Shown here: positions 1-64,000 of the stretch, piece after piece
Layout: the number at the start of each line of letters is the position of its first letter
How positions within the stretch are numbered: the stretch's first letter is position 1
Assembly: GCA_965237565.1 (NCBI GenBank)
Contig: OZ250145.1
Coordinates: 571,529-635,528 of the forward strand
DNA: 64,000 nucleotides
From: Bdellovibrionales bacterium
Lineage (GTDB): Bacteria > Bdellovibrionota > Bdellovibrionia > Bdellovibrionales > UBA1609
Direction of reading: 5' to 3'
Notes under the pieces: model-generated
Told to the model about the DNA's origin: nothing
The model's database searches: none
What the model saw: only the letters and a program-made list of their open reading frames with translations
Made by a program: the position numbers and the translations under genes

Positions 1-705
1 ACCAATCGTGGTTTGCAATTTTTGGATCTCATTCAAGAAGGAAACATGGGTTTGATGAAGGCGGTGGATAAGTTTGAATACCGCAGAGGTTACAAATTTT
101 CTACTTATGCTACTTGGTGGATTCGTCAAGCGATTACAAGAGCGATTGCCGACCAAGCTCGTACCATTCGTATTCCAGTTCATATGATTGAGACCATTAA
201 TAAGTTGGTGAGAACTTCTCGTTATTTGATCCAAGAACTTGGAAGAGAGCCTACTCCAGAGGAGATCGCAAAAAAAATGGAGATGCCGGTGGATAAAGTC
301 AGAAAAGTATTACGAATTGCTAGAGAACCAATCAGTTTAGAGACTCCGGTGGGTGAAGAAGATGATTCTCATTTGGGAGACTTTATTGAAGATAAAGGTG
401 TGATCAATCCTTCTTCGGCAATTGTGAGTTTGAATTTAATTGAACAAACAAGAAGAGTATTGGCGACTTTGACTCCTAGGGAGGAGCGTGTGCTTCGGAT
501 GCGTTTTGGAATTGGAGAGGAGAGTGATCACACTTTAGAAGAGGTGGGACAAGATTTTAATGTCACTCGTGAGCGCATACGTCAAATTGAAGCCAAGGCC
601 CTTCGTAAGCTTAGACATCCTAGTCGTTCCGTGAAGCTCAAGACTTTTGTAGATGCTGAAGGTGGCGGCGGGAATGACATGGCGGACGATGATACAGACG
701 AGTGA
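1..705 (+). CDS. rpoD: RNA polymerase sigma-70 factor RpoD, C-terminal part (5' end outside window)
   Basis: Frame 1 is open from nt 1. Region 2 motif [39 protein letters not shown] and region 4 [33 protein letters not shown] are present. Acidic tail, stop at 703-705. Confidence 0.95.
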
Positions 706-758
706 ATCTGTGATATAATACAACGATGTACATGAGAGAAGATGATTGATTTACGGGC

Positions 759-832
759 GGGGGCTTAGCTTAGTTGGTTAAAGCATCCGGCTCATAACCG
801 GAGGATCGAAGGTTCGAGTCCTTCAGCCCCTA
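759..832 (+). tRNA. tRNA with CAU anticodon (elongator Met or lysidine-modified Ile2); CCA not encoded
   Basis: Manual cloverleaf: acceptor gggggct/agcccct, D arm gctt-agttggtta-aagc, anticodon arm tccgg-ctCATaa-ccgga, T arm gaagg-ttcgagt-ccttc. It lacks the three G-C pairs of initiator tRNA. Confidence 0.85.
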
Positions 833-972
833 CTATTTTTTTGTTCGTATTACACAATACTTCATTATTTATCAAATTATAGAGCATTAATTTTAATTAA
901 GTTACGAAATAGTATCTATTTTAGGTATGAGCCTTTTAAAAATATTGAAAATTAAAGTATATATTAAGTGAG

Positions 973-1470
973 ATGTTTTCTAAAAATATAAAAATTGCGT
1001 TGGTGATCGTTTTAATTTTAGTGGGAGCCTTTTTCTTTTTTGAAAGTGATGAATCTTACTTGAAAAAGAAAACAGTCTTTATAGTGGAATCACTTTCTCT
1101 AAAAATTCCTATGTCAGATATTGGAATGATTAGAAAAACAAATGAAATAATCAAACATATTGATATTTCCGTAGAGTTTAAAGTTCGCTTCGATAAAAGG
1201 ATTTTTGTTAAAAAATCATTAGCTCAACTAAGAGGTCTTTTGTTTCAATACTTTAAAAAAGCCGGTTTAAGGGGATTGGAAAAAGTAAAAAAGGATCAGC
1301 TAACAGTTCAAATAATTTCCAAGGGAAAACCAAAAAGAGCTCTGGTTTTATTTCCTCTTTCTTTAAAATGGGATGAGAAAATAATTCAATGCCAAGTAGA
1401 ACTCAACTGGGTTAAAGAAAAAAAATGGCTGATCAGTAAAGTCGAAGCTTTATCCTGTTTGGTTCAATGA
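973..1470 (+). CDS. hypothetical protein with N-terminal membrane anchor
   Basis: 165-aa ORF with hydrophobic N-terminus IKIALVIVLILVGAFFFF. A decayed second copy exists at 16509-16840. No recognisable motif. Confidence 0.6.
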   Translation: MFSKNIKIALVIVLILVGAFFFFESDESYLKKKTVFIVESLSLKIPMSDIGMIRKTNEIIKHIDISVEFKVRFDKRIFVKKSLAQLRGLLFQYFKKAGLRGLEKVKKDQLTVQIISKGKPKRALVLFPLSLKWDEKIIQCQVELNWVKEKKWLISKVEALSCLVQ

Positions 1471-1513
1471 AATCAAATTTCAAAAAAGTAGTTCATTAAT
1501 AATTAAAAATTTC

Positions 1514-1867
1514 TTATCCTGCTATAAATTTTTTATTTTCGTGATAATGGTGAGAAATCGCCCAAGTCTGATCATTGAGTTTTGTCACGATTATTCTTAG
1601 CTTTTTTATCGGCTTCTGCTTTAAGTAATAAAGCTGTTTCTTTCCCCTCTCCAATGATGGAAAGTAAATCCAAAGGAGTTTGGCCCCTTTTTTTACTAAT
1701 GATAAGGCTTTAAATAGTAGAACAGTGTTTTTAGTTTGGTTATTTTTAGGAGGTTCGAAAAAAGAGTTGGCCTTACTCCATAGAGAATAAGAGAAAAAAA
1801 GAAGAAAAATAAATGCAAATAATTTCATAAGGCCCCTACAGAAAGGAAAATCAGATTTTTTAGCCAA
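1514..1867 (-). pseudogene. remnant of a secreted ankyrin-repeat gene (internally deleted or frameshifted)
   Basis: The N-terminus MKLFAFIFLLFFSYSLW matches the signal peptide of the intact ankyrin gene at 16885-17952 (MKLFTFILLLFSYSLW). ALSLVKKGAK resembles ALLLVKKGVN. The rest is only ~100 aa and not ANK-like in this frame. Confidence 0.45.
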
Positions 1868-1942
1868 AACTAAAGGATTATTTTGAGAAAATTTACAAAA
1901 GGCTTATGGGAGCATTTGTCCATGCATCAAAAAAATACAGAT

Positions 1943-2998
1943 TTAAATATTACACACTGTTTTAATTAGTCTTTTAGTGACCGTATAGGGATCAGCGTTG
2001 GCACCTGGTCTTCTGTCCTCAAAATACCCACAGCCTTTTTGTTTTACGTACGCTGGAATCCTGATTGAAGCCGCTCTGTTAGCCACTCCCGATTTGAATT
2101 GATCAATAGCACAAGTTTCATGTTTCCCAGTCAAACGTTTTTCTAAACCATCTCCATAGACAGCAATATGTTCCTTGTGAGTTTTTTCTAAAAATTTAAT
2201 GGCCTCTTCGATCTTCTTGATCCCTGTTCCTAGTTCTCTCATCCCTTTCGTTGAAAAGTTGGTGTGTAAGCCCGCTCCATTCCAATCTCCCTCAATAGGC
2301 TTATTATCTAAAGACACCCTCACTCCATAGTTTTCAGCTACTCGGTAAAGAAACCACCTAGCCATCCACAGGTGATCGGTGGAAGTCAAAGGATCCAAAA
2401 TTTCAACCTCGGAATCTCTATAACCAATCTGAAACTCCCACTGTGCTGGCATCACTTCCGCATTGATTCCATATAAATAAAGCCCAGCCTTTTGACACAC
2501 TCTCATGTGCTCTTCCACGATATCTCTTCCAAATACTCTGTCTGTACCCACTCCACAGTAATAAGGTCCTTGGGGTTTTGGAGTTTTCTCCTTTGGCCAT
2601 CCCATTGGTCGATCATCTTTGAAAAAAGTGTACTCTTGTTCAAAACCAATCCAGATTTCTTCTTTTTTTGCTCCCTTCGATAAAAGTTCTCTTAAGAGAG
2701 CTCTTTGGTTAGTGGGATGAGCTGTCCTTCCATCAGATTGAAAAACTTCACACATGACAATGTAGGAGTTTTCGCTTCTCAAAGTGTTTTTGCAAAAAGC
2801 CACAGGCTTAAGAATGAGATCTGAATTTTCTCCCCCAGCCTGATAGGTGGAAGAACCATCAAAGCTCCATAGCGGGATGTCATCCACAACAAGTGTTTGC
2901 TTTATAAGAGGGACAAGCTTTGTTTTTGAACGAAGTTGCTGAGTGGGTTTGGCACCATCCAGCCAAATGTATTCCATTTCACAAGTGTTTGCTGTCAT
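1943..2998 (-). CDS. glnII: glutamine synthetase type II (eukaryote-like GSII), copy 1
   Basis: GSII hallmark motifs: DGSSTYQA, GFEQEYTFF, PQGPYYCGVG, NAEVMPAQWEFQIG, NGAGLHTNFS, YFEDRRPGANADPY. 351 aa. Starts 15 nt after the recQ stop. Confidence 0.93.
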   Translation of the reverse strand: MTANTCEMEYIWLDGAKPTQQLRSKTKLVPLIKQTLVVDDIPLWSFDGSSTYQAGGENSDLILKPVAFCKNTLRSENSYIVMCEVFQSDGRTAHPTNQRALLRELLSKGAKKEEIWIGFEQEYTFFKDDRPMGWPKEKTPKPQGPYYCGVGTDRVFGRDIVEEHMRVCQKAGLYLYGINAEVMPAQWEFQIGYRDSEVEILDPLTSTDHLWMARWFLYRVAENYGVRVSLDNKPIEGDWNGAGLHTNFSTKGMRELGTGIKKIEEAIKFLEKTHKEHIAVYGDGLEKRLTGKHETCAIDQFKSGVANRAASIRIPAYVKQKGCGYFEDRRPGANADPYTVTKRLIKTVCNI

Positions 2999-3013
2999 TA
3001 AGAAAAGACCTTA

Positions 3014-4435
3014 TCAAGTTTTGCAGTTGTCACAAAAATCACAGTTACTAATGCTGGTCTCTTCGAAGTAAAGACCAATTATGTTTTTTCGACAATCAGA
3101 ACTTTTAGCATATTCAAGCATTTTTTGTAAATGAATGAGTTGGTGTCTTTCTTTTTGCTTCAGTAAATCTGGTTCTGGCCACTCTTCAGACTCTCCAATC
3201 AGCTTAAAACCTTTGTTTGTTTCCACTATATAGTTCCATCTTTTCAATAAATTAATGGCTGTTTCTACCCGAAAATCATTTGAATTGTAAAAATTCATCT
3301 GTTCTCGGATAAAATCCACTCCCTCAGAAGCCACTTGCTCAGCTTTGTTTTTGAGGATGCGAAACACCTGCTGAATGAAAGACAAATTCGGATTGGCCCA
3401 CTTGATAAAACTCATACCAATGCTTAAATCGTCTTCATCGTAAAAAAGATAGCAAAAAGCTGGCTGGCCATCCCTTCCAGCTCTCCCCGCTTCTTGGTAA
3501 TAAGATTCAAGACTGGTCGGAATCTCAAAATGCAAAACCATTCTAATGTTTGGTTTGTCTACACCCAAACCAAAAGCCGGTGTAGCCAAAAGAAGAGGCA
3601 CTTTATTTTTTAAAAAGGCAGATTGGTTTTTGTGTCGTATCTGAGCTGGTATCTTAGAATGATATTTTACGAATGGAATTTTTTGTTGTTCCAGATATTG
3701 GGCTGTCTCTTCAAGTGTTTTGATTAAGGAAAAATACACAATACCGGTTTTGTGTTTTTCGATCAATTCGTACACAATGGGCAATTTGTTCGAAAAGCCA
3801 ACCAAGTGTTTGACCGCCAAATACAAATTTGGACGTTGCACACTGGATGTAAAAATCTTTGTTTCTGGAGAAAGATGAAGAATTTTAAAAATATCTTTTT
3901 TTGTGTGCAAACTGGCTGTTGCCGTGAGTGCTAGAGTGAGAGGATTTCCAAGCCTTTGTCTCACTTCCCCCAATCGAGAGTAATCAGGCCTGAAATCATG
4001 TCCCCATTGAGAAATGCAGTGGACTTCATCCACGACCAAAAGACTGAGTTTTTGTTTCTTTAAAAGAGCCATAAAATCTTTTTTTTGCAATCTCTCTGGT
4101 GTGACATAGAGCATTTTATAAGAGCCTTTGCTGAAGGCTTTCATGATGTCTGTTCGTTCTTTTTTCGAAAGGGCCGAGTGAATGGCCTCGGCTGGGATGT
4201 TTTTTTGTTTCAAACGATCCACCTGATCTTTCATCAGGGCAATGAGAGGGGATACCACGATCGTTAAACCCTCTTGCATGAGAGCCGGAAGTTGGTAACA
4301 GAGACTTTTCCCCCAGCCTGTGGGCATGATGACAAGCGTGTCTTGTTGCCCAAGTATGCCTGATACAACTTCTTTTTGAGGTTTTTTGAACTTTTTTAAG
4401 CCAAAATATTTTTGAAGATTTGATTCAAGAGTCAT
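3014..4435 (-). CDS. recQ: RecQ-family ATP-dependent DNA helicase (short form, no obvious HRDC)
   Basis: Walker A MPTGWGKS, DEVH box with the RecQ signature VVDEVHCISQWGHDFRPDY, motif VI YYQEAGRAGRDG, C-terminal Cys cluster CDFCDNC. Confidence 0.88.
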   Translation of the reverse strand: MTLESNLQKYFGLKKFKKPQKEVVSGILGQQDTLVIMPTGWGKSLCYQLPALMQEGLTIVVSPLIALMKDQVDRLKQKNIPAEAIHSALSKKERTDIMKAFSKGSYKMLYVTPERLQKKDFMALLKKQKLSLLVVDEVHCISQWGHDFRPDYSRLGEVRQRLGNPLTLALTATASLHTKKDIFKILHLSPETKIFTSSVQRPNLYLAVKHLVGFSNKLPIVYELIEKHKTGIVYFSLIKTLEETAQYLEQQKIPFVKYHSKIPAQIRHKNQSAFLKNKVPLLLATPAFGLGVDKPNIRMVLHFEIPTSLESYYQEAGRAGRDGQPAFCYLFYDEDDLSIGMSFIKWANPNLSFIQQVFRILKNKAEQVASEGVDFIREQMNFYNSNDFRVETAINLLKRWNYIVETNKGFKLIGESEEWPEPDLLKQKERHQLIHLQKMLEYAKSSDCRKNIIGLYFEETSISNCDFCDNCKT

Positions 4436-4500
4436 TGTCAGCCATTCTGATTATAGCACTCTATTCTATCAAATTATTTTTCGGAGTTTTAATTTTTTGT
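4319..4500. repeat. direct repeat copy A (recQ first ~40 codons plus upstream region)
   Basis: Aligns by eye to 5584-5767 at roughly 90% identity with small indels. Confidence 0.85.
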
Positions 4501-4596
4501 TGATTCTAGGTGATATTTTATCTCCTACTTTTTTATAGCTTGCTGTGATTGATGTAATCTTTTTAGATTGTGATGATACTCATCAAGTGCTTTTAA

Positions 4597-5085
4597 TTAC
4601 CAATAGGTCTCAATGAGGAAGTCAACAAAATCACCCTCAGTCGATATACCTTCATCTGTATCATCAGTCATCGATGCAGTTTTATCTGTCTTTTCATCTT
4701 CCTCAATTTCTTTTTTTACTTTCTTAGTGCACCTATCTAACTCTAACTTATTAACTGAAACAATTGAAGAACCATCTAATATTAGTGCTGTATCCTCCCT
4801 TATGTTAGTCATTGTAATAGTCCGAAATTTCCCTACTAACATCACGCTCATAACAGGGCCGTTTTGTACTGTAATCGCGAGTGGATTTTTTTTATTTTTA
4901 CTTATAAAGATTTTTTCAACAGGACTATTTTCGTCTCGAAGACATCTTTTTATTGCAAGTATTCCCGACTCCGAAAATTTTTCACGTTGGCTATCTGGAA
5001 TATCTGCTGCCATCACCTGCTGAGGGCTGACAAAAGCCAAGGCAAGTAACACAAGTATTAATTTGTATTTATTTGTATTTTTCAT
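4597..5085 (-). CDS. hypothetical secreted protein
   Basis: 162-aa ORF with signal peptide MKNTNKYKLILVLLALAFVSPQQVMA and an acidic C-terminal third. No known motif. Confidence 0.55.
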   Translation of the reverse strand: MKNTNKYKLILVLLALAFVSPQQVMAADIPDSQREKFSESGILAIKRCLRDENSPVEKIFISKNKKNPLAITVQNGPVMSVMLVGKFRTITMTNIREDTALILDGSSIVSVNKLELDRCTKKVKKEIEEDEKTDKTASMTDDTDEGISTEGDFVDFLIETYW

Positions 5086-5481
5086 ATCATTTCCCCCTTA
5101 GTTCATATAACGAAAGCTTATATATTCTTAATTTTTTGAACATTGATAAACATTGGCTCCTCACAAGACTTCCATCCAATTTAAATCAATTCAGTGAAAC
5201 ATTATTACCTTTTTATGCATAGCAATGTAATCTATATTTTAGGGTATTGTATATAATACATAGCATAGTATAAAAATGAAAAATCCTTTTATAGTAAGAA
5301 CTTATTTTATTTTTGATTGGGATTACAAGTTTTTTCTGGTGATTACCATTGCCTAATAAGTATATGGTTTCGTTGATTCGGCTTCTTTTCAATCAGCTTT
5401 ATGATTTGCACGATTTAATTTTAAGTTAACTTGTTGTTTTTATTTAATTTATTTTGTTTTTTCTTATCATGCACTTTATCG

Positions 5482-5575
5482 TGGCGGAGGGAGAGGGATT
5501 CGAACCCTCGAAATGTTTGACCATTTACACGCTTTCCAAGCGTGTGTCTTCAGTCAGCCACTCGGCCACCCCCCA
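5482..5575 (-). tRNA. tRNA-Ser(GGA), class II with long variable arm, CCA encoded; some irregular features
   Basis: The reverse complement gives anticodon arm cacgc-ttGGAaa-gcgtg, variable arm aaatg/cattt, T arm gaggg-ttcgaat-ccctc and acceptor 3' strand tccctcc-g-cca. Anomalies: U1:C72 mismatch, a D-stem mismatch and a ctga-ctga duplication in the D loop, so it may be impaired. Confidence 0.6.
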
Positions 5576-5583
5576 GGCCTCTT

Positions 5584-5767
5584 TGTGGGCATGATGACAA
5601 AGCGTGTCTTGTTGCTCAAGTATGCCTTAATACAACTTCTTTTTGAGTTTTTTTGAACTTTTTTAAGCCAAAATATTTTTGAAGATTTGATTCAAGAATC
5701 ATTGTCAGCCATTTTGATCATAGTGCTCCATTTTATCAAATTATTTTTCGGGGTTTTGATTTTTTAC
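5584..5767 (-). pseudogene. duplicated recQ 5' fragment plus recQ upstream region (direct repeat copy B)
   Basis: Minus-strand reading gives MILESNLQKYFGLKKFKKTQKEVVLRHT*, compared with authentic MTLESNLQKYFGLKKFKKPQKEVVSG. It is truncated by a stop after an indel. Confidence 0.85.
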
Positions 5768-5959
5768 TAGCCTTGATTCAAGAGCTATGGCAATCAGATT
5801 TTTTTGTTTGCTTCTCGTGTTTCACAAGTGATATTTATAGTGGACTCATAGGAAGTCCTCAGGACAGGCTTTAAGATTATATTCAAAAAGAGGACAAAAG
5901 GTGAATTTGCCGGGCAGGATAGAATCGAACACTTTAATAAATAACGAGGATTTGGGCTA

Positions 5960-8068
5960 ATGAGTAGAAAATGGGATATTAAAAAAGTACGAAATATTGG
6001 AATCTCTGCACACATTGATTCAGGGAAAACCACCTTGACGGAAAGGATTTTGTATTACACAGGCCGTATCCACGTGATTCACGACGTCCGGGGCAAGGAC
6101 GGAGTGGGTGCCAAAATGGATTCCATGGAATTGGAAAAAGAACGAGGAATTACGATTAAATCCGCGGCAACTAATGTGCAATGGGAAGATTGTGCGATCA
6201 ATATTATTGACACCCCTGGGCATGTGGATTTTACGATCGAAGTGGAAAGAGCTTTAAGAGTCTTGGATGGTGCGATCTTGGTGCTATGTGGAGTGGCCGG
6301 TGTGCAATCCCAATCCATTACAGTGGATCGGCAAATGCGTCGCTACCATGTTCCTCGCATCGCTTTCATTAACAAGCTAGATAGGGCAGGAGCCAATCCA
6401 TTTCGAGTGTCCGAAATGCTAAAAGAAAAATTGAATCACAACATAGTTTTGATGCAAATTCCAATTGGCCTAGAGTCTGCACACGAAGGCGTTGTGGATC
6501 TCATTCAAATGAAAGCGATTTATTTCGAAGGAGATGAAGGGGAAAATCCTGTGCTTAAGGATATTCCAAGCCAACTCATGAAACAGGCAAAAGAATATCG
6601 AATAAAAATGATTGAATCTTTGTCAGATTTTGATGATGGCTTGGCTGAAAAATTTCTAAACGAAGAAGATCCCTCTGAGGAATTAATCAAAAATGCCATT
6701 CGTAAAGCCACTTTGTCATTAGAGATCACCCCTGTTTTCATGGGCTCAGCCTTTAAAAACAAAGGGGTGCAAAGTGTTTTATCAGGGGTGGTGGATTATC
6801 TACCAGATCCCTCCCAAATAGAAAATAGAGCCCTCGATCAATCCAAGAAAGAAAAGGAAATAATCTTATCAACTGATCCCGAAAAACCTTTTGTGGGTCT
6901 GGCCTTTAAATTAGAGGATGGACGCTTTGGACAACTTACCTATATGAGACTTTACCAAGGAAAAGTGTGCAAAGGTGATTTTATTTATAATGTACGAACA
7001 GGACAAAAACTAAAAGTTCCTCGCATTGTATACATGCACTCAGATGAGATGGAAGATGTTGAGCAAGCAGAGGCAGGAGACATTGTCGCTTTTTTTGGAA
7101 TTGATTGTGCTTCAGGGGACACTTTTTGTTCGAAAGACATTCAATACACGATGACTTCTATGTTTGTGCCAGAACCGGTGATTTCTTTAGCTATCCAAGC
7201 CAAAGAACGCAATGCAACCAGCAATTTCAACAAAGCTTTGTTGAAATTTCATAAGGAAGACCCCACCTTCCAGGTGCATCGTGATAGAGAATCTGGTGAG
7301 ACGATCATTTCAGGGATGGGGGAATTACACTTAAATATTTATATCGAAAGAATGAAAAGAGAATTTAGTTGCGAGGTGCAAGCGGGACAGCCCCAAGTGG
7401 CTTATCGGGAAACAATTACTCGGGAAGTGGAATACGATTACACTCACAAGAAGCAAACCGGGGGAGCAGGACAATTTGCAAGGGTTCAGGGAACTCTTGG
7501 CCCTCTTCCAGAAGGTTCTGGCAAGAATTATGAATTCATCAGTAAAGTTAGGGGAGGCCGGATTCCAAAAGAATACATCCCAGCTGTTGACCGGGGTTTT
7601 CAAAAGCAAATGCAAAAAGGTCCTCTGATTGGTTTTCCCATCGTTGGTGTGAAAGCCATTTTATCCGACGGAGCTTTTCATGATGTAGATTCCAGTGAGT
7701 TGGCCTTTAAAATCTGTGCCATGTCGACATTTCGTGAATATTTCATTAAAGCAAAGCCAGTTATTTTGGAACCCATCATGAAGCTGGAAGTGGCGGCTCC
7801 AGAAGAATTCCAAGGCAATGTGATTGGGCAGATCAACCAAAGAAGAGGGATGATAAAAAATAGCCAATCAGAACAAAAATTTGTAACCATTGAAGCAGAG
7901 GTTCCCTTAGCTACCATGTTTGATTATTCCACAGAGCTGCGTTCAGCTACCCAAGGGAAAGGAGAGTTTACGATGGAGTTTGCCCGTTACTCTCAAGTGC
8001 CAGCCAGCGTGCAAGAAGAGCTGATCAAGATGTATGAAGAAAAACGAAAAAAGGAAAAAAGAGCATGA
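5960..8068 (+). CDS. fusA: elongation factor G (mitochondrial/spd-EFG1-like type)
   Basis: G domain motifs [22 protein letters not shown]. 702 aa. The switch region [26 protein letters not shown] resembles mitochondrial EF-G1 rather than E. coli FusA. Confidence 0.95.
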
Positions 8069-8625
8069 TTCTCTCTGATGAAGGGATTCGAGATCGAATC
8101 AAAAAAAATGAAATAAAGATTGATCCACTTAGCGAAGGCTCTATTCAGTCAGCTTCTGTGGATTTGAAATTGGGATTTGAGTTTATTATTATTAAACATT
8201 GGAATAGTGAAATTTTAAACTTTCGTTCTGAACCGAAATATCAATCTGTTCAAACAGATCAATTTTTATTACCCTCTCATTCTTTTGTTTTAGCCACTAC
8301 AATCGAAACCGTTCAGATTCCTCCTGATTTGACGGCCTTTGTGGAAGGTCGTAGCTCCATTGGTCGAATGGGGCTTTTTATTCAAAATGCGGGATTGGTG
8401 GATCCGGGCTATAAAGGCCAGCTCACTTTAGAACTTTATAATGCTAATTCTTTGCCTATTCGCCTCGATTCGGGTTGGAGAATCTGCCAAATCGTGTTCC
8501 ATAAAATGGATCAAAAGACCACAAACCCTTATAAAGGCAAATACCAAGGCCAAAAAGGAGTGACGGGAACCCGTATTTCTGAGGATAAGGAAAATAGTGT
8601 AAAACCAGATAAAAATCTGCTATAG
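8065..8625 (+). CDS. dcd: dCTP deaminase
   Basis: N-terminus MILSDEGI, then SVDLKLG and [37 protein letters not shown] overlap with the fusA stop. Confidence 0.9.
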
Positions 8626-8829
8626 TCCAAATCAGTTAATGAAGGCGTCTTTTGATCTAGAAAATTCTCTTGGCAGTTTGGAATTCGGCGATGATGACCC
8701 GGATTCGAATCCTTCCATTCCATTTTTTTCCCTTTACGAAAATTCTATGTGGCTGAGGTTTTTACTATTAAAAAATTTGTTGCAAAATCCTCAAAGACCT
8801 AATTTTTGTTTTGAATCAAAGGAGAATCG

Positions 8830-9864
8830 GTGAACCTACTGATTCTTTATTTTTTTCTGGCAGTAGTGGTGTCCTTTTTTTGTTCTTTGTTGGAAGCTGT
8901 GATGCTTTCCGTAAACTCTGTTTACATTCGTGCTTCCATCAAAAAGAAAAAACCTTATGGCCCTTTGCTCAAATCGCTAAAATCTCAGATGGATCGTCCT
9001 TTGTCAGCGATTTTGACGTTTAATACGATTGCCAACACGGTTGGGGCTACGGGAGTGGGGGCCCAAGTTCACGTTCTTTACGGAAGTGCGTATGTGGCGT
9101 TTGCCTCTGGGATCTTAACCCTCGTTATTTTAATTGTCTCAGAAATCATACCCAAAACACTGGGAGCTTCTCACTGGAGAATCTTAGCTCCGAGTGTGGT
9201 CTATGTTGTAAGGGGTTTGATTGTTGCCGCCTATCCTTTTGTTTTGCTTTCAGAAAAACTTTACAGTCTTTTGTCTCGCAAAAAAGTCGTCTCTGTCACT
9301 CGTGAAGATATGATTGTTACCGCTGAGATGGGTGCTAGTGAAGGGACGATTGCACAAAAAGAAAGTCGAATAATTAAGAACTTGCTCATGCTTGACACGT
9401 TAAAAGTCTCTGAAATCATGACCCCCAGAGCGGTGATTTTAGCTTTCGAGAAAAAAATGAAAATCAAAGAGGTCATGCATAAATACCAACCCATTCGATT
9501 TTCTCGTGTCCCTCTCTACGAAGGGAGTTTGGACCAAATAGAGGGCTTTATTCATCGTTATAAAATTTTGGAAGCTCACGCTCATGATCTTTTCGATATT
9601 CCCTTGGGAGATTACATGACACCCATTCACTCCGTTCCAGAGAAAATTTCTGTGGCCGCCGTTTTGGATCAGTTTATTAAAAGAAAAGAGCATGTGTTTA
9701 TAGTAGTGGATTCTTATGGTGGCTTGACGGGTCTTGTGACTTTAGAAGATGCTATCGAAACTCTTTTGGGTGTTGAAATCGTAGACGAGTTTGATCCCGT
9801 GGCAGACATGAGACAGTTCGCTTTGGATCAATGGGAACTGAAAAAAAGAACAATGGGCAAGTGA
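8830..9864 (+). CDS. CNNM/CorC-HlyC family membrane protein (DUF21 + CBS pair)
   Basis: N-terminal TM domain with LSAILTFNTIANTVGA and SEIIPKTLG, followed by a CBS-pair region (VSEIMTPRAVI ... VVDSYGGLTGLVTLEDAIETLLG). GTG start. Confidence 0.82.
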   Translation: MNLLILYFFLAVVVSFFCSLLEAVMLSVNSVYIRASIKKKKPYGPLLKSLKSQMDRPLSAILTFNTIANTVGATGVGAQVHVLYGSAYVAFASGILTLVILIVSEIIPKTLGASHWRILAPSVVYVVRGLIVAAYPFVLLSEKLYSLLSRKKVVSVTREDMIVTAEMGASEGTIAQKESRIIKNLLMLDTLKVSEIMTPRAVILAFEKKMKIKEVMHKYQPIRFSRVPLYEGSLDQIEGFIHRYKILEAHAHDLFDIPLGDYMTPIHSVPEKISVAAVLDQFIKRKEHVFIVVDSYGGLTGLVTLEDAIETLLGVEIVDEFDPVADMRQFALDQWELKKRTMGK

Positions 9865-9915
9865 TAAAAAAAACCCATAAAATATCAATCAGGTAAAACA
9901 AAGTATCCACTTACT

Positions 9916-10248
9916 ATGAATCAGCACGGTTTTTTATATGTGACAGCCTCTCATCTTGAAGAAGCCAAAAAACTTGCAAAAATTTGTCTGAACAAAAAGT
10001 TAGCCGCTTGCGTTAATATTTTCCCCTCTGTGTTATCTTTTTATTCTTGGAAGGGAGAGGAAAGAGAAGACGCTGAGGTGATTCTCATCATCAAGACTCG
10101 GGAGGATTTATTTGAAGATTTATGCTCTCTGATAAAGGAAAATCACAGTTACGATTGTCCTTGCTTGGTTTTTCTTCCTTTTTCCAATGGAACAAGAGAT
10201 TTTCTTTCGTGGATGGATTCGCAACTAAAAGACAAGACCGATTTCTGA
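9916..10248 (+). CDS. cutA: divalent-cation tolerance protein CutA
   Basis: 110 aa with LAACVNIFPSVLSFYSWKGE..E.EVILIIKT, typical of CutA1. Confidence 0.82.
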   Translation: MNQHGFLYVTASHLEEAKKLAKICLNKKLAACVNIFPSVLSFYSWKGEEREDAEVILIIKTREDLFEDLCSLIKENHSYDCPCLVFLPFSNGTRDFLSWMDSQLKDKTDF

Positions 10249-10451
10249 AAATCATGCAAATTTTCTTTGTTTAGTTGTAGATGGGTTGAAAGGGAAACAA
10301 GAGGGAAAGCTCAGAATACATAAATCAGCTTTAGAGAGCTAGTAAATACTTAAAAAATAAAATTTCTTTTTTCTTTTATTTACATTGAATTTTTTATTTA
10401 TTATTTGAAGGGTGTTCAAAGATAGCATTCAAAAAGAAAGGATCTTTCGCC

Positions 10452-11510
10452 ATGTCTAGGAGACGGATTGTTTACACAGAATATCTATGGTTAGATGGAC
10501 ACCAACCCACACAGGAATTGCGATCAAAGACACGGCTTTTGCCTCATATAGAAGGGCAGGCCATCAATATAAATTTCTTTCCAGATTGGGGTTTTGATGG
10601 TTCTTCCACCTACCAAGCAACGGGAGAGCATTCAGATCTCATTCTTAGGCCCGTGGCTTTTTGCAAGGATGTTTTACGTGGAGAGGGAGTCGCTTATGTT
10701 GTGATGTGCGAGGTGTTTCAGGCGAACGGAAAAGCTCATTCGAGTAACCAAAGAGCTCTCTTGAGAGAACTTCTGGCGAAGGGAGCAAAAAAAGAAGAAA
10801 TCTGGATTGGTTTTGAACAAGAGTACACTTTTTTCAAAGATGATCGACCAATGGGATGGCCAAAGGAGAAAACTCCAAAACCCCAAGGACCTTATTACTG
10901 TGGAGTGGGAGCGGAGAAAGTATTTGGAAGAGATATCGTGGAAGAGCACATGAGAGTGTGTCAAAAGGCTGGGCTTTATTTATATGGAATCAATGCGGAG
11001 GTGATGCCAGCACAGTGGGAGTTTCAGATTGGATTTAGAGATCAGGAGACAGAAGTGCCAGACCCTTTGACCTCGGCAGATCATCTGTGGATGGCGAGGT
11101 GGTTTCTTTACCGAATAGCTGAAAACTATGGAGTGAAAGTTTCCTTAGACAATAAACCCATTGCAGGGGATTGGAATGGAGCAGGCCTACACACAAATTT
11201 TTCGACTGGGCGAATGAGAAACTCAGAAACAGGAATGAGGGAAATTGAAAAGGCAATCAGGCTTTTATCCAAAACTCATAAGGAACATATTATGGTGTAT
11301 GGAGAGAACTTAGAAAAACGTTTGACGGGACAACATGAAACCTGTTCGATCGATGAGTTTAAATCAGGAGTCTCACATAGAGGAGCTTCAATCAGAATCC
11401 CAGCTCATGTGAAGCAAAAAGGCTGCGGTTACTTTGAAGATAGAAGACCGGGAGCTAACGCCGATCCTTACGCGGTAGCCAGTCGCTTAATTCATACAAT
11501 TACTGGTTGA
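10452..11510 (+). CDS. glnII: glutamine synthetase type II (eukaryote-like GSII), copy 2
   Basis: Same GSII motifs as copy 1. 352 aa. Termini have diverged, but the central ~290 nt is nearly identical to copy 1. Confidence 0.93.
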   Translation: MSRRRIVYTEYLWLDGHQPTQELRSKTRLLPHIEGQAININFFPDWGFDGSSTYQATGEHSDLILRPVAFCKDVLRGEGVAYVVMCEVFQANGKAHSSNQRALLRELLAKGAKKEEIWIGFEQEYTFFKDDRPMGWPKEKTPKPQGPYYCGVGAEKVFGRDIVEEHMRVCQKAGLYLYGINAEVMPAQWEFQIGFRDQETEVPDPLTSADHLWMARWFLYRIAENYGVKVSLDNKPIAGDWNGAGLHTNFSTGRMRNSETGMREIEKAIRLLSKTHKEHIMVYGENLEKRLTGQHETCSIDEFKSGVSHRGASIRIPAHVKQKGCGYFEDRRPGANADPYAVASRLIHTITG

Positions 11511-11634
11511 TAGTTTTTTTTGTTAAGTGAGTGACGAAACTATAGATTTTCATGTGGCTTCTAAAGATTGTTCCCTAAACTTGCCGACTAAAATATTTTT
11601 GATTGATAAAAGCTGTATATCCTAGGATTGAGCT

Positions 11635-12009
11635 TCAAAGTTTCATTCCTCTTATTTCTTTTTTTGACTCTTTGCTTGAAGGGGGGAGTCCATATTTGTT
11701 ATCCCCTTCAATTCCTTTTTGGCATAGAAAAAAAATAAGAACTAACTGGCCAAAAAAAGGTAATAAATTAAGGAAATACCACTGACCGCTTCTACCTGTA
11801 TCATGTAGTCTTCTAGAAAAAACAGCTGTTTGAGGAATAAAGGTAATCAAAAAATATATAATGCTTAAAAATCCAATCTCTACTTCAAAAAAAGATATAA
11901 AGATGGAACCAATAAAAACAGCTAAAACAAATAGCCAGTACTCATCTCTCCCAGCTCTCCCTGAAAAATCAGCGTACTTTGTTGTAAAACATCTGATAAC
12001 TAAATCCAC
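11635..12009 (-). CDS. DUF805 family inner-membrane protein
   Basis: KYADFSGRAGRDEYWLFVL ... SRRLHDTGRSGQWYFL is the DUF805 signature. I start it at GTG 12009 (AAGGA 7 nt upstream) because the longer tracked ORF runs through tRNA-Cys. Confidence 0.7.
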   Translation of the reverse strand: MDLVIRCFTTKYADFSGRAGRDEYWLFVLAVFIGSIFISFFEVEIGFLSIIYFLITFIPQTAVFSRRLHDTGRSGQWYFLNLLPFFGQLVLIFFLCQKGIEGDNKYGLPPSSKESKKEIRGMKL

Positions 12010-12031
12010 ATCCTTATCCTTCGATATTATA

Positions 12032-12107
<76 letters not shown>

Positions 12108-12215
12108 TACACTTCTTGTGATTTTTCAACAATCTAATTTGAATGTTATGAGGAGTCAATCTAGGCTTTTGTTTGTAGATGGATAGTTGTTTTCCTTTGC
12201 GAAAAAACAAAGCAA

Positions 12216-12734
12216 TCAAGCGTGCCCGATAGATATTTGTTGATTCAACAGCCGAGTGATCCAAATTCGCTCGCAAATTAAATTAAAGCCAATGGCTTCC
12301 GCTCCCATCAAAACAGAATCAAAATACTGCCTCACATCTTCAATCTCATCCATACTCACTTCTGTGTCATACAAAGAGTCTTCAAGCACCTCAATGAAAC
12401 TAATTAAGTCCGGTGTAGTAACCACCTTTGGCAAGCGATTCATATCTAGGTCGGAGTAGTTGGCCGGTTTAAATCCAATCAGAGAATCAGTCAGAATAAC
12501 TTTTTTCCCATCCAAAAAATTTACCTGCAAAAAATTTTCCTTTTTGGTGTCTACACGAGAAAGCACATCTTTTATATTCTTTGTTTTTAGTATCAAAGAT
12601 TTTCCATCCACTCTTTGACAAATAGCTAGTTCCCCTGTCCCGCTTTCTAGCAATATTAGCCCTCGGCATTGAGATACAAAATCTACAATAGACTGTACCA
12701 ATGGAGAAGTGGGGTTTTGTTTCTGTTCTTTCAA
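12216..12734 (-). CDS. hypothetical cytoplasmic protein
   Basis: 172-aa ORF with no confident motif. A decayed paralogous fragment lies at about 18282-18500. Confidence 0.55.
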   Translation of the reverse strand: MKEQKQNPTSPLVQSIVDFVSQCRGLILLESGTGELAICQRVDGKSLILKTKNIKDVLSRVDTKKENFLQVNFLDGKKVILTDSLIGFKPANYSDLDMNRLPKVVTTPDLISFIEVLEDSLYDTEVSMDEIEDVRQYFDSVLMGAEAIGFNLICERIWITRLLNQQISIGHA

Positions 12735-12929
12735 CTTTTTGCTCCTCTAATTTTGACCTTTGGTTACCTCGTTCTTTAGACTCTTCGACCGAAAACAAAT
12801 GCGACTTAAAAAAATGAAAAGCAGATCAAAATAAAAAAAGTATTGATTTATTAGGACTGTCTCTAAAAGAGACAAAGTCTTTAGACCAAGGGACACTCGT
12901 CGAAAGGGCTGAACTAGACAACCATCCTA

Positions 12930-13880
12930 TTAGAATGTAAAAGCTGTACTGAAAACAACAGGGCTAGTGCGTGCGCGAGCATGCAAAAAGTTAGCTATAA
13001 AGTCTCTTTGTTTGTTAATGAAGTGGCCAAACACACGGACCTGTACTCGGTAAACAGGCAGGTTGTCCAACTCAAATATTTCGTTATCTGTGGATCCTCC
13101 ATTTTGCCGGCCTTGCGTTGTTCCTCCCGCTTGATTCGCATCGGCGGCAAGACCTCCTCCCTCTCCCTGAGATTGTGGATCTTGAATGGGGGAGGTGGGA
13201 ATGGGGACTCCAGCGACAAAAAGAGTCAAGTTGTTCAAATCATTTCTTCTATTCGGTTGATAAGGCAAACGCACCTTTGGTGGAACAATGTATAAAAAGC
13301 CATCCATCCCACCACAATAACCAGAATCAATTGTTATGGGAGAAGAGGATAGCCTCTCTGTTCCCCAATTGGCAGATATTTCAAAGGTCACTTCAGTTAT
13401 GACAAAAAAATAATCCGTGCTGTTTGCAAACTGAAGTCCTGCTCTAAACCAATTATCTCCAACTGTTGTGGTTCCAAATTGGTTTCTGTCGACTTGTTGA
13501 TCGCTATCATTTGTAGTCTCAGTAGTGTTATCAGATTCAGTCTCAGTAGTGTTATCAGATTCAGTTGAAGAAGTGTCGGAATCATCTATTATTTCTTCTG
13601 GATCCAGTCCATAGGCTTTATCGGAGGGGAGACCTCTTCGGCAAATGGATTGGCTTGTTGTGGTAGGAGCACCTAAGAAAATTTGTGGAGGGACGTATTG
13701 TCCATTTACTTGAGGCCCAATTTCAATTTGTATTCCAGCAGAAAGAGATTCACTGCTTATCGCAGAAGGGGCTTGTTGTTGCAATCCGCACCCAGTGATT
13801 ATTCCCAAAACAATGGCGTTCACAAAAAAACAACCCGCCAGCTTCAAAGGATCTTTCAATGTTTTCTCATCCTCGTTCAT
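12930..13880 (-). CDS. putative lipoprotein with acidic Thr/Asp/Ser-rich tandem repeat
   Basis: Lipobox LGIITGC near the N-terminus. Contains a 24-nt tandem repeat (TESDNTTE x2, about 13516-13563). The C-terminal motif VFGHFINKQRDF recurs in a fragment at about 18500-18680. Confidence 0.6.
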   Translation of the reverse strand: MNEDEKTLKDPLKLAGCFFVNAIVLGIITGCGLQQQAPSAISSESLSAGIQIEIGPQVNGQYVPPQIFLGAPTTTSQSICRRGLPSDKAYGLDPEEIIDDSDTSSTESDNTTETESDNTTETTNDSDQQVDRNQFGTTTVGDNWFRAGLQFANSTDYFFVITEVTFEISANWGTERLSSSPITIDSGYCGGMDGFLYIVPPKVRLPYQPNRRNDLNNLTLFVAGVPIPTSPIQDPQSQGEGGGLAADANQAGGTTQGRQNGGSTDNEIFELDNLPVYRVQVRVFGHFINKQRDFIANFLHARARTSPVVFSTAFTF

Positions 13881-13989
13881 TGTTTCTATAAAAGAGCTCA
13901 GAATCCTAGCACTCCAAGCACTTCCTCATGATTATAAATCAAGATCTTCAGTTTAGAGGAGTTAAAAATGCAGTTTTTTCTTAAAAAAA

Positions 13990-15402
13990 GTGGTCGGTTC
14001 CTCAGCTATGTATGATGAACCGTATAACAGACTGTGCTATGTTCAAGGTCTTGTGCGTTTTAGCGTCCATTTTTTCTTGATTCATCTATTGATTTTTCCT
14101 TTTTTGCTGGAGGCTCAAGGGAAGTGCAGGCCTGTGATGGTGGCTGCAAGCTCCACTTTGTTTCAATGTGCAAGCTCCAATGTGGCTGTTTTGGTATTGA
14201 GAGGGAATCTGCAACAAAGAGTGGAAGCTGCAGCTAGTTTTTACCGTTCTGATTTTCTCAGTCCTGAACTTGTCGAATATTTTTCTGGGCGAATTACAAA
14301 TAAGATTGAACATAGTGCTATCAGTTGGAGCATTGATCGAATTCACGACCTTGTCTCTATGTATCTTCGAAACAACACTCCTGACGATTGGGTGGATTGG
14401 CCCGTCTATCGTCTATCAGAGCTTTACGAACTGGACTCAGGTGCCATCATGCGAGCGATCAGCATTCCAGACATCAATGTGTATATTAAGTCGATAAAAA
14501 GTGAGCTTCCTAAGAATGAGATCATGAGTTTTGGATGTACAAGTGTTGCAAAAATTTCGGACAATGAGTTCTTCTATGGTCGCAATTTGGATTTTGAAGC
14601 ATTAGGAGTTTGGGATCACTACCCTATGATGACTGTGCATCTCAGTGAACCAGAAGAAAATGTACTTTCCTATCTCGCTTTGGGATCTCATGGAGTGTTT
14701 TTCGGAGGGATCACGGGCATCAACGAAAAAGGCATATTCTTAGCTCTGCATGAGAACACAACAAACCAGATGACATTTAGTGGAATTCCCACACTTCTTA
14801 TTGGAGATAAGCTTTTGCAAACAGCTTCTACCATAGAAGAGGCAATCGCTTTCTTAAAACAATATCGCCCCGGTCCAGTGTGGACTTTTGTCATAGGCTC
14901 TTTGGAGGAGAAGACCATTCGAGCTGTAGAAGTTTCAAAAAATTTTTTTCATGTTAGGAAGATCGAAGATTCTTCATTTGCTCAAACCAATCACCTCAGC
15001 GGAGCTCAACTAAAGGAACTTGAGATCATGTCTTTTTCGGGTCTCAGGAACTCAAAAGCACGATACCGAATTGCTATGGAAAATCTCAATGCCCCTCTTT
15101 TTGATTTAAAACGATTGTTTCACATTATGGGATACCGGTATTCGCGCAAAAAAGAAAATAATAACGACGTGGATATTTTACGACTAAAAACCATACAAAC
15201 TATGCTTCTTCATGATTCTCCTGAACGAGGAAGAAGATTGTATTTTTCCATTGACCCCTCTCCTGTGTCTGCCGGTCGTTTTTTGGGATTCTCTTTGGAG
15301 GAAATTTTTCATACAGCCCGCTCCAAGGATTTTGATGGGTTTCATTACGAGCTTTTGTCTCCACATTCTATGGCACCCTTATTTAGCAAAAAAAATAATT
15401 AA
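13990..15402 (+). CDS. Ntn-hydrolase, peptidase C45/choloylglycine-hydrolase-like (tentative)
   Basis: Candidate nucleophile context SFGCTSVAK, followed by FYGRNLDFE and GGITGINEKGIFLALHE, the pattern of C45/C59 Ntn hydrolases. Start codon uncertain (GTG 13990 or ATG 14008). Confidence 0.55.
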   Translation: MVGSSAMYDEPYNRLCYVQGLVRFSVHFFLIHLLIFPFLLEAQGKCRPVMVAASSTLFQCASSNVAVLVLRGNLQQRVEAAASFYRSDFLSPELVEYFSGRITNKIEHSAISWSIDRIHDLVSMYLRNNTPDDWVDWPVYRLSELYELDSGAIMRAISIPDINVYIKSIKSELPKNEIMSFGCTSVAKISDNEFFYGRNLDFEALGVWDHYPMMTVHLSEPEENVLSYLALGSHGVFFGGITGINEKGIFLALHENTTNQMTFSGIPTLLIGDKLLQTASTIEEAIAFLKQYRPGPVWTFVIGSLEEKTIRAVEVSKNFFHVRKIEDSSFAQTNHLSGAQLKELEIMSFSGLRNSKARYRIAMENLNAPLFDLKRLFHIMGYRYSRKKENNNDVDILRLKTIQTMLLHDSPERGRRLYFSIDPSPVSAGRFLGFSLEEIFHTARSKDFDGFHYELLSPHSMAPLFSKKNN

Positions 15403-15453
15403 GAATACTTAGAATCCTCAAGCCTTGGTATAAATGATAATGGATGACATATC

Positions 15454-15877
15454 ATGAATATGATAAAAAAATTAGAGAGCTCTTTTTTTGTCTTTGCTTT
15501 TCTTGTTCTTTTTTCGAATACAACACTGGCAGCTAAAAGAGTCTACGATCTTGAAATAAAGAAAGAAACAGTCAATAAGACTGGTGAAAATGTGGGCTTC
15601 GCTCTCACCCTAGTACCATTCTCACACAAATCTTCAGGAACAACGAGGAGTTTACGGTGCTATTGTCATTGAACCAAAAGTGAATCCTATACAAGTTGAT
15701 CACGAGTTGGTGATGGTTCTGAGTGACTGGATTAACGAACATCCTCAAGCAGTTTTTGCTCGCTTAAAACGAGATGGTCATGCTTACGCATGGAAAAAAA
15801 ATACCATTGCATCCATTGCCGATGCGATCAGTAAAGACTCCTTGAGTGATTATCTAAAGAACCAATGGAACCGACTC
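15454..15877 (+). pseudogene. multicopper oxidase 5' fragments (copy of 24340.. with an internal ~215-nt deletion)
   Basis: The first ~145 nt are near-identical to 24340-24483. The sequence then jumps to the equivalent of about 24712-24975. The tracked ORFs 15454-15672 and 15680-15937 reproduce MCO peptides. Confidence 0.9.
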
Positions 15878-16040
15878 CCAACGAGATTGCTAAAAAAATG
15901 GAAATGCCGGTGGGTGAGGAGGATGATTCTCATTTAGGAGATTTTATTGAGGACAAGTATGTCATTAATCCTTCTTCAGCCATTGTGAGTTTAAATTTGA
16001 TTGAGCAAACCAGAAGAGTGTTAGCGACTCTCACTCCGAG
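15878..16040 (+). pseudogene. rpoD internal fragment (diverged copy of about 252-487 with a 60-nt deletion)
   Basis: [58 protein letters not shown] matches RpoD 252-487, minus the 20 codons between two ccggtgg repeats. Confidence 0.9.
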
Positions 16041-16075
16041 GGAGGATCGAAGGTTCGAGTCCTTCAGCCCCTACC
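16041..16075 (+). pseudogene. 3' third of the CAU tRNA (copy of 798-832)
   Basis: ggaggatcgaaggttcgagtccttcagcccctacc equals the T arm plus acceptor 3' strand of the tRNA at 759-832, fused directly to the rpoD fragment. Confidence 0.9.
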
Positions 16076-16508
16076 ATTTTTTATCTGGTCTTTGAAAAAT
16101 ATACATACTTTATTTGGATTTTTGGTGATTCTATGATTTTCACAGGATGAAAATCATATTTTAATTATAGATCTTATATTCTAAGCCAATAAAAAATATT
16201 GCAAAACGTACAAAGAGGGAAAATCAACTTATGTTTTACCAGTTGATTCGAATTATTGTTTTTATATCTTGTTTTTTTATTTTTTCTTCTTTTGCTGATG
16301 ATTCTTTTAATGCAAAAAATGTTCTAAAATATTTCTCATAATATTTGGTAGTAAAGGATTTTGATCTCCGTTTTTTTGGAGGTCTAAAAATGTCCAATAA
16401 GCTTCATAATCATTTTGAAACATATAACATGTGCTAAAATTCTCAATTAATGTTTCAGAAAAAAATAATGATTGTTTTTGTTTGTGTGCTTGTTGTGGGA
16501 TGAGCTGT

Positions 16509-16840
16509 CTTCTTCTTTGAAAGTGATGAATCTTATTTGAAAAGGAAAACAGTTTTTATACTACAATCACTTTCTCGAAAAGTTCCTATGTCAGATATTA
16601 AAGTGCTTAGAAAAATGAATGAGATCATCAAATATATTGATATTTCCGTAGAGTTTAAAGCTCGCTTCGATAAAAGAATGTTTGTTAAAAAATTTTCAGC
16701 TAGAATAAGAAGTCTTTTGTTTCAATACTTTAAAAGGGCTGATTTATGGAAAATAATTCGATGCTAAGTAGAACTTAACTGGATGAAAGAAAATAAATAG
16801 TTGATTAGTAAAATTGAAGCTTTATCTTGTTTGGTTCACT
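16509..16840 (+). pseudogene. decayed copy of orf 973-1470 (internal ~120-nt deletion, stops)
   Basis: KRKTVFILQSLSRKVPMSDIKVLRKMNEIIKYIDISVEFKARFDKRMFVKK compares with KKKTVFIVESLSLKIPMSDIGMIRKTNEIIKHIDISVEFKVRFDKRIFVKK. The tail ...SCLVH* is also recognisable. Confidence 0.85.
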
Positions 16841-16884
16841 GAAATCAAATTTTAAAAATTTTATTACGTACTGTAAATTTTGCA

Positions 16885-17952
16885 TTAATGTGAAAATAGT
16901 AAGGAAGTGTTTGAATCTGATTTTTGAATCTCGTCATGATCGTTCTCATCTTCTTGATCGGCTCCTTTTTTGAGTAATAAAGCTATTTTTTTCCTCTTTC
17001 TAAAGGGCAAAACTAACTGCAAAGGAGTGTTGCCGTATTTATTCTTAGCATTCACATCGGCTCCTTTTTTGAGTAATAAAGCTATTTTTTTCCTCTTTCT
17101 AAAGGGCAAAACTAACTGCAAAGGAGTGTTGCCGTATTTATTCTTAGCATTCACATCGGCTCCCTTTTTTACTAATAGTGAGATTATTTCTTTTTTTTTA
17201 TTCCCCCATGTAGCCCAATGTAGAGCCGTCCACCTGTTTTTATCCCTAGACTTTATATTAGCACCATTTTCTATTAGTAATTTTGTCATTCCAATTTGAT
17301 TTGTAATAATTGCTCCAAATAAAGGAGTTTCGCTATGGTTATTTTTAGCATTTACATCAGCCCCTTTTTCTATTAGTAATTTTGCGATTTCAGTTCTCCC
17401 GAAGACAATCATATTATGTAGAGGAGTTTCACCATATTTATTTTTAGCATTTATATCAGCCCCTTCTTGTATTAACAATAACGACATTAATTTTTGGTTT
17501 GGCCACATTGTATCAACATGTAGAGGAGTGTTGCCGTTTTCGTCCATAGTTTTTACACTGGCCCCTTTTTTTATTAATAGTGCTGCTGTTTCTGAAAACA
17601 ACAATTGTAATGCTAAATGTAAAGGAGCTTGGCCCTTTTCGTTCCTAGCATTTACATTGACCCCTTTTTTTACCAACAATAAGGCTCTTTGTTCGTCAAA
17701 GTTTTCTAAGGCTCTAAAGAGAGCAATTGTCCTCATTTGAATATCTCTAGGTTTCACTTCTGAGTCTAATAAGGCGACGACCATCTTATATCTTTGCGAA
17801 GGACTATCACACTGAGGATATCCATTCATATCTTGTGTGATAAAATTTACAATTTCTGTTATTTTGCCATTTTTAGTAGGTCTGTTTAAAAAGTTGTCAT
17901 TACCCCATAGAGAATAAGAGAAAAGAAGAAGAATAAATGTAAATAATTTCAT
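16885..17952 (-). CDS. secreted ankyrin-repeat protein (about 7-8 ANK repeats)
   Basis: Signal peptide MKLFTFILLLFSYSLWG. Repeated G-TPLH..A......i..LLi.kGAdvNakn units. Confidence 0.88.
   Translation of the reverse strand: MKLFTFILLLFSYSLWGNDNFLNRPTKNGKITEIVNFITQDMNGYPQCDSPSQRYKMVVALLDSEVKPRDIQMRTIALFRALENFDEQRALLLVKKGVNVNARNEKGQAPLHLALQLLFSETAALLIKKGASVKTMDENGNTPLHVDTMWPNQKLMSLLLIQEGADINAKNKYGETPLHNMIVFGRTEIAKLLIEKGADVNAKNNHSETPLFGAIITNQIGMTKLLIENGANIKSRDKNRWTALHWATWGNKKKEIISLLVKKGADVNAKNKYGNTPLQLVLPFRKRKKIALLLKKGADVNAKNKYGNTPLQLVLPFRKRKKIALLLKKGADQEDENDHDEIQKSDSNTSLLFSH
16959..17156. repeat. perfect 99-bp tandem duplication (one 33-aa ANK unit x2) inside the ankyrin gene
   Basis: 16959-17057 and 17058-17156 read identically and encode KKGADVNAKNKYGNTPLQLVLPFRKRKKIALLL twice. 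Confidence 0.9.
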
Positions 17953-17995
17953 AAGATCCCTGTAGGAGAGAGAGGATCGGATTTTTTAGCCAAAA

Positions 17996-18211
17996 CTAAA
18001 GGACTATTTTGAGAAAATTTACAAAAGGCTTAATGGTGAGATCTGAATAGTCCCCCACCGCTTGATAAGTCGAAGAACCGTCAAAGCTCCATAAAGGTAT
18101 GTCGTCAAGAGTGAATTTTGATGTATTTTCAAAAAAAACAAGATTCGTTTTTGAACGAAGTTGTTGAGTCGGTCTCACTGAATAACAGCCCTCTATGAAC
18201 CCATCATTCAA
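17996..18211 (-). pseudogene. N-terminal fragment of a third GSII gene (about 290 codons deleted)
   Basis: PTQQLRSKTNLV...DDIPLWSFDGSSTYQAVGDYSDLTIKP matches GSII residues ~18-65. The downstream flank also matches 1860-1935. Confidence 0.88.
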
Positions 18212-18235
18212 CCCGATTCATTACACAATTGTGAA

Positions 18236-18281
18236 GGTGACAAGGGGGATCGAACCTGCGACCTTCTGAATGCAAATCAGA
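18236..18281 (-). pseudogene. 3' half of tRNA-Cys (copy of about 12038-12080)
   Basis: ggtgacaagggggatcgaacctgcgaccttctgaatgcaaatcaga compares with ggtgacagggatcgaacctgcgaccttctgaatgcaaatcaga. Confidence 0.85.
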
Positions 18282-18679
18282 ATCACTAGCTGGTTTAAAC
18301 CCAATCAATGAATCGGTGAGTATAACTTTTTTTCCATCTGAGAAATTCACTTGTAAAAATTTTTCTTTTTTTACATCCACACGAGAAAGTACATCTTTTA
18401 TATCCTTGGTTTTTTATGTTAAACATTTACCGTCTACTCTTTGGCAAATGGCTAGTTCACCCAGCCCACTTTCTAAAAATCTTAATCCTTGGCTGGGAAG
18501 TGGTTTGAAAACGAATCGGTGTAGGTAATTCAAAATTGGATTGAAAATTTCTCGCTTTATCAATGAAACGTCCAAAGGCTCTCATTTCTATTTGATAGCT
18601 CGGCAAGAAAGTGATGACAAATTGTTCCTCTACGCTTGTATTTCCGTCTTGGCTTTGATCTAAAGGTCCACTGCCCCAA
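18282..18679 (-). pseudogene. patchwork of fragments paralogous to 12216-12734 and to the 3' end of 12930-13880
   Basis: Nucleotide similarity of 18290-18500 to about 12470-12665. Peptide FGRFIDKARNFQSNF compares with FGHFINKQRDFIANF. The tracked ORF 18457-18867 is a chimera of these pieces. Confidence 0.7.
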
Positions 18680-18854
18680 TTTCTATTCTCCAGCAAACAC
18701 CTTGCCCATTGCGTCAATCTCTCATAGTCACTATAATTTTCAATTAAAAATTTTGATAAGTAAGAATACTTAGAATCCCTAGGTTTTGGTATAAACGGTA
18801 ATGGATGACATATCATGAATATGATAAAAAAATTAGAGAGCTCTTTTTTTGTCT
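18680..18854 (+). repeat. 175-bp direct repeat, left copy (MCO upstream region plus first 40 nt of MCO)
   Basis: Reads identically to 24205-24379 on visual alignment. Confidence 0.9.
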
Positions 18855-20029
18855 CCCCTTGGTCCATTTAGAAAAATAGCCTGTCTAAAATATTTGAAGT
18901 TATTTCGTAATTCTTTTTTTGGAAAAACATTTGATAAATTAATTACACTATCTATATTTTCAAATTTAAGTAATGGGTATTCCTTTTGAAACTTAGAATT
19001 ATATTTCTGCAAACTCTCTGCCTTTGCATTAGCTAAAATGCAAATAACCTCTACCTTCTTTGTAATTTCTGGTTTCTTTGACCAATTTAGAAATTTGCAC
19101 ATTTTATTATCAACCCATTTTTTAACTTTTTCATCTGAATAGGTTTTCCAGCTTTTACATTCTATTAAAGTAATGGAAGTGTTTGTCTCAACATAAATAT
19201 CAATTTCTGCTTGATGAGTATAAGAACTTTCATCTCTCCATTTTAATATCTTATTATGTTTAACCGGGATAGTATTGTTTATATTAAGTTTCATATATAA
19301 AAAAAATACTAAAACTTCAAATATATAACCTTGAAGATTACCAATTCTGCTCTCTTTACTTACAATATTATCAAGCAAATCTTTCACTAAATTTTTCAGA
19401 TCTGCCATATCAAAGTTATTTTTTTTCTTAAGAAAGGCCAAATGAAGGAGCTTATTCAATCCAGATAATAAAGAACTTAGCTGAAACGAAGCCAAAGATA
19501 TTGTTACAAAACCTAAATGTCTAAGATTCATTAATATATCTCTCTGCATGTTTCTAAAAATAATAATCGGTAAAATTTTCTGAACACCTTGCTTATTCTT
19601 TTGACTTACAATAGTTTTATACTTTCTTACCAATGGCAAAGTATTATCTTTATTTAATTTTTTATGTATGAAAATTTCACAAACTAACCAACCATGCTCT
19701 CTTTGACTAGTTCGCAAAGGGCTTAAATAACAAGGAGCTATCATACTCCAAGGAATATGTCCAAATTGAGGAATTTTTTCTTTACTCCTTAAAATATTTT
19801 TTTCAAGACCAGTAGAGATAAAATTCATTTTAACAAAAAACTTTTTTATTTCTTTTAAAATTATATCTTCAAGAAATTCATAATTTTGACTATTTTTATC
19901 AGTAAAAGACTCTGCATTATACAAAATATATCTTACACTATTTTCAGTGTTTTCACGTTTTATTAACTTTATAGAAAGTAAGTTATCTAATGCCTCCGTA
20001 AATGTTTTCTGTTTAGAAATTTTTTTCAA
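18833..20029 (-). CDS. PD-(D/E)xK nuclease-fold protein; probably the 3' portion of a gene split at a G9 tract
   Basis: 398-aa ORF with a weak TTG start and no SD. Candidate catalytic core GYIFEVLV ... AEIDIYVE-x8-LIECKSW (E...D...ExK). The last 6 codons derive from the flanking repeat. Confidence 0.65.
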   Translation of the reverse strand: MKKISKQKTFTEALDNLLSIKLIKRENTENSVRYILYNAESFTDKNSQNYEFLEDIILKEIKKFFVKMNFISTGLEKNILRSKEKIPQFGHIPWSMIAPCYLSPLRTSQREHGWLVCEIFIHKKLNKDNTLPLVRKYKTIVSQKNKQGVQKILPIIIFRNMQRDILMNLRHLGFVTISLASFQLSSLLSGLNKLLHLAFLKKKNNFDMADLKNLVKDLLDNIVSKESRIGNLQGYIFEVLVFFLYMKLNINNTIPVKHNKILKWRDESSYTHQAEIDIYVETNTSITLIECKSWKTYSDEKVKKWVDNKMCKFLNWSKKPEITKKVEVICILANAKAESLQKYNSKFQKEYPLLKFENIDSVINLSNVFPKKELRNNFKYFRQAIFLNGPRGDKKRAL

Positions 20030-20049
20030 AGGTAACCCTGAATAAATAG

Positions 20050-20370
20050 CTAAGTATTTTTCATCAACATCCCCCCCCCTCTATATCTCATTGCATTTAA
20101 AATATAACTTTCGGCAATCTTCTCTTTATTACAATATTTATGGAATTTGCCCTTTACTTTACTGAACTTACCAATATAGTAAAACTTTTTATTATTACTG
20201 AAGTTAATTTGCTCTACCTTCTGAACAGGATCCTTGGCCCTAGAAACAGCCCTTAAAGCTGATGTACGACTCATTTTAAATTCATCAATTAATTTTTTAC
20301 TGATTTCATTGGATAATAAACCCCCTCCACTCTCTCTTAAAATTGTAGCAATTTGGTCATTATGGCTCAT
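20050..20370 (-). CDS. small winged-helix-like protein; probably the 5' portion of the split nuclease gene
   Basis: 106-aa ORF. ATILRESGGGLLSNEISKKL...SRTSALRAVSRA resembles a wHTH. It ends 6 codons after a G9 run. Confidence 0.6.
   Translation of the reverse strand: MSHNDQIATILRESGGGLLSNEISKKLIDEFKMSRTSALRAVSRAKDPVQKVEQINFSNNKKFYYIGKFSKVKGKFHKYCNKEKIAESYILNAMRYRGGGMLMKNT
20071..20079. repeat. homopolymeric C9/G9 tract (candidate slipped-strand switch)
   Basis: Plus strand ccccccccc, coding strand GGG GGG GGG. The two flanking ORFs exchange reading frame exactly here. Confidence 0.9.
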
Positions 20371-20465
20371 ATAAACTCTTTATGTCTTTCTTTAATATTG
20401 TGTGACTAATAACTTTTGACTCTAACCATTCAAGATGGGTGTTTCTCGTAAGTCTTAGATGGGAA

Positions 20466-20498
20466 GGTGGAGGCACAAGAGTCGAACTCGCTTGGCGG
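20466..20498 (-). other. tmRNA/tRNA 3'-end-like fragment (possible relic att site)
   Basis: ggtggaggcacaagagtcgaactcgcttggcgg compares with the ssrA 3' end at 26475: ggtggaggcgacgagagtcgaactcgtgtccg. Same orientation. The T-arm-like stem is retained. Confidence 0.55.
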
Positions 20499-20516
20499 AA
20501 AGAATTTTTTGCAGAG

Positions 20517-22379
20517 CTAAAACTTATCTTTTATACTTTTCAACTTGTCTTCTATTTTTTCAAACAGCTTGGTTATAATTTCCTTAGTCGTTTCGTCTAA
20601 TTTGATTGAATCTCCACTTTGGCAAGCTTCTAAAAATTTTTTTGCGAGCAAAACTTTATCTATACTCTCCTTTTTCACATATTCCGAATTAGATTCAGAA
20701 TAAGTTTTGCTCGCATTTCTGGGCAGCACAAATTTTCTAAAATCAGATGACGAGAAGATGTCCTCAATACTCTCTTTCTTCTTATTATCAGAAATAGAAA
20801 GAATTAAATCCTTTGTTACTAACCAATTATCTTTAAGATTTTTCTTGCCGTCTTTTTCACCTTGATCATTGTCATAGAGATAAACAACTTTTGCGCCCCA
20901 ACCATGCAAAATTGTACCGATAATCGACATATTCCCAGCTCCACCGCCGAAAATAAAGTTCACATTGTTTTCATTATTAAGTAATTTTTTGAAGGCATTG
21001 AGATAATATACATCTGAAGGGCCTTCAACTACAACATTATTCACTTTATTCAATTCTGATATTCCCGCATTCAATTCAAGTCCGATTGCAGTCAGGATTG
21101 GAGTAAGTGTCTCTTTATCAGCTAAAGCGTGAACTTTATTTTCTATTGTTGTGCCTTTAATCTTGTCCTTATGTATAAGACGAATCCGGTTCAGTTTGTC
21201 GGCCTCTAAAAGATACGGAGAATGGGTGGAAAAAATTAACTGAGCTTTTTTTGCTGAATCTTCTAATTTTTCCAAAATATTTTTTTGTGCTTTTGCGTGT
21301 AAAAAAAGCCCAGGTTCGTCAATCAGAATTATATTCGATACATTCTCATTTGCTCGTGCAGAAATTTTGATATAAAAAGACAAATGCCATTGACGACCTT
21401 TGCTCCTCAATCGTAGTTCGTAGGGTTGATCATCTTCTTGTATCCAAACGTACAGATGTTCAGAATCCCAGTCGACACTCAAAATTGAATCATCCTGACT
21501 CCAAAATTTTTTATAATCCTTATTGAGCTTGATGTTTATATCGACTTTGTGTTTTTTTTTATCTCTGTCATCAGCACTTTTTATTATGTCAGGCTTTAAA
21601 TCGCTAATCACTGACAAATCTTTAATCCATTCGTTTTCCTCTAGTTCAGCAAGTAGTATTTTGTCAGGAAAAATATTCTCAAAGGACTTAAACAGAATAA
21701 ATTTTGGTATGCGTTTCTTTAAGGACTCAAGAAATTTTTCCTTGGTGGTAAAAAAATTTTCCAGATTATTTATCTTTAATTCTATTTCAGAAAATAATTT
21801 CAGAAAATTATTGTGTATCTTTTCATCAACAATACTTTGGATGTTTGGAGTTACAGTATTTTTGAACTCTATAAAAAGGTTCTTGGAATTAGCAAAATTA
21901 GAAAAATCAAAATCAAATAACTCTCCTCCCAACACTGTATTTTCTTCCCTGATCTTCTTTACTTCATTCCACTTGTCCTCGATAGATTTTTGAACTTTCT
22001 CTATCTTCTCGCTATCAAAAATTTCATTCTCTAGGGTATTTTCCCTGAAAGAGTATCGGTCTGGAAAAATTTTTATAACCTCAAGGTCAATGTTTTTAGT
22101 TACCTCTACCGGACTTTCTATTTCTTTCAGAATTTTTTTCGCCATGTCTTTTTTAAGAGTAAAGGTTACGGAAATTTCAGGTTTTTTATCAGGTGATTGA
22201 ATAGACTTTGCTTCTTCTCTTATATTTTTTTCAGTATCAAAATCCTCCAATGCTTCAAGAATTGAAGTTTTACCTGATTCATTTTTACCAGCGAAAATAG
22301 AAATTGTGTCATTAAGATAACAGTCACCGCTATCAATGATTGATTTATAGTTTTTGATTTTGAATTTCTTTAAATTCAT
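20517..22379 (-). CDS. OLD-family nuclease (ABC-type ATPase + C-terminal Toprim)
   Basis: Walker A FAGKNESGKTS, Walker B ILIDEPGLFLH, H-loop FSTHSP. Toprim motifs VVVEGPSD and LYDNDQGEKDG. I start it at ATG 22379 (MNLKKFKIKNYKSI; AAGGA about 9 nt upstream), 4 nt after the HNH stop. Confidence 0.85.
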   Translation of the reverse strand: MNLKKFKIKNYKSIIDSGDCYLNDTISIFAGKNESGKTSILEALEDFDTEKNIREEAKSIQSPDKKPEISVTFTLKKDMAKKILKEIESPVEVTKNIDLEVIKIFPDRYSFRENTLENEIFDSEKIEKVQKSIEDKWNEVKKIREENTVLGGELFDFDFSNFANSKNLFIEFKNTVTPNIQSIVDEKIHNNFLKLFSEIELKINNLENFFTTKEKFLESLKKRIPKFILFKSFENIFPDKILLAELEENEWIKDLSVISDLKPDIIKSADDRDKKKHKVDINIKLNKDYKKFWSQDDSILSVDWDSEHLYVWIQEDDQPYELRLRSKGRQWHLSFYIKISARANENVSNIILIDEPGLFLHAKAQKNILEKLEDSAKKAQLIFSTHSPYLLEADKLNRIRLIHKDKIKGTTIENKVHALADKETLTPILTAIGLELNAGISELNKVNNVVVEGPSDVYYLNAFKKLLNNENNVNFIFGGGAGNMSIIGTILHGWGAKVVYLYDNDQGEKDGKKNLKDNWLVTKDLILSISDNKKKESIEDIFSSSDFRKFVLPRNASKTYSESNSEYVKKESIDKVLLAKKFLEACQSGDSIKLDETTKEIITKLFEKIEDKLKSIKDKF

Positions 22380-22383
22380 AAAA

Positions 22384-22986
22384 TTATTCCTTCCACTCAA
22401 TATGCCCATTTATATCGTGGTCTTCATAAGTCTGCAAGATATCGGTGCAAAAATCTTGAAGTGTTTGGTTTTTCTTTTTCTTCGCAAGATTGTAAAGGCG
22501 AATAAACATTTTCTTTCCAGTTTCAGTTTGCTTTAGATTTTTCTTTAAAAAATTGTGTTGTGCACAAAGTGTTTGTCCGTTATATATTGTTGCCTTCCCG
22601 CCAAGATCTTTTGCCTTAATATGATCAACATGAAGCTCTATACCGTTTTTTTTGTCTAGTCCGCAAATCACGCATTTATAACCGTCGCGCTCCAAAATCT
22701 TTGTTTTTTGTGTGGTAGAAAAATTCTCCAGATTTCTCTGCTTCACTTTGTTAGGGTTATAGAGATAAACGCCTTTTTTTATCTTTATCAAACACCCCTC
22801 TTGATGAAGACGGCGAATACCTCTATCAGGGTCTCTAAAAACTTTTCTTGTTCGTTTTTTCCATTCCTTCATTGCCCAATCTACAATTGTTGGGTGAGAA
22901 ATATTCCGGTTGGGATTTTTTTTGAAAAATTCCATGAGTAAATCGAGCTGTGTCTGTGATCTTTTGTTATTTTTTTTCTTTGCCAT
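22384..22986 (-). CDS. HNH endonuclease with N-terminal wHTH-like region (candidate restriction subunit)
   Basis: RDGYKCVICG...ELHVDHIKAKDLGG...NGQTLCAQHN shows the HNH motif with CxxC/CxxH zinc ligands. 4-nt gaps to both neighbours. Confidence 0.85.
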   Translation of the reverse strand: MAKKKNNKRSQTQLDLLMEFFKKNPNRNISHPTIVDWAMKEWKKRTRKVFRDPDRGIRRLHQEGCLIKIKKGVYLYNPNKVKQRNLENFSTTQKTKILERDGYKCVICGLDKKNGIELHVDHIKAKDLGGKATIYNGQTLCAQHNFLKKNLKQTETGKKMFIRLYNLAKKKKNQTLQDFCTDILQTYEDHDINGHIEWKE

Positions 22987-22990
22987 ATAT

Positions 22991-23827
22991 TTAGAATAAA
23001 CTAGCTTGCTCGATTTCTGCTTCTTGTTGTAAACGATTAATGGCTATATCGCAATAGCCCTTATCAATATCAACTCCAATTCCCTTTCGTTTGTGCAAGC
23101 TTGCGGCAATAAGTGTTGAACCACTTCCGAGAAACGGATCAAGGACTGTATCACCAACAAAGCTAAATAGTTTTATGCACCTTCTTGGAAGCTCAATCGG
23201 AAAAGCAGCAGGATGTCCACCCGCTCCCTTCTTGCTTTGGCCATTGAATGTCCATACTCCATTCGTCCAATCCATAAATTCTTGTTTTGTTATGTCGTTT
23301 TTCTTTCGTCCATTATTCTTTTTCCAGCTTTTCTTATACAAAACTAAAATTACTTCAACAGGAGCGATTACATAAGGAGCAGAGGCGGACATCCAAGAAC
23401 CCCAAGCAGTCCTACGCGAAATATTACCCTCATTCCAAATAATTGTTGAGTGATAATTCCAACCAACCTTTCGGGCAATATTTGTAATGTCAGCGCAGAC
23501 TGCTTGTTGGCCACCCTTATTTTTATCAAGAGGAATATTCAAACAAAATCGTCCATCAGCTCTTGCAAGGTCATAACATTTTTTGAGCCATTTTTTGGTA
23601 AACTCCAAATACCCGCCATAGGATAAATCGTCCTTGTGAGAATTGTAGTGAACATCTACATTGTAGGGTGGTGATGTAATAATGAGATCAACGGACGATT
23701 TTGGAATGTCAGCTATTTTCAAAATGTTGTCTTTGTAGATGAAAATATCGTCGTGCTTGAAGTAATAAGACGACTTCTGTGCTTGAGTGGTATCTCGTGT
23801 ATTTTTTTGTGTTATAATTTCTTGCAT
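22991..23827 (-). CDS. beta-class DNA amino-methyltransferase (N4-cytosine or N6-adenine)
   Basis: Motif IV DLIITSPPYNV lies N-terminal to motif I VLDPFLGSGSTLIAA. This is the beta permutation, and SPPY favours m4C. Confidence 0.9.
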   Translation of the reverse strand: MQEIITQKNTRDTTQAQKSSYYFKHDDIFIYKDNILKIADIPKSSVDLIITSPPYNVDVHYNSHKDDLSYGGYLEFTKKWLKKCYDLARADGRFCLNIPLDKNKGGQQAVCADITNIARKVGWNYHSTIIWNEGNISRRTAWGSWMSASAPYVIAPVEVILVLYKKSWKKNNGRKKNDITKQEFMDWTNGVWTFNGQSKKGAGGHPAAFPIELPRRCIKLFSFVGDTVLDPFLGSGSTLIAASLHKRKGIGVDIDKGYCDIAINRLQQEAEIEQASLF

Positions 23828-23830
23828 AAA

Positions 23831-23980
23831 TCAATAAAGTAAATCATCAACTTTCACATCAAGCGTGTTGGCAATTTTGGTTAATGTTTCTATTGGGTTT
23901 TTTATTTACCCTCAGCTCTATTTTACCACAGTATTCAAAGACAATTCAAAAAGACGAACAATTTCTTGTTGTTTATTCAC
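23831..23980 (-). pseudogene. XRE/controller-like HTH gene with three in-frame stops
   Basis: Minus strand reads V-NKQQEIVRLFELSLNTVVK-TAG-S-TGA-G-TAA-IKNPIETLTKIANTLDVKVDDLLY-TGA, ending 3 nt before the methyltransferase ATG. Helix-1 appears to be missing. Confidence 0.6.
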
Positions 23981-23981
23981 C

Positions 23982-24041
23982 GCATGCTATCATAATGTAT
24001 AATCTATCTATATTTATCTTTCAACTATAATGATAGCATGC
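23982..24041. promoter_or_regulatory. 12-bp perfect inverted repeat with AT-rich 36-nt spacer (candidate operator/promoter of the cassette operon)
   Basis: gcatgctatcat (23982-23993) and atgatagcatgc (24030-24041). The spacer contains two tataat hexamers. It lies directly upstream of the HTH pseudogene. Confidence 0.4.
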
Positions 24042-24204
24042 CAAACAATTTAAAAAGCTAGTGGATACAGTCATCCCAACTGTTAGATCTGCTTTATTTG
24101 GTGGTGTCTTTACAAAAAAGTTAGAACTCATTTCAGAAGTAGATTTCGAATTCACCACTTTCACAAAAAAATTCTTTAAATACCAAGAAATATTTCTTTA
24201 TGTG

Positions 24205-24379
24205 TTTCTATTCTCCAGCAAACACCTTGCCCATTGCGTCAATCTCTCATAGTCACTATAATTTTCAATTAAAAATTTTGATAAGTAAGAATACTTAGAA
24301 TCCCTAGGTTTTGGTATAAACGGTAATGGATGACATATCATGAATATGATAAAAAAATTAGAGAGCTCTTTTTTTGTCT
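24205..24379 (+). repeat. 175-bp direct repeat, right copy
   Basis: Reads identically to 18680-18854. It includes the authentic MCO start at 24340. Confidence 0.9.
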
Positions 24380-26466
24380 TTGCTTTTCTTGTTCTTTTTT
24401 CGAATACAACACTGGCAGCTAAAAGAGTCTACGATCTTGAAATAAAGAAAGAAACAGTCAATAAGACTGGTGAAAATGTGGACTTCGCTCTCACCGTAAA
24501 TGGCAGGATTCCAGCTCCCACACTAAGATTTATGGAAGGTGAGGAGGCTGTTATCAATGTGACTAACTCCACTAACGAGGAAACGTCAGTACATTGGCAC
24601 GGGATTTTGATTCCTTGGAACATGGATGGTGTGCCTTATCTAAATACCCCTCCTATTAAACCCGGTAAGACATTCACTTATCGATTCCGCCTCAGACAAA
24701 GTGGCACCTACTGGTACCATTCTCACACAAATCTTCAGGAACAACGAGGAGTTTACGGTGCTATTGTCATTGAACCAAAAGTGAATCCTATACAAGTTGA
24801 TCACGAGTTGGTGATGGTTCTGAGTGACTGGATTAACGAACATCCTCAAGCAGTTTTTGCTCGCTTAAAACGAGATGGTCATGCTTACGCATGGAAAAAA
24901 AATACCATTGCATCCATTGCCGATGCGATCAGTAAAGACTCCCTGAGTGATTATCTAAAGAATCAATGGAATCGAATGGACGGGATGGATTTTGGCGACA
25001 TTGGCTATGATGCTTTTTTAATTAATGGAAACATAAAAAACAACAAAGTATTACCGAACTTGCGTCAAGGTAATAAAGTTAGGATCCGTATTATTAATGC
25101 CGGAGCCTCTAGTTATTTTTATATAAATTTAGGAAGGCAACATTTTAAAGTGATTTCAGCAGATGGAATGGATGTTCAGCCTGTGATGACAAAAGAAATT
25201 CTCATGGGTATGGGCGAAACTTATGATATTTTGTTTACCGTTCCAGACAACAGAGCTTTTGAATTTAGAGCTACGGCCCAAGACATAACCGGATACGCTT
25301 CAGCCATTTTAGGAAAAGGTCATATTGAATACGCCCCTGACAAAGTCAAAGCCAATCTCTACAAAATGGGGAACGCTCATGATGGTCATGGTGGTGATCG
25401 TGGAGACTTGCATAGTGGTCACGGTGGTGGTCATGGCAAAGGACATGGCAAAGATCGCGATAGTGGCATGAGTGAAATGAATATGACATTAAAATATTCG
25501 CAGCTAAAAGCCAAAACATCTACTCATTTTCCCAAGGACACCTCGGAAATGGAGTTTAAAATTGTTCTTGGTGGAGATATGGAACGTTATGTTTGGTGGC
25601 TCAACGGGAAAACTCTCTCAGAAGATACCTACATTGATATTAAACAAGGCCATGTGATTCGATTCATCCTCCAAAATGCGACGATGATGCATCATCCGAT
25701 GCATCTTCACGGACACTTCTTTCGCCTGCTGAATGGACAAGGAAACTTCGCCCCTTTAAAACATACGGTTGATGTTTCTCCGATGAATTCTGTGACAATA
25801 GAATTTTTAGCAAATGAACCGGGACAGTGGTTTTTTCACTGTCACAATTTATACCACATGAAATCGGGTATGACCCGAGTGATTAGATATACAAACTTCA
25901 AGCGACCTGATGAAACCAAAGAAACACAAAAGGGCTTAAGACAAATCATTAAAGCCGGTTCAAAATTCTATCCGTCTATTCAAGTTGGAGCGTTTACTAA
26001 TGGCGCAACTTGGAACATTCGATTAAACGGCGAACGCTATGAGATTCAGTCCGAAGGTGAGATAAGCAAGTTTAACTCAAAAAAAATAGAAAATGAAATC
26101 TACGTCAAATATTATGTGTCCAGATACCTTAGTATTTTAGGAGGATTAGAATGGCGAGATCAAAAATTCAAACCGATGCTTGGGGCATCCTATATCACTC
26201 CTTTTAATTTTGAATTGATTGGCTATGTAAATATAGCGGGTGATTTTTTATTTATGGTTGAGAAGATGATCCAAATTACAAAACGACTATACGTGGAGAG
26301 TGAGGCTGAATTTAGAATACAAGGTGGCTTTGAAGAAATTGAGTTTGAATACGGCCTTAGCATCAACTTCAGCTTGAATCGCAACTGGTCCATTGGTGTT
26401 AGATATGAACAAAATGACCACATTGAAGATGACAACATAGGAATTGGCCTTAACTTCAAATGGTAA
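24340..26466 (+). CDS. multicopper oxidase (CopA-like) fused to a CopB-like outer-membrane domain
   Basis: Signal peptide. Cu sites HWHGI, YWYHSH, HPMHLHGH, HCHNLYHMKSGM. His/Gly-rich insert HDGHGGDRGDLHSGHGGGHGKGHGK. The C-terminal ~190 aa carry the CopB-like pattern LGASYITPFNFELIGYVNIAGD and end in ...GLNFKW. Confidence 0.85.
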   Translation: MNMIKKLESSFFVFAFLVLFSNTTLAAKRVYDLEIKKETVNKTGENVDFALTVNGRIPAPTLRFMEGEEAVINVTNSTNEETSVHWHGILIPWNMDGVPYLNTPPIKPGKTFTYRFRLRQSGTYWYHSHTNLQEQRGVYGAIVIEPKVNPIQVDHELVMVLSDWINEHPQAVFARLKRDGHAYAWKKNTIASIADAISKDSLSDYLKNQWNRMDGMDFGDIGYDAFLINGNIKNNKVLPNLRQGNKVRIRIINAGASSYFYINLGRQHFKVISADGMDVQPVMTKEILMGMGETYDILFTVPDNRAFEFRATAQDITGYASAILGKGHIEYAPDKVKANLYKMGNAHDGHGGDRGDLHSGHGGGHGKGHGKDRDSGMSEMNMTLKYSQLKAKTSTHFPKDTSEMEFKIVLGGDMERYVWWLNGKTLSEDTYIDIKQGHVIRFILQNATMMHHPMHLHGHFFRLLNGQGNFAPLKHTVDVSPMNSVTIEFLANEPGQWFFHCHNLYHMKSGMTRVIRYTNFKRPDETKETQKGLRQIIKAGSKFYPSIQVGAFTNGATWNIRLNGERYEIQSEGEISKFNSKKIENEIYVKYYVSRYLSILGGLEWRDQKFKPMLGASYITPFNFELIGYVNIAGDFLFMVEKMIQITKRLYVESEAEFRIQGGFEEIEFEYGLSINFSLNRNWSIGVRYEQNDHIEDDNIGIGLNFKW

Positions 26467-26473
26467 GAATTAA

Positions 26474-26827
26474 TGGTGGAGGCGACGAGAGTCGAACTCG
26501 TGTCCGTATATCCTTCACATTCAGGCAAGCTACATGCTTAGTTGGTATTCATACACCAGCTTCTTCCTGACCAACAAAAAAAAGCCGGGTTTTTACCAGT
26601 AGATTTAAATTTTCCACCCTAGTAAAACAGTGAAAAATCGAGACGACTGAATCGACGCTTTCCACATTCCATCGTCAAAAATGCAGTCAACGGCTACCTA
26701 TTTAATTAGGCAACAAATGCAACTTGAGAGTTGCCAACTATTTAGTAAGCACATTTTTAAAGAGGTCCTCATGCGCCTCTGCATGCTCCTGAAGCTTCAT
26801 GACCTACGTCGAAGCCATAACGCCCCC
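26474..26827 (-). ncRNA. ssrA: tmRNA (ssrA)
   Basis: The reverse complement starts gggggcgttatggcttcgacgtagg and ends cgagttcgactctcgtcgcctccacca. Candidate tag ORF ggc aac tct caa gtt gca ttt gtt gcc taa. Confidence 0.9.
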
Positions 26828-26989
26828 ATAACGGGTTTCATTATAGCACAATATGTGCTTTATTTCATTACCCCAGCTTCATTTCTTTCAAAAAGCTTGA
26901 AATATCAGAGAATTATCCAAACCGATTAAACGTTGCCTTTTAAACAGCCGACGAGAAAAGGGAATTATGTCTCAAAATGGAAAAAAGTG

Positions 26990-27679
26990 ATGGAAACAAA
27001 AAAACTCAGTTTTATATTCGGGAAATTAGGTCTCGTACTTTGTTCTGGGCTCTTTCTTTTTTTGCTCGCCTGCAATAAAACCCCCAGCCGAATCTTGTCT
27101 CCACCTAGTTCCACATCCCCCACGCCGACTCCCGATGTGGAGACAAAATTCCTTCAGTGGTCTGGAGCCTTGGATGTGAAAAACGGTGAAATTTTTCGAA
27201 ACCTCTTGAGAGATTACGGATATTGTGACCAAGCACTCCTTTTTTCACTATTGAACGCAAAATGCAGTAATTGGAATAATAACGCTCTTCTAACTCTTCG
27301 GTTCGATAAAGAGGAGTTGCCTAGTAAAGTCACTTTTGCTTTTCAACCTTATGTGAGGTTGTGGACTGGTAGAGAGACCCATTCTACTCGGCTGATTCAG
27401 GCGAGCGGTGAGGCTATCTTTTTAAACGATTACAGAGGATTTTATGTCAAATTCGAACAAAGTGAATACGTTTCCCTTAATCCTGGTTGGCACGGCAGTC
27501 CCATCGCGTATCTCATTATATCAAGTCGATACGATAATCCTTTAGAGAATCGGGTCTTGAATATCAGTTTGTACTATGGGGGATCCACTGACGAAGCTTC
27601 TAGATTGGGAACGGCTAACTTAGAAAATCTACAGAAAAGTGACGATACCTATCCAGAAGATCATATTGATAGTCGTTAA
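26990..27679 (+). CDS. putative lipoprotein
   Basis: METKKLSFIFGKLGLVLCSGLFLFLLAC (lipobox LLAC), then a Pro/Ser/Thr linker. Start moved to ATG 26990. Confidence 0.6.
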   Translation: METKKLSFIFGKLGLVLCSGLFLFLLACNKTPSRILSPPSSTSPTPTPDVETKFLQWSGALDVKNGEIFRNLLRDYGYCDQALLFSLLNAKCSNWNNNALLTLRFDKEELPSKVTFAFQPYVRLWTGRETHSTRLIQASGEAIFLNDYRGFYVKFEQSEYVSLNPGWHGSPIAYLIISSRYDNPLENRVLNISLYYGGSTDEASRLGTANLENLQKSDDTYPEDHIDSR

Positions 27680-27761
27680 GTCGCCTTTTTGCCCCTTTTT
27701 TATCTAATCTTGAAACAATAGCTTGAGTATGGGAGATTAGTTTTTTTGAAGGGCATATTTC

Positions 27762-28262
27762 ATGTTTTTTCATTTAGCAATCGCTGTTTGTTTTGTTCTG
27801 TTGTTTGGTTCATGTGTTTCATTTCGCATCAACTCACTGAGGGATCGTAAAGCAGAGAAAGTGGAGTTTACACCCCCTCCTTTGCCTTATAAAAAAGCAC
27901 AACACACAAACTTGGATGCCCTGTGGGAGAATGCAAAAAATAAAAGCTCCCTTTCCTTTTTTTCGAATTGCTCTTCTTCTTTGCCCTTCACTTCTCTGAA
28001 GGACTTGCAAGAAAATATTTTAAGTGATTTACGAAGTTTTTACATTTTTAATCGAGAAAAAAAAACTCACCAAGGTCAGCCCGCCCGCTACCTAAAACTA
28101 ACCGAACTCAATCCAAAAAAGAGGAAAAAACAAATAGAACTTTTTTTGTTTAAGAAAGGCAGTTGTTTTTATGTGCTGAATTTTATATTCCCTAAGCAAG
28201 CAAAAGCAACTGTTGATAAAACCATATTCAATAATTTTATTAACGCATTTCGTGTTCCATGA
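27762..28262 (+). CDS. putative lipoprotein
   Basis: MFFHLAIAVCFVLLFGSC (lipobox). Overlaps mlaE by 4 nt, so probably co-transcribed. Confidence 0.55.
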   Translation: MFFHLAIAVCFVLLFGSCVSFRINSLRDRKAEKVEFTPPPLPYKKAQHTNLDALWENAKNKSSLSFFSNCSSSLPFTSLKDLQENILSDLRSFYIFNREKKTHQGQPARYLKLTELNPKKRKKQIELFLFKKGSCFYVLNFIFPKQAKATVDKTIFNNFINAFRVP

Positions 28263-29017
28263 CTAACTGGTTTTCAGAAGTAATTAAATTTTTTGGTGGA
28301 ATTGCTTTTCTCTTAAGAGATATTTTCTCAGAGTTAAGGACACGACCTTTTTATTTCAAGATTCTCCTAGAACAAATTTATGAGATTGGCTGGAAGTCTT
28401 TGCCCCTCGTGTTCATTACTGCTGCTTGTGCAGGAATGGTGTTGACTTTGCAGTTTGGTCTTACTTTGGAAAAATTTGGAGCCAAAATATACAGTCCGAA
28501 AATTTTGTCATTGAGTATATTTAGAGAGTTTGGTCCCGTTTTTACGAGTCTCATTTTGGCTGGTCGAGTAGGCTCCGGAATCACAGCTCGAATTGGTGCC
28601 ATGAAGGTCACTCAGCAGGTGGATGCTTTGTTGGCCTTGGGGACCTCTCCAGTGAAAAGAATCGTAATCCCTTGTTTTTTAGGAGGATTGATTGCCATTC
28701 CTCCACTTTGTTTATTTGCTTGTTTTATAGCCATTTTATTTGGAGCCTTGGTGGGACATGTGGAGCTCAATTTAGATATGTTTTATTTTTTCCAAAAAGC
28801 ATTTTCTACAACAAAATTGCATGATTTTTTTTCTGGATATATAAAAACATATTTTTTTGCTAGTTTTATTATCTTAACCTCTTGTTACTTTGGTTTTCGT
28901 GCGAGTAAAGGAACCTATGAAGTGGGAAGTGCTACCACGCAATCCGTTGTTTTTTCTTCTGTGCTAATTGTTTTGGGAGATTATCTTTTAACAAAACTTT
29001 ACTGGGTGATATTTTAA
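28259..29017 (+). CDS. mlaE: MlaE-type ABC transporter permease
   Basis: Multi-TM protein with REFGPVFTSLILAGRVGSGITARIGAMKVTQQVDAL, the MlaE/Ttg2B signature. Confidence 0.85.
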   Translation: MTNWFSEVIKFFGGIAFLLRDIFSELRTRPFYFKILLEQIYEIGWKSLPLVFITAACAGMVLTLQFGLTLEKFGAKIYSPKILSLSIFREFGPVFTSLILAGRVGSGITARIGAMKVTQQVDALLALGTSPVKRIVIPCFLGGLIAIPPLCLFACFIAILFGALVGHVELNLDMFYFFQKAFSTTKLHDFFSGYIKTYFFASFIILTSCYFGFRASKGTYEVGSATTQSVVFSSVLIVLGDYLLTKLYWVIF

Positions 29018-29041
29018 ATGATGGAGCGGTTGTTTTAAGTC

Positions 29042-29794
29042 ATGGAACATTTGGTTGAAGTGAAAAATTTGTATATCTCCTTTGGAAATAAAAAGGTGCT
29101 AAAGGGAGTGAGCTTTGCCTTGGAAAAAGGAGAATGCTTGGGACTCATTGGAGGGTCTGGAGAGGGGAAATCTACTATTTTGCGATCCATTATTGGTTTG
29201 GAGCGTCCAACCAGCGGGAAAATATTTGTGGAAAAAGAGAGCATTACAGACCTAGAGCCAGATGAATTTATTTCAATACGAAAAAAAGTGGCTTATGCTT
29301 TTCAAGGAGGAGCTTTGTTTGACTCGATGACAGTGTATAATAATTTGGCTTTTCCCTTGAGGGAACATATGTGTTGGTCTGAGGCCAAAATTAGACAAGT
29401 TGTTTTGAGCGAGTTAGAGGAATTTGAACTTTCTGATTCTGAGGATATGTATCCCTCTGAGTTATCTGGAGGAATGCAAAAACGCTTGGGGATTGCTAGG
29501 GCAATTATTACCAAACCACAAGTCATTCTCTACGATGAACCCACTTCTGGCTTGGACCCATACAAAAAACGTAATATGCAAAATACAATTATTCGACTAC
29601 AAAAAAGAGGAACTAGCTCCATAATGGTCACACATGATATGCAGACGGCCTTAAAAATTTGTGATCGTATTGCCCTGCTTGGTGGAGGAAAAATTAGAGT
29701 CATCGGTACACCAGATAATTTTAGAAAAAGCTATAACAAGCTTCTAGATAATTTTATTCAAGGAATCAAAGGAGAAGAATATGAGTCAACGTAA
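29042..29794 (+). CDS. mlaF: MlaF-type ABC transporter ATP-binding protein
   Basis: Walker A GGSGEGKST, signature LSGGMQKRLGIARA, Walker B ILYDEPTSGLDP. Confidence 0.9.
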   Translation: MEHLVEVKNLYISFGNKKVLKGVSFALEKGECLGLIGGSGEGKSTILRSIIGLERPTSGKIFVEKESITDLEPDEFISIRKKVAYAFQGGALFDSMTVYNNLAFPLREHMCWSEAKIRQVVLSELEEFELSDSEDMYPSELSGGMQKRLGIARAIITKPQVILYDEPTSGLDPYKKRNMQNTIIRLQKRGTSSIMVTHDMQTALKICDRIALLGGGKIRVIGTPDNFRKSYNKLLDNFIQGIKGEEYEST

Positions 29795-30539
29795 AATGAA
29801 TATCCAATTTCGAGTAGGAATTTTTGTTTTTATTGGGGTGGTTTTTTTGTTTGCATACATATTGCTCATTGGAGAAAATCGCACGCTTTTTACTTTTACT
29901 TCTCAGTACAAAGTAAAATTTCAAGAAACTCATGGTTTGTTTGTTGGTAGCGTGGTGACAATCAATGGGGTGCCTGCTGGCAACGTTATCTCTATCAATT
30001 TCATAGAGGATACGGGAAGAGTAGAAGCGACCATTTCCGTTATGAACAAATTTGCTTCTGTCATTACGGATAAATCAACGGCAATGGTGGTTACAAAAGG
30101 TCTTTTGGGAGATAAATATATTTCTATTGTCACGAAAGGAATAAATGGAAAAAGATTAAAAGAGGGAGATTATATTCATGTTCAAATCCTCTCTGGAGCC
30201 TTGGGATTTTTGAGCAGTAAGGCAAGCGGAGAGAAGTTGCAAAATATTTTGAATGAAGTGTTTTTGCTTTTGCAGGCGATAAACTCTCAAAAGATGGTGG
30301 AAAAGGCAAATCGTGCCATTGACAATATGTCTTCTGTTATGTCCAAGAACAATGCCAAACAATTATCCTTGGCTTTGAAAAGATTAAACAGCATTTTGAA
30401 AAAAATTGACGAGGGAAAGGGAAGTGCAGGGGCGTTTATTAATAACAGGAGTTTTTACAATCGTGTTTTGGCCTTATTGGGTCAAAGTCCCTTGCACAAA
30501 TATTTGCCAGAGCTCATGGAAGAAGATGGGAAAAAATAA
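29781..30539 (+). CDS. mlaD: MlaD-type MCE-domain protein
   Basis: N-terminal TM helix, then an MCE-like core (GLFVGSVVTINGVPAGNVISI). Sits in mlaE-mlaF context. Confidence 0.78.
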   Translation: MSQRKMNIQFRVGIFVFIGVVFLFAYILLIGENRTLFTFTSQYKVKFQETHGLFVGSVVTINGVPAGNVISINFIEDTGRVEATISVMNKFASVITDKSTAMVVTKGLLGDKYISIVTKGINGKRLKEGDYIHVQILSGALGFLSSKASGEKLQNILNEVFLLLQAINSQKMVEKANRAIDNMSSVMSKNNAKQLSLALKRLNSILKKIDEGKGSAGAFINNRSFYNRVLALLGQSPLHKYLPELMEEDGKK

Positions 30540-30543
30540 TTTT

Positions 30544-30942
30544 CTACCATCCCAACAGTTCGATCGTTTTTTGTCTTTTTTCGAGAATGCTCTTATTGAA
30601 AGTAAAATGGATTTCTTCCACATATTTTTTTTCAAAATGCTGATTGATTTTATTTTTTAATTCATCAATATGAAAGTGTGTCTCTTGTAGTTGCACAGAA
30701 TTAGCTACCCACAAAACCAAATGACCATTTTGGTAGCTAACGGGTTTTGCTTCTTTTAAGATCGTTCCTTCAGTCAACTGAGGCCAAATTTTCCAAAGCT
30801 TTATGCCAAAGCATTGATCGGACTGAAGAAATTGCTGATCATTAAAAAAATTCTTAATAATATCAGAAAGTAAAATTGGTTGGGGGTTACTTTTGTTCAC
30901 TGTTCCGAGGAATCTATACCAAACTAAGTTTGGTATCAACAC
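30544..30942 (-). CDS. DUF721/DciA-like protein
   Basis: The pattern LSDII...LWKIWPQL.G..I...A.PVSYQNGHLVLWVANSVQLQE is typical of DUF721. Confidence 0.55.
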   Translation of the reverse strand: MLIPNLVWYRFLGTVNKSNPQPILLSDIIKNFFNDQQFLQSDQCFGIKLWKIWPQLTEGTILKEAKPVSYQNGHLVLWVANSVQLQETHFHIDELKNKINQHFEKKYVEEIHFTFNKSILEKRQKTIELLGW

Positions 30943-30960
30943 AAAAAAGGAAATTTGTTG

Positions 30961-31350
30961 TTAGGAAACTTTTTTTTCTTTCAAGTCGTCTTGTTCAGTG
31001 AGGACTTGTAAGTTTAGTTGAGTGACGGATGTGAGATCAGGGGTGAAATCTATCAACTCCGTTGAAGAACGATTTTTGTTCCATTCTATGATTTGTTCTT
31101 TTACAGTTCTTAAAATCGTTTTTACTCCAGATGAGATGTCTTCATCTTTTGATTGAGAAGAGAAGGTTCGAATTTCAGAGTGCACGGTAAGCTTGCATAG
31201 GTACCCATGAGATTCCTTAAAGATATGTAATCGGCACGTAGCATTCGAAGGGGAGTACCGTAACAAAGATTCCAAGTAGTCTTTCAACTTTTGAGGGGTA
31301 GACTTTTCTTCCATTCCGTGGAATTGAATTAGTATATTATGATGCTTCAT
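30961..31350 (-). CDS. ribosome hibernation factor (HPF/RaiA)-like protein (tentative)
   Basis: 129 aa. ILIQFHG..E.STPQKLKDYLE..L ... CKLTVH ... D.SSGVKTILRTVKEQIIEWNKNR follows the S30EA fold pattern. Confidence 0.4.
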   Translation of the reverse strand: MKHHNILIQFHGMEEKSTPQKLKDYLESLLRYSPSNATCRLHIFKESHGYLCKLTVHSEIRTFSSQSKDEDISSGVKTILRTVKEQIIEWNKNRSSTELIDFTPDLTSVTQLNLQVLTEQDDLKEKKVS

Positions 31351-31444
31351 GTGATTTTTTCTCCTCCATTAGAGAACAATATTTTGTATCGGCGAATGCG
31401 AAAACTTTATTAAAAATAATTTTTTTTATTAAAAATTTGTTTCA

Positions 31445-33466
31445 CTAAGAGACATTCTTTTTATGTGTTTTGAGCTGAAAATTGACTTGTCCCGTATCAA
31501 TTTCAGCACTAATAATTTGTACAACAACGGGATCGCCAATTCTCAGTCGTTGTCCGGAATGTTTTGATTTTAATTGCAAAAGTGCTGGCTCAAAGATCCA
31601 AGACTTTGGTAAACTCTCAATACGAACCAGTCCTTCAATATCAAAGAGTCTCAGTTTGATAAAAAATCCAAATGAAGTCACAGAGCTGATCATTCCTTCC
31701 ATTTCTTCACCTATATATTTTTTTATAAATCGCGCTTTTTTTATATCTGCAATTTGTCTCTCAGCTTTCACAGACTTCTGTTCGCAGGCGCTGGTCATTT
31801 GGGCAAGAGTCGCCAATTCAGAAATTTTGTAAGGAGGGGCTTGATTTTGTAAAAGAGCTTTCAAAATTCGGTGTACCACTAAATCACTGTAACGCCGAAT
31901 GGGCGAAGTAAAATGAGTGTAATATGTAAAATTTAAACCGAAATGTTTTTGACTTTTATTGCTATAAATGGCTTGAGACAAAGATCTGAGAATCAAAATA
32001 TGTAAAATAGCTATCAGTCGATGCTTGGAAAATCGTTGAACCATTGAGGATATTTTCTTTTGTAAATTGGGTTCTACGAGATTGACTTTCATTCCCAAAG
32101 TGTGCACGAAAGATTGCAAGAGTTGCAAATTTTCCTTCTTTGGTTTGTCATGTACTCTGTAAATGCCTAAGGATTTTTTTTTCTGAAAAAATTCAGCGAC
32201 TGCTTGATTAGCAACCAACATCAATTCTTCAATTACTTGATGAGAAAAAAGTCTTTTTTCTTGGATGATGTCTACAGGGTGTCCCATCCGATTGAGCTTC
32301 ACCTCTGTTTCAGGAATTTCCAGATTAATAAATGTTTTTCTTTTTCGTGCCTCCAAAAGTTTTTTCGCTAAGGTGCTGGCTTCCAGTACGTTTTTGAAAA
32401 CGAGGTTGCTTGTTTGTTGCAGATTGGAATCATCGATCATCTCCTGAGCCTGGCCATAATTTAGGCGAGACTGGCTTTTGATTATTCCTTCATAAAAAAT
32501 AGCTTTTTCCATTTTTGCTTTTTCATCAAAATCCATTTGTGCAACGAAAACCAAACGATCTTCCATTGGTTTCAGAGAGCATAAGTCATCACTGAGAATT
32601 GGGGGCAACATGGGAACGACAAAATCTGGAAAGTATGTGCTGTTTCCTCTTGAGCAGGCTTCTTTATCTAGCACAGAGCCTATGGGCACATAGGAGCTCA
32701 CATCAGCAATCGCTACGTAAACTCGCCAAGCACTCTTTTTCAGCGAAGTTACATAGATTGCATCATCAAAGTCTTTAGCTGTTTCTCCGTCAATCGTCAC
32801 AAATGGCAGGGATCTTAGGTCTCTTCTTTTTTTTGTCACTTGGGGGCGAATATTTTTTGCAGATTTTTCTGCTTCCCTCACACTTTGTGGATTAAATGAA
32901 ACAAGAATATTATTTTTTCGAATGATACGGATATTGTCTTCCAAAGCTTCAGGAAAATTGCCCAAAGAAGCAATCACCTTCCCGCAAAATCCTCTCTCAT
33001 CGCTAGGCCAAGAGGTCACTTGGATCTCTACCCATTCTCCTTTTTTGATTTTTTGCTCCCGACTCAATTGGATTTTTACATCTTCTCCCCATTGGTTATC
33101 GTCTTTTATGAGTCCTTTGGAATTGGATATGGGGAAATATGGACCGGTAATTTTTTTATGAGACCTTTCTATGAGTTGCAAAACTTTACCGGAAAAAAGG
33201 TCCTTTCGATTGCGTCTTGGAATGGCAACTATTTTGATTTTGTCTCCATTCATCAAACCAGTCATTTGTTGTCTAGGCATATACACATCGGGATGTTCAA
33301 GTTCGGTGGAAATAAAAAAACCAAAGCCATCGGAGTGTCTTTTTACAATTCCGTTCAAGCTTTTTAATCGAGCCAAGCTGGCTGGATTTCGCCCTCTGTT
33401 TCTTTCGTTTCTTCTCTTTACTAAGGGCTTAGAAAATCGAAAAGAGATGGATTTTTTTTTAATCAA
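31445..33466 (-). CDS. rnr: ribonuclease R
   Basis: Cold-shock-like N-terminus (HSDGFGFF), RNB domain (TIDGETAKDFDDAIY ... FTSPIRRYSDLVVHR), C-terminal S1 domain (GMISSVTSFGFFIKL). Confidence 0.9.
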   Translation of the reverse strand: MIKKKSISFRFSKPLVKRRNERNRGRNPASLARLKSLNGIVKRHSDGFGFFISTELEHPDVYMPRQQMTGLMNGDKIKIVAIPRRNRKDLFSGKVLQLIERSHKKITGPYFPISNSKGLIKDDNQWGEDVKIQLSREQKIKKGEWVEIQVTSWPSDERGFCGKVIASLGNFPEALEDNIRIIRKNNILVSFNPQSVREAEKSAKNIRPQVTKKRRDLRSLPFVTIDGETAKDFDDAIYVTSLKKSAWRVYVAIADVSSYVPIGSVLDKEACSRGNSTYFPDFVVPMLPPILSDDLCSLKPMEDRLVFVAQMDFDEKAKMEKAIFYEGIIKSQSRLNYGQAQEMIDDSNLQQTSNLVFKNVLEASTLAKKLLEARKRKTFINLEIPETEVKLNRMGHPVDIIQEKRLFSHQVIEELMLVANQAVAEFFQKKKSLGIYRVHDKPKKENLQLLQSFVHTLGMKVNLVEPNLQKKISSMVQRFSKHRLIAILHILILRSLSQAIYSNKSQKHFGLNFTYYTHFTSPIRRYSDLVVHRILKALLQNQAPPYKISELATLAQMTSACEQKSVKAERQIADIKKARFIKKYIGEEMEGMISSVTSFGFFIKLRLFDIEGLVRIESLPKSWIFEPALLQLKSKHSGQRLRIGDPVVVQIISAEIDTGQVNFQLKTHKKNVS

Positions 33467-33579
33467 AATAAAACCTTAGAGATGATGTTTGGTTGCTTAA
33501 TTTTTGTATTTCGGCTAAACTATCAAGACTTGTTTAAATTTCCAATGGATTATTCACATTATTATGTGAAAAAGGTACA

Positions 33580-34131
33580 ATGAACGTTATGAAAAATCAA
33601 ACTCTAGAAGAAAATTCCAAGCAGAAAAAGTTAGTAGAAAACACTCGCTCTTTTGCTTTTACTACGCAACTGCGGAAAATAGCAGCTTGGGGCCAGAGAA
33701 ACTCTCTTTGGCCTATGCCCTATGGAACTGCTTGCTGTGGGATTGAGATGATGTCTGTGATGGGGCCTCGCTATGATTTGGCTCGTTTCGGGGCAGAGGT
33801 TGTGCGTTTTTCTCCGAGGCAATCTGATTTGTTGATCGTGGCTGGGACGATCACAGAGAAAATGACTCCGATCATTCTCATGGTCTATGAGCAAATGTTG
33901 GAACCCAAGTTTGTGATTGCTATGGGAGCTTGTGCAAGCTCTGGAGGCTTCTACCGTGCCTATCATGTTTTGCAAGGCGTGGACAAAATTATTCCTGTAG
34001 ATGCCTACATTCCCGGTTGTCCTCCCACTCCAGAGGCAGTCTTGGATGGTGTGATGGTAGTGCAAAAAATGATTACTGATCAGATAGAAAGGCCTTGGAA
34101 AACAAATTGGAAACCAGGGACATGGCGATAA
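33580..34131 (+). CDS. nuoB: NADH-quinone oxidoreductase subunit B
   Basis: [25 protein letters not shown] and PGCPP cluster N2 ligand motifs. Confidence 0.93.
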
Positions 34132-35819
34132 AACAATCGATCGAAGAGATTAAGAAAAATCTTGAGCGAGAATTCCCGAAAGAATCTCTTCACTTTCGTC
34201 ATGAATTTTGGGACTGGATTCTTATCGTTTCTCCATCCTTTATTCCTTCTCTCCTCACTCATCTGAAGTTGAAATGCTCTTTTGATTTTTTGATGAGTGT
34301 GGCGGGTGTGGATTATCCAGATAGAAAAAAGAGATTTGAAATTTGTTACGAGCTTTTTTCCTCAAAGTCTGCACTCAGATTGAGAATTAAAACCTCTGTG
34401 GCAGAGGGAGGAAAAGTACCAAGCGTTCGTTCGATTTGGAAGACAGCAGATTGGTTTGAAAGAGAAACTTACGATATGTTTGGAGTGATTTTTGAAAACC
34501 ATCCCAACCTAAAACGACTTCTCACTCATCATCAGTTTCAAGGCCATCCTTTGAGGAAGGACTATCCAGCGGATTATCAACAACACTGTACAGAAGCTTT
34601 GCCCATTCATTTTGATAAAGATCCGTCATGGGATGAAAAAGAAGGGGAAAAAGAAAAAGATTTGATTCCTTTAAACATAGGGCCTTCCCATCCTGCCACC
34701 CATGGCACTTTGCGAATTATGGCTCAGATGGAAGGAGAAAAAGTTTATCGAGCGGGCGTGGAGTTGGGATACTTGCATCGCTGTTTTGAAAAAATGGCTG
34801 AAACACATCCTTATAACCAAGTAATTCCCTATACTGACCGACTCAATTATTGTTCCGCACCCATGAACAATGTGGGCTATTGTAGAACGGTAGAAAAACT
34901 TTTGGGTGTTGAAATCCCTCCCAAAGCACAAGCCATTCGGGTGATTCTTTGCGAACTTTCTCGTATCATTGATCACATTGTTTGCATCGGAGCGAATGCA
35001 GTTGATTTGGGAGCTTTAACTGGTTTTTTCCATCTCTTTACCTACCGAGAAAAAGTTTATACTTTGTTTGAAAAATTGTGTGGAGCTCGTCTAACCGTTT
35101 CTCTTACTAGAGTGGGGGGCATGGCTCAAGAGCCTCCTACCAACTGGTTCAAAGAAGTGCTCAGTTTTTGCGAAGAAATGCAAAAAGGAATTGATGAACT
35201 GGAAATACTGCTCTCACACAATCGCATCTGGATGGATCGCACGCAAGGCATTGGGGCTTTGTCTATTGAGGAAGCAATTGAGTGGGGCTATACAGGACCC
35301 TGTTTGAGAGCCACGGGTTGCAGTTTGGACCTAAGAAAGATAACTCCCTACTATGGTTATGATGAATTGGATTTTCAGGTCCCAGTGGGAACCACAGGGG
35401 ATGTCTATGATCGTTACTTGGTTCGAGTGGCTGAGATGAGAGAATCCATTCGAATCCTCTCTCAGGTGGCAAACTGTGTCCCTCCTGGAGATTACACCAT
35501 TCGAGATCGGGCAATTGTACTTCCTGAGAAAAAAGATGTTTATGGAAATATTGAAGGTTTGATGCAACATTTTATGTTGGTTATCAACGGATTGAGACCT
35601 CCTGTGGGGGAAACGTATTCCGCAACGGAGGCAGCGAATGGAGAATTGGGTTTTTACTTGGTAAGCGATGGAAGCGGTCACCCTTATCGTTTGAAGGTGA
35701 GACCTCCTTGTTTTGCGATTTATCAATCTTTTCCAGAACAAATCCGAGGAACTTTGCTTGCCGATGTGATATCTATATTAGGAAGCATGAATGTGATTGC
35801 TGGAGAATTGGATCGCTGA
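34122..35819 (+). CDS. nuoC: NADH-quinone oxidoreductase fused subunit C/D
   Basis: NuoC part ([20 protein letters not shown]) joined to NuoD part ([15 protein letters not shown] ... VIAGELDR). Start taken at ATG 34122, overlapping the nuoB stop. Confidence 0.92.
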
Positions 35820-35820
35820 G

Positions 35821-36315
35821 ATGAAGAATGAAAAAAAGAATTTTGAATTGTCTAAAGAAGGATTGCAGTTTGTGAAAAAGCAATTAAATAGGTATGAGAC
35901 AAAGCTCTCGGCTATTTTGCCTTGCTTGTATCGTGTGCAAGAAGAAAAAGGTGGCTGGGTTCCTTCTTCTGCAGTTTCTTATTTGAGCCAAGTGATGAAC
36001 ATTCCGGAAGCTAGCATCAGCGAAGTGTTGAGTTTTTATACTATGTACAACAAGAAGCCTGTCGGACGTTTGCATGTGCAGGTATGTTGTAATCTTTCTT
36101 GTGCCATGAACGGGGCAAGGGAGTTGGTTAAATATTTGTGTGAGAAATTCAATACAAATGTAGATCAAATGAGTGCAGATGGATTGGTTACCATTTCTCA
36201 AGTGGAGTGCTTGGGGGCTTGTGATCAGGCTCCAGTGGCTCAAATAAACGATCGTTATGTAGGTCCTTTGAATCAAAAAACAGCAATCGAACAAATAAAG
36301 AAGTGTTTGAAGTGA
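35821..36315 (+). CDS. nuoE: NADH-quinone oxidoreductase subunit E
   Basis: 2Fe-2S motif VCCNLSCAMNG ... ECLGACDQAP. Confidence 0.9.
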   Translation: MKNEKKNFELSKEGLQFVKKQLNRYETKLSAILPCLYRVQEEKGGWVPSSAVSYLSQVMNIPEASISEVLSFYTMYNKKPVGRLHVQVCCNLSCAMNGARELVKYLCEKFNTNVDQMSADGLVTISQVECLGACDQAPVAQINDRYVGPLNQKTAIEQIKKCLK

Positions 36316-36316
36316 A

Positions 36317-37597
36317 ATGGAATCAAAAGTTTTAAGTAAATATTATCATAAGAATGAATACCAAGGTCTTTCTGGCTACAAAGACTTGGGGGGATACCAA
36401 TCTTTGCAAAAAGCTTTAAAGAAAGATCCAGGTGAAGTGATTCAAATGGTGAAAGATTCTGGATTGAGAGGTAGAGGGGGAGCAGGATTTCCCACTGGTG
36501 TGAAGTGGAATTTTTTGCCTGATAATTCAGAACCGCGCTACTTGCTTTGCAATGCCGACGAAGGAGAGCCGGGGACTTTCAAGGATCGCCTGATTATGGA
36601 ACGGGCACCTCATCAACTCATTGAGGGGATGTTGATTTCTGCTTGGGCGATTCGTTCGAGCAAATCCTATATTTATGTTAGAGGAGAGTATCGAGATAGC
36701 ATTCGTATCTTAGAAAAAGGGATCCAAGAAGCCTACGATGCGGGCTACTTGGGAAAGCGTGTTGGCGGGTCTTCTTTTTCTCATGATATGGACCTTTATA
36801 TAGGAGCAGGAGCTTATATTTGTGGAGAGGAGACGGGAATGATTTCTTCCTTAGAGGGGAAGAAAGGTTATCCCAAACTAAAGCCTCCTTTTCCAGCCGT
36901 GAAAGGCTATCTTGGCAAGCCGACGATTGTAAATAATGTGGAAACCTTGGCAGCTGTGGTTTTGATTGTAAAGGACGGGATAGATGCTTTTCGTTCCATT
37001 GGCACAGAAAAATCCCCTGGGACCAAATTCTTTTCAGTGAGCGGTTCTGTCACAAAACCTGGGAACTATGAGGTAGCCCTAGGCTATCCCCTTATGGACT
37101 TGATTGAAATGGCTGGAGGTTTGCCGAAGGGACGAAAACTAAAGGCTGTGATTCCGGGAGGAAGTTCGGCAGCGGTTTTAAACGCTAAAGAATGCCAAAA
37201 TGCAAAAATGGATTTTGAGTCATTGGCTGACTTGGATACGATGCTTGGTTCGGGAGCAGTGATTGTAATAGATGACTCTCATTGCATGGTGGATTTGCTC
37301 GAAGTGATTGAAAAGTTTTACCATCATGAATCTTGCGGGCAATGCACCCCTTGCCGAGAGGGAACGGGATGGTTGCACAAAGTGGTGGATGAAATTTTAA
37401 AGGGGAGAGGGCGTCTTTCCGATCTAGATTTGATTGAGGCCATCTCCAAAAATATGATGGGAAAAACCATCTGTGCTTTGTCAGATGCCGCCGCTTTGCC
37501 AGCGATTAGTTTTGTTAAAAAATTTCGTGGTGAATTTGAAGCGTATATCAAGAAAAAAGTATTCGCTTCTCGTTTTGTAGGAGCTTCTAGTGCCTAA
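36317..37597 (+). CDS. nuoF: NADH-quinone oxidoreductase subunit F
   Basis: GLRGRGGAGFPTG, NADEGEPGTFKDR, ESCGQCTPCREG. Confidence 0.95.
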   Translation: MESKVLSKYYHKNEYQGLSGYKDLGGYQSLQKALKKDPGEVIQMVKDSGLRGRGGAGFPTGVKWNFLPDNSEPRYLLCNADEGEPGTFKDRLIMERAPHQLIEGMLISAWAIRSSKSYIYVRGEYRDSIRILEKGIQEAYDAGYLGKRVGGSSFSHDMDLYIGAGAYICGEETGMISSLEGKKGYPKLKPPFPAVKGYLGKPTIVNNVETLAAVVLIVKDGIDAFRSIGTEKSPGTKFFSVSGSVTKPGNYEVALGYPLMDLIEMAGGLPKGRKLKAVIPGGSSAAVLNAKECQNAKMDFESLADLDTMLGSGAVIVIDDSHCMVDLLEVIEKFYHHESCGQCTPCREGTGWLHKVVDEILKGRGRLSDLDLIEAISKNMMGKTICALSDAAALPAISFVKKFRGEFEAYIKKKVFASRFVGASSA

Positions 37598-39191
37598 ATG
37601 TGTTATTAATAATGAGCCGATTGAGGTTCAGCAGGGAACCACTATCATTTCTGCTTTTAAAAAATTCAACAAAGATATTGCACATTATTGCTGGCACCCG
37701 GGCTTATCGGTGGCTGGGGTCTGCCGTCTCTGCATGGTTGAGATTGAAGGAGTACCAAAATTGCAAATTGCTTGCAACACAGAGGTTGAAGAAGGAATGA
37801 GAATTTCCAATCAATCTGAAAAAGTAAAATCAGCAGTGAAGTGGGGCTTGGAATTTCATCTGATCAACCATCCTTTGGACTGTCCCATCTGCGACCAAGC
37901 TGGTGAGTGTGAGCTACAAGAGCAGTACATGAATTTTGGTCGTTACCGGCCAGCCATGGCAGAGCGAAAGGTTAAGAAGAGAAAGGTGATTGATTTGGGC
38001 TCTAAAATTGTTTTGGATTCAGAAAGATGCATTCTTTGCACTCGTTGTGTTCGTTTCACTGATGAAGTGTCCAAGACTCATGAGCTGGGAATTTTTGATC
38101 GAGGAGATCGAAGCGAGATCGGTATTTTTAAAGATAAACCCTTAGAAAATAATTATGCGATTAATACAGTGGATATTTGTCCTGTGGGAGCTCTAACAGC
38201 AAAAGATTTTCGTTTTAAACAAAGAGTTTGGTACTTAAAAACTGTTGATTCCATTTGTACGGGTTGTTCTACTGGTTGTAATGTTCACTTGGATTACAAT
38301 GAGGAAGGGGTGTTTAGAGTGCGTCCCCGTTACAATGAAAAAATCAATGGTTACTGGATGTGTGACAAAGGAAGAGAGATATACAAGCTAGTTAACCCAG
38401 TGACTCGTTTGAAAAAAGCTTGTGTCCCGAAGGACAACTGCGCCACAGGCGATAATCTTGGCACAAGTAAGAATCCTACCATCAGCAGTAAAAGTTCTTT
38501 TTCCAGTCTGGGTACTGTAAAAGTCCTCCAAGCTGTGAATGATCTTTTGAAAAAAGCAGATAAGACACGTGTGGCTGTAGTTTTAACTGCTCAATACACT
38601 GTGGAAGAGTATGACGATTTTATTACTTTTTTTAAAGAGACTCTACTTGGAAAAGATCAAATGTATTATTGGCAAAACAATCTAAAAAGTTTTGATGATT
38701 TTGACGGCCTTTTATTTCGTGGGGACTGGAATCCGAACACGAAAGGTTTGCTAGAAGTTTTGGAGAAACATTCGGTGATGATTTCTCCGTGGGAAAATTT
38801 GGTGAAGCAATTGGAAGATCAAAATTTGGACATGCTATTTGTAGCTGGTCCAGAAAACCAAAAAGCCTATCCCAGTCTCACAGAGAAAATAAAGCTATTT
38901 GGCCAATGTAAAAATGTTGTTTGGTGGACAGCCCATCCCTTATCTGCTGAGGAAGCTCAGTTTTTTTGGCAAATTCCGACAAGAACTTTTTTTGAAAAAA
39001 CTGGTCATTTTGTGAATTTTTCTGGGCAAGTTCAAAAAATTAAGGAAGTTCATTCTTTGGTGCCATCCGCCGTTTCCCTTTCCGATTCTGTTTCCATTTT
39101 CAAAGGAGAGTTCTCGGTTTCTTCTCAGCCTCTTTTTTCAAAAGATTTTTTGAAGACCAATTACTTCGCTCATAACAAGGAGTCTTTATGA
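37590..39191 (+). CDS. nuoG: NADH-quinone oxidoreductase subunit G (short, 533 aa)
   Basis: CRLCMVE, HPLDCPICDQAGECELQ, CILCTRCVRF, CPVGALT. GTG start overlapping nuoF. Confidence 0.88.
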   Translation: MPKCVINNEPIEVQQGTTIISAFKKFNKDIAHYCWHPGLSVAGVCRLCMVEIEGVPKLQIACNTEVEEGMRISNQSEKVKSAVKWGLEFHLINHPLDCPICDQAGECELQEQYMNFGRYRPAMAERKVKKRKVIDLGSKIVLDSERCILCTRCVRFTDEVSKTHELGIFDRGDRSEIGIFKDKPLENNYAINTVDICPVGALTAKDFRFKQRVWYLKTVDSICTGCSTGCNVHLDYNEEGVFRVRPRYNEKINGYWMCDKGREIYKLVNPVTRLKKACVPKDNCATGDNLGTSKNPTISSKSSFSSLGTVKVLQAVNDLLKKADKTRVAVVLTAQYTVEEYDDFITFFKETLLGKDQMYYWQNNLKSFDDFDGLLFRGDWNPNTKGLLEVLEKHSVMISPWENLVKQLEDQNLDMLFVAGPENQKAYPSLTEKIKLFGQCKNVVWWTAHPLSAEEAQFFWQIPTRTFFEKTGHFVNFSGQVQKIKEVHSLVPSAVSLSDSVSIFKGEFSVSSQPLFSKDFLKTNYFAHNKESL

Positions 39192-39712
39192 GTTTCGTAA
39201 AAAGAAAAGAAAGTGCAAAGACACAATATTTGCCTGCTATTTTGCGAGGTTTGTTTTTCACATTGAAAAAAATGTTGTCCAATTTATTTCGAAAAAAAAA
39301 TATGCTTACATTGAATTATCCAGAAGAGCATTATTCTTATGGTCCTCGTTTTAAGGGGAATCATATTTTGACGGTAAAAAAAGATGGTGCCATTCGTTGC
39401 ACAGCCTGCATGTTGTGTGCGACCAATTGCCCAGCCAACTGTATTAAAATCACGGCCAGTGAACACGACTCCCCCGAAGTAGAAAAATATCCCATCTCTT
39501 ATGAAATTGATATTTTGCGTTGTGTATTTTGCGGTTATTGTGAGGAAGCTTGTCCAGTGGATGCTATCCGTATGGGGCCAGAGTGGCAAACAGCTGGGAT
39601 CAACAACACTCCTTTTGTTTATGATATCAAGTATCTATCCAAACGGAAGACTTTGAATGGTGGAGTGCTTTCTCGCGTGGATGACAAGGAGAGGAACGAA
39701 GAAGGAATTTGA
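39188..39712 (+). CDS. nuoI: NADH-quinone oxidoreductase subunit I
   Basis: Two 4Fe-4S motifs: CTACMLCATNCP and CVFCGYCEEACP. Confidence 0.9.
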   Translation: MSFVKRKESAKTQYLPAILRGLFFTLKKMLSNLFRKKNMLTLNYPEEHYSYGPRFKGNHILTVKKDGAIRCTACMLCATNCPANCIKITASEHDSPEVEKYPISYEIDILRCVFCGYCEEACPVDAIRMGPEWQTAGINNTPFVYDIKYLSKRKTLNGGVLSRVDDKERNEEGI

Positions 39713-39772
39713 GTGAGAAATGATGGGACATTCAGTCCTTTCAACTAGTAGCCTCCGACTGATTTTTATGAA

Positions 39773-40384
39773 ATGATTGCTTCATCGTTTATGTCTTTGC
39801 ATCAAGATAAAGTAATTGTTTTACAAAGGCTCGCATTTGGAGAGTCTGATCTCATTGTTCGAGCTTTAAACCAAAAAGGTGCTTTGGTTCCTTTTATTGC
39901 TAAGGGAGCTCTTAAGAGCCGGAAAAGATTTGCCGGAGGTCTGTTAGAGCCTGGTCATTTTATTGAAGTGGAATACAAAAGCTCTCCTCGTGCCAAATTG
40001 CATCGTCTCCATCAGGCTTGGTTCCTCAAACGTTTTGAAGGTCTGCGGGCAGATTATGATCGTTTACATCTTGCTCTTCATTTTCTTTATCTGGTTGAAA
40101 AAATTAGCCAAGAAGGCGTGGAAGACAGCTCTAATTTATTCAATTTATTGGGAAATAGTTTACAGGCCATCGAGGATTCCAACAATTTACCTGTCTTAAA
40201 GTTTGTATTTGAGACTCGTTTGTTGTGGATTCAAGGAGTGTTGCCACAAAAACTACAATTGGAAAAAAAGCTTTTGGACATCACAGTGATTGAACATGAG
40301 AGCTTGGTTGAGCACTTGGCTGATTTTAAAAATTTAATTCCCCTTGTTCAATCAGCCGTGGATCATTACATTTGTAGCAGGTAA
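39773..40384 (+). CDS. recO: DNA repair protein RecO
   Basis: OB-fold N-terminus VIVLQRLAFGESDLIVRALNQKGALVPFIAKGALKSRKRFAGGLLEPGHFIEVEY. Confidence 0.78.
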   Translation: MIASSFMSLHQDKVIVLQRLAFGESDLIVRALNQKGALVPFIAKGALKSRKRFAGGLLEPGHFIEVEYKSSPRAKLHRLHQAWFLKRFEGLRADYDRLHLALHFLYLVEKISQEGVEDSSNLFNLLGNSLQAIEDSNNLPVLKFVFETRLLWIQGVLPQKLQLEKKLLDITVIEHESLVEHLADFKNLIPLVQSAVDHYICSR

Positions 40385-40486
40385 GAGACAGTCTGATTGA
40401 TTGGCCAAAAAGATTTTTTTTTCTCGCCATACTGTGGATTGTTACATTCGTAGAAAATAAGCTACATCGGCACTGGCTCTCTGGCC

Positions 40487-40530
40487 AAAAAAAAATTCTC
40501 TCACCATTCTATGGATCCAAATGGTGAGAG
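40487..40530 (-). terminator. rho-independent terminator of the sigma-54 activator gene
   Basis: 11-bp perfect stem ctctcaccatt/aatggtgagag (40498-40508 and 40520-40530) lies 17 nt past the stop. It is followed on the minus strand by aa + T9 (plus-strand A9 at 40487-40495). Confidence 0.75.
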
Positions 40531-40546
40531 TCGTGGGAAAACAGCT

Positions 40547-41563
40547 TTATACAGATTGTTGTTGAGAAACCGGAGAGTGTATAGCGTATTCCTCGAAGGC
40601 ATCATATACATGCAAACGGTTGTAAAGAGTTTTCACGGTAATCCCCAAAGCTTTAGCCGCCTCTCTTTTTGAAGTAAAATGTTGAAGAGCTCCTAGTATG
40701 TATATCTTATTCATATCTGCCAAAGTAAGGCTTGGATCATAAGAAACAACTTCTGATTTTTTTTCTTCCTGTCCAAAGTTTTCAGGCAGATGTTTTTTTG
40801 TGATGACATCTCCGTCCTGAAAAACAGAAAATCTTTCACATAAATTTTTTAGCTCTCTTACGTTACCCGGCCAATCATATTGAAGCAAAATGTCCAAGAT
40901 ATCTTTTTCAATTTTTACGTTTTTGCCCAAAAAGTGTTTGAGTAGCAATGGAATATCTTCTGATCGTTCAGACAGAGAAGGAACCGTGATCATAATGGTG
41001 TTGATGCGATAGTAAAGATCCTCTCTAAATCTACCCTCTAAGACTTCTTTGGATAAATCCTTGTTTGTACTAGAAATGACTCTTACATTTAAAGAGATAG
41101 GAGTTTTTCCTCCTACTCTATAAATTTCATTTTCTTGTAAAAATCTCAGCAGTTTGGCTTGTGTTTTGATCTTTAGATCACCAATTTCATCTAAAACCAA
41201 AGTACCGCCATTGGCTTTTTCCAACAATCCAATCTTTTGTCTTTCAGCACCAGTAAAAGCTCCCTTTTCATGTCCAAAAAGTTCGCTATCCACGATGCCC
41301 TCACTCAAACAGTTGCAATTGATTACAACGAATGGGCGATTCACTCGATAGCTTCGTTCATGCAGACTTCTGGCTATCATTTCCTTACCTGTTCCGCTCT
41401 TTCCGTAGATCAGTACAGAGGAGTCCGCTCCGGATGCTTTGTTCACTATATGCAATATTTTTTTGATAGCTTCGGAGCAGTAGACAATTTTGTTTTTCTC
41501 TTCTAAATCCTTTAAACTATCCATTGCGATGTTACCTTGGCCTTTACTTAGATACGGGATCAT
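40547..41563 (-). CDS. sigma-54-dependent transcriptional activator (AAA+ and Fis-type HTH, no receiver domain)
   Basis: Walker [15 protein letters not shown] motif (EKGAFTGA), Walker B LVLDEIG, C-terminal [21 protein letters not shown]. Confidence 0.9.
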
Positions 41564-41652
41564 TTTTTTCCTTTCTTCCGTGATAGAAATTATGTCTCAT
41601 AATAAGACAGTGCGTTATTTGGTATCAGATTTTTGAAAATTTTTCAATAGAA

Positions 41653-42687
41653 GTGTGTAATTTTTTTATGAAATATGTAAAAAATAAAAATCATCAGAGC
41701 TTTTATTCCTGCCTAAAAATCAGAGAATATGCTAGTAAATACTTGAAATACTTGAAATTTAATAAAATCTTTTCAAAAAATACCTTGAAAGCCTACTGTA
41801 TAGATTTAAGACAGTTTATCAATTCTCATACAGCGTATTTTCAGCCCTTTTTGTCTGAAAAGCAACAGGCATCCTTTCTGGATTTGTCTCGAAATGAGTT
41901 CTTTTTGTTCCAAAAGAGTGACTCATTTTCAGTCAGTCCAGCTCAGCTACTTGATCTGCTAAAAAAGCTCACAAAACGCAGTATAAAATATTGGTCACTT
42001 TATTCTTTGGCCACTCGAAATCGAAAGTACGCTTGCTTAAAAGCTTTTTTCAAGTGGTTATTTTTGGAGGGTTTGATTGAGACCGATTTACAGGCCAGCA
42101 TTCGCTTGCCCAAAGTCCCTCGCCGCCTTCCCCACTATTTGTCCGTGGATGAAGTACTTTGTTTGATTCAGACCATTCGGCGAGCCAAAGAAGAGCCGAA
42201 GCAAAAAAGGGATTTGCTACTCATCTTATTGCTTTATGGAGCGGGTTTGCGAGTGAGTGAAGCATGCGAGCTGAAATGGGATCAAGTGGACTTGGTGAAA
42301 GAAGTTTTATGTATTAAAGGGAAAGGTGGCCATGAACGTTTATCTATTCTGCCCAAACAGGTGGTAAAGGAGTTGTTGGCATTGAAAAAATTTCGGTCTG
42401 TCTCTACGAGTGCTTGTGTCTTCCACCCTCCTTTGTCCGTCAGAACTGCGTATGATAGAGTAAAATATTGTGGGAAAATGGCAGGTCTGAACAAAATTTT
42501 AAACCCTCATGCATTGAGGCATAGTTTTGCGACACATTTATTGAATAGTGGAGCTGATCTTCGTTCTCTACAAGCACTGCTAGGCCATAAATCACTAGTT
42601 GCCACTCAAAAATACACTCACCTTCAGCTTTCCCACTTGGCGAAGATCTTGGAGTCTCAGCATCCCCTTAGCAAAAAGAGTGATTAG
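41653..42687 (+). CDS. tyrosine recombinase, XerC/XerD-like
   Basis: Catalytic residues in GAGLRVSEACEL, HALRHSFATHLL and LGHKSLVATQKYTH. Start uncertain (GTG 41653 or ATG 41668). Confidence 0.8.
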   Translation: MCNFFMKYVKNKNHQSFYSCLKIREYASKYLKYLKFNKIFSKNTLKAYCIDLRQFINSHTAYFQPFLSEKQQASFLDLSRNEFFLFQKSDSFSVSPAQLLDLLKKLTKRSIKYWSLYSLATRNRKYACLKAFFKWLFLEGLIETDLQASIRLPKVPRRLPHYLSVDEVLCLIQTIRRAKEEPKQKRDLLLILLLYGAGLRVSEACELKWDQVDLVKEVLCIKGKGGHERLSILPKQVVKELLALKKFRSVSTSACVFHPPLSVRTAYDRVKYCGKMAGLNKILNPHALRHSFATHLLNSGADLRSLQALLGHKSLVATQKYTHLQLSHLAKILESQHPLSKKSD

Positions 42688-42693
42688 AAGTTT

Positions 42694-43911
42694 TTATTTT
42701 GATGGAATGGGAAGAATATGAGTTGTGATTGAGGTGCTCAACGAATCAATCGCTTGTCGGAGTTCACTTGTGTGGGCTGTTTCTACGTCCATGATGAGAT
42801 ATCCGATTTGAAAGTCGGTAGCTAGCAACTGCGTTTTGATGTTGATTTTTGAGCGTGAAACAAGACCATTGATCTTGGCCAAAACTCCGGGAACATTTTT
42901 GTGAACGTTGACGAGTCTTCGATAAATATGGCTTTGTTCCAAGGGAGGAGGAGTGAGGATGGGAAAATTCACCGCTCCTTCAGAAACTCCATGGTACAAA
43001 AATTTCGTGAGTGATCTAGAAACTTGAATGGCAATGTTTTCTTGGGCTTCTTTTGTGCTTCCTCCCACATGAGGAGTGAGAATGACTTGTTCCATGCCCT
43101 GCAACTCAGTGAGGAAAGAACTTTTTTGTGCTTGCGGTTCTTCAGGGAATACATCCAAAGCGGCCCCTGCTAAATGTCCTTCCTGTAAAGCTTTTTTTAG
43201 AGCTCTTATCTTTACAACTGTCCCTCGACTTGTATTGATCAAATAGCTTCCCTTTCGCATCCATTTCAGTTCGGTCATTTGGATCATATTTCTTGTTAAA
43301 GGAGTGTCTGGGACATGCAGAGTTACAAAATCAGATCGAGAAAGTAATTCCTTAAGGCTTCTCATTGATTCCACATTGCCGATTGGCAAAGTATCAATGA
43401 TATCAAAATACATTACTTTCATTCCCATGGATTCAGCCAGTACACCCACTTGCGTGCCAATGTGGCCGTAGCCTACAATGCCCAAAGTTTTGCCTCTCAC
43501 TTCACGGCTTCCTTTTGAATTTTTATGCCATTTCTTTTGGTGCATCATTTGATTGAACAAATAGATTTGACGGGAAAGAGAAATGATATGTCCAATCACC
43601 ATCTCAGCCACACTTCTTGTGTTACCATAAGGTGCGTTGAATACTGGGATACCCATCTGGCGGGCAGACTTCAGATCAATCTGATCGGTTCCAATACAAA
43701 AAGCTCCAATCACTCTCAAAGAGGGAGAAAGAGATTGAAGAATCTTCTTTGTAATCTTCGTACGAGAGCGAATTCCCAATCCAGTAATATCTGTTTTTTT
43801 CGTTAATTCTTTATCTGCAAGAGCTGACTTGATGGTACTAACTTTTAACCCTTGAGATTTTAGCGTATTTTTTGCAATGTCGTGAATGCCTTCTAGAAAA
43901 ATAAACTTCAT
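42694..43911 (-). CDS. serA: D-3-phosphoglycerate dehydrogenase with C-terminal ACT domain
   Basis: NAD motif GIVGYGHIGTQVG. Catalytic region TPHVGGST. About 405 aa with an ACT-like tail. Confidence 0.88.
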   Translation of the reverse strand: MKFIFLEGIHDIAKNTLKSQGLKVSTIKSALADKELTKKTDITGLGIRSRTKITKKILQSLSPSLRVIGAFCIGTDQIDLKSARQMGIPVFNAPYGNTRSVAEMVIGHIISLSRQIYLFNQMMHQKKWHKNSKGSREVRGKTLGIVGYGHIGTQVGVLAESMGMKVMYFDIIDTLPIGNVESMRSLKELLSRSDFVTLHVPDTPLTRNMIQMTELKWMRKGSYLINTSRGTVVKIRALKKALQEGHLAGAALDVFPEEPQAQKSSFLTELQGMEQVILTPHVGGSTKEAQENIAIQVSRSLTKFLYHGVSEGAVNFPILTPPPLEQSHIYRRLVNVHKNVPGVLAKINGLVSRSKINIKTQLLATDFQIGYLIMDVETAHTSELRQAIDSLSTSITTHILPIPSK

Positions 43912-43954
43912 GCCTCTCTTTTAAATCCAAAGACAAGTAGCCTCAAGATAAACT

Positions 43955-44743
43955 TTGTTATTGACCTCATTTGAGTTTTCGAGTGTGAATGGCTGTATGC
44001 AAGATTCTGATCGGGCTTCTAATAAGAAAGCGTTTGAAGAACCCAATTTTTGGGAAATATTTGACTACGAGAAAATCTCTGGGCATTTTTTCATTAGAGC
44101 TTTATGGGCTCTATTTTTGCGTCTTTCTTTTAAGTTTTATATGCGTCTGAAGATTGTAGGCAATTTTAAGGGTTTTTATAAAAAATATCCCAAATTGATC
44201 ATTATTTCCAACCACACAAGCCATTTGGATGGCCCGGTCATATTGTCCTCCATTCCTTTTTCCCATTGGTTGGACCTTTATATCTTAGCCGCTAGGGATT
44301 ATTGGTTCAGTAACTGGTATCTACGATTTTTTTCAAAAAAATTCATGGGAGCTATTCCTGTCGAACGTAAATCCAATCGGTCTGGCTCTGTACAAAAATG
44401 CTTAAATATTTTGAACGACCTCAAAAGAGTATGGATGGTTATGTTTCCAGAGGGAACTCGATCGGAAGACGGTTCTTTGCAACCTTTTAAGAAGGGTGTT
44501 AGTCTTTTTTCTCAAAAAACGGGGACTCCGATCTTATTCCTCTATATACACGGCAATCGTGATTTATTGCCAAAAGGCAAGAACTTTCCTCTGCCTGGTC
44601 GAATTTGGTTGTATATCGGACCCATTCAAGAACCTGATGATATTGACACAATTTTTAATAACTATAAAAATTGGGCAGATGGGATTAGAATAAAATTCCA
44701 CAAAAAACAACATGCTAAAGAAAACATCAAAAGCTCTTTTTAA
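43955..44743 (+). CDS. 1-acyl-sn-glycerol-3-phosphate acyltransferase family protein
   Basis: HX4D motif NHTSHLDG and FPEGTRS motif. Start uncertain (TTG 43955 or ATG 43997). Confidence 0.8.
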   Translation: MLLTSFEFSSVNGCMQDSDRASNKKAFEEPNFWEIFDYEKISGHFFIRALWALFLRLSFKFYMRLKIVGNFKGFYKKYPKLIIISNHTSHLDGPVILSSIPFSHWLDLYILAARDYWFSNWYLRFFSKKFMGAIPVERKSNRSGSVQKCLNILNDLKRVWMVMFPEGTRSEDGSLQPFKKGVSLFSQKTGTPILFLYIHGNRDLLPKGKNFPLPGRIWLYIGPIQEPDDIDTIFNNYKNWADGIRIKFHKKQHAKENIKSSF

Positions 44744-46025
44744 TAAATTCCTCACTCCTTTCGAAAGATTTTTCGCTTTAGAAGCTAGTGCAGGCTTTGT
44801 GTTGTTATTTTTTGTTTTGCTGGCTTTGCTACTGGCCAATTCGAGCTGGTCGGATTTTTATGACAAAATTGTGTATTATCCGGTGAGTGTCCAATGGGGT
44901 GATTTCTCTCTCTCCTATTCTCTTCAACATTGGGTCAATGACGGCCTGATGGTCATCTTCTTTTTTGTGGTGGGTTTGGAGATAAAAAGAGAACTTGTGG
45001 TTGGAGAATTGAGTTCATCCAAGAAAGCTGCTCTACCTATTATTGCAGCGATTGGCGGAATGGTAGTCCCCGCTCTTATCTATTTGTCCTTTAACTATCA
45101 TGATGTTTTGGCTCAAAGAGGCTGGGGAATCCCCATGGCCACAGACATTGCTTTTGCCTTGGGTGTTTTGAGTTTGGTCTCAAAAAGAGTGCCTCTTTTG
45201 CTAAAAGTTTTTTTGATGTTTTTGGCCATTGTAGATGACCTAGGTGCGGTTTTGGTGATTGCGTTTTTTTATTCCAATCAAATTGCAGGACAATATCTAG
45301 CCTTTGCGGGTTTGATAATTTTTTTGATTTACTGTATTGGGAAAATAGGAATCACACACCCGCTTGTTTATATTATTTTGGGTGTTTGCCTCTGGCTTTC
45401 TATTCTTAACAGCGGAGTTCATCCCACGATAGCAGGAGTTATTTTGGGTTTTCTGTGTCCTTGTAGAACAAAGAGCAACAAGCAAGAAGAAAAAACAGCA
45501 AAAATGAAGAAGCTTTTAGCAAGTCTTTCTTCTTATAAGGAGACGAAGAAATTAATTCAAGAGGCTCGATCTTTTCACACCCCCACTCATACTTTGATTG
45601 AAGTCCTTCATCCTTATGTCGCTTGGTTCATTATGCCCGCTTTCGCTTTTTTTAATGCAGGAGTTTCTTTTGATCCGAGTTTTTCTATTTCGGATTTTTT
45701 TTCTCATTCCGTTTCTTTGGGCATTATTTTTGGATTTCTTATCGGTAAACCTGTTGGGATTTTGTTGTTTTCATTTCTGGCTGTCCGTTTGGATTTGGCT
45801 ACTCTGCCATCTGATTTCAAATGGTCACAGTTTGTGGGGGTGAGTTTTTTAGCGGGGATTGGTTTCACAATGGCTTTGTTTATTTCTCATCTGAGCTTTA
45901 GTTCTCAGTATGAATTGGCTATGTATTCAAAAGTAAGTATTTTATTCGCTTCTTTTTTTGCTATGGTTATTGGTTTGTGTTTCATATGGTTTGTAAAGCC
46001 ACAGACTGGTAGCCACGATCAATGA
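44712..46025 (+). CDS. nhaA: Na+/H+ antiporter NhaA
   Basis: Typical N-terminus FLTPFERFFALEASAGFVLL, LAIVDDLGAVLVIAFFY, and multiple TM segments. Confidence 0.9.
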   Translation: MLKKTSKALFNKFLTPFERFFALEASAGFVLLFFVLLALLLANSSWSDFYDKIVYYPVSVQWGDFSLSYSLQHWVNDGLMVIFFFVVGLEIKRELVVGELSSSKKAALPIIAAIGGMVVPALIYLSFNYHDVLAQRGWGIPMATDIAFALGVLSLVSKRVPLLLKVFLMFLAIVDDLGAVLVIAFFYSNQIAGQYLAFAGLIIFLIYCIGKIGITHPLVYIILGVCLWLSILNSGVHPTIAGVILGFLCPCRTKSNKQEEKTAKMKKLLASLSSYKETKKLIQEARSFHTPTHTLIEVLHPYVAWFIMPAFAFFNAGVSFDPSFSISDFFSHSVSLGIIFGFLIGKPVGILLFSFLAVRLDLATLPSDFKWSQFVGVSFLAGIGFTMALFISHLSFSSQYELAMYSKVSILFASFFAMVIGLCFIWFVKPQTGSHDQ

Positions 46026-46040
46026 GGGAATTTTTAACAA

Positions 46041-46114
46041 GGTGGCGTAGCTCAGCTGGATAGAGCAACGGCCTTCTAAGCCGTAGGTCGTAGGTTCGAA
46101 TCCTACCGCCATCA
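46041..46114 (+). tRNA. tRNA-Arg(UCU); CCA not encoded
   Basis: ggtggcg-ta-gctc-agctggat-agagc-a-acggc-ctTCTaa-gccgt-aggtc-gtagg-ttcgaat-cctac-cgccatc-a. Confidence 0.9.
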
Positions 46115-46245
46115 CTTTTGGTTTCTTTTGGAACTTGCAAAGTTGGAAATATAGTTATTCCTTGAGTTTCAAGAAAAAAATATTTAAAATAAAATTTTGG
46201 TGTTCCTGTTTTTGTGTAACAAGGATGAGACATAAGGGTAATAAA

Positions 46246-48240
46246 ATGTTTCGGTGTTTGGTTTTTGTTTTTTTTGTCTCTTTCTTTTTCAATTTGTTAG
46301 CTTACCACAATTTGGCTCACGGAATTTCCTCTTCGTCTATGGCAAACAAATCTGCTTCTACAATCAATTTATCTATGAAAAATAAGATAGAAAAAAAGTT
46401 TGCTTTAAAAGTGAATCAAAAAATAATGATTGCGCGAAGAGCATCGAATGCCTTTGGCAGTCAGGCTATAAAAAGAGGAGGAGAAAAGAAATCTAAAGGA
46501 AAAGAAGGTGCTGTGGACAGTAACACTGTTCCCAAGCCAGCTCCTTCTACATCAGAAAAAACATCCTCTAATAAATCCCCAGACGCAAAGTCCATCGTTT
46601 GCAAAGCAATTACTTCGAAAGATAGAGAAAAAATAAAATTTTGCTTTTTTTCTCTAAACAATCCAGAAGAATCTACAACTTTTTTAAAAGGGTATAAAAA
46701 ATATGACGTTGAGATTGAAGAGTTTTATGGAGATCAAATGAGCGGGCAAAATATTGAGGAGGCTTTTAAAAAGATGACACAGAAATCTGAATGTGACGCC
46801 TTGATTATTTCTGGTCACCATACTGGAGAATTTTATGGAGAACAAAATTCCGAAATGAGTCTTAGCTTAGATTTTTTAGAGAAAATGTCCTGTGAGGTCG
46901 GATGCATGGATTGGTTTTCAAATGTAAAGAGTCTTTTTTTGCAAGGTTGTCGGACAGTGGAACCAAAACTGAATTGGAAAGTTAAAAACCAGTGCAAAAA
47001 AAATATGAGCCAAGCGGATTGCAATGCAGCGTATATTGCGATCCAGTACTCAATTGAGGGTTCTGAGAGACACCAAAACTTGAATCAAACATACAGTTCT
47101 GTTTTGGATAAGAAAACCAACCCTTTAAGTAGTCGTTATCTGAGAATGTTTCCTGAGTCTTCTGTTTATGGTTGGTCAGATAGTTCTCCGACAGCGAAAC
47201 AAGGTGCCAATGAAAGTTTGCCAAATTTTATTAATAAAGTAAAGGATCTAATGGAAGAGGGAGGGACAAAAAAAAGAGATTCTTTTGCAGAGGTCAAAGG
47301 GGTAGTGAAAATGATTGAAGCCTCCAATAATATTGTACTATATAATGAAGAACAATGTATGCAAGCAAGAAAAGAATTGCTGGCAATAGGATGGGCAGAG
47401 CATCAGGAAAATAAAGAGACGAATCCCACTGCTTGTTATATTAGTGACAATAAAGATGCGTTTATTGAAAATAGAAAAAGAGGTTGTGAATTACAAAAAA
47501 CCGAAGAATCAGGAAATAAAGATAAAATCAACAAAGCGATCGACAACATTTTATCATCCCCCGATAGCATAAAGGCAAACTTTAATCGTCTCTTGGCTCT
47601 TGTCATCGGACACAAAGATAAGACAGAAAAACCCGATTGGTATGATGCAGTCATAAAAAAACTCAAAAAAGAATCTGATCTTAAAGAGGTATTGAAACAA
47701 CAATTGCTATCTGATGAGATAGGTTTTGTTAAAAAGGCCGACTATTTGTATTTTTATAGTGAGATGGGTTGGACAAGTGAACGAAGTAAAATATCCGAAA
47801 TTTTTTTATCTCAGTTGCTGGCCTCCTTCAAGGCAATCGAAACAATGGATCTAAATAATGAAAATAAAACACCAGCAATGATAGGCGACAGAGCAAAGGT
47901 AAATGAGGCTTACCAAGTGAGCATATTTCATAGTATCGATCAAAATGGTGTGGCTGAGGATCTGAAGAAAAATGCTCCAGACGAATTTGCTGAGCTGGTG
48001 GAGTTATATAAAGATTCTCAATTTGCCGAAAAACGTTACGCTCATTTTCTTAATTATATAGCCAATAAAAATTCTGTAAATGCTACTACTCAAATCAAAG
48101 AAGCCGACCAGTTTTTTGATCTCCTTGTAGATAAAGCCAGTGGTATAGATGAGAAATTTCTTATCCACCATATATGTAAGCGGAGACCAAAAAAAATCCC
48201 TTCAAATTTCAAGAATTTTGATTTTATATGTAAGAAGTAA
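46246..48240 (+). CDS. large secreted protein of unknown function with a caspase-like His/Cys dyad
   Basis: Signal peptide MFRCLVFVFFVSFFFNLLAYHNLAHG (ATG 46246, AAGGG about 8 nt upstream). Motifs IISGHHTG and, 44 aa later, LFLQGCRT. Confidence 0.7.
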   Translation: MFRCLVFVFFVSFFFNLLAYHNLAHGISSSSMANKSASTINLSMKNKIEKKFALKVNQKIMIARRASNAFGSQAIKRGGEKKSKGKEGAVDSNTVPKPAPSTSEKTSSNKSPDAKSIVCKAITSKDREKIKFCFFSLNNPEESTTFLKGYKKYDVEIEEFYGDQMSGQNIEEAFKKMTQKSECDALIISGHHTGEFYGEQNSEMSLSLDFLEKMSCEVGCMDWFSNVKSLFLQGCRTVEPKLNWKVKNQCKKNMSQADCNAAYIAIQYSIEGSERHQNLNQTYSSVLDKKTNPLSSRYLRMFPESSVYGWSDSSPTAKQGANESLPNFINKVKDLMEEGGTKKRDSFAEVKGVVKMIEASNNIVLYNEEQCMQARKELLAIGWAEHQENKETNPTACYISDNKDAFIENRKRGCELQKTEESGNKDKINKAIDNILSSPDSIKANFNRLLALVIGHKDKTEKPDWYDAVIKKLKKESDLKEVLKQQLLSDEIGFVKKADYLYFYSEMGWTSERSKISEIFLSQLLASFKAIETMDLNNENKTPAMIGDRAKVNEAYQVSIFHSIDQNGVAEDLKKNAPDEFAELVELYKDSQFAEKRYAHFLNYIANKNSVNATTQIKEADQFFDLLVDKASGIDEKFLIHHICKRRPKKIPSNFKNFDFICKK

Positions 48241-48704
48241 TGAAAGAAAAAATATACATTATACATCGAGGATCGAAAAGCTCCTGGCCGAAAAAAATTT
48301 TGATCTATACTGATGGAGCAAGCAGAGGAAATCCCGGAGCCGCCTCTGCGGGCTTAGTTGTTTACAATGAGCAACTGAATATTCTTTATGAAGAAGCTGT
48401 TTTTTTGGGAGAACAGACAAACAATTTTGCCGAGTATTCAGCTATTTTGAGAGCTTTGGAACTAAGTTGCCAAAACACAGTGAATGCATTGACCGTAAAA
48501 AGCGATAGTGAATTATTGGTGAAGCAATTGTCAGGTATTTATAAGGTGAAATCTGCAAACATCAAAGCCCTTTATCAAAAATGCAAAGCTCTGGTGGAAA
48601 AAATTCCCGTTGTGGATTTTCAACATGTTTATCGAGAACAGAATCAAAAAGCTGATGAACTAGCTAATCTGATTTTGGATCAAATGAACACTCACAAAAT
48701 ATGA
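48240..48704 (+). CDS. rnhA: ribonuclease HI
   Basis: IYTDGASRGNPG, NNFAEYSAILRALE, VKSDSELLVKQL, NQKADELAN (DEDD residues). Confidence 0.85.
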   Translation: MKEKIYIIHRGSKSSWPKKILIYTDGASRGNPGAASAGLVVYNEQLNILYEEAVFLGEQTNNFAEYSAILRALELSCQNTVNALTVKSDSELLVKQLSGIYKVKSANIKALYQKCKALVEKIPVVDFQHVYREQNQKADELANLILDQMNTHKI

Positions 48705-48745
48705 AAAAAGTGGATTCTTTTTGTTGAGTGAGTTATGTTTGCACT

Positions 48746-49067
48746 GGAGGATTTGTGGGTGTTCGCTCAGTTTTTCGTGAACTGGGAGGAAAGTCCGGAC
48801 TCCTTGTAGCGACGTAAAAGGTGAAAGTCTTTCCACTCGAAAAGAGTGAGGACTAGTGGAACAGAAAGTATATCCGGATCTTTTTTATAAAGATTGCTGG
48901 AGTGAAATCAGCTAAACTCTGCGTGGAGCAAGATCAAATAGAGAAGTGCCAAACATAGCTACAGTGTGATTCTTCTGGGTTGATCGCATAGATAAATGAA
49001 CACATCCTCTTGTTGTTTTTACTGGTTGGACAAGAGTAGACAGAATCTGGCTTATAACAAATCCTCT
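48746..49067 (+). ncRNA. rnpB: RNase P RNA (bacterial type A)
   Basis: P4 signature gggaggaaagtccgg at about 48785. 3' conserved acagaatctggcttat. P1 pairing gaggatttgt (48747-56) with acaaatcctc (49057-66). Ends are approximate. Confidence 0.85.
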
Positions 49068-49137
49068 TAACCGGTTGTCTGATGATGAGAAAGTGACTGA
49101 TCAAGTACCTTGCTTCGTCTGTAGTTTCTTTGCTTGC

Positions 49138-49668
49138 TTATTGCTCTTCCACTGTCTTCGGTTCTTTGGATTCAAAAGGACTGCCTTTTTCTTCAATCCC
49201 TATTTCAGAGTTCTCCCCAAAATCTTTTTGTGATTGATCAAAAAGCAAGGCAATCGGCTCCTTTAATATGACATTTGTGTGTTTTGCTCGCATACTGGAT
49301 ACGATCCACACTTCGTTACCCATTTCAAATGATTTCGAATGACTGCGTTTCATTAGGGCAGTGCCTTCAACTGTGACATCTACATTTTTTTTGTCAGTAA
49401 AAGAATATTGAAATAAGACCTTGATTTGATCTCTTTTGTCGGTGGATTTAGTGGACAATTTGTGAAATTGAATGTTCTCATTATCTTCCGTCAAATTGGT
49501 TTGAATCATTGTTTTTAATTGGTCTTGTAGAGACGTGTAAAGCCACCGAGGATGATCTGCTTTTCTGTAAAAAAGAAACCAAGTGCTGATGAGAAAAATA
49601 AAAAAGAGGAAAATAGATAATAGTCGAAAACGGTAGAGCTTTAAATTCTTAAAAGAAAATTGCTTCAT
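49138..49668 (-). CDS. hypothetical membrane-anchored protein
   Basis: 176-aa ORF with one N-terminal TM helix (LLSIFLFFIFLISTWFLFY). No motif. Confidence 0.55.
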   Translation of the reverse strand: MKQFSFKNLKLYRFRLLSIFLFFIFLISTWFLFYRKADHPRWLYTSLQDQLKTMIQTNLTEDNENIQFHKLSTKSTDKRDQIKVLFQYSFTDKKNVDVTVEGTALMKRSHSKSFEMGNEVWIVSSMRAKHTNVILKEPIALLFDQSQKDFGENSEIGIEEKGSPFESKEPKTVEEQ

Positions 49669-49809
49669 ATCGCGCTGAGTATGAACGTTTTGGGACTATA
49701 AAGCAAGTTCAGAAAATCTTCTAGCAGAACAAAGTGAGAATCTTGCAAGTCCGAATAAACTTTGTTTTTCTCTCTCATTTTTTCATTTCCCATCGCAGTT
49801 TTTCACTCA

Positions 49810-49930
49810 AACGAGCAAGGGATGATAATTCTGACAAGACTCTTCTCTCTCACGAGCAAGGGATGATAATTCTGGCAAGACTCTTCTCTCTCACGAGCAA
49901 GGGATGATAATTCTGGCAAGACTCTTCTTT
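49810..49930. repeat. 41-bp tandem repeat x3 in a divergent intergenic region
   Basis: The unit cacgagcaagggatgataattctggcaagactcttctctct starts at about 49810, 49851 and 49892. Copies 2 and 3 are identical; copy 1 has 2-3 changes. Confidence 0.9.
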
Positions 49931-49984
49931 CCTTTTTGCAGAGAGCTGTTTTTATGATAAATCTCATTTAAAAGGGAATAAATT

Positions 49985-51583
49985 TTGGTTTTAGCAACAA
50001 AAATAGATACGCACTCTGAGAGTTTCCTGCAAAATTTTCAGTTTATGAAGCAACAAGTAATGGAATTGAAAAAAGCTTTAAAACAAGCTCGTTTGGGAGG
50101 AGGTACTGAGAACCAAAAGCGTCATAAGCTGAGAAACAAATATTTGGCTAGAGAAAGAATCGAAAATCTCAAAGATTCTGAAACCTCTTTTCTTGAGTTT
50201 TCAGCTTTGGCAGGAAAAGCTGTATACAAGGAAATTCTTCCCTCAGCGGGTATTCTTACTGGTGTTATCATCATTCAAGGCCGTCCCTGTGTGGTGATTG
50301 CCAATGATGCGACGGTAAAGGGGGGTACGTATTTTCCCATGACAATAAAAAAGCATCTTCGTGCTCAAGAAATTGCCTTAGAAAATCATCTGCCTTGCAT
50401 TTACTTAGTGGATAGCGGAGGGGCTTATTTGCCCTATCAAGATCAGGTGTTTCCAGATCGAGAACATTTTGGAAGAATTTTTTATAATCAAGTTCGCATG
50501 TCGGCGAAAGGCATTGCACAAATTTCTGTGGTGCTGGGTCATTGCATTGCCGGAGGGGCTTATGTGCCTGCCCTGTCGGATGAAAATATCATTGTAAAAG
50601 GCAATGGCACAATTTTTTTAGGAGGTCCTCCCCTAGTGGAGGCAGCTACAGGAGAAAAAGTAGAAGCCCAGGAATTGGGAGGAGCTGATGTGCACACTTC
50701 TCTTTCTGGAGTGAGTGATTACATGGCTGAAGACGAAGATTCTGCTTTACAAAAAGTTAGAGAAATTGTGTTGCACTTGGGCAGGATAAAAAAACAATCA
50801 CTACCCTGCCAAGAAAATCGTAGTCCTTTGTATTCTCCGGAAGAGATGTACGGAGTGATTCCCTTTGATTTAAAGAAAACTTTCGATATGAAAGAAATGA
50901 TAGCTCGTTTGGTCGATGGTTCTGAGTTCTTTGAATTTAAAGAAAACTACGGCAGAACTTTGGTAACAGGTTGGGCTCATATCTGTGGCTTTCCAGTGGG
51001 CGTGCTGGCCAACAATGGAGTGTTGTTGAGTGAGTCTGCCTTAAAGGCAACACATTTTATAGATCTTTGTGATCAAAGGGGCACTCCTCTTTTATTTTTG
51101 CAAAATATTGTGGGGTTTATGGTGGGCAAAAAATATGAAAATGAGGGAATCACAAAGCAAGGAGCCAAAATGGTGTCGGCTGTGAGTTTGGCTCGTGTTC
51201 CCAAGTTCACTGTCATCATGGGGGCTTCTTATGGAGCCGGTAATTATGGAATGTGTGGGAGGGCTTATCAACCTCGTCAGCTTTGGATATGGCCTTCTGC
51301 TCGTATCGCTGTAATGGGAGGAACACAAGCACAAAAGGTTCTCAGTACTGTGAAAACGCGATCCAAAAAAAAAGAGAAACATTCGTCAGAATCTTCCAAA
51401 GAACATTCAGAATCTCTCATCGAGCAATACGATCGCCAAAGTTCTGCCTATTACTCAACAGCTCGTTTGTGGGATGATGGTCTGATTGATCCTATAGATA
51501 CAAGAAGGGTCGTAGCACTTGGAATAGATGCTTCTTTGCATGCTCCTTTGAAGCCTAGGTTGAAAGGCATTTACCGAATGTGA
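49985..51583 (+). CDS. methylcrotonyl-CoA carboxylase beta subunit (carboxyltransferase)
   Basis: Acyl-CoA carboxyltransferase family (GGTYFPMT, DSGGAYLP, GGADVH, GASYGAGNYGMCGRAY). The assignment rests on the liu-type neighbourhood. TTG start. Confidence 0.88.
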   Translation: MVLATKIDTHSESFLQNFQFMKQQVMELKKALKQARLGGGTENQKRHKLRNKYLARERIENLKDSETSFLEFSALAGKAVYKEILPSAGILTGVIIIQGRPCVVIANDATVKGGTYFPMTIKKHLRAQEIALENHLPCIYLVDSGGAYLPYQDQVFPDREHFGRIFYNQVRMSAKGIAQISVVLGHCIAGGAYVPALSDENIIVKGNGTIFLGGPPLVEAATGEKVEAQELGGADVHTSLSGVSDYMAEDEDSALQKVREIVLHLGRIKKQSLPCQENRSPLYSPEEMYGVIPFDLKKTFDMKEMIARLVDGSEFFEFKENYGRTLVTGWAHICGFPVGVLANNGVLLSESALKATHFIDLCDQRGTPLLFLQNIVGFMVGKKYENEGITKQGAKMVSAVSLARVPKFTVIMGASYGAGNYGMCGRAYQPRQLWIWPSARIAVMGGTQAQKVLSTVKTRSKKKEKHSSESSKEHSESLIEQYDRQSSAYYSTARLWDDGLIDPIDTRRVVALGIDASLHAPLKPRLKGIYRM

Positions 51584-51593
51584 GGTTGTTAGA

Positions 51594-52361
51594 ATGAGTT
51601 CAGTTGTTCAGTTTCAAAAAAAAGAAGGAATTGCTTCTCTCACTTTAGATCGTCCAGAGAAAAGAAATGCCCTCAATCCAGAACTCATCAATGCTTTGCG
51701 ATCTGCTTTTCGAGATATTGAATCAGATCCTTCTTTAAAAGCTGTTGTTTTGTCTGGTGCAGGAAAATCTTTTTGCAGTGGTGCGGATTTACATTGGTTA
51801 AAGGATGACAAACTCTTTAGTAAAAAAGAAGTTGCGTCTTTATTTTCCCTTTATAAAGCTGTCAAAGATTGCCCCATTCCTGTCATTGCTTTGGCACATC
51901 ATTTTGTTGTGGGAGGGGGATTGGGGCTTCTCTCTGCTTGTGATATTGCGATCGTTGAAAAGGACACACAGTTCCGATTCAGCGAAACCCATCTGGGCTT
52001 GGTGCCTTCAGTGATTAGCCCTTTTGTTTTGCGGAAAATCTCTCTATCTTGGGCTAGTTTTTTCATGTTGACAGCTATGCCTTTTTCAGCAAAAAAGGCT
52101 CTCGAAATATCTTTGGTGCATTTTGTTGGTTCACAAAGTGAATGCAATGAATTTTTGAAAAAAATATTGAAGCAATTTGATTTGTTAGATCAAAAAGCCG
52201 TTTCAAAAACAAAAAAATTGTTGAATACTATCTATTTAAGTCCAGTGGAAAAAGTCAAAACTCAATGTGTGAAGATCATCCATGAAGCCAGAAAAGAGGC
52301 TGAGACCAAAAAGAGAATTCAATCGTTGTTGGGTTCTATGTCTAACCAAAAAGAGGAATAA
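51594..52361 (+). CDS. enoyl-CoA hydratase family (probable methylglutaconyl-CoA hydratase)
   Basis: Crotonase motifs LTLDRPEKRNAL and GAGKSFCSGADL. Confidence 0.82.
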   Translation: MSSVVQFQKKEGIASLTLDRPEKRNALNPELINALRSAFRDIESDPSLKAVVLSGAGKSFCSGADLHWLKDDKLFSKKEVASLFSLYKAVKDCPIPVIALAHHFVVGGGLGLLSACDIAIVEKDTQFRFSETHLGLVPSVISPFVLRKISLSWASFFMLTAMPFSAKKALEISLVHFVGSQSECNEFLKKILKQFDLLDQKAVSKTKKLLNTIYLSPVEKVKTQCVKIIHEARKEAETKKRIQSLLGSMSNQKEE

Positions 52362-52364
52362 TAA

Positions 52365-53837
52365 GTGCAAAAAGCGATTCATAAGGTGGCTATTGCGAAT
52401 CGTGGAGAGATTGCTCTTCGTTTATTGCTAGCCTGTCGTGAAATGGGACTAAAGACAGTCTTGCTTTATTCTTCGGCGGATCGCGAGAGCAAAGCTTTTC
52501 GAATGAGCGAAGAAAAAATATTCATCGGCCCGGGGGACCCTGTCAAAAGTTACTTGAATGTTTCTGCTGTTGTGGAAGGAGCTTTGAGTGCAGGTGCGGA
52601 TGCACTTCATCCGGGTTATGGTTTTTTATCCGAGAGTGCAGATTTGGCAAAAGCCTGTGAAGAAAAGGGAGTGGTGTTTATCGGTCCTCCCATTTCTTGT
52701 TTGGAATTATTTGGAGATAAAGTTTTGTCTCGTCGTCACGCTATTTCCTGTGGAGTACCTGTACTCCCTGCGAGTAGCAAGGAAGATCCTTCGGAGTTGC
52801 TGAGAGAAGCAAAACGAATAGGCTTTCCAGTCATTTTGAAATCAAGGCTAGGCGGAGGAGGAAGGGGACTCAGAGTCATTTCCTCGGAAAAGCAGTGGGC
52901 GGAAGCTCTTCGTTCAGCAAAGAGAGAAACAAAGTCATCCTTTGCTTCGACAAAAATTTTTGTAGAAAAATATTTGGATAGAGCCAAACACATAGAAGTG
53001 CAAATTTTTGCTGATTCTAGCGGAAAAATGCATTATCTTTTTGATAGAGATTGTTCAGTTCAAAGAAAACACCAAAAAATTATTGAAGAAGCTCCCAGCT
53101 TGATTCCAACAAAAATTCAAAAAGAGATGGCTTCGGCAGCGGTTGAGCTCTTTCGTTCTGTTCGTTATGTGCAAGCTGGTACGGTAGAGTTTTTATACCA
53201 AGATGAAAAATTTTATTTTATGGAGGTAAATCCAAGATTACAAGTCGAGAGCTCTGTCACAGAAATGATTTTGGGAGTGGATCTTGTGAAGGCACAAATT
53301 TTAACTGCCAGCAATTACTCTTGCTTTGTGAATACTTCTCTTTTTCATCCTAGGGGACATAGTATTGAGTGTCGCATCTATACAGAGGATGTGAAAAAAG
53401 GAGTCCCCCTTTTTGGTCGTTTGGGCTCTTGTGTTTTGGCTCATGGAGTGAATCGTCGTTTTGATATGGGCTTTGAATCAGGAGATAAGATTCCAGAATT
53501 TTATGACTCTATGATTGGGAAAATTGTTGTGTGGGATGAAAATCGCACGCGGGCTTTAGCAAAAATGAAATCTGCCTTAAGTGAAACGATTATATTTGGC
53601 TTAAAAACAAATCTCAATTTTTTACAAGATATCATCGTAGATAATGTATTTATAGAAGCTAGGGTAGAAACCAGTTTCATAGAGCGTTCTTTTCTTAAAA
53701 CTTGGCAGGAACCAGAAGTCGGTTCATTGGATGCAAAATTGGTCAAAGTGGTTCGCAATCATTTTTCTAGGAACCGATCTTTTTCTAGTAGAGAACAAAG
53801 GGGATCTTTCGATCCATGGAAGCATTTTTCGAAGTGA
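52365..53837 (+). CDS. methylcrotonyl-CoA carboxylase alpha, biotin carboxylase part
   Basis: KVAIANRGEIALR, HPGYGFLSE, ATP-grasp GGGGRGLRV, EVNPRLQVE. GTG start. Confidence 0.9.
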   Translation: MQKAIHKVAIANRGEIALRLLLACREMGLKTVLLYSSADRESKAFRMSEEKIFIGPGDPVKSYLNVSAVVEGALSAGADALHPGYGFLSESADLAKACEEKGVVFIGPPISCLELFGDKVLSRRHAISCGVPVLPASSKEDPSELLREAKRIGFPVILKSRLGGGGRGLRVISSEKQWAEALRSAKRETKSSFASTKIFVEKYLDRAKHIEVQIFADSSGKMHYLFDRDCSVQRKHQKIIEEAPSLIPTKIQKEMASAAVELFRSVRYVQAGTVEFLYQDEKFYFMEVNPRLQVESSVTEMILGVDLVKAQILTASNYSCFVNTSLFHPRGHSIECRIYTEDVKKGVPLFGRLGSCVLAHGVNRRFDMGFESGDKIPEFYDSMIGKIVVWDENRTRALAKMKSALSETIIFGLKTNLNFLQDIIVDNVFIEARVETSFIERSFLKTWQEPEVGSLDAKLVKVVRNHFSRNRSFSSREQRGSFDPWKHFSK

Positions 53838-53847
53838 TGGATTTGCG

Positions 53848-54213
53848 ATGAAGAAAATAGAAGCCATTATTGGTGACGAGGTCTTTCACATTTGTGCGGA
53901 ACAAGTGAAAGGATGTATTTGGTTTCACTTAAAGGGGCGTTTATTTGTTATGGATAAAAATCCTAAGGAGTTGAGGACTCTTCGACAAAAAAAAGAAAAA
54001 AGAAATTCCATTTTGTCTCCTATGCCAGGGAAGATTATGGAAATTTTTATAAGAGAAGGGGAAAAAGTTGAAGAAAATCAAGCTTTGCTCGTTCTTTCTG
54101 CTATGAAAATGGAATATACTTTAAGGGCTCCTCATGTGGGTGTTATAAAGTCTCTAAAAGTGAGTAAAGACGAATTGGTTTCTGCCGATCAGGAGCTTTT
54201 GTTCATTTCTTAA
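53848..54213 (+). CDS. biotin carboxyl carrier (biotinyl) domain protein
   Basis: SPMPGKI...GEKVEENQALLVLSAMKMEYTL carries the AMKM biotinylation motif. ATG is 10 nt after the BC stop, in a different frame. Confidence 0.82.
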   Translation: MKKIEAIIGDEVFHICAEQVKGCIWFHLKGRLFVMDKNPKELRTLRQKKEKRNSILSPMPGKIMEIFIREGEKVEENQALLVLSAMKMEYTLRAPHVGVIKSLKVSKDELVSADQELLFIS

Positions 54214-54225
54214 CCAAGGGGTTTG

Positions 54226-55143
54226 ATGATGTTGGTTTCCCATATTGTGGAAGTGGGTTTGCGGGATGGTCTGCAAAATGAATCTATTGATTTATCTCTA
54301 AAGAATCGCTACGAACTTGTGAAAAAACTCTCTTTGGCAGGACTCAGAAGGATTGAGTTGGGGTCTTTTGTTTCTCCAACAGCCCTTCCCCAAATGAAAG
54401 TGACACCCCAGTTGGCAAAGAAAATTTTGCTTCACCAAGGGAAAGGCTTGCTACCGAAAAATATTTGCTATTCTGCTTTTGTTCCCAATGTAATCGGTTT
54501 TGAAAAGGCAATTGACTGCGGTCTAAAAGAAGTTGCTATTTTTGTTTCTTGTACAGAATCTTTTTCAAAAAAAAATATTAATATGAGTGTAAAAGAAAGT
54601 TTGAAAAATTTGAACACAATTGGCCATAGAGCTAGAAGCCTAAAAATAAAAGTGAGAGGATACCTTAGCGCTAGTTTCGGTTGCCCTTATGAAGGTCGAG
54701 TGCTTCCCAAAAGAGTAGCCGTTTTGGCCGATCAAATGATGCAAGAGGGGATTTTTGAATTATCTTTGAGTGACACCATTGGAGTAGCTAGCTTTTCAGA
54801 TGTAGTAAAGGTAATGAATGAAGTTCAAAAAAAAGTTTCTGTAAAAAAATTGGCCTTGCATTTTCACAATACAAGGGGGATGGCTTTGGCAAATGTGGTT
54901 GCCGGTTTTCAAAGCGGTGTTCGGGTTTTTGATTCTAGTATAGGAGGTCTAGGCGGTTGTCCTTACGCTCCCGGAGCGAGTGGAAATCTGGCTACAGAAG
55001 ATCTTGTGTATTTATTGGAAGGCATGGGGGTTCGGACAAATGTAGAACTTCAAAAACTCATTAGAACTACAAAATTTTTGGAGAAACAATTGAAAAGGTC
55101 TTTACCTTCTAATGTTTCAGTTGCTGGCTTGCCAAAGTTTTGA
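54226..55143 (+). CDS. hydroxymethylglutaryl-CoA lyase
   Basis: EVGLRDGLQNE, HFHNTRGMALANV, GGLGGCPYAPGASGN. Confidence 0.9.
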   Translation: MMLVSHIVEVGLRDGLQNESIDLSLKNRYELVKKLSLAGLRRIELGSFVSPTALPQMKVTPQLAKKILLHQGKGLLPKNICYSAFVPNVIGFEKAIDCGLKEVAIFVSCTESFSKKNINMSVKESLKNLNTIGHRARSLKIKVRGYLSASFGCPYEGRVLPKRVAVLADQMMQEGIFELSLSDTIGVASFSDVVKVMNEVQKKVSVKKLALHFHNTRGMALANVVAGFQSGVRVFDSSIGGLGGCPYAPGASGNLATEDLVYLLEGMGVRTNVELQKLIRTTKFLEKQLKRSLPSNVSVAGLPKF

Positions 55144-55197
55144 ATGGAGATGTGTTTGTGTAAAATGAGTAAATATGATGTTTCTCTGAGCAAATGA

Positions 55198-56349
55198 TTG
55201 ATTATGGTTCCAAAAAAAAAAGAAGAAAAGAAAAAGCTTTCTCCTAAAAATGCCATGCTTCTTGCCATTGAAGAAGCCAAAAAAGGTTTAGGCTTTGTGG
55301 AGCCCAACCCACCAGTGGCTTGTGTAATCCTAGATAAAAACCATCGTTTTTTGTCTTCCGGATACCACAAAAGATATGGAGGAGATCATGCAGAAGTTTG
55401 TGCCCTAAAAAGAGTGAAGGATAAGAGAAAATTAAAGGGAGCTCATGTGTTTGTCACCTTGGAGCCTTGCGGTCATCAAGGGAAAACACCGCCTTGTTCT
55501 TTAGCCCTTACAAAATATTCCATTCGATCTTTGGTTTATGGAGTGAAAGATCCAGTTGCCAAAGGAATGGGATTAAAACATCTGCGAAAAAAAAAAATAG
55601 GAGTCTCTCGCTATCTTGGACTCCAAGATGAGTTGAGTGCTTTGGTAGAAATGTTTCATTTCAGTTTTCTAAATAAAAGAAGTTTTGTGAGTTTGAAAAT
55701 AGCTTCCAGTCTGGATGGAACCATTGCTTTAAGAGATGGAAGCAGTCGATGGATTACGGAAAAAAAGGCCCGTGAGCATGCTCACACTTTGCGAGCTTCT
55801 CACTCAGCAATCCTGATTGGCTGTAACACTTTGATGCAAGATGATCCTCGCTTGAATATTCGATTGAATCAATTTAAAGGAAAAAAAAATAAAATTATCA
55901 TTTTGGATCCACAGGGAAAAAGTCTTTCTTTTCTGCCAAAATCTCGTCTTCTAAAATTTCATTCGCCAGAAGCCGTCTTTGTTTGTTGTTCGCATGAACG
56001 AAGGTCTCATCTCTCAAGCACTTATGCACAGTTGAGATTTTTCAAACTTGATAAAAGATTGGAACATTTTTCTTTTGGGCTACTCAATCTTTTAGAAGAA
56101 TTTTATCAAAAAGATCATATACAATCTATATTGGTAGAGGGAGGGGGAATTACTTTCTCTCAATTTCTGAAGCAAAAAATGTTTCAAAAACTTTATCTTT
56201 ATCTGGCACCTGCTGTTTTGGGTGCTGGGATCAAGTGGTCTGAGCAATTTCACATCAAGGACTTGCAACAGGCTCTTTCAGTAGGTGCAGTGAGAGTGAA
56301 GCATATAGGTCCTGACCTACTTTTGGAAGCTAAGGGCAAGCGGGTATAG
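55198..56349 (+). CDS. ribD: bifunctional riboflavin biosynthesis protein RibD (deaminase/reductase)
   Basis: Deaminase zinc motifs HAEVCAL and TLEPCGHQGKTPPC. Reductase part KIASSLDG ... VEGGG. Start TTG 55198 or ATG 55204. Confidence 0.9.
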   Translation: MIMVPKKKEEKKKLSPKNAMLLAIEEAKKGLGFVEPNPPVACVILDKNHRFLSSGYHKRYGGDHAEVCALKRVKDKRKLKGAHVFVTLEPCGHQGKTPPCSLALTKYSIRSLVYGVKDPVAKGMGLKHLRKKKIGVSRYLGLQDELSALVEMFHFSFLNKRSFVSLKIASSLDGTIALRDGSSRWITEKKAREHAHTLRASHSAILIGCNTLMQDDPRLNIRLNQFKGKKNKIIILDPQGKSLSFLPKSRLLKFHSPEAVFVCCSHERRSHLSSTYAQLRFFKLDKRLEHFSFGLLNLLEEFYQKDHIQSILVEGGGITFSQFLKQKMFQKLYLYLAPAVLGAGIKWSEQFHIKDLQQALSVGAVRVKHIGPDLLLEAKGKRV

Positions 56350-56422
56350 TAGGAGGTGCCGGGATCGAACCGACGACATCCACCTTGTAAGGGTGGCGCT
56401 CTACCAACTGAGCTAACCTCCT
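56350..56422 (-). tRNA. tRNA-Val(UAC); CCA not encoded
   Basis: Reverse complement: aggaggt-ta-gctc-agttggta-gagc-g-ccacc-ctTACaa-ggtgg-atgtc-gtcgg-ttcgatc-ccggc-acctcct-a. Confidence 0.88.
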
Positions 56423-56483
56423 AATGGAACGAGGAAAGGTTCCTATAATAAATTGGAACTGTTCTAGATAAAGATATAAGCAC

Positions 56484-57011
56484 CTAAAATTGGCAAACGT
56501 CCACTGCCTCAGGTAACCAATTCACTTGATCCTGATCGTCGTAAACAGGAAAAGCGAGTTTTATGAATTTGTCGTGGTTTTCAGTGGGAAAGACAAGAAA
56601 AGCCCAACCAAAGCCGTTTTCACTTCTGAGGAGAGGGGAAGCAAAGCCATTTTTATGGACAGAGAAACCAAGTCCAAGGCCATCTTCAGTGATAATTTCC
56701 TTAGACATATGGACAGGGAAACCAAGTCCAAGGCCATCTTCAGTGATAATTTCCTTAGACATATGGACAGGGAAACCAAGTCCAAGGCCATCTGCTCTTT
56801 CTCCATTATTAGCCGGTGCGACAACTACTTTGAGACATTGGACAATTTTCATTCCAATAGGATCAGGATAGAGATCTGACAAATTCCATTGTTGGAAGAT
56901 AGACAAATCATCTGCTTCGTTCATTGAAAAGCTGAGAATCGTCTGAGCAAGGGAAAAAGAGGAAAAGGTCAAGCAGATGAAACAGCAGAGGTAAAATAAA
57001 AAGTTTTTCAT
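56484..57011 (-). CDS. secreted protein with 18-aa tandem repeats
   Basis: Signal peptide MKNFLFYLCCFICLTFSSFSLA. Repeats of DGLGLGFPVHMSKEIITE. Confidence 0.6.
   Translation of the reverse strand: MKNFLFYLCCFICLTFSSFSLAQTILSFSMNEADDLSIFQQWNLSDLYPDPIGMKIVQCLKVVVAPANNGERADGLGLGFPVHMSKEIITEDGLGLGFPVHMSKEIITEDGLGLGFSVHKNGFASPLLRSENGFGWAFLVFPTENHDKFIKLAFPVYDDQDQVNWLPEAVDVCQF
56655..56795. repeat. 54-bp tandem repeat (about 2.6 units) inside 56484-57011
   Basis: Units start at 56655, 56709 and 56763 (atggacagggaaaccaagtccaaggccatcttcagtgataatttccttagacat). Confidence 0.85.
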
Positions 57012-57025
57012 AGAAATCCCCTCAC

Positions 57026-58297
57026 TTATTTAAGTAACACCTTCGCAATTTTATTCAAATAATATCCATTCTTTGTTCTGAATATATATCTGGGTTTGCC
57101 ATAATTTGGCTCCACCAACTCGCGCAGTCTTTTGATTGTAACATAGATTTTATTGTCATGGACAGTAGGATCATACTTTTGTCTCCATATTTTCTCAATC
57201 AATTCTTCCTTGGAGTAAACGGTCCCTTGGTTTGTCACAAAAAGCTTCAGCATATCGAGTAAAATAAATTGGTTTTTAAAATCCACCTGTCCTTTTAGTT
57301 TTTCTGTAATCGTCTTGCTTTCAACATTTACTACAATATCATAACTGCTTGAAACATGCCTTTGCAACTGCTCAAGGGATCGTTCAATTTGTCTGTAAAG
57401 TCTTTTGAACACATCCGGTTCAATAGATTTTTTTGCCAGATTAAGAAAAATAGAGGCTTGTTTATAGTTCTCTTTGCAAAGGTAATTATGTCCCAAAGAA
57501 TGGAGCAAAAGAGGCATGAGATATCTTCTCCTCTTGCAACCCTTCTGTGATTGTTCATAACAATTCCAATAAAGCTTCTCAGCTTCATCGTACTTTTTTT
57601 CTTTCCTCAGCAGATCTGCTTTGTGGAGGTCGTGCAAAAAAATTAGCATTGCTCTCTCGTCTGAAAAGACTTTCAATAATTGAATCAAGGATTGATTCGA
57701 TCCTCTTGTTGATGCATTTGAATTCCGATTTACCTCTTCTTCCAGATTGGCTTGGAATGTGTTGAAAAAATCCAATAACATTTTCATGTTTTTCAATTCT
57801 TGGAAAGCCACTTCCACTTGGTCTCTTACACCGTACAGGCAAGAAAAAGCATAAGAAATGAAACATATGTTTAGCTTGGCAGTTAGCAAATCTGTTTGGT
57901 TGTTTTCCTCTTCTGCTTTTTTTTGTAGTTGCAAGGACTGAGCGAGTCCTCGGTCGAAGTGGTTTTGTGCGATCACATATTCCTTCCTTCTTAGGAAGCA
58001 AAAGCCCAAAGCGTAGTGAAACTTGGCATAATCAGCACTTAACTTCCGCTTCCAAACCACATGAGAGAGTTCTTCTTGCACTTTGTCGATTTCGTCAAAA
58101 TGCTCCATCTCCGCATAAATAGCTAGCAACTGAATTTGGGATTTTATGTATTCTTCGTACTTCTTTTCTTTTAAGAATAAGATATTAGCTCGCTTGAAAG
58201 CACGGGAAGCTTCTCTTAATTCGTTCGCAACCAATTGATTGATACCTGCTTGCATCAGGTTCTCAGCTCTTTCGATCTCCCTGTACTCAAAATCCAT
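57026..58297 (-). CDS. TPR-like protein with C-terminal OmpR/PhoB-type winged-helix DNA-binding domain
   Basis: The C-terminus YSKEELIEKIWRQKYDPTVHDNKIYVTIKRLRELV...IFRTKNGYYL is Trans_reg_C-like. The N-terminal ~320 aa are helical-repeat-like. Confidence 0.65.
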   Translation of the reverse strand: MDFEYREIERAENLMQAGINQLVANELREASRAFKRANILFLKEKKYEEYIKSQIQLLAIYAEMEHFDEIDKVQEELSHVVWKRKLSADYAKFHYALGFCFLRRKEYVIAQNHFDRGLAQSLQLQKKAEEENNQTDLLTAKLNICFISYAFSCLYGVRDQVEVAFQELKNMKMLLDFFNTFQANLEEEVNRNSNASTRGSNQSLIQLLKVFSDERAMLIFLHDLHKADLLRKEKKYDEAEKLYWNCYEQSQKGCKRRRYLMPLLLHSLGHNYLCKENYKQASIFLNLAKKSIEPDVFKRLYRQIERSLEQLQRHVSSSYDIVVNVESKTITEKLKGQVDFKNQFILLDMLKLFVTNQGTVYSKEELIEKIWRQKYDPTVHDNKIYVTIKRLRELVEPNYGKPRYIFRTKNGYYLNKIAKVLLK

Positions 58298-58418
58298 TCT
58301 TATTTATCCTTTCTATCAGAGATTTTTGAGCCTTAGATAATGGAGTTCTATCACCTGTGTCAAGTTTTATTGTAAGAATTGCATGTAAAGAGAGCTTATA
58401 AAAAAGAGTATAAAAATT

Positions 58419-60875
58419 TCAGTGTTTTTGAATCGGTTCGTGTCCCGTGTATCTTGCTTTTAAGCCGGTAAGCTTTTCGAAGCGTCTTTTAAATAAATCG
58501 TGAACGGATCTAATTTCTAGTGCATTTACTAGAACTTGGTCGACGTGGTTCACCGTGATGATTTCAATTTTGTTTAAAATTTCGGCAGGCATTCCTTTTT
58601 GTTTGTCTTTTAGATCTTTTTCATTTTCTTTTGGAATTAACACGATTTTCATACCTTCTCGGTGGGCTGCTAAAATTTTCTCCTTCAACCCTCCGATGGG
58701 TAAAATGCGACCTCTTAGTGTGATTTCACCGGTCATGGCTACTGTCTTCTTAACTGGAAAATGCATAATAGAGGAAACCAGACTGGTAGTGATCGCTACC
58801 CCCGCTGAGGGACCATCCTTGGGAACTGCCCCCTCTGGTACGTGGATATGAAAATCATGTTTTTCAAAATATTCTGTGGGCAATCCAAATAAAGGTCCGC
58901 GGGAACGCACATAGCTCAAAGAGGCTGAGCAAGATTCTTTCATTACGTCTCCAAGCTGGCCGGTAAAAGTGAACTTGCCTTTGCCGGGAATTACAGAAGC
59001 CTCAATGGCTAACAAATCACCACCTGCTTCCGTCCAAGCTAGTCCATTTGTTAATCCAATTTCATTTCTCTTCTCCACTTTTCCGTATTTAAAGATATGC
59101 AAGCCCAAATATTTCTTTATTTTTCCAGAAGACAATGGGTAGTTGACATATTTTTTGATCAAAGTATTTGATGCATCGGCTGATTTGGGTTCGTTGAAAA
59201 TGATTTCTTTCACTAATTTTCTGCATATCTTCGCAATCTGTCTTTCCAGTTCTCTCACTCCAGCTTCTCTTGTGTAGTAGCGGATGATTTCCGTTAGGGC
59301 TTGTTTCTTTAGGGACGGGTTGTACTTTTCCAATCCGTGCTTAGTGATTTGCTTCGGAACCAAGTACTTGGAGGCAATATTTAGTTTCTCATTTTCTGTA
59401 TATCCCTCAATAGAGATCATTTCCATTCGGTCTAGTAAAGGGTTAGGAATTCCATGAAAAGAATTGGCTGTGGTGATGAAAAAAATAGAAGAAAGATCAT
59501 AATCCACTTCCAAATAGTGGTCTTGAAAAGTGTTGTTTTGTTCTGGATCCAAAACCTCAAGCAGAGCGGACGAAGGATCTCCTCTAAAATTTGTGCTGAT
59601 TTTATCTATTTCATCCAATAGGAATAAAGGGTTCCCATGCTTGGACTTCCGAATGGACTGAATGACTTTGCCGGGCATTGCTCCCACATAAGTCCTTCGA
59701 TGGCCTCTGATTTCTGCTTCATCCTGCATCCCTCCCAGAGAAATTCTCACAAAGGGACGCCCGAGGGATTTGGCAATGGATTTGGCCAAAGAAGTTTTCC
59801 CCACTCCGGGAGGACCAATGAAACAAAGAATCGGACTTTTTACTTTGCTTGTCATTACTCTAACCGCCAAGTGTTCCAAAATCCTTTCCTTCACTTTTTC
59901 GAGCCCCCAATGGTCTTTATTCAACACTTTTTCGGCTCGTCTGATATCTTTGTTTTCCTTTATATAATCTTGCCATGGCAAGGTAGTGACCCAATCTATA
60001 TAATTTCTGACAACAGCTGCTTCTGCACTCATCGGAGACATCATTTTGAGTTTTTTTATTTCACGAGCTACTTTTTCTTTGGCTTCCGCAGACCACTTCA
60101 TTTGGCTGGATTTTTCTTCCAATTCTTGGATCTCTTTTTGGAAATCATCTTTTTCACCAAGTTCTTTTTGAATCGCTTGGAGTTGCTCGTTTAAATAATA
60201 TTCCTTTTGGGAGCGCTCCATTTGCTCTTTCACTCTTGTTCGTAATTTTTTTTCAACTTTCAAAATCTCAATTTCTCTTGTGATGTGCTTCAAAACAATT
60301 CTGAGTCTTTCACCCGGATCGAAAGTTTCTAGAATTTTTTGTTTATCTTCCATTTTTAAATTGAGCTGTGAGGCAATATTGTCTGCCAGTTCGCTGAAAT
60401 TCTCTATTGTGGAAATTCTGGCCAAAACTTCAGGAGGTATCTGCTTGTTTAGTTTCACATAAGACTCAAATGAACTGTAAATCATTCGGGTCAGAGCATT
60501 GGCTTCTGTTTCATTTTTCATTTTTTCAGCAACGGGGTTCACTTCCGCCGTAAAGAAGTTATCCAATTGAACAAATTGCTTTATATGAACTCTGTATTTT
60601 CCTTCGACCAAAGCCTTTACTGTTCCGTCCGGCAGTTTGAGATGTTGAATAATGGCACCCACAGTCCCCACAGAATGAATGTCTTTAGGAGAGGGGTTGT
60701 TATTTCGTGCTTCTTTTTGGGAGGCCAAAACAATGTCTGTTTTTGTGTCCATGGCTTTTTGCAGGGCTTTGATACTTTTTTCACGGCCAACAAAAAGAGG
60801 CATCATCATGTGAGGAAATACCACCAAATCTCTTAACGAGAGTAAAGGCAGTAATTGTGTTTTTTCCTTTTTCAT
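58419..60875 (-). CDS. lon: ATP-dependent Lon protease
   Basis: LON N-domain, Walker A GPPGVGKTS, Walker B FLLDEIDK, protease site PKDGPSAGVAITT. Confidence 0.97.
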   Translation of the reverse strand: MKKEKTQLLPLLSLRDLVVFPHMMMPLFVGREKSIKALQKAMDTKTDIVLASQKEARNNNPSPKDIHSVGTVGAIIQHLKLPDGTVKALVEGKYRVHIKQFVQLDNFFTAEVNPVAEKMKNETEANALTRMIYSSFESYVKLNKQIPPEVLARISTIENFSELADNIASQLNLKMEDKQKILETFDPGERLRIVLKHITREIEILKVEKKLRTRVKEQMERSQKEYYLNEQLQAIQKELGEKDDFQKEIQELEEKSSQMKWSAEAKEKVAREIKKLKMMSPMSAEAAVVRNYIDWVTTLPWQDYIKENKDIRRAEKVLNKDHWGLEKVKERILEHLAVRVMTSKVKSPILCFIGPPGVGKTSLAKSIAKSLGRPFVRISLGGMQDEAEIRGHRRTYVGAMPGKVIQSIRKSKHGNPLFLLDEIDKISTNFRGDPSSALLEVLDPEQNNTFQDHYLEVDYDLSSIFFITTANSFHGIPNPLLDRMEMISIEGYTENEKLNIASKYLVPKQITKHGLEKYNPSLKKQALTEIIRYYTREAGVRELERQIAKICRKLVKEIIFNEPKSADASNTLIKKYVNYPLSSGKIKKYLGLHIFKYGKVEKRNEIGLTNGLAWTEAGGDLLAIEASVIPGKGKFTFTGQLGDVMKESCSASLSYVRSRGPLFGLPTEYFEKHDFHIHVPEGAVPKDGPSAGVAITTSLVSSIMHFPVKKTVAMTGEITLRGRILPIGGLKEKILAAHREGMKIVLIPKENEKDLKDKQKGMPAEILNKIEIITVNHVDQVLVNALEIRSVHDLFKRRFEKLTGLKARYTGHEPIQKH

Positions 60876-60878
60876 TCT

Positions 60879-62171
60879 CTAAGCACTTTCACTGGAAGAT
60901 TCTATTTTTTCTCCACCTTTTCTTTTTCTCTTGTTGCCGTATACAATGCGTGGGGTTTTTTTGTTCATGACTACATCTTCGGTAATCTCATACTTTTGAA
61001 TCGAAGTATCAGAAGGAGAGTCATACATAATGTCCAACATAAATTCCTCAATCACTCCTCTAAGTCCCCTAGCACCCGTTTTCTTTTTGATAGCCAGTTT
61101 GGCAATGGCTGACAAAGCATTGGGTTTAAAATCTAGTTCAACGTTTTCATATTGCATCAACTTTTTATACTGTTTGACCAGAGCATTTTTCGGTTTTTGT
61201 AAAATATCTATCAAAGACTTCTCATCCAGTGAGTCTAACACAGCAATCACGGGCAGACGTCCAACAAATTCGGGAATGAGGCCGTAGCGAAATAGATCAT
61301 TGGGCTCAATTTCCTTGAGAATGTTATGTTTTGACTTGGTTTTTTCTTGTTCTGTCCGAATATTAGCGGCAATTCCCATGCTTTTATGAGATAGCCTGTT
61401 TTCAATAATATTTTCCAGTCCAATGAAGGCTCCTCCAACAATGAACAAAATATCGTAGGTGTTCACTTGAATAAATTCTTGTTGAGGGTGTTTGCGACCT
61501 CCCTTTGGGGGCAAGTTTGCCACTGTTCCTTCCAAAATTTTCAATAGAGCTTGTTGAACACCTTCTCCGCTAACATCCCTTGTAATGGACAGGTTTTCAG
61601 ACTTGCGAGTAATTTTGTCGATTTCATCAATGTAAATCACTCCCTTTTGCGTTTTTTCCACATCATCATCCGCCGCCTGCAAGAGATTTAAAATAATATT
61701 TTCAACATCCTCTCCCACATAACCTGCTTCTGTTAAAGCAGTTGCATCAGCCATGGCAAAAGGCACTTGTAAGATTTTGGCGATGGTTTGGGCGAGAAGA
61801 GTTTTTCCTGATCCGGTAGGGCCGATGAGAAGTACATTGCTCTTGGTAATCTCCACATCCTCTTCATTAGTTTTTAATGGAGTCCTCCTCTTACCGATTC
61901 TTTTGTAGTGATTGTGAACGGCTACGGACAAGGTTTTTTTCGCTTGTTCTTGTCCAATAATGTACTCGTCTAATTTTTCGTGAATTTCTTTGGGTTTGGG
62001 AACCGGACACATTTTTCTATCACTGGGTTCTGTCTTGTTCTGATTGGAAATCAGTTCCTCGCAAAGCTCCACACACTCGCTACAGATGTAAACTCCTCCG
62101 GGACCAGCAATCAGTTTCTTAACATCCCTTTGATTTTTCTGACAAAAACTACATTGGTATTGTTTTTTCAT
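60879..62171 (-). CDS. clpX: ATP-dependent Clp protease ATP-binding subunit ClpX
   Basis: Zinc finger CSFC...CSEC, Walker [28 protein letters not shown]. Confidence 0.97.
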
Positions 62172-62770
62172 ATTTGTTTCTTTCTACTTGGAACAATGTG
62201 ATCCACTAGATGAAACTTCAAGGCCTCTTCCGCACTCATGTAGTGATCTCTTTCCATAGCTTCTGTGAGAGTTTCTAAATCGTTCCCTGTGTGTTTGGCA
62301 TAAATTTCTGTTAATTTTTTCTTTGTTAAGCTCATTTCTTTGGCTTGGATTTCAATATCGCTCACCTGTCCGGATAAACCAGTTCCCCCTGTATGAGGTT
62401 GGTGAATCATCACACGGGAGTGAGGTAAAATATAGCGTTTTCCAGCAGTTCCTGCTGATAGGAGCAAAGCCCCCATGCTGGCGGCCAAACCAATGCAATA
62501 GGTTCTCACGTCACATTTAATAAACTGCATGATATCGTAAAGAGCGATCCCAGCAGTGACACTTCCTCCGGGAGAATTGATATAAATATGAATATCTTTC
62601 TCAGGGCTTTCCATTTCCAAAAAGAAGATTTGAGCAATCATGCTATTGACTGCCTCATCTGAGACAGGAAAGCCCAGCATAATGATTCGGTCTTTCAGAA
62701 GTCGTGAGTAAATATCATAACTTCTTTCTCCCCTAGGAGTTTGTTCGATAACAATAGGAATTAAAGCCAC
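62168..62770 (-). CDS. clpP: ATP-dependent Clp protease proteolytic subunit ClpP
   Basis: [18 protein letters not shown], active-site context GLAASMGA, and MIHQP. 4-nt overlap with clpX. Confidence 0.97.
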
Positions 62771-63013
62771 GGACGCTCCTTTGTGTTAGGCTAGAGCTTG
62801 GTTAATATACAGAAGTCCAGAACCATACCCTATACATTTATCTTCGGGTTTCAATGAAAATGACTTGAATGACAAGCGCTAATAATAGATGAAAAAGTCC
62901 GTCGTCGGTCCAGAAATGGTTTGGTGAACAAGCAAATCAATATTTTTTGTTTATCCATATAATATGTGCTATAGGTCATTTCTTGATCAAACCATAAAGT
63001 CTGGAGTGTTTTC

Positions 63014-64000
63014 GTGAGAATATCTATTTTGTCTGTGCAGGATGCGAAAAAAATTTGTTCTTGCCTACTTGTGATGGTTTCCAACAAAGGTTTGGAGAAA
63101 AACAAAACTTCATCAAATTTGTTTCGCCTACTGAAGCGATTGAAAAAACAAGGAATATTTACAGGAAAAAAAGAAGAATCTTTGTTTTTACCCTGTGCTC
63201 AAGTAGCTCAATTTGAACATTTGTTATTCTTCGGCTTGGGTGAGGCCAAAAGTCTAGATTTGGAAAGTTTCCGAAGGGCAGCTGGACTGGCTTGTAAAAA
63301 TTTAGAAAGTCATTCCCAAACATCCGTGGCTCTTGATTTTTTCTCCATCGCCCCTTTGGTGACAGATGTAGGCTCTGTAGCTCAGGCCCTCACAGAGGGG
63401 TTTATTCTCTCTGATTACCGATTTGAAAATCTCAAACAAAAGGACAGGGGAGTAAAAAGGGTGAAGAGCATTTTTTTCATTTATACAGAAAAATCCAAGG
63501 AAGTGAAAAAGGGATTGGAAGAAGGAACGTACATAGCCGATAGCACCAATTTTGTTCGCGGTCTTGGAGATCATCCACCCAATTTGATGACGCCAAAGAT
63601 TTTGGCTGAGCAAGTGCAAAAAAAATTGCAAGGGGTTTCAGGTCTGCAAGTGAAGCTGTGGGACAAAACACGGATTCAAAAGGAAAACATGGGGGGTTTG
63701 TTGGGTGTTTCCTTAGGTTCGAATCAAGAACCTCGCATGATTGCTATTGAATACAATGGTGCTCAGGCTGGTCATGGTGGAAAGAAAAAACCTCTCGTCT
63801 TTGTGGGAAAGGGACTGACTTTTGATTCAGGGGGGATCAGTTTAAAACCTTCCATGAATATGGATGAGATGAAGTACGATATGTGCGGAGCTTTGGCCGT
63901 GATTGGCACTCTTTTGGCGATTGCTCGTTTGAAGCTAAAAGTTCATGTGATTGGTTTGGTGGGAGCAAGTGAGAACATGCCAGGAGCAGGAGCGAACAAA
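63014..64000 (+). CDS. pepA: leucyl aminopeptidase PepA (3' end outside window)
   Basis: This frame is open from 62987 to the window end. NFVRGLGDHPPNLMTP, VGKGLTFDSGGISLKP and MKYDMCGA are M17 motifs. The GTG 63014 start is a guess (ATG 63074 is the alternative). Confidence 0.85.
   Translation, partial: MRISILSVQDAKKICSCLLVMVSNKGLEKNKTSSNLFRLLKRLKKQGIFTGKKEESLFLPCAQVAQFEHLLFFGLGEAKSLDLESFRRAAGLACKNLESHSQTSVALDFFSIAPLVTDVGSVAQALTEGFILSDYRFENLKQKDRGVKRVKSIFFIYTEKSKEVKKGLEEGTYIADSTNFVRGLGDHPPNLMTPKILAEQVQKKLQGVSGLQVKLWDKTRIQKENMGGLLGVSLGSNQEPRMIAIEYNGAQAGHGGKKKPLVFVGKGLTFDSGGISLKPSMNMDEMKYDMCGALAVIGTLLAIARLKLKVHVIGLVGASENMPGAGANK

Follow-up and report, generated by a model that had tools for sequence, protein, structure and literature searches.

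In the 64,000-nt stretch of Bdellovibrionales DNA analysed here (the window) we found two neighbouring ORFs of 106 and 398 aa for which relatives and a structure model give strong support that they are the halves of one gene, which changes frame at a run of nine G residues. The joined product belongs to a widespread protein family that has no curated model, and its predicted architecture comprises a pair of winged helices, a middle domain resembling a nuclease and, at the C-terminus, a PD-(D/E)xK domain of the NERD/Mrr/Can2 type. The poly-G run could serve as an on/off switch, with plain inactivation or a consensus error fitting nearly as well. As the leading explanation we tentatively suggest that one nuclease gene was broken by slippage at G9, is now OFF and is able to switch, a combination that we hold, taken jointly, to be possible rather than probable.

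The whole gene lies on the minus strand at 18833..20370 and encodes a family-typical protein of ~511/512 aa when the tract is G7 or G10. ORF1 (20050..20370, minus strand, 106 aa) is an N-terminal fragment with the first winged helix and two helices up to a conserved Arg-Gly-Gly (RGG), after which only six out-of-frame residues follow before a TAG. ORF2 (18833..20029, minus strand, 398 aa, TTG start) represents the C-terminal 78% of the protein; it begins within the second winged helix, and the conserved 'SGxP' segment (residues 101-114) is absent from it. The minus strand at the junction reads AGA TAT AGA GGGGGGGGG ATG TTG ATG AAA AAT ACT TAG, with the poly-G tract (20071..20079, plus-strand C9) on the conserved Arg-Gly-Gly codons. 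An initial reading made without database searches (the sequence-only reading) had placed this tract exactly at the frame switch between the two ORFs and had described the ORF2 frame as closed just 5' of it. Re-reading the frames confirmed both points, the ORF2 frame being shut by a TAG at 20083-20081 and open from 20080 on. In silico, tracts of G7, G8, G9, G10 and G11 gave products of 511, 101, 106, 512 and 102 aa, respectively; length changes toggle between a full-length and a truncated product, as in a contingency locus. A run of nine G inside a coding sequence also lies within the range regarded as hypermutable (about 7-8 or more G/C). The two joining lengths that had been predicted, G7 and G10, both gave a single ORF, but it is G7 and not G10 that fits the spacing in relatives, G10 adding one extra Gly. 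The ORF2 start had been described as a TTG without SD, of which the second part was slightly overstated because a weak AGGG lies 6 nt upstream of the TTG.

An exhaustive HMMER search yielded 272 relatives, mostly of 477-550 aa with the mode at 480-530 aa, and the family comprises ~270 clusters at 50% identity. Among the best 150 of the 272 relatives, 143 align over the junction in one stretch and hence represent the single-ORF versions that the one-gene proposal had called for. The AlphaFold (AF2) model of the fused protein was likewise confident both overall (pLDDT 88.2, pTM 0.84) and across the junction (89-94 over residues 91-110), and with homologs and model spanning the break the proposal was borne out. 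In a tblastn search the fused protein matched 97 plasmids, in one piece each over residues 13-424. Relatives were annotated only as 'NERD domain-containing protein' (NCBI). They occupy defence islands, and hundreds of enterobacterial plasmids carry them as well; E. coli/Salmonella plasmids of 3.6 kb have one family member as their only cargo. To the same family belong the small-plasmid 'NERD domain-containing protein' WP_020833675.1, from the Salmonella plasmid pCFSAN059545 of 3,609 bp, and homologues of it on IncF plasmids. The tblastn match of the fused protein to this small-plasmid protein is a single piece (24.9% identity over residues 13-424), and its length of ~505 aa and its domain order correspond to those of the window protein. 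Unlike the window gene, the small-plasmid genes are proteobacterial and plasmid-borne, and they are single unbroken ORFs whose RGG codons form runs no longer than G5-G6, against G9 in the window gene.

A word-indexed protein search with the fused protein and with a 72-sequence profile returned the window's own ORF as the sole match, a look-up of the 398-aa product and of the neighbouring OLD protein gave no exact record, and none of ~15 billion proteins was more than ~39% identical to the fused protein. No orthologous locus was detected in the genome or metagenome contigs scanned with the fused protein. The single protein had no match among PDB sequences, and none was obtained in PHROGs, in NCBIfam or in a phage genome collection. 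A full-length model for the family was found in none of Pfam, NCBIfam, PADLOC and PHROGs, in agreement with the earlier remark that this is not a named defence protein. Three relatives considered as parallel phase-variable splits were rejected. Two of them end at the same place, but P0042 is truncated by an inserted IS, and P0119 lies on a 2x long-read contig full of frameshifts. In P0004 the break is at another position, a G5T6 run, which we attribute to long-read frameshift noise.

According to the AF2 model and the alignment, a first winged helix (residues 1-66) is followed by a helical hairpin, a second winged helix (~101-150), a PD-(D/E)xK-like middle domain of weak nuclease likeness (~160-296), a helical linker and a NERD-like PD-(D/E)xK nuclease domain (~344-480). 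The N-terminal winged helix suspected from the ORF translations was therefore recovered in the model, in fact as two. The C-terminal region, for which a PD-(D/E)xK core with specific motifs had been named, also modelled as such a fold (pLDDT 91-95 over residues 371-480). Residues G348, D391, E404, C405 and K406 are near-invariant in the family; D391, E404 and K406 are conserved in at least 90% of 72 sequences, and all three are present in the window protein. Foldseek matched 1xmx, 1y88, Can2, Cdn1 and McrC at a probability of 0.97-1.00, and PDB-profile and Foldseek matches together comprised AF1548 (profile E = 8e-4), VC1899, Can2, Cdn1 and McrC. With the Pfam NERD model (PF08378) the window protein scored 19.7 bits (E = 0.0012), under the gathering threshold of 22.1 bits. 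Searched member by member, 15/72 sequences matched NERD (E <= 0.01) and 8/72 gave a weak match to Mrr_cat; Mrr_N was matched by none.

Mrr-type Type IV endonucleases, which are modification-dependent restriction enzymes, likewise combine an N-terminal winged helix with a C-terminal PD-(D/E)xK domain in one stand-alone polypeptide. The window family differs from them by a second winged helix, by the extra nuclease-like middle domain and by the lack of an Mrr_N match, and the window protein itself reaches no Mrr model; the architecture is analogous. Best profile and fold matches to the C-terminal domain were the CARF effectors Can2, Card1 and Cdn1 together with VC1899 and AF1548, all with the same D...ExK active-site layout as the window protein. 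In contrast to the CARF effectors, the window protein has no CARF sensor and no CRISPR or cyclic-oligoadenylate context, and whole-protein TM-scores were just 0.2-0.25. ZwsA (Zowangsin) from Pseudomonas aeruginosa, a stand-alone NERD anti-RNA-phage endonuclease (bioRxiv 10.64898/2026.04.06.716636), is a single-protein effector with a NERD-type E/D...ExK catalytic module as in the window protein. It is organised as VHS-DUF647-NERD-S4 and has an RNA target, and the likeness seen to the window protein is that of the domain.

The split gene is located in a recently inserted, low-GC defence block. Two copies of a perfect 175-nt direct repeat (18680..18854 and 24205..24379) bound four genes within 5.35 kb of 32% GC. 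The right copy contains the upstream region and the first ~40 nt of a multicopper-oxidase gene. The 3' end of the split gene, ~6 codons, falls within the left copy, a detail absent from the sequence-only reading. Upstream of the split gene the minus strand encodes an OLD-family ATPase with a TOPRIM nuclease (20517..22409, 630 aa), an HNH endonuclease (22384..22986, 200 aa) that shares 26 nt with the start of the OLD gene, and an N4/N6 DNA methyltransferase (22991..23827, 278 aa; Type II MTase model, E = 6e-94), all of them full length. The HNH endonuclease is a probable restriction partner of the methyltransferase, and we regard the OLD gene as a separate defence module. With these neighbours, the defence setting that had been assumed for the gene was substantiated. 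OLD was also considered as a functional partner of the split gene and rejected: the ATPases beside family members (4/12 contexts) share P-loop-level similarity only, and the family occurs alone on the 3.6-kb plasmids. Nor do the two genes form a Gabija or OLD two-gene system, as the split gene is without a helicase domain and GajB is a UvrD-type helicase. In the surrounding region we observed multicopper-oxidase 5' pieces (15395-15874) and an rpoD-like fragment (15865-16095), and these gene fragments indicate that decay is active there. The host lineage is an uncultured Bdellovibrionales MAG relative, with Lon 76-81% identical.

At the RGG codons the relatives read AGA GGG GGA or CGC GGG GGG, corresponding to G5-G6, and a tract of at least 7 was present in 0/10 relatives with DNA. 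Going by these ten, the long tract is not a conserved family feature. A G7 tract (AGA GGG GGG G-AT) is in frame and equals the family spacing. Within the 64-kb window this tract is the only G/C run of at least 7, so nothing points to a set of contingency loci spread through the genome. When the window was shuffled by dinucleotides, 10/100 shuffles contained at least one G9/C9 (mean 0.15), which makes the run only mildly unusual on the scale of the window. The split gene is the most AT-rich of the region (27.7% GC vs 38.2% for the window); GGG accounts for 15% of Gly codons, and GGG-GGG was found in 0/76 Gly-Gly pairs of other genes. Among the 171 homopolymers scanned, a length change joins two substantial ORFs at the G9 tract only, if one leaves aside a T7 at the 3' end of the gene, a trivial case.

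The conserved Arg-Gly-Gly codons may have been the seed from which the run grew, and the break would then be a slipped-strand length change that left the present G9. Because G7 is the family spacing, at least two length changes (G7 to G9, or G7 to G10 to G9) would have taken place with the catalytic residues intact. The sequenced allele would be OFF; both pieces are without the conserved residues 101-114 and are therefore unlikely to work. Nine G should fall within the length range of frequent polymerase slippage, so that a change of +1 to G10 would restore the full-length product far more often than ordinary mutation. Mutation in the tract would then turn a costly nuclease on and off, and this nuclease presumably restricts foreign DNA by winged-helix-guided binding and PD-(D/E)xK cleavage. 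In C. jejuni the modal length of polyG tracts is 9, and the G9 tract of cj0031 (Type IIG restriction-modification) has a high switching rate and alters phage restriction (PMC3401435, PMC4889913). As in the window gene, the G9 of cj0031c in strain NCTC11168 is intragenic in a restriction-type gene; a change of +/-1 decides whether the product is full-length or truncated, and phage restriction responds to the ON state of cj0031c (PMC3401435, PMC4889913). The window protein differs from cj0031c as a wH-wH-nuclease without a methyltransferase domain. In Campylobacter, moreover, switching was measured and there are ~29 tracts per genome (PMC4965091), whereas the window gene has a single candidate tract. 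The host lineage does not belong to the groups in which repeat-mediated switching is known, which speaks against the switch. That the G9 is a selected contingency switch of a costly double-nuclease-fold defence protein in a small-genome uncultured Bdellovibrionales-type host seems to us rather doubtful.

A one-off slippage frameshift might instead have killed a horizontally acquired nuclease gene, which may have been toxic or useless, and the gene would then be decaying with no ON variants circulating or selected. Such a terminal pseudogene would suit a region that is a rearrangement hotspot with multicopper-oxidase and rpoD-like fragments, a tract that is unique to the window gene among ten relatives and a window in which long G/C tracts are otherwise absent. 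Accidental slippage would find a natural seed in the conserved GGG-GGG codons, and another family member was disrupted too, by an IS insertion in L001. However, no second lesion was found across 1.5 kb and the near-invariant catalytic residues are all kept, an intactness that is weak evidence either way since the perfect flanking repeats point to little elapsed time. The tract is also two steps from the family-typical in-frame length, so that a single accident does not explain it, and the mechanism of slippage makes reversion from G9 difficult to prevent (PMC3401435). We consider the pseudogene a serious but somewhat unlikely alternative. An error in the consensus appears less likely again. 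The true tract would in this case be G10, in frame and encoding 512 aa, and would have been under-called by one base, a fault that long-read assemblies show at long G/C homopolymers. G10 is exactly the nearest in-frame length, the source contig is 1.33 Mb long, and the nearest relatives of both the organism and the gene come from long-read MAG assemblies, with obvious homopolymer frameshifts in the same gene family in L002 (2x) and L004 (11x). Against this, all A/T runs of 8-11 nt within long ORFs were in frame (26/26, including an A11), no other gene in the 64-kb window was split at a homopolymer, and housekeeping genes matched family models end to end. One paper reports that, at the consensus level, homopolymers <11 nt are resolved in the vast majority of cases.

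Programmed recoding, by a -1 ribosomal frameshift (G GGG GGG) or by transcriptional slippage, would yield the 106-aa and the full-length product from one allele. A frame change of -1 at the final two GGG codons does lead exactly into the ORF2 frame and to the same 512 aa as G10, and the predicted folding of the 126 nt that begin with the tract is somewhat better than that of shuffled sequences (z = -2.1). Yet this fold is weak and non-specific and pairs the tract with distant sequence, a compact stem-loop or pseudoknot 5-9 nt downstream was not found, and the slippery run is not conserved, the relatives being ordinary single ORFs without the tract. To our knowledge, G/C runs are not established as efficient slippage sites, and we regard recoding as very improbable. 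We give even less credence, next to none, to a fission into two genuine genes, a small winged-helix regulator and a nuclease that are separately translated. The ORF1 stop lies 20 nt ahead of the ORF2 TTG with the weak AGGG upstream, and re-initiation is therefore conceivable. The great majority of the best relatives are nevertheless fused at this very point, and the few short ones are artefacts or truncations. The cut would moreover fall inside the second winged helix and leave residues 101-114, which end with the near-invariant P114, in neither product.

For annotation, the locus should be treated as one frameshifted gene rather than as two hypothetical proteins. Under the slippage-switch explanation that we tentatively favour, it would add one more case to the homopolymer switching of restriction genes, which is already well known, and would be of note mainly for its host, an environmental Bdellovibrionales-like organism and not a host-adapted pathogen. 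The more useful by-product is the protein family itself, with its wH-wH-nuclease-like-NERD architecture and a function predicted from sequence and model. Its occurrence on tiny plasmids that carry nothing else makes anti-phage and anti-plasmid testing in E. coli cheap. If the tract were a selected switch, homopolymer phase variation of defence genes would extend beyond the classic host-adapted pathogens, and the locus would offer a first functional handle on a family carried by common 3.6-kb plasmids of E. coli and Salmonella.

On the minus strand, positions 20090-20050 read ATG AGA TAT AGA G9 ATG TTG ATG AAA AAT ACT TAG, the G9 tract corresponding to C9 at 20071-20079 on the plus strand. ORF1, the N-terminal piece of the split nuclease gene (20370..20050, minus strand, 106 aa), ends 20 nt short of the TTG start of ORF2, the C-terminal piece (20029..18833, minus strand, 398 aa). 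The ORF2 frame is shut by a TAG at 20083-20081 and open from 20080, and the two ORFs thus swap frame exactly at the tract, as the sequence-only reading had claimed. In silico editing of the tract gave products of 511 aa (G7), 101 aa (G8), 106 aa (G9), 512 aa (G10) and 102 aa (G11), in agreement with its further claim that G10 or G7 would yield one protein of about 512 aa. A scan of 171 homopolymers for length changes that join ORFs found joins only at this tract and, trivially, at a T7 at the very end of the gene. The tract is the sole G/C homopolymer of at least 7 nt in the window; dinucleotide shuffling of the full window produced a G9/C9 in 10 of 100 cases, which makes such a run only mildly unusual at this scale. 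GC content of the split gene is 27.7%. GGG makes up only 15% of glycine codons in the window, and GGG-GGG was used in none of the 76 Gly-Gly pairs outside the split gene.

There is solid evidence that ORF1 and ORF2 form one gene. The G10 product, searched exhaustively with HMMER against 1.84 billion cluster representatives, retrieved 272 relatives at E ≤ 1e-3 (130 at E ≤ 1e-10), mostly 477-550 aa long. On local re-alignment, 143 of the 150 best relatives covered query residues 85-135 in one stretch; the seven exceptions were the window's own two pieces, one protein interrupted by an IS (P0042), one encoded on a heavily frameshifted 2x long-read contig (P0119), and three N-terminally short proteins. 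With tblastn, the fused protein matched single pieces over residues 13-424 on 97 plasmids. The existence of two genuine genes is contradicted by the family alignment and appears extremely improbable. Structure prediction of the fused protein, proposed as a check together with the original claim, yielded an AlphaFold2 model (72-sequence alignment) with a mean pLDDT of 88.2 and a pTM of 0.84. Its pLDDT was 89 over residues 91-100, 94 over 101-110 and 96 over 111-120, and the model is therefore confident straight across the junction.

From the N-terminus, the model has two winged helices (residues 1-66 and about 101-150) separated by a helical hairpin; an alpha/beta middle domain (about 160-296) and a helical linker then lead to a C-terminal domain (about 344-480) arranged alpha-beta-beta-beta-alpha-beta. 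G348, D391, E404, C405 and K406 were at least 90% conserved in the family and coincide with the GYIFE, EIDIY and IECK motifs of the sequence-only reading. Its proposal of an N-terminal winged helix and a C-terminal PD-(D/E)xK domain also held. Foldseek matched VC1899, AF1548, Can2, Cdn1, McrC and N.BspD6I, and the family profile matched AF1548, a DUF1887 family protein (PDB 8bao), Cdn1 and Can2 in the PDB. Among 72 family members, 15 matched Pfam NERD and 8 Mrr_cat, and members also matched PADLOC CARF-associated PD-(D/E)xK models. The window protein scored 19.7 bits against NERD, under the gathering score of 22.1 bits, and relatives are annotated as 'NERD domain-containing protein' or 'hypothetical'. 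The middle domain, when modelled on its own (pLDDT 86), showed weak likeness to NucS/EndoMS and Card1. Its K250 is invariant and its D232 conserved (E in the window protein), and it probably represents a second nuclease fold that may be degenerate. No full-length family model was found in Pfam, NCBIfam, PADLOC or PHROGs, and the architecture is indeed not that of a named defence protein. By the tests made, the protein does not belong to Gabija or to the CARF effectors; it is probably not an Mrr enzyme either, its relatives matching Mrr_cat only weakly and Mrr_N not at all, although the architecture is analogous. The protein is a member of an unnamed family with a catalytic PD-(D/E)xK domain of the NERD/Mrr/Can2 kind.

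With an E. coli member as query, the family was found on 357 plasmid records, and, replication genes apart, a member is all that 3.6-kb ColE1-type plasmids carry. A member of about 505 aa is the only cargo gene of the small ColE1/Rop-type plasmid L005 (NZ_CP040563.1, 3,609 bp) and of about 20 similar plasmids of 3.5-3.6 kb in E. coli, Salmonella and Klebsiella; its 90%-identity cluster holds 453 members. On IncF plasmids, members adjoin HEPN, RES, DUF4238 and BREX genes, and in metagenomic defence islands they stand alongside TIR, caspase and methyltransferase genes. None were found in the phage collection searched.

The window organism is uncultured and related to Bdellovibrionales MAGs (Lon 76-81% identical), and its source contig is 1.33 Mb long. 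Upstream of the split gene and on the same strand lie genes for an OLD-family ATPase-TOPRIM protein (22409..20517), an HNH endonuclease (22986..22384) and an N4/N6 methyltransferase (23827..22991). The 26-nt overlap of the HNH and OLD ORFs (22384-22409) reflects either translational coupling or an OLD start called too far upstream. This four-gene defence block spans 5.35 kb with a GC content of 32.1%, against 38.2% for the window. Identical 175-nt direct repeats (18680-18854 and 24205-24379) flank it; their sequence covers the start (~40 nt) of the multicopper-oxidase gene at 24340 together with its upstream region. This arrangement suggests that the block was inserted recently, probably through a single crossover. 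A degraded third copy of the oxidase 5' end (15395-15874) is followed by an rpoD-like fragment (15865-16095), and a 36-nt piece of tRNA-Ala (gene 12032-12107) is repeated at 18246-18281, where the adjoining DNA (18289-18493) is also 78% similar. The region looks like a hotspot of serial single-crossover insertions between tRNA-Ala and tmRNA (26474-26827). ARAGORN further called tRNA-Ser(gga) at 5486-5567 and tRNA-Asn(att) at 8158-8246; neither reaches the Rfam tRNA gathering threshold, and both are probably false positives. An ankyrin-repeat gene (16885-17952, minus strand) carries a perfect 99-nt tandem duplication (16957-17055 and 17056-17154), an exact copy of one 33-residue ankyrin unit; the repeat has expanded recently, and its length may vary.

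In 4 of 12 sampled contexts (L088 3079-7497, L089 6001-12156, L090 451-4206 and the window 18833-22409), an AAA_15/OLD-type ATPase system adjoined a family member directly or at a distance of one gene; two of these systems are Gabija-like OLD + UvrD pairs. Because these ATPases resemble each other at P-loop level only, the adjacency probably reflects defence-island clustering and not a fixed partnership. As the family also occurs alone on plasmids, we rejected OLD as a partner of the split gene and regard it as a neighbour.

The junction coincides with the conserved 'AL..RGG' motif of the family. At this site the relatives' loci read AGA GGG GGA (G5, L003), CGC GGG GGG ATT (G6, L006 and L007), or, with no G run, CGG GGA GGT (L088), CGT GGC GGG (L091) and CGT GAT GGA (L004); a tract of at least 7 was found in none of 10 relatives. 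The residue after RGG in the window protein is Asp (GAT), and AGA GGG GGG GAT is therefore a natural in-frame G7. Since G7 reproduces the relatives' spacing, with G10 adding one Gly, the present G9 is separated from the length typical of the family by no fewer than two slippage steps, or by a single step from a G10 that had already expanded. L003, the 1.99-Mb circular contig with the closest full-length homologue (P0002), carries two G9 tracts (4580-4588 and 4650-4658), 70 nt apart, in the intergenic region that separates the pantothenate kinase gene from a large S8-peptidase/He_PIG gene of surface type. As a contingency arrangement in a promoter region, this looks more typical than the split-gene tract.

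ORF1 stops past the RGG motif and ORF2 begins at residue 115, so neither piece contains residues 101-114, a segment closed by the near-invariant P114. With the cut inside the second winged helix, the OFF state is probably inactive. We tentatively favour a genuine slipped-strand frameshift, in which a length change at poly-G would have shifted the frame and left the gene OFF, while the G9 run would make reversion to G10 far likelier than ordinary mutation could. The remaining 1.5 kb of the gene contain no other lesion. The frameshift might instead mark a terminal pseudogene, a somewhat doubtful but serious alternative consistent with other gene fragments in the region, with a tract not kept across the family and with a window devoid of any other long G/C tract.

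That the true tract is an under-called G10 seems unlikely. In its favour, the nearest relatives of the split gene derive from long-read assemblies in which homopolymer errors are evident, and Nanopore R10.4 struggles most with homopolymers of 8-9 nt, 'especially with cytosines', and of ≥10 nt (PMC9262707). Against it, each of the 26 A/T homopolymers 8-11 nt long within the window's long ORFs is in frame, and the housekeeping genes are full length. Programmed -1 frameshifting or transcriptional slippage could formally take place on G GGG GGG, but relatives do not share the feature and no convincing structure follows it, which makes this reading very improbable.

A slipped-strand OFF state would have a precedent in C. 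jejuni, where nine is the commonest polyG length and the G9 in the restriction-type gene cj0031 (Type IIG R-M) switches at a high rate and alters phage restriction (PMC3401435, PMC4889913). The split gene shares with contingency loci its tract length and, in silico, the toggling of its reading frame; neither a tract conserved in the family (10 relatives) nor a genome-wide tract set (64-kb window) was found. Phase variation is an unproven candidate claim and would not be surprising in kind, since the mechanism is that of restriction genes already known to be turned ON and OFF by homopolymers. Judging from architecture and context, the protein is most likely a stand-alone, winged-helix-guided nuclease against foreign nucleic acid. 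The fused-gene call is useful for annotation, and the nuclease family is worth functional testing.

Follow-up and report, generated by a model that had tools for sequence, protein, structure and literature searches.

A predicted restriction-modification operon of a Bdellovibrionales bacterium with an OLD-family nuclease gene as its last member

Background

OLD nucleases are widespread, and the cue that sets off their single-gene (class 1) forms, like the reason for their retention, is a standing question. In the window analysed here, a stretch of 64,000 nucleotides from a Bdellovibrionales bacterium, a gene of this family ends a tight array whose first two members encode a DNA methyltransferase (M) and an HNH protein. 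This raises the question of whether the three products work as one machine or whether the OLD gene travels with a restriction-modification (RM) cassette that does not need it. A preliminary description of the same DNA had named both readings. Our analysis suggests that the locus is probably, though by no means certainly, a small mobile two-layer defence operon in which an RM cassette carries a partner-independent OLD rider.

Results

Gene arrangement and domain structure

All three genes lie on the minus strand and follow each other 5' to 3' in the order M (22991-23827), HNH (22384-22986) and OLD (20517-22379), with spacers of 4 nt each at the M/HNH and HNH/OLD junctions (22987-22990 and 22380-22383); the ORF coordinates thus confirm the array as earlier described. 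The longest ORF of the OLD gene (20517-22409) encodes 630 aa. The conserved N-terminus of the family, MKLKKFRIKNYKSI, together with an AAGGA Shine-Dalgarno-like motif, supports the second ATG, at 22379, as the likely start, giving the 620 aa first proposed. Terminator-like sites were found neither between the M, HNH and OLD genes nor 3' of them, and the three genes are presumably co-transcribed. With 4-nt spacers and no terminator-like site, the OLD gene would share the RM transcript and would therefore be co-expressed and co-mobile with the RM genes.

The terminal gene encodes an ABC ATPase with a helical insert, followed by a C-terminal Toprim nuclease. The ATPase matches AAA_15 (6e-20) and AAA_21 (4e-14), the PADLOC Old model matches residues 341-534 (5e-23), and the Pfam OLD-like_TOPRIM profile scores 22.0 bits, just under its gathering score of 23.2 bits. 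Both halves of an OLD-family protein are present: the N-terminal ATPase is of the ABC type and has the Walker A and B motifs, the signature motif and the H-loop, and the C-terminal Toprim has the conserved Glu and DxD. Indeed, Walker A K37/T38, Walker B D354/E355, H386, and Toprim E452/D456 and D503/D505 are invariant across 13 homologs, and so are the motifs GKNESGKT, ILIDEPG, SKGRQ and STHSP among the homologs aligned. More than 1400 homologs were found. Among solved structures, the class 1 protein TsOLD (6p74) comes nearest; only its ABC signature region aligns (E 3e-7), and the AF2 model of the window's OLD is poor (pLDDT 57).

The M protein (278 aa; PF01555 N6_N4_Mtase, 5e-45; PADLOC MTase_II, 6e-94) carries the SPPY motif (motif IV) ahead of FLGSGST (motif I), the order of beta-class DNA methyltransferases. 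Its PDB relatives include 2zie, M.RsrI and M.PvuII, among others, and its target base is probably N4-cytosine, with N6-adenine as a possible alternative. The second protein (200 aa; PF01844, 1e-6; 3374 homologs) consists of an N-terminal winged helix (residues 13-75) followed by the HNH domain, as seen in an AF2 model with a pLDDT of 82. Sequence and structure comparison gave no match to any solved or named restriction enzyme; that it is the restriction enzyme of the module, with an activity and specificity to suit, is what we infer. The domain calls originally made for all three proteins were right, as judged by Pfam and PADLOC profiles and by motifs.

The M-HNH pair and its variable 3' slot

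M contains the AdoMet-binding FxGxG and the catalytic (S/D/N-PP-Y/F) motifs of a type II RM methyltransferase, and the adjacent endonuclease gene is conserved as its pair: of 71 informative metagenome loci, 68 have M immediately upstream of HNH. The window's M is 74-81% identical to those paired with the same HNH elsewhere, and in 16 of these informative loci a homologous intact C (controller) gene precedes M. About 95% of the M-HNH loci (>90%) lack OLD, and bare insertions are found in housekeeping contexts such as within the nuo operon (L060) or beside purA (L061-63). On these comparative grounds, the pair is predicted to be a widespread, self-contained type II RM cassette.

The slot 3' of the pair is hypervariable. 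In 50 of 66 loci, a co-directional gene starts within 150 nt of the pair, and these genes sort into about 40 clusters with no relation to one another; an SDH protease, RmuC, an AAA_15-only protein and unknowns are among them, and OLD-family genes occupy the slot in 3 of these loci.

The complete arrangement C-M-HNH-OLD is also present in L069, L077 and L145-147 (23 contigs for L145-147), with 74-76% (M), 68% (HNH) and 69-71% (OLD) identity to the window. The junctions again consist of a stop codon, 4 nt and an ATG (4-5 nt spacers). The synteny survey therefore places the trio beyond chance or a single genome, and upholds the first description of the locus, in which an OLD nuclease is joined to an RM module. 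In addition, one M-HNH pair that is 81%/77% identical to the window's carries an OLD of only 28.6% identity, in which the Toprim motifs EGxSD/DDD are kept, pointing to independent acquisition of the OLD gene.

Partners of the OLD clade

Homologs with 64-73% identity to the window's OLD occur in CPR bacteria, DPANN archaea, Elusimicrobia, Spirochaetia and Proteobacteria. Taking as close all homologs with at least 58% identity (58-73%), we found them at the end of or within at least eight different types of RM operon, while some are solitary (L011, L148, L151/152). In detail, close homologs abut M.EcoRI-like plus GmrSD_N-HNH genes (L006, L008, L009, L017), and further contexts are C-R.NgoPII-M.C5 (L012, more distantly L026), a D12 methyltransferase with an unknown protein (L016), PD-Lambda-5_A with a D12 methyltransferase (L015), Mrr (L013), C-M-MutH-like (L157/158) and C-M-unknown-D12 methyltransferase (L160/161). 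More distant homologs (40-43% identity; L019, L025) lie between hsdM and hsdS-hsdR.

RM coupling was seen in 14 of the 23 informative loci of close homologs versus 0 of 5 outgroup loci, and in most RM-linked cases OLD is the abutting last gene with no obvious promoter of its own. About 40% of the close homologs have no adjoining RM gene. In the OLD tree the partner types are interleaved, without partner-specific clades. The RM link of the clade is far stronger than mere defence-island proximity, a hint that function, and not just hitch-hiking, lies behind it.

Two different kinds of functional link can be considered. The first is an obligate three-component machine. Either the two nucleases would take their direction from methylation, or HNH would be driven or licensed by the OLD ATPase, as in the PtuA-PtuB pair of Septu. 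The 4-nt spacers, together with the order and junctions conserved in the recurrent trios, would agree with such a machine, as would the precedent of an ABC ATPase paired with HNH in Septu. HNH-type nucleases are, moreover, over-represented beside the OLD clade (wH-HNH, GmrSD-HNH and a 203-aa HNH in L005), and an ATPase-HNH interaction is conceivable. However, M-HNH and OLD each occur many times without the other, OLD homologs about 70% identical follow RM genes of at least eight other architectures or stand by themselves, and the partners include non-HNH types such as NgoPII, Mrr, MutH-like and type I. The profile scores argue in the same direction: NCBIfam PtuA reaches 44 bits against a cutoff of 500, the window's HNH has no PtuB match at E<0.01, and MAD3 (NF047739) reaches 28.9 bits against a cutoff of 420. 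We consider such a machine highly improbable. At the level of comparative genomics, M and HNH appear to work without the third gene and OLD appears to work alone.

The second kind of link is more general, in that the OLD clade would be a dedicated accessory of restriction as such. It might be an ATP-dependent exonuclease for which the DNA ends left by any restriction enzyme serve as loading site or activator, and which destroys the fragments ('cut and chew'), RecBCD being known to degrade DNA after restriction in E. coli. Alternatively, it might be a guard that fires when anti-restriction proteins block restriction, as PrrC (EcoprrI) and PARIS (Ocr) do; in both versions self would be protected indirectly by methylation. 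Such coupling would account for close OLD genes hard-wired to so many unrelated RM types, for the prrC-like position of the distant homologs L019 and L025, for the absence of RM-linked loci from the outgroup, for the independent recruitment of two very different OLDs by the same M-HNH cassette, and for the likeness of the N-terminal ATPase to AriA of PARIS. It would also fit the literature, which reports anti-restriction factors as the trigger of both PARIS and PrrC and describes P2 Old as a 5'-3' exonuclease with a RecBCD link (10.1101/2024.01.29.577857, PMC10568477). On the other hand, the share of close OLD homologs without an adjoining RM gene and the great majority of M-HNH cassettes that lack any OLD speak against it. 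Furthermore, most OLD partners are type II systems, yet DNA-mimic anti-restriction proteins act mainly on type I. General coupling to restriction thus remains a tentative proposal, which we hold to be possible and rather doubtful.

The island and its decayed genes

Three features of the surroundings were absent from the preliminary description: flanking direct repeats of 175 bp, the remains of a C gene upstream, and a nuclease gene downstream that is split in two. A repeat search found two perfect copies of the repeat (18680-18854 and 24205-24379; 100% identity, spacing 5525). The right copy takes in the promoter region of a multicopper-oxidase ORF (start 24340) and its first 40 nt. The 5,525-bp unit that the repeats flank has a GC content of 27-33%, as compared with about 38-42% in the flanks.

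Upstream of M lies a pseudogene of an XRE-type HTH controller (23831-23980, minus strand), which has lost its N-terminus and contains three in-frame stops. Its frame, ending in NKQQEIVRLFELSLNTVVK-stop-S-stop-G-stop-IKNPIETLTKIANTLDVKVDDLLY-stop, can be aligned to the 64-aa C proteins of L057/L058, which are intact. Next to it, the segment 23982-24041 (minus strand) contains a 12-nt inverted repeat, GCATGCTATCAT...ATGATAGCATGC, and a motif, TTGTTTGG...TATCATTATAGT, common to the regions upstream of the C genes of related cassettes; from its sequence and from comparison with the upstream regions of L145, L069, L072, L079, L116, L126 and L080 it is a putative promoter/operator remnant. As the C gene is dead in the window, expression of the whole operon is uncertain.

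Downstream of OLD, a gene of about 490 aa has been frameshifted. Its wHTH-like N-terminal fragment (20050-20370, minus strand) shows 44% identity to residues 4-105 of P0242 (E 1e-24) and lies in another frame than the C-terminal fragment (18833-20029, minus strand). The latter, a NERD-like PD-(D/E)xK nuclease body (DIYVE...IECK) with weak NERD/DUF234 matches, corresponds to residues 120-479 of proteins of about 490-510 aa, one homolog of which (P0251) passes the NERD gathering score with 25.7 versus 22.1 bits. The last 7 codons of this fragment fall within the left repeat.

The two pseudogenes and the foreign, low-GC character of the island could be taken to mean that the genes were juxtaposed by chance in a defence island, or that the locus is a decaying, possibly non-functional remnant. 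Against this, the same trio with the same junctions is present on many contigs, the M, HNH and OLD ORFs are full-length with invariant catalytic residues, and RM adjacency distinguishes close OLD loci from the outgroup. We therefore disfavour chance or decay and regard either as highly improbable. According to the preferred reading, a unit consisting of the decayed C, M, HNH, OLD and the frameshifted NERD-like gene would have entered the 5' end of the multicopper-oxidase gene with a 175-bp target duplication.

Discussion

A proposed two-layer operon

In the two-layer operon that we propose, the first layer would be a type II RM cassette, originally controlled by a C protein, whose beta-class methyltransferase marks host DNA and whose winged-helix-HNH protein cuts unmarked incoming DNA. 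The second layer would be OLD, an autonomous single-protein ATPase-nuclease that is class-1-like by gene content, sits in the variable 3' 'cargo' slot and is translated from the RM transcript. Its action would be independent of which restriction enzyme precedes it; most likely, an infection cue sets off its Toprim nuclease, which is gated by ATP and serves as a backup to restriction. The trigger of OLD, its cleavage target and any synergy between the layers are parts of the model that we infer. Of the initial interpretation, the domain calls, the absence of known partners and the joining of RM to OLD have stood, while the obligate three-component system and the analogy to Septu have not.

Time and again, a member of one highly conserved OLD clade closes an RM operon, and the operons concerned are many and unrelated; they come from candidate-phyla bacteria, DPANN archaea and other lineages. 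It is possible, although we would not expect it, that this clade represents a distinct, unnamed OLD class, a restriction-tied 'plug-in' for any RM system (type I, II or IV) that is triggered by restriction ends or by inhibition of restriction. If so, a simple RM cassette would become an integrated two-stage immune module spreading across bacterial and archaeal phyla. The clade offers a testable handle on whether OLD acts on what restriction produces or, instead, on a failure of restriction, and the 3' cargo slot of small mobile RM cassettes could be mined for new defence genes.

Comparison with known systems

None of the known partners of OLD proteins was found, in agreement with the preliminary description: ORF list and domain search gave neither a UvrD-like helicase nor a separate Toprim gene within 17-28 kb, the island ORFs contain no reverse-transcriptase domain and hence no retron, and no retron ncRNA was detected in 16-27 kb, where the only Rfam match is one tmRNA. 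Gabija (class 2 OLD) was rejected, as no GajB UvrD/PcrA-like helicase ORF lies in 17-28 kb and the GajA models score below Old. The locus shares an AAA_15-type ABC ATPase with Septu and Gabija, the HNH nuclease being paired with it in Septu and GajA being itself an OLD. Unlike in Septu, however, HNH precedes the ATPase, a Toprim is built into the ATPase protein, and the HNH belongs with the methylase rather than with the ATPase. MADS was likewise rejected, with no other mad genes present.

C-protein-controlled type II RM systems with HNH endonucleases include KpnI, Hpy99I and PacI. The window's cassette resembles them in its tight, conserved pair of a beta-class methyltransferase and a small HNH nuclease and in the XRE-type controller upstream in relatives; the order is C-M-R, all co-directional, and C is here a pseudogene. 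The island also resembles the 'insertion with long target duplication' known for RM systems (PMC2853133) in that it contains R and M, is smaller than 20 kb, lacks an integrase or transposase, has a duplication longer than 30 bp and has a GC content below that of the genome. Unlike bare RM-pair insertions, its cargo is larger, adding OLD and a nuclease pseudogene.

[quoted passage not shown] Class 1 is however defined as an isolated gene that is neither beside nor in an operon with other defence genes (PMC10568477, PMC6755086), whereas the window's clade is usually terminal in an RM operon and has no obvious promoter of its own; strict membership was therefore rejected.

As in embedded defence genes (HEC-04; PrrC in type I EcoprrI), an ABC-ATPase nuclease is nested in or appended to a methylation-based system, and the distant relatives between hsdM and hsdS occupy a position analogous to prrC. 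The effector of PrrC is a HEPN RNase, not a Toprim. The 'guilt by embedding' of Payne et al. 2024, with HEC-04 as ABC-ATPase-Toprim, covers Hma, BREX, DISARM and type I RM; in contrast, the host systems seen here are mainly small operons of type II (and type IV), and the rider comes from a single, highly conserved OLD clade, by which the principle would be extended from large systems to type II RM.

Finally, PARIS (AriA/AriB, with fused AriAB forms; class 4 OLD) follows the same logic of ABC ATPase plus Toprim, and the N-terminal ATPase of the window's OLD matches PADLOC AriA (8e-22). Unlike the split form of PARIS, the locus has a single gene, whose Toprim fits OLD-like_TOPRIM rather than a separate AriB-type (DUF4435) protein; across the whole protein, Old is the best PADLOC model, the 25 matches listed do not include AriAB, and AriA PDB chains reach only E 0.007. 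PARIS is nevertheless conceptually tied to restriction, its trigger being anti-restriction proteins.

Organization of the operon

The operon consists of three minus-strand genes, which encode a beta-class methyltransferase (M), a winged-helix-HNH endonuclease (HNH protein) and an ABC-ATPase/Toprim protein (OLD). M (22991-23827, 278 aa) matches N6_N4_Mtase with 5e-45 and the PADLOC profile MTase_II with 6e-94, and its motifs stand in the order SPPY, then FLGSGST. The HNH protein (22384-22986, 200 aa) matches PF01844 with 1e-6. The OLD ORF in its longest form spans 20517-22409; conservation places the start at the second ATG (22379), where the family N-terminus MKLKKFRIKNYKSI is conserved and an AAGGA motif lies upstream, which gives a protein of 620 aa. 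With the start set at this position both the M/HNH and the HNH/OLD junction are 4-nt spacers, confirming the gene arrangement of the preliminary description.

OLD matches AAA_15 (6e-20), AAA_21 (4e-14) and PADLOC Old (5e-23), while its OLD-like_TOPRIM match lies slightly under the Pfam threshold. All 13 homologs compared keep the Walker A/B residues, the H-loop, the Toprim Glu and the DxD residues unchanged. The earlier assignment of methyltransferase, HNH and ATPase-Toprim domains is therefore borne out by Pfam and PADLOC matches as well as by invariant catalytic residues. In its AlphaFold model, which reaches a pLDDT of 82, the HNH protein has a winged helix at the N-terminus and the HNH core after it. 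Solved structures offered no full-length counterpart, and a Foldseek search of this model against the PDB returned domain-level matches only (winged helices, McrA/Gme HNH) and no full-length restriction enzyme. The AF2 model of OLD, built from a 13-sequence alignment, was too poor for a fold search (pLDDT 57).

Promoter-like matches were not enriched in the AT-rich DNA of the region. No terminator was detected between the three genes or directly downstream of them, the sole terminator-like site of the scanned region being located at 19734-19749 within p398, a 398-aa ORF downstream of OLD (18833-20029, minus strand).

The M-HNH pair

Homologs of the HNH protein number 3,374, with top matches 64-80% identical. 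A homologous N6_N4 methyltransferase gene is found directly upstream of the HNH gene in 68 of 79 metagenome loci, and 8 of the 11 loci without it are truncated by a contig end. In addition, M is preceded by a homologous gene for an XRE-type controller protein (C) in 16 of the metagenome loci. Bare M-HNH inserts of two genes exist as well, within a nuo operon (comparison locus L060) and adjoining purA in an alphaproteobacterium (L061-63). Together with the recurrent pairing these inserts lead us to conclude that the M-HNH pair is, as judged from gene neighbourhoods, a self-contained restriction-modification (RM) cassette.

The slot 3' of the HNH gene is hypervariable. A co-directional gene follows within at most 150 nt in 50 of 66 loci. 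Sorted by similarity, the genes in this position form some 40 unrelated clusters, among them an SDH-type protease, a proteasome-like protein, RmuC, an ATPase with AAA_15 only and many unknowns. The slot would be a place to look for new defence genes. The slot genes of L065-L144 are mostly unannotated and often overlap the HNH gene or start a few nucleotides away from it.

Recurrence of the trio

The order C-M-HNH-OLD with an OLD of the type seen in the window was found in three further places, L069, L077 and L145-147, all of which share with the window the junction of stop, 4 nt and ATG. The proteins of L069 are 76% (M), 68% (HNH) and 71% (OLD) identical to those of the window, and the OLD of L145-147 (homolog P0027) occurs on 23 contigs. 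The synteny survey thus established that the trio is not limited to one genome, and we consider it very unlikely that the three genes are chance neighbours or a product of decay.

A further set of loci (L057-59/L065) combines a close M-HNH pair (M 81%, HNH 77% identical) with an OLD of just 28.6% identity, which keeps the full ABC and Toprim layout. One and the same RM cassette has thus taken up two different OLDs; judging from these identities, the trio arose twice.

OLD homologs and their neighbours

More than 1,400 OLD homologs were found, the best 120 of which are all 64-73% identical, about 608 aa long and distributed over Patescibacteria, Elusimicrobia, Spirochaetia, Proteobacteria and Nanoarchaeota. 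Such identities across these lineages point to intense horizontal transfer.

By sequence (tblastn), the M and HNH genes of the window almost never adjoin OLD homologs. This near-empty result first suggested that the trio was unique to the window, an idea that was dropped once domain annotation of the neighbours revealed other restriction or modification modules, co-directional with OLD and abutting it. They comprise M.EcoRI-like plus GmrSD_N-HNH (L006, L008, L009, L017), C-R.NgoPII-M.C5 (L012, L026), a D12 MTase with an unknown protein (L016), PD-Lambda-5_A with a D12 MTase and DUF5677 (L015), Mrr (L013), C-M-MutH-like (L157/158) and C-M-unknown-D12 MTase (L160/161). An OLD branch that is 40-43% identical shows the order hsdM-OLD-hsdS-hsdR (L019, L025). 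In other loci OLD is preceded only by an HTH, HNH or LexA-like gene (L003, L005, L007, L149, L156) or stands alone (L011, L148, L151/152). Altogether, RM coupling was counted in 14 of the 23 informative loci whose OLD is a close homolog (at least 58% identical), with eight architectures among them, as compared to none of five distant relatives (23-30% identity) used as a control. When the OLD proteins are arranged by neighbour joining, the partner types are interleaved, and the OLDs of the window and of L069, which have the same kinds of partner, are not sisters.

Many CPR RM-OLD cassettes have a large serine recombinase (500-555 aa) as a neighbour (L003, L005, L012, L016, L019, L157/L158), which suggests that the cassettes of CPR genomes ride on small serine-recombinase elements. 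In L003 of Patescibacteria (6441-9824), the place of an RM pair ahead of OLD is taken by an HTH gene and a gene for a 436-aa EryCIII/UDP-glycosyltransferase-like protein; this context may represent a DNA-glycosylating modification module. No OLD relative was found on viral contigs and only two of them carry the M-HNH cassette, hence the RM/OLD unit is not typically phage-borne.

Proposed function

The interpretation offered in the preliminary description survives in part: an RM module is indeed joined to an OLD. An obligate three-component machine of M, HNH and OLD is scarcely credible in view of the switching of partners and the occurrence of each module without the other. We favour, as the probable reading, an operon of two layers in which OLD is cargo that functions regardless of which RM partner precedes it. 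The methylase would shield host DNA, the winged-helix-HNH enzyme would restrict unmodified DNA, and OLD would be a co-transcribed, ATP-gated Toprim nuclease. In intact relatives, where OLD would be transcribed behind the restriction gene under the control of C, this order may also delay the expression of a potentially toxic nuclease when a new host is entered.

As the main alternative, OLD might be coupled to restriction in a generic manner, acting on restriction-generated ends or, in the way of PrrC and PARIS, firing when restriction is inhibited. The strong and clade-specific RM link of OLD speaks for such coupling; however, many OLDs occur without RM and many cassettes without OLD, and we regard it as possible but rather unlikely.

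The island and its surroundings

The operon of RM module and OLD lies in a block bracketed by perfect 175-bp direct repeats (18680-18854 and 24205-24379) 5,525 bp apart. The right copy takes in the opening 40 nt of a multicopper-oxidase gene, which suggests that the island inserted at the 5' end of this gene and duplicated a long target sequence. The GC content is 27-33% within the block versus about 38-42% outside, and neither an integrase nor a transposase was found inside it.

Upstream of M lies a decayed C gene (23831-23980, minus strand) with three in-frame stops and a lost N-terminus. On its own upstream side, at 23982-24041, are an inverted repeat of 12 nt (GCATGCTATCAT/ATGATAGCATGC) and what is left of the motif TTGTTTGC...TATCATTGTAGT. 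Related cassettes keep this motif in front of their intact C genes, and it may be the promoter or C-box. Downstream of OLD, 106-aa and 398-aa ORFs in different frames (18833-20370, minus strand) represent one frameshifted gene of about 490 aa, which encodes a wHTH N-terminus and a NERD-like PD-(D/E)xK nuclease. A word-based search with p398 gave no match; an exhaustive HMMER search retrieved about 180 remote relatives, none in a named family, and thereby revealed the split gene, possibly a gene of type IV restriction or of defence that is so far uncharacterised.

Immediately beyond the island, where the GC content is 29%, lies a gene for an ankyrin-repeat protein (16885-17952, minus strand) with internal 99-nt tandem-like repeats. 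On the other side, the 3' end of a tmRNA gene (26474-26827, minus strand) is 8 nt from the multicopper-oxidase stop. As tmRNA genes are classic island-integration sites, the acquired region may be larger and take in all of 16-26.5 kb, with the ankyrin-repeat gene, the island and the oxidase.

Comparison with known systems

As described earlier, the known partners of OLD are absent: neither a UvrD-like helicase nor a separate Toprim gene was found near the trio, no reverse-transcriptase domain among the island ORFs and, in 16-27 kb, no RNA family other than the tmRNA. Tested for membership, the locus is neither a Gabija system nor a retron; it is not MADS, nor Septu, whose suggested resemblance did not hold. 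As to PARIS, the ATPase matches the PADLOC profile AriA with 8e-22, but Old is the best model for the whole protein, AriAB is absent from the 25 matches listed, and AriA chains of the PDB match with E 0.007 only. The window OLD is class-1-like in gene content, but class 1 OLDs are defined as isolated genes (PMC10568477, PMC6755086) and this one is not isolated. The OLD classifications consulted (classes 1-5) and the other papers searched describe no RM-linked class, and RM linkage is apparently an undescribed, recurrent habit of one OLD clade. The nearest phenomenon is the embedding of defence genes within larger systems of defence (10.1101/2024.01.29.577857), from which the present case differs in that the hosts are small type II operons and the guest is one conserved OLD clade. 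The locus is best described as a modular operon of RM and OLD carried by a small mobile insert.
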